7,941 nt of DNA from Vitrella brassicaformis CCMP3155 (lineage: Eukaryota; Protista; Chromerida). Below the pieces are notes generated by a model. The model made no database searches, was not told where the DNA came from, and saw only the letters and a program-made list of their open reading frames with translations. Shown piece after piece: positions 1-7,941 of the stretch. The stretch is taken from positions 1 to 7,941 of the forward strand of contig CDMY01000961.1 of NCBI GenBank assembly GCA_001179505.1. Direction: 5' to 3'. The position numbers and the translations under genes were made by a program. Position 1 is the stretch's first letter, and the number at the start of each line of letters is the position of its first letter.

Positions 1-260
1 CAAGACAGCGTGCCGCCTGTGTGCATTGCAAATTCATTTGTGTGTGACTTTATAGTGATGCGCGTGTGTGACGTCCTGTGTGTGTGGCCCGAGTGCAAAG
101 CACCGGCCGGCGTGTATCGCCTGGGCGGTCCCGTGCTCAGTAGATGAAATGATTCCTGAGCTTTCATGCGCTGTCAAGTAAGTTTTCGATTGCCTCGTTT
201 TTCTATCACCTCGCTGTATGTGCGTGTGTGTGTGGCCGACCCCTACCTACCCAACTTGGC
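1..260. repeat. Left arm of a long-range inverted repeat (partner 5226-5485); it is the 3' flank/UTR of an IRG-like GTPase gene copy on the + strand
   Basis: 1-250 is the reverse complement of 5236-5485 with 3 mismatches. 5485 lies 32 nt downstream of the predicted stop (5517) of the - strand GTPase gene. The match runs off the window start and ends at ~260. Confidence 0.95.
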
Positions 261-335
261 CGACAGGTGGGCAGAACGATGAACTCTGATGAAATAGGCC
301 ACTCATTTCCATTCCTTGGTGTGTGCTTCACTCAG

Positions 336-3145
336 TCTTGGTCTCGAGTGGCGCGGCGAGGAGGCCAGCCTTGTGGCTTACCGACCAGACGGCGAGGCCA
401 GGCACGACGAGCGTGTCTTCAGTGTGTCTGACATCACCTCATCCCGGCTCATCCTGCGTGCCTTCGCCCAAGCGGCGCACCACCGCAACGCCACGGCTGG
501 CGACGGTGCAACCATGGTCGACGTGCGGCGGATCAAGCTGCAGGCACAGCCGACGGACAAGCATGCTGTCGACAAAGGCACGAGTGCTGGTACGGGGTCC
601 AAGGGTCCGGCACATCATGACGGTGGCGGGGCGGATGTGTGTGGTGTTGGGGGCGATGACGACATGGATTGGGCTGATGACGTGTTTTCGCGTGACGGAC
701 AGCCGAGGCGCAAGGCCGGCAAGGGCAAGACCGTCAGCCGCAAACCTGCCGAGCACCAGTCAGCCGTGCAGGGCGTCCACTGGTGTGAGCGGGATCAGGC
801 CTGGCAAGCGAAGTGGCGCAGCACGAGGGACGGCAAGCAGGAGTGGAAGCAGTTCTACGTCAGGGAACATGGCTTCCACAAAGCAAAGGTACCGGCATCG
901 CATTCCAGCACCCCACCTCCATCTCACTCTCTATTTCCTCTCACGTATGGATCAGGCGTTGGCCGAGCAGCATCGTCTCGAGATGGAGCGCATTGGCCGG
1001 GCGGCGGTCAGGAGGAGAGCCAAGCATCAGAGCGGCGTCAGGGGCGTCAGGGGCGCCAGCGGACCACCCCGGCGGCCCAGCTGACGTCGATCGAAGCGGG
1101 TCGAAGGGGCTCAGCGCGAGAGAGGCTGACGTGTTCGCACACCAGCTCATCGAGAGGGCAAGACGTGAGCAGCTGGAACTCCACACATTCAACGGCCGAG
1201 GCGGGTGAGTGAGGATCGCGATCCACGTACACAAGCCCTCTGTTTACCTACCTTTTTCTCCTTGTGTGTCATGCCATCATTCAGGCTGGGTATCAACTGG
1301 CATCCGCAAGGCCACGTGTTCAGGGTCAACATCAATCGGAAGTCAAAGGGCAAGGACGTGTGTGAGTACATGACATCGCTCACGGGCCGCCCCATCCGCC
1401 GTGCCGACATCGTCAACTCATTTCGCCAGGGTGTTTTGCGCCGGAATGAGGTCTTCACTGAGGCCCTCAGCAGCGATGCTATCTTGATCGACATCAGCTG
1501 GCTCGACGACGACATGAGCGATGCCGATGGGCGCCAGGATGGGTCATCCGATGAGAGCATCCCCCTGGTGCGCAAGGGGCGAAGGAAGGGTCCATTGGTT
1601 AAGCGGCAGAGTGACGACGCGGAGGAGATCTCAGGCCCCCCGGATATCCAGAGATCCCGGGCCCCCCTCCCTTCCATTGGGGGCGGCAAGCGAGGGGCTG
1701 CTGAACACCGGTCATCCTCAGACTCAGAGTGGCTGGGCTCTTCGTCACCATCATCCGGTGGAGAGCGACGTGACAGCGACTTCCATGACGGCCGCGGCCC
1801 GTGCCCACCGTCTCGCCCCCGTCGCAAGCAAATCGTTCACCGCCACAAGCAGCCACATGGGGGGAAGGGTCTGACTGGGCTGGCGGATGGGCAGCTGCGA
1901 AACGCGCAGAGCGGCGGCATCGACGAGGTGGGGAGTGGTTCAGATGATTCGGCGCGGTGCTGGAAGTGCGGCAAGGGCGACAACGAGAAGCTTCTGCTAT
2001 TGTGTGACAACCGGGGCTGCTCTGCGGCCTACCACACCTACTGCGTCCAGCTGACAGCCGTCCCGGAGGGGCAGTGGTTCTGTCCCAAATGCACGCACAA
2101 CAGCGATGCCCTGCTGTCTGCCCCTGCCCAGCCAACGGGCACTCGTCAGACGCGTCGCATCAAAGGCCAAGGGGACCCGCCGCGTCGCCCCGCCCCCAAG
2201 CGCAAGACTGTCGACCGCAAGAGAGCGCGCGATGAGGCCGACCTGGATGGGCTCACTGGGACTGCCCTCGCCAAGGCCCTAGCGGACCGACTGATACGAC
2301 GCTTCAACGACGCCTGTCCGCCCGCCAATGGAGGGTGAGCAACACACACGACAAGGGGCAGCGACATATCTTTGCATCCTATCTTTGGCTTCTCGTCAGA
2401 GTCGGCGTCTGTATGACTTCACCGAGACGTTTCGCCGCGTACTTTGACAGCCAGGGCAAGTACCTGGGCTTCCGCAAGTTCGTCATCGATGGTCCCGACT
2501 CCCGCGGCAGCATCATCGATGCGCTCCGCCAATGTGTGGCGTACCGCAACACCATCCACCGTGACCAACTCGGCGACCGTGCGACCATTATCGACCTCTC
2601 ATGGCTCGACCGGCAGCAGCAGGGGGGCGAGGAGGAGCTGGGCCTGTCGGTGCGTGATCAATCATCCGACCGCAGCCCATCTCGGAGCACCGCCGCCGAG
2701 ATGCGGCTCTCGCCAACAGCAGCCCATCCGTAGCGGAGAGGCGGTCGAGGGCACTGAGGACCAGCAGCCCATGACACACGCCCAGCGGATGGCCCTCTGT
2801 CGTCTGTTTGGTCAAGTGGGTCACAACATTGGGGCGATGCTGGCGGCCGTCCCCTCTCTGAGCTTTGCGTCCATCGACTCGTTTGTGCGTCATGAGCTGC
2901 CGGCCATGGTGGGGCAGCGCGACGGCGAGGACATCAAGGAAGCCGCCAGTCGATTCATCAAACAGCTTCACCACCCCGGTCACCAGCACACCACACCAGC
3001 CCTGCCCAAGCCGCTCAAGGCGACAGATGACGAGCAGCTGCCGAGTGGTGGCGAGCTGGCCGACATCGACATGACGATGCGGCCGCCATCCTATCAGCGC
3101 GTCCATGTCCCCAAGACACGCGATTCGCCTCAACATGGGATGCAT
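336..3145 (+). CDS. Multi-exon ApiAP2 / AP2-like repeat / PHD-finger chromatin or transcription factor; probably a disrupted copy (no 5' exon visible, frame break at ~1045-1080)
   Basis: Predicted exons 336-888, 956-1204, 1285-2334, 2400-2649, 2720-3145. GT-AG introns 889-955 (67 nt), 1205-1284 (80), 2335-2399 (65), and tentatively 2650-2719 (70, restores frame). Encodes [15 protein letters not shown]...[14 protein letters not shown]|[11 protein letters not shown] (AP2), a C4HC3 PHD and a basic NLS-like [12 protein letters not shown]. The 3' end is uncertain. Confidence 0.72.
766..1000 (+). other. Canonical apicomplexan-type AP2 DNA-binding domain, split by a phase-0 intron (889-955)
   Basis: [55 protein letters not shown] fits the ApiAP2 pattern GVxW...WxAxW...GK..KxFxV..xGF..AK.LA...R. 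Confidence 0.88.
1958..2092 (+). other. PHD finger (C4HC3)
   Basis: CWKC...[10 protein letters not shown]...YHTYC...[11 protein letters not shown] has all eight Zn ligands with typical spacing and the conserved W before the last CxxC. Confidence 0.95.
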
Positions 3146-3171
3146 GTGTGTGTGTGTGTGTGTGTTTGTGT
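3146..3171. repeat. (TG)n microsatellite
   Basis: Near-perfect GT dinucleotide run with one interruption. Confidence 0.9.
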
Positions 3172-3197
3172 GGGGGTGGGGTGGGGGGGTGGGGGGG
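3172..3197 (+). other. G-quadruplex-forming motif G5-T-G4-T-G7-T-G7
   Basis: gggggtggggtgggggggtggggggg: four G-runs of at least 4 nt with single-T loops. Confidence 0.75.
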
Positions 3198-3457
3198 TGA
3201 CTGACTGGGTAGGTGTGGGAATGAACGATGGCAGAGAGAGGGAACGAGTACGCCACGCCCCACACACACTACTGCTGTGTGTGGTGGTGCTGGATGGATG
3301 GATGGTATACCTCTGCCTGACTGATGGCTGACTCACTCGTATGTCTGTCTGTCTGTCGGCGTCTGCTCATGTCAGTGCCTGCCTTGCTGCCTCTGTCTGC
3401 CTCGATCCTTCGTTCCCTCCTACTGTCTGGCCTCTTCCTCTCCTCCCTCTCACTCAG

Positions 3458-3514
3458 CGGCTGAGAGGACAGGACAGACAGCAGCAGAGGGGAGATGGGC
3501 AAGTACTGTACAAG
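3458..3514 (+). CDS. Possible small downstream exon of the AP2/PHD gene (RLRGQDRQQQRGDGQVLYK)
   Basis: Long pyrimidine tract ending ctcactcag (3457) and a gtaagg donor at 3515. 57 nt, phase-0 compatible with a donor at 3146. A possible last exon 3658-3789 ends in TAA. No recognisable homology. Confidence 0.35.
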
Positions 3515-3586
3515 GTAAGGCACACACACGGTGGGCAGATCGAAGTGCGAGGACGGTAGCTGGCGAGCCACTCGGCGAGCCCAAGC

Positions 3587-3610
3587 ACAGACAGACAGAC
3601 AGACAGACAG
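3587..3610. repeat. (ACAG)6 microsatellite
   Basis: acagacagacagacagacagacag. Confidence 0.9.
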
Positions 3611-4337
3611 AGATGTTGTGCTCGTGTGTGTACTGCCTGATACGACTGCGTTGACAGGATTGCGTGTGCATGCCGTGCATGGCGTCAAGAGTGTGCGTGC
3701 ACGATGAAGCCACCCATACATCCATCAAGTCGGCCGTGCACCTCCCCATCCAGCCACGAGTACAGGCAGCTGGGCCTGCAGGCATCTAACTTATTCATCG
3801 CACATCACATGAATCTGTCCAGCCAGAAAGTCATGTGCGAGCCACCACCCAAAAAGTCGCTCAGCGCGCGATCTGGACTGTAAACGACGAGATCATGATG
3901 AATCAAAGATTCGGAGACATCCAAGGGCTCTCGCAGCCATCCGAGGACTGATTGAATGAATGAGAGAAGAGACGGTTTTTCGTCGTTTTGAGTGACTTTG
4001 AGCGAGAAAAAAAGAGTCAATGGTGTTCTGAGAGGCTCCTGTGATTCATTCACGGCGAGAAATCACTCAAAAGGCGCGGACTGTATCGCTCTCCGCTAGA
4101 CACAGCTCGTCTCAAAGACAGCCCATGCACAGGCGGCAAGCAATACACACATCCAGACATCCAGGCAGACAGACAGATAGACATACCTCACGCAACGTCC
4201 TAGACACAATTATCCGTCGTGACGAGACTCTGAGACAACGCTACCTCTCGCCCCTCCCCTCCAGTCAGTGTGTGCATGTCATGTGTGTAGTGGCCGGCTG
4301 GTCGGTTTGGTGTGTGTGTCTGTGGCACTTCATTCAT

Positions 4338-4791
4338 TCATTTCATTTTGCTGGCCATGGAGACGCCCCCCTTCTTGGTGTCGATGGACACGTGCGACAG
4401 CACACGGCTGCAGCCCTTCTCCAGCAGCATCGTGTGGGCCTTCTTGACGATCTCAAGCACCTGGTCCATGCTGCCCTCCACACATGTCGCCATCTGACAC
4501 ACACAGACACACACACACAGAGCACACAGAAAGACCACACGCGTGCACACTGTTGGGTGTGTGTGTGTCTGTGAGTGTGTGGCGTCTGGTCTCACCGGTC
4601 CGACTTCTCCCTTGACTCCGCTCATGGACTTGATCATGTCGATGACCTCGTCTATCATCTTGTACTAAACCACACACACACAGCACAGAGACATGCATGT
4701 GGCGAGGGATCAGCGGAATCTCATGAGCGGTCTCTACGAGTGACTGATTGAGGGAGTGGTTGATGGGCATGATAATGAGTGTGTGTAGCAT
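4338..4791 (-). CDS. Thiamine-binding protein family (DUF77 / COG0011 / MTH1187-YqgV-like), ~92 aa, 3 exons
   Basis: Exons 4791-4738 (tentative, weak gtagag donor), 4664-4596, 4493-4338; phase-0 introns of 73 and 102 nt. Product MLHTLIIMPINHSLNQSL/YKMIDEVIDMIKSMSGVKGEVGP/MATCVEGSMDQVLEIVKKAHTMLLEKGCSRVLSHVSIDTKKGGVSMASKMK* matches the family signature EVGPMxTxxEGxxDxVxxxxKxAH...G..RV...xxID. Confidence 0.85.
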
Positions 4792-5033
4792 AGGTGGCCG
4801 CGCTGGTAGACTGGGCAAACGGATCCGTGGCGAGCAGTGTTTTCTTGATTGAGAGACCGTGAGAGTCCGTTTGTTCGTTCGTTAGTTCGTGTGCATGTAT
4901 GTGTGTCGTGAATAATAACAGAAAAACAAAGTGACTACCGTGTACCCTCCCGCACCCCGTGTGTGTGTGTGTGTGTGCAAAAAGGATTCGATGGAAAATA
5001 CAGACAGAAAGAATAACGGAAACGCAGGCAGGC

Positions 5034-5259
5034 CACACAGACCGTACACACAGATGCAGCCAAGTTGGGTAGGTAGGGGTGGGCCACACACAGACACACA
5101 CACACACACACAGACACACACAGACACACACACAGACAGACAGACAGACACACAGACAGACAGACACACAGACAGACAGACAGACACACAGACAGACAGA
5201 CACACAGACCGTACACACAGACGCAGCCAAGGTAAGTAGGTAGGGGTCGGCCACACACA
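5034..5259. repeat. 59-bp direct repeat (5034-5092 and 5201-5259) flanking a compound (CA)n/(CAGA)n microsatellite
   Basis: cacacagaccgtacacacaga[t/c]gcagccaag[ttgg/gtaa]gtaggtaggggt[g/c]ggccacacaca; 54/59 identical, offset 167 bp. Confidence 0.9.
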
Positions 5260-5485
5260 CACGCACATACAGCGAAGTGATAGGAAAACGAGGCAATCGA
5301 AAACTTACTTGACAGCGCATGAAAGCTCAGGAATCATTTCATCTACCGAGCACGGGACCGCCCAGGCGATACACGCCGGCCGGTGCTTTGCACTCGGGCC
5401 ACACACACAGGACGTCACACACGCGCATCACTATAAAGTCACACACAAATGAATTTGCAATGCACACAGGCGGCACGCTGTCTTG
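5226..5485. repeat. Right arm of the long-range inverted repeat (partner 1-260)
   Basis: Reverse complement of the window start; 3 mismatches over 250 nt. Confidence 0.95.
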
Positions 5486-5516
5486 GTGCCTGTGTGGTGT
5501 GTCTGGGTCGGTCCGT

Positions 5517-6665
5517 CTAGGCGACCATTCTGCGAGAAACAGACAGACAGACAGAGCACATACATCATCCATCTGGCGGTGCTCTGCCCTGCCCCGCCCT
5601 GCCCTGCTGACCTGCGGGCATCCCGCGACACTTCATTGGCCACGGCAGCGGAGATGTCCTGGAAGAGCCGGTAGAAGTCCCTGACGCGGAAGTCGGCGAC
5701 GTCGTGGATCCCCTTGACGTAGTTGCGGCTCGTGAGATAGATGCGCTCGGGGGGGATTTGGATTGCTGGCACGCCAGACTCTGCTGGTGGGTTTGCGGCC
5801 TTGGAGATCACATTGGCGCGGGCGGCCTCGTACGTCTGCTCAGCCGTGGGAGGCTCCTGGCCTGCGTCCTCAGCGTCGGCAATGGCGTTCTCGACGGCGT
5901 TGTCCATCTTGCTGCGCACAACGAGCACAGGGACGCGATGACGAGGGCACTCCTTGTAGATCTGACACGAGAAGACACACACGGAGACAGAGACACGGAG
6001 AGAGGGGTGACAGTCCAGAAAAGAGCCCTCCCGGTCATGTGCTGACCTTGTGGTCAATCGCGCGCAACCGATCGGCGACGACGAGCAGGACGATGGTGGC
6101 GTATCTGATCCCAATCATTCGGGGATATGTATCCTCGGGCACAAGCAACGTCCCTGCCCCTGGGCAGAAGCGACAGAGAAAGGATACACAAACTCTCCTC
6201 TGTTTCTCTGTGCCCCCCGTCTCTCTGCTTCCTTTGCCCCGTCACTGCCCGCCCACCCGGTGTGTCGATCATGATAGCCAGGTGGAAGAGTGGGCTGGCC
6301 TCGGCGAAGGTGTAGACGGTGGGTCTCTCCGTGCACTCGCCAAGAGCACTCACAGCGGCCCGCGCAACAGTGCGGTCTCCCCTGCCCAGCGCGTGGACAT
6401 TGCCGATAACTTGCATGAGCAGGTTGATCAGCTTCGACTTGCCGGTGCCGCAGGCCCCGCAGATCATCACCTGTGCCCTGTTCGGGTGATCCTTCATGGC
6501 CTGCTTCTGGTACTCGGTCCTCGGATAGTCCTGCTCGAACTTGCGCTTCCTCTCCTTTTCCTCGGCGAGGGCCTTGCGGGCTCCCTCATCTTGCGCGGCA
6601 AACAATTGTTGCTCGTGACGGCGCTGCAGGTCTGCCTCGTTCTGATGACGATTGGGTTTCGCCAT
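5517..6665 (-). CDS. IRG / interferon-inducible GTPase (IIGP)-like P-loop GTPase, copy A: catalytic motifs intact, N-terminally truncated, ~294 aa
   Basis: Exons 6665-6257, 6159-6047, 5961-5612, 5529-5517 (885 nt, in frame, TAG); GT-AG introns of 97, 85 and 82 nt. G1 GACGTGKS, G2 ECTERPT, G3 DTPG|AGTLLVPEDTY, G4 VRSKMD. The segment DTPGAGT..P.DTY..MIG.RY...VLLVVA.R....D..I.K......V..VRSKMD parallels the IRG core (DLPGxG...P..Y......Y......S.RF...D...K.......FVRTKxD). Start codon uncertain because the frame stays open upstream. Confidence 0.85.
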
Positions 6666-6675
6666 CTCTACGGCC
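5754..6675. repeat. Left arm of the inner inverted repeat (partner 7011-7941)
   Basis: 5754-6644 pairs with 7051-7941 without indels (coordinate sum 13695); 50 mismatches in 891 nt. Weaker homology with a 9-nt indel extends to 6675/7011. Confidence 0.97.
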
Positions 6676-6733
6676 CGTCCGAGCCGCGAGTTTCCCGGAA
6701 TGCCTTCATTGCGAGCTTTTCTCCGGGCTAGCA

Positions 6734-6772
6734 GCTCGGGATCGCACCATGGGATGCATGGCGATCCCGAGC
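6734..6772. promoter_or_regulatory. GC-rich hairpin/palindrome in the intergenic spacer of the divergent GTPase pair (candidate bidirectional promoter element)
   Basis: gctcgggatcgc-ac-catg-ggatg-catg-gcgatcccgagc: 12-bp perfect outer stem plus 4-bp inner stem, 2-nt bulge, 5-nt loop. Function is inferred from position only. Confidence 0.5.
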
Positions 6773-6882
6773 GCCGTTGTGATGGATCCCGAGCCGCACT
6801 GTACTGTACGCTCGCAATCTTCTTTCTTTCCGCTTTCCGCCGAGTTTCTTTTTCTTCGTTTCTCTTCGCTTCTTTCCGCACT

Positions 6883-7941
6883 ATGGGTGCCTCCTCCTCG
6901 ACGCCGGTTCTGCCCTTCATTTCTGACTTTGTCCTCAGACGCATCTTCGGCATCGGAGGGGGTGGAGGCGGTCCAGTTCCAGAAGCGGTTCGTCGGGCGG
7001 CCAAAGGTGCGGCCGAAGAGATGGAGAAGCAGGCAGAAGCCAACCGTCAGCAGAACGAGGCAGACCTGCAGCGCCGTCACGAGCAACAATTGTTTGCCGC
7101 GCAAGATGAGGGAGCCCGCAAGGCCCTCGCCGAGGAAGAGGAGAGGAAGCGCAAGTTCGAGCAGGACTATCCGAGGACCGAGTACCAGAAGCAGGCCATG
7201 GAGGATCACCCGAACAGGGCACAGGTCATGCTGTGTGGAAACGCGGGCACCAGCAAGTCGACCCTGATCAACCTGCTGATGATGGTGGTCAGCCATCTCT
7301 ACGCGCTGGCCCGCGGAGGCAGCACTGTCGCGCGGGTCGCGGTTAGTGCTCTTGGCGAGTGCACGGAGAGACCCACCGTCTACACCTTCGCCGAGGACAG
7401 CCCACTCTTCCACCTGGCTATCATGATCGCCACACCGGGTGGGCGGACAGTGACGGGGCAAAGGAAGCAGAGAGACGGGGGGCGCAGAGAAACAGAGGAG
7501 AGTTTGTGTATCCTTTCTCTGTCGCTTCTGCCCAGGGGCAGGGACGTTGCTTGTGCCCGAGGATACATATCCCCGAATGATTGGGATCAGATACGCCACC
7601 ATTGTCCTCCTCGTCGTCGCCGAGCGGTTGCGCGCGATTGACCACAAGGTCAGCACATGACCGGGAGGGCTCTTTTCTGGACTGTCACCCCTCTCTCCGT
7701 GTCTCTGTCTCCGTGTGTGTCTTCTCGTGTCAGATCTACAAGGAATGCCTTGATCGTCGCGTCCCTGTGCTCGTTGTGCGCAGCAAGATGGACAACGCCG
7801 TCGAGAACGCCATTGACGACGCTGAGGACGAAGGCCAGGAGCCTCCCACCGCTGAGCAGACGTACGAGGCCGCCCGCGCCAATGTGATCTCCAAGGCCGC
7901 AAACCCACCAGCAGAGTCTGGCGTGCCATCAATCCAAATCC
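6883..7941 (+). CDS. IRG/IIGP-like GTPase, copy B: N-myristoylation motif, altered G1 and G3 (predicted pseudo-GTPase), 3'-incomplete
   Basis: ATG at 6883 after a pyrimidine-rich leader. MGASSS (MGxxxS), amphipathic PFISDFVLRRIFG, Gly linker, charged coiled coil. Exons 6883-7438, 7536-7648, 7734->7941; introns 97 and 85 nt. G1 GNAGTSKS (7237-7260), G3 ATPG (7429-), G4 SKMD (7782-7793). Confidence 0.85.
7011..7941. repeat. Right arm of the inner inverted repeat (continues past the window end)
   Basis: Reverse complement of 5754-6675. Confidence 0.97.

What the first reader, a model, noticed from the sequence alone, without database searches (positions are those of the whole stretch)
5517..7941. 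Head-to-head IRG-like GTPase pair: one catalytically intact, one pseudo-GTPase, with complementary missing parts
Seen: two divergent paralogs with the same intron positions. Copy A (-) keeps G1 GACGTGKS, G3 DTPG and G4 SKMD but loses homology to B upstream of 6675, so it lacks the first ~43 codons. Copy B (+) has MGASSS plus an amphipathic helix but carries G->S at the invariant P-loop Gly (GNAGTSKS) and D->A in G3 (ATPG), with intact frame and splice sites in the part visible. Established: G1 Gly and G3 Asp are needed for GTP/Mg binding; mouse Irga6 is N-myristoylated; G1-variant IRGM (GMS) proteins regulate GKS effector IRGs through G-domain contacts. Inference: an independently evolved effector/regulator (or anchor/enzyme) GTPase pair in a probable alveolate, possibly cell-autonomous defence against intracellular parasites or viruses, with a layout like paired plant NLRs.
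Basis: partly seen in the sequence, partly recalled or inferred. Interest (0 to 1): 0.85.

Follow-up and report, generated by a model that had tools for sequence, protein, structure and literature searches.

The report
Inverted duplicate IRG-type GTPase genes
Two back-to-back genes in the alga Vitrella brassicaformis are recent mirror-image copies of one immunity-type (IRG-like) GTPase gene, one missing its front end and the other carrying two changes at catalytic residues, so they look like by-products of a fast-changing gene cluster and not an evolved two-protein defence module.

Summary
The sequence observation holds, but "divergent paralogs" is wrong. The window is a whole 7,941-nt contig of Vitrella brassicaformis CCMP3155.

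**What the pair is**
- Copies A (-) and B (+) are arms of an inverted duplication, 94% identical with introns included.
- They are about 97% identical outside a 118-nt island over the P-loop, helix 1 and the start of switch I.
- Both belong to the IRG-type G-domain family by Pfam, by profile against solved structures and by predicted fold.

**State of each copy**
- A is cut at the duplication breakpoint. It lacks B's promoter-proximal region and first 49 codons, and I found no RNA contig specific to it.
- B is complete once an overlapping scaffold is added (343 aa, intact frame). It is transcribed and spliced.
- B has Ser for a Gly found in 143 of 144 relatives, and Ala for an Asp found in 148 of 148.
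- A third copy, C, has the B-type island with intact motifs, but it is unpaired and carries a premature stop.

**Other evidence**
- B and C differ at about the neutral rate.
- Transcript contigs show further mosaic islands, which points to more copies or to gene conversion.

**Verdict**
This is a lineage-specific IRG-type cluster evolving by duplication, gene conversion and decay. B is a plausible pseudo-GTPase. An evolved effector/regulator pair is not supported. The scan had already noted the island and an inversion-switch idea on this same window.

The parts
6257..6665 (-). Copy A exon 1: ATG at the duplication breakpoint, N-terminal helix, G1 GACGTGKS, G3 DTPG.
   Evidence: Translation. 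It is identical to annotated protein P0001 (CEM37888.1).
6047..6159 (-). Copy A exon 2.
   Evidence: P0001 reads ...DTPGAGTLLV..., so the acceptor is the AG at 6160-6161. The equivalent B junction is seen in RNA.
5612..5961 (-). Copy A exon 3: G4 SKMD and the C-terminal helices.
5517..5529 (-). Copy A exon 4 (..RMVA, then stop).
   Evidence: P0001 C-terminus. The 82-nt skip 5530-5611 is seen only in B/C-type RNA contigs laid on this tail.
6883..7438 (+). Copy B exon 1: MGASSS, a hydrophobic helix, a Gly run, G1 GNAGTSKS and G3 ATPG.
   Evidence: It is 100% identical over 610 nt to transcript contigs L001 and L002.
7536..7648 (+). Copy B exon 2.
   Evidence: Spliced joints in RNA runs X6 and X12 and in L001/L002.
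7734..7941 (+). Copy B exon 3, cut by the contig end. It continues in CDMY01000348.1 (L004 6366-6507, with exon 4 at 6605-6617).
   Evidence: One search gives the 100% overlap of 398 nt. One search gives the 1032-nt ORF with one terminal stop.
5754..6663 (.). Inverted-repeat arm A. Homology with the B side continues to about 4740 when L004 is used.
7032..7941 (.). Inverted-repeat arm B.
6664..7031 (.). Spacer of 368 nt: 38 nt unique, then B's promoter and 5'UTR (homologous to copy C's upstream region), then B's first 49 codons.
   Evidence: DNA contigs cross both junctions with no mismatch (X1 records 3 and 4).
7227..7344 (+). Divergence island in B, 27% different from A, covering strand 1, the P-loop, helix 1 and the start of switch I. 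The A counterpart is 6351-6468.
   Evidence: Island dS is 0.47 against 0.05 elsewhere.
7252..7254 (+). B codon AGC (Ser) where A, C and the family have Gly. The A codon is 6441-6443.
   Evidence: The A at 7252 is also present in L001, L002, L005 and in the environmental run X13.
7429..7431 (+). B codon GCC (Ala) where A, C and all 148 relatives have Asp. The A codon is 6264-6266.
   Evidence: The C at 7430 is also present in X1, X12 and all four JGI contigs.
6724..6762 (.). Palindrome with 12-nt arms and a 15-nt loop in the upstream region shared by B and C. It may be a regulatory site.
   Evidence: Read. It is conserved in C's upstream region apart from a 1-nt deletion.
1..260 (+). Tail (3'UTR region) of a further plus-strand copy, cut by the contig start. 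It is the inverted partner of A's tail at 5226-5485 (98%).

Best explanation
The pair is the centre of a young inverted segmental duplication inside a small, Vitrella-specific cluster of IRG-type GTPase genes.

Copy states
- B is the full-length gene. It has a Met-Gly myristoylation-type start, a hydrophobic helix, a Gly linker, a long helix, an IRG-type G domain and short C-terminal helices (343 aa).
- A is a mirror copy that begins at the duplication breakpoint inside exon 1. It has lost the promoter-proximal region, the 5'UTR and 49 N-terminal codons, and its annotated ATG sits exactly at the breakpoint.
- C has intact motifs but a premature stop.

How the copies evolve
- They exchange sequence by gene conversion. 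In the 5' half B equals C, and in the 3' half A equals C.
- A 118-nt island over the P-loop, helix 1 and early switch I is the exception. It exists in two old types and in mosaics of them.
- Lesions accumulate in different copies: A is headless, B has catalytic-site substitutions, C has a nonsense codon.

What is shown and what is inferred
- Shown: the anatomy, family membership, B's transcription and splicing, and the conservation of the two residues.
- Inferred for B: Ser at the last P-loop Gly and Ala at the DxxG Asp should strongly weaken nucleotide and Mg binding. That would make B a membrane-tethered pseudo-GTPase or a gene on its way to decay.
- Inferred for A: it is silent or weakly expressed.
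- Inferred for intact family members: they work like IRGs, as GTP-dependent oligomers on membranes.
For: - Inverted arms are 94% identical with introns included. 32 of the 55 differences fall in 118 nt.
- The window is a whole contig, and A equals CEM37888.1.
- IRG membership: Pfam IIGP scores 28 bits against a cut-off of 24. phmmer finds 568 relatives, named IIGP/IRG where named. The family profile hits Irga6 at 7e-57, with the next family at 2e-12. The AF2 model has pLDDT 91.4 and all top fold hits are IRGs.
- Conservation: G75 is Gly in 143 of 144 relatives and D134 is Asp in 148 of 148.
- Copy C has the B-type island with GNAGTGKS and DTPG, a TAG at the third codon of exon 3, and a PPR gene upstream.
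- Mosaic ancestry and omega: B against C shows 2 synonymous and 7 non-synonymous changes. Island dS is 0.47 against 0.05 elsewhere.
- B is completed by scaffold 348.
- B is spliced and expressed.
- The A island is present in DNA runs but scores 0.00 in RNA run X12, and no A-type protein comes from any transcriptome.
- 31 of 142 relatives that begin with Met start with a myristoylation-type MG motif, so B and C look ancestral and A looks truncated.
Against: - A keeps an open frame, all four G motifs and its splice sites, which a dead copy need not keep.
- The run evidence comes from assembled contigs, which drop minor variants. IRG-type genes may also be inducible. Absence of A RNA is therefore weak evidence.
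- Two of roughly eight B-private amino-acid changes hit catalytic residues. My rough post hoc estimate for that is p about 0.03, which fits selection for inactivation better than random decay.
- The closest distinct Vitrella paralog, P0005, is expressed and has Ala at the same P-loop Gly. This hints at a tolerated P-loop-variant class.
- Introns are no more diverged than exons: 2 of 182 against 18 of 588 sites.
Confidence: 0.6

Rival explanations
1. A is catalytically competent and soluble. B is catalytically dead and lipid-anchored. They form an evolved enzyme/anchor or effector/regulator pair that is co-regulated from the shared 217-nt spacer and interacts through the G domains.
For: - B is an intact, spliced, expressed ORF with substitutions at two invariant catalytic residues.
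- A keeps all motifs and an open frame.
- IRG G domains dimerise, and GMS proteins regulate GKS proteins (PMC2532785).
- P0005 carries a variant at the same P-loop position.
- Catalytic residues are over-represented among B-private changes (post hoc).
Against: - No A-specific RNA was found.
- Copy C shares B's upstream region but has no partner.
- The copies are 97% identical outside the island, so the pair is very young.
- Omega between B and C is about 1.
- In other samples the Ser and Ala states appear uncoupled: Ser with Asp in X13, and Gly with Asp on a B head in X6. Contig chimerism could explain this.
- B's G1 is not of the GMS type.
Confidence: 0.13
2. A cassette or switch model. A is a silent, promoter-less donor whose island is copied in short tracts into expressed copies. 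Alternatively, recombination between the arms flips the spacer so that the promoter and lipidated head drive A. Either way the P-loop, helix 1 and switch I surface would be diversified.
For: - Transcript contigs L005 and L006 have a B head and a B-type island carrying A-type patches at 7252-7287 and 7319-7344.
- The switches fall between adjacent or nearly adjacent bases, and A and B share no stretch of 20 nt or more inside the island. A simple A+B assembly chimera is therefore unlikely.
- A has no detectable RNA yet keeps an open frame.
- The arms are in the same reading frame.
Against: - Unassembled extra paralogs explain the mosaics more simply. Both contig ends and a scaffold gap lie in this repeat, and at least four different tails exist.
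- DNA contigs cross both spacer junctions in the reference orientation only.
- No transcript has A-type bases at 7035-7245 behind the B head.
- No raw reads were available.
Confidence: 0.1
3. An assembly artefact: the palindrome or the A copy is a mis-join of reads from other paralogs.
For: The contig begins and ends inside repeats. X1 contigs contain no A arm.
Against: - Words from the A island occur at a share of 1.00 in six listed runs: DNA runs X2 and X23 of sample S2, runs X5, X10 and X11 of sample S1 (kind not stated), and X7 from a differently labelled organism.
- X1 contigs cross 6615-6825 and 6796-7080 with no mismatch, including five A-specific bases next to the spacer.
Confidence: 0.03

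Closest known systems
Mouse GKS-type IRG proteins (Irga6/IIGP1, Irgb6, Irgb10; Pfam PF05049)
   Same: - They share the IRG-type G domain: GxxxxGKS, D-x-P-G-x-G-T, a conserved Tyr, and (V)R-x-K-x-D.
- They give the best sequence-profile and fold matches.
- An N-terminal Met-Gly lipidation-type start is present in B and C.
- The family evolves by local duplication.
   Different: - The Vitrella proteins are only 294-343 aa.
- Most of the roughly 150-aa C-terminal helical domain is absent (TM by target 0.34-0.40).
- There is no interferon system in an alga.
- The function is untested.
IRGM (GMS) regulatory IRGs
   Same: They are family members with a non-canonical G1 motif that regulate canonical members (PMC2532785).
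   Different: - GMS proteins change Lys to Met and still depend on an intact G1.
- B changes the preceding Gly to Ser and also loses the G3 Asp.
- B's changes are private to one very young copy.
Vitrella paralog CEM36862.1 (P0005) and dinoflagellate IRG-type proteins (Symbiodinium 'Irgc', Pyrodinium)
   Same: - They are the nearest relatives outside the A/B/C group, at 36-40% identity.
- P0005 shares the C-terminal DFRV-DFYRL motif.
- P0005 has Ala at the same P-loop Gly.
   Different: - P0005 has a long coiled-coil N-terminus and no MG start in its longest form.
- It gives no Pfam hit.
- It is a single-copy gene at another locus.
Head-to-head paired plant NLRs (sensor/helper)
   Same: The orientation is divergent, with a short shared spacer.
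   Different: - NLR pairs are diverged, both expressed and conserved as pairs.
- Here the partners are 97% identical duplicates outside the island.
- One partner is truncated by the breakpoint, and the sister copy C is unpaired.

Membership tests
IRG-type G domain (Pfam IIGP PF05049 / PROSITE IRG-type G) | Sequence match above the curated threshold. | tested here: met
   P0001 scores 28.0 bits against a cut-off of 24, E 1.5e-6, over the G domain only. Single exons alone gave no hit. The truncated B protein P0003 does not reach it either.
IRG-type G domain (Pfam IIGP PF05049 / PROSITE IRG-type G) | Family-specific motifs: GxxxxGKS, DxPGxGT, a conserved Tyr after G3, and RxKxD. | tested here: met
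   A and C carry all of them. In 148 relatives these columns are 93-100% conserved. B fails at two of them.
IRG-type G domain (Pfam IIGP PF05049 / PROSITE IRG-type G) | The G-domain fold is closest to solved IRG structures. | tested here: met
   The top 36 PDB hits and top 12 Swiss-Prot hits are all IRGs, at E 1e-11 to 1e-8. The profile hits Irga6 at 7e-57 and the next family at 2e-12.
Canonical p47 IRG proteins | A protein of about 400 aa with N- and C-terminal helical domains flanking the G domain. | tested here: not met
   A is 294 aa and B is 343 aa. The model has one long N-terminal helix and short C-terminal helices. About 200-230 columns align, and TM by target is 0.34-0.40.
Canonical p47 IRG proteins | GTP-dependent oligomerisation on target membranes, and inducible expression. 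| not testable with these tools
   This needs biochemistry and infection or induction experiments.
IRGM/GMS regulators | G1 lysine replaced by methionine (GX4GMS). | tested here: not met
   B reads GNAGTSKS, so the Lys is retained.
Paired head-to-head immune gene modules (NLR-pair-like) | The pairing is conserved among paralogs or orthologs, and both partners are expressed. | tested here: not met
   Copy C shares B's upstream region but its neighbour is a PPR gene. No A-specific RNA was found. No ortholog outside Vitrella is closer than 40%.
N-myristoylated GTPases | An N-terminal M-G-{EDRKHPFYW}-x-x-[STAGCN]-{P} motif. | tested here: met
   B (MGASSST) and C (MGNVVST) fit the motif and A does not. 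31 of 142 relatives that begin with Met also fit. Actual lipidation was not tested.

The most novel reading that the evidence does not exclude
The island over the P-loop, helix 1 and early switch I is kept in two old types and shuffled in short tracts among copies. The promoter-less but open-framed A would serve as a donor cassette, and B as a lipid-anchored dead partner. That would be a gene-conversion-driven diversification system for an IRG-type GTPase interface in a free-living relative of apicomplexans.
Probability: 0.1. Interest if true: 0.7.

Novelty: new member of a known kind. Interest (0 to 1): 0.35.

Why it matters
IRG-type GTPases are best known as interferon-driven weapons of mice against Toxoplasma. 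[quoted passage not shown] I found no paper describing this family in chromerids.

The cluster offers natural variants at two invariant catalytic residues, together with a near-identical intact sister copy. That makes a ready-made comparison for asking what an IRG pseudo-GTPase does. As it stands, though, the "pair" is ordinary gene-family turnover, and the protein is already labelled "IRG-type G domain-containing" in public databases.

Tried and rejected
- Pfam on single exons gave only generic P-loop noise. The full-length protein was needed.
- An exact-pattern scan of JGI metagenome contigs with a 23-mer conserved in all copies found nothing.
- Paper searches for IRG in Vitrella or chromerids, and for PF05049, found nothing relevant.
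- Read laying could use only Logan contigs, which collapse B with C and pop minor bubbles. It could not decide whether A is expressed, nor how the variants at 7252, 7337 and 7430 are linked.
- I first took L001 and L002 as clean B transcripts. They are scaffolded B/C chimeras with a run of N.
- I considered that scaffold 275's end (copy C) abuts the window start. This is unproven, and the window instead overlaps scaffold 348.
- An IFI44-like affiliation, suggested by other notes on this genome, was rejected. The best sequence and fold matches are IRG.
- An A-B heterodimer prediction was not possible with the single-chain tool.
- Full-length B could not be folded because it spans two records.
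Full report
**What is there**

The window is an entire 7,941-nt contig of Vitrella brassicaformis CCMP3155. The annotated protein of copy A (P0001 = CEM37888.1, 294 aa) has this contig as its only and longest source.

Coordinates of the two genes:

| Copy | Strand | Exons |
|---|---|---|
| A | minus | 6665-6257, 6159-6047, 5961-5612, 5529-5517 |
| B | plus | 6883-7438, 7536-7648, and 7734 to the contig end |

**The copies are not divergent paralogs**

- They form an inverted repeat, 5754-6663 against 7032-7941. The arms are 910 nt long with no gaps and 94% complementary, introns included.
- Of the 55 differences, 32 lie in 118 nt (7227-7344 in B, 6351-6468 in A). Outside that island the arms are about 97% identical, and intron 2 is identical.
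- The island has dS 0.47 and dN 0.28. The rest has dS 0.05 and dN 0.025.
- In the AlphaFold model of A (pLDDT 91.4, pTM 0.86), the island covers strand 1, the P-loop, helix 1 and the disordered start of switch I.

**The breakpoint beheads A**

- Homology stops at 6663/7032, in the same reading frame.
- A's annotated ATG (6665-6663) aligns with codon 50 of B.
- A therefore lacks B's upstream region, 5'UTR and 49 codons: MGASSS, a hydrophobic helix and a Gly run.
- Only 38 unique bases separate A's arm from the upstream region that B shares with copy C.

**B is complete**

- Window 7544-7941 is 100% identical to CDMY01000348.1 immediately after a 300-N gap (L004 5968-6365).
- Continuing there, B has a GT..AG third intron and ends ..RMVA-stop. 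The coding sequence is 1032 nt and the protein 343 aa.
- The annotated fragment P0157 covers exons 2-4.
- The B-side homology runs on to sequence that matches window 5145-4740, so the duplicated arms are at least about 1.9 kb long.

**There are more than two copies**

- Copy C (P0002 = CEL98626.1) lies at the very end of the 558-kb scaffold CDMY01000275.1. It is 98% identical to B over 972 nt.
- C has its own start (MGNVVS), shares B's upstream region at 94%, and has the B-type island with intact GNAGTGKS and DTPG.
- C carries TAG at the third codon of exon 3, and its upstream neighbour is a PPR gene, not a GTPase.
- Across the variable sites, the 5' half shows A against B=C at 41 sites. From 7430 onward most sites show B against A=C. 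This is a gene-conversion mosaic.
- Window 1-260 is the tail of yet another plus-strand copy, 98% identical to A's tail.

**Family**

- Full-length A passes Pfam IIGP: 28 bits, cut-off 24.
- An exhaustive phmmer search gives 568 relatives. The nearest are a Vitrella paralog (P0005, 40% identity), basidiomycete "interferon-inducible GTPase-domain" proteins, a fish protein, and dinoflagellate proteins including Symbiodinium "Irgc".
- A profile of 56 relatives hits Irga6 at 7e-57, and the next family (EngA) at 2e-12.
- All top fold hits are IRGs. Only about 200-230 residues align, and the large C-terminal helical domain of p47 IRGs is missing.
- Conclusion: IRG-type G domain, yes. Canonical p47 architecture, no.

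**The two B substitutions**

| Position (A numbering) | B has | State in relatives |
|---|---|---|
| G75, the last Gly of GxxxxGKS | Ser | Gly in 143 of 144; the one exception is Ala in Vitrella P0005 |
| D134, the DxxG Asp | Ala | Asp in 148 of 148 |

From general GTPase knowledge, this Gly and this Asp contact the beta-phosphate and the Mg-water. B is therefore probably badly impaired in nucleotide binding. This is an inference and was not tested.

**Expression**

- Four JGI transcript contigs from sample 3300017297 carry B's 5'UTR, head and exon 1 with introns removed. Two of them, L001 and L002, are 100% identical to the window over 610 nt and carry Ser, Val and Ala. They are scaffolded chimeras with C (a run of N and the C-type TAG).
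- Logan contigs of two putative RNA runs show the same spliced junctions. X6 carries B-specific exons 2 and 3 without the TAG.
- The Ser state also appears in a 2025 marine-sediment metagenome, together with Asp. The Ala state appears in X1 and X12. Neither state is private to the assembly, but their linkage cannot be trusted from contigs.
- For A, words from its island are held by DNA runs but score 0.00 in RNA run X12.
- No RNA contig covers 5978-6715.
- No transcript-derived protein with an A-type exon 1 exists among 5.8 billion clusters.
- This is negative evidence from contigs only.

**Unexpected result**

Transcript contigs L005 and L006 have B-type islands carrying A-type patches, at 7319-7344 and 7252-7287. 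The switches fall between adjacent or nearly adjacent bases, and A and B share no stretch of 20 nt or more inside the island, so an A+B graph chimera is unlikely. The patches therefore indicate further expressed variants. The simplest source is unassembled paralogs, because contig ends and a scaffold gap all fall in this repeat. Ongoing short-tract conversion is the less likely source.

**Selection**

- B against C shows 2 synonymous and 7 non-synonymous differences, omega about 1.
- A against B outside the island gives omega about 0.5, not distinguishable from 1 with 18 changes.
- Two of roughly eight B-private replacements hit catalytic residues. My rough post hoc estimate is p about 0.03.

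**Verdict**

This is a lineage-specific IRG-type cluster evolving by inverted and segmental duplication, gene conversion and decay.
- A is a 5'-truncated copy.
- B is a full-length, expressed, probable pseudo-GTPase.
- C is a nonsense copy.

An evolved effector/regulator or NLR-pair-like module is not supported (about 0.13). A cassette or inversion mechanism is not excluded (about 0.1). An assembly artefact is unlikely, because DNA contigs cross both spacer junctions without mismatch and the A island is present in several DNA runs.

Noticed in passing
window 7544-7941; L004 5668-6365 (CDMY01000348.1): This 7.9-kb contig overlaps the sequence just after a 300-N scaffold gap at 100% identity. 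It therefore probably belongs in that gap. The public gene model there (P0157, 144 aa) is only the 3' part of copy B.
   Followed up: yes
L003 10001-10878 (end of CDMY01000275.1): Copy C has intact GTPase motifs but an in-frame TAG at the third codon of exon 3. The same TAG is present in transcript contigs, so the nonsense copy is transcribed.
   Followed up: partly
L005 and L006 (JGI 3300017297 transcript contigs), equivalent to window 7252-7344: Expressed island variants mix B-type and A-type segments over a few tens of bases. This implies unassembled paralogs or short-tract gene conversion.
   Followed up: partly
P0005 / P0154 (Vitrella CEM36862.1, another scaffold): The nearest distinct paralog is expressed. 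It reads GVNGTAKT, with Ala at the same P-loop Gly that is Ser in B, and DHPG. It has a long coiled-coil N-terminus and gives no Pfam hit.
   Followed up: partly
window 6724-6762: A perfect 12-nt-arm palindrome around an ATGCAT core lies in the upstream region shared by B and C. Its right arm is repeated again about 30 nt downstream. It may be a promoter element.
   Followed up: no
window 316-3100 (+): A multi-exon gene encodes a weak AP2 domain (23 bits, below the cut-off) and a PHD finger (32 bits). Its likely first exon lies inside the 1-260 repeat.
   Followed up: partly
window 4338-4700 (-); L004 3156-3700: A small Thiamine_BP (PF01910) gene lies here. A copy with 86% DNA identity sits in opposite orientation on the other side of the scaffold gap, which suggests an older and larger inverted duplication around the GTPase cluster.
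   Followed up: partly
window 5086-5215 and 3130-3190, 3590-3610: Long (CA)n and (CAGA)n microsatellites are present. The 71-nt unit that flanks the one at 5034-5271 is itself duplicated (89%) and marks the outer part of the repeated tail.
   Followed up: no
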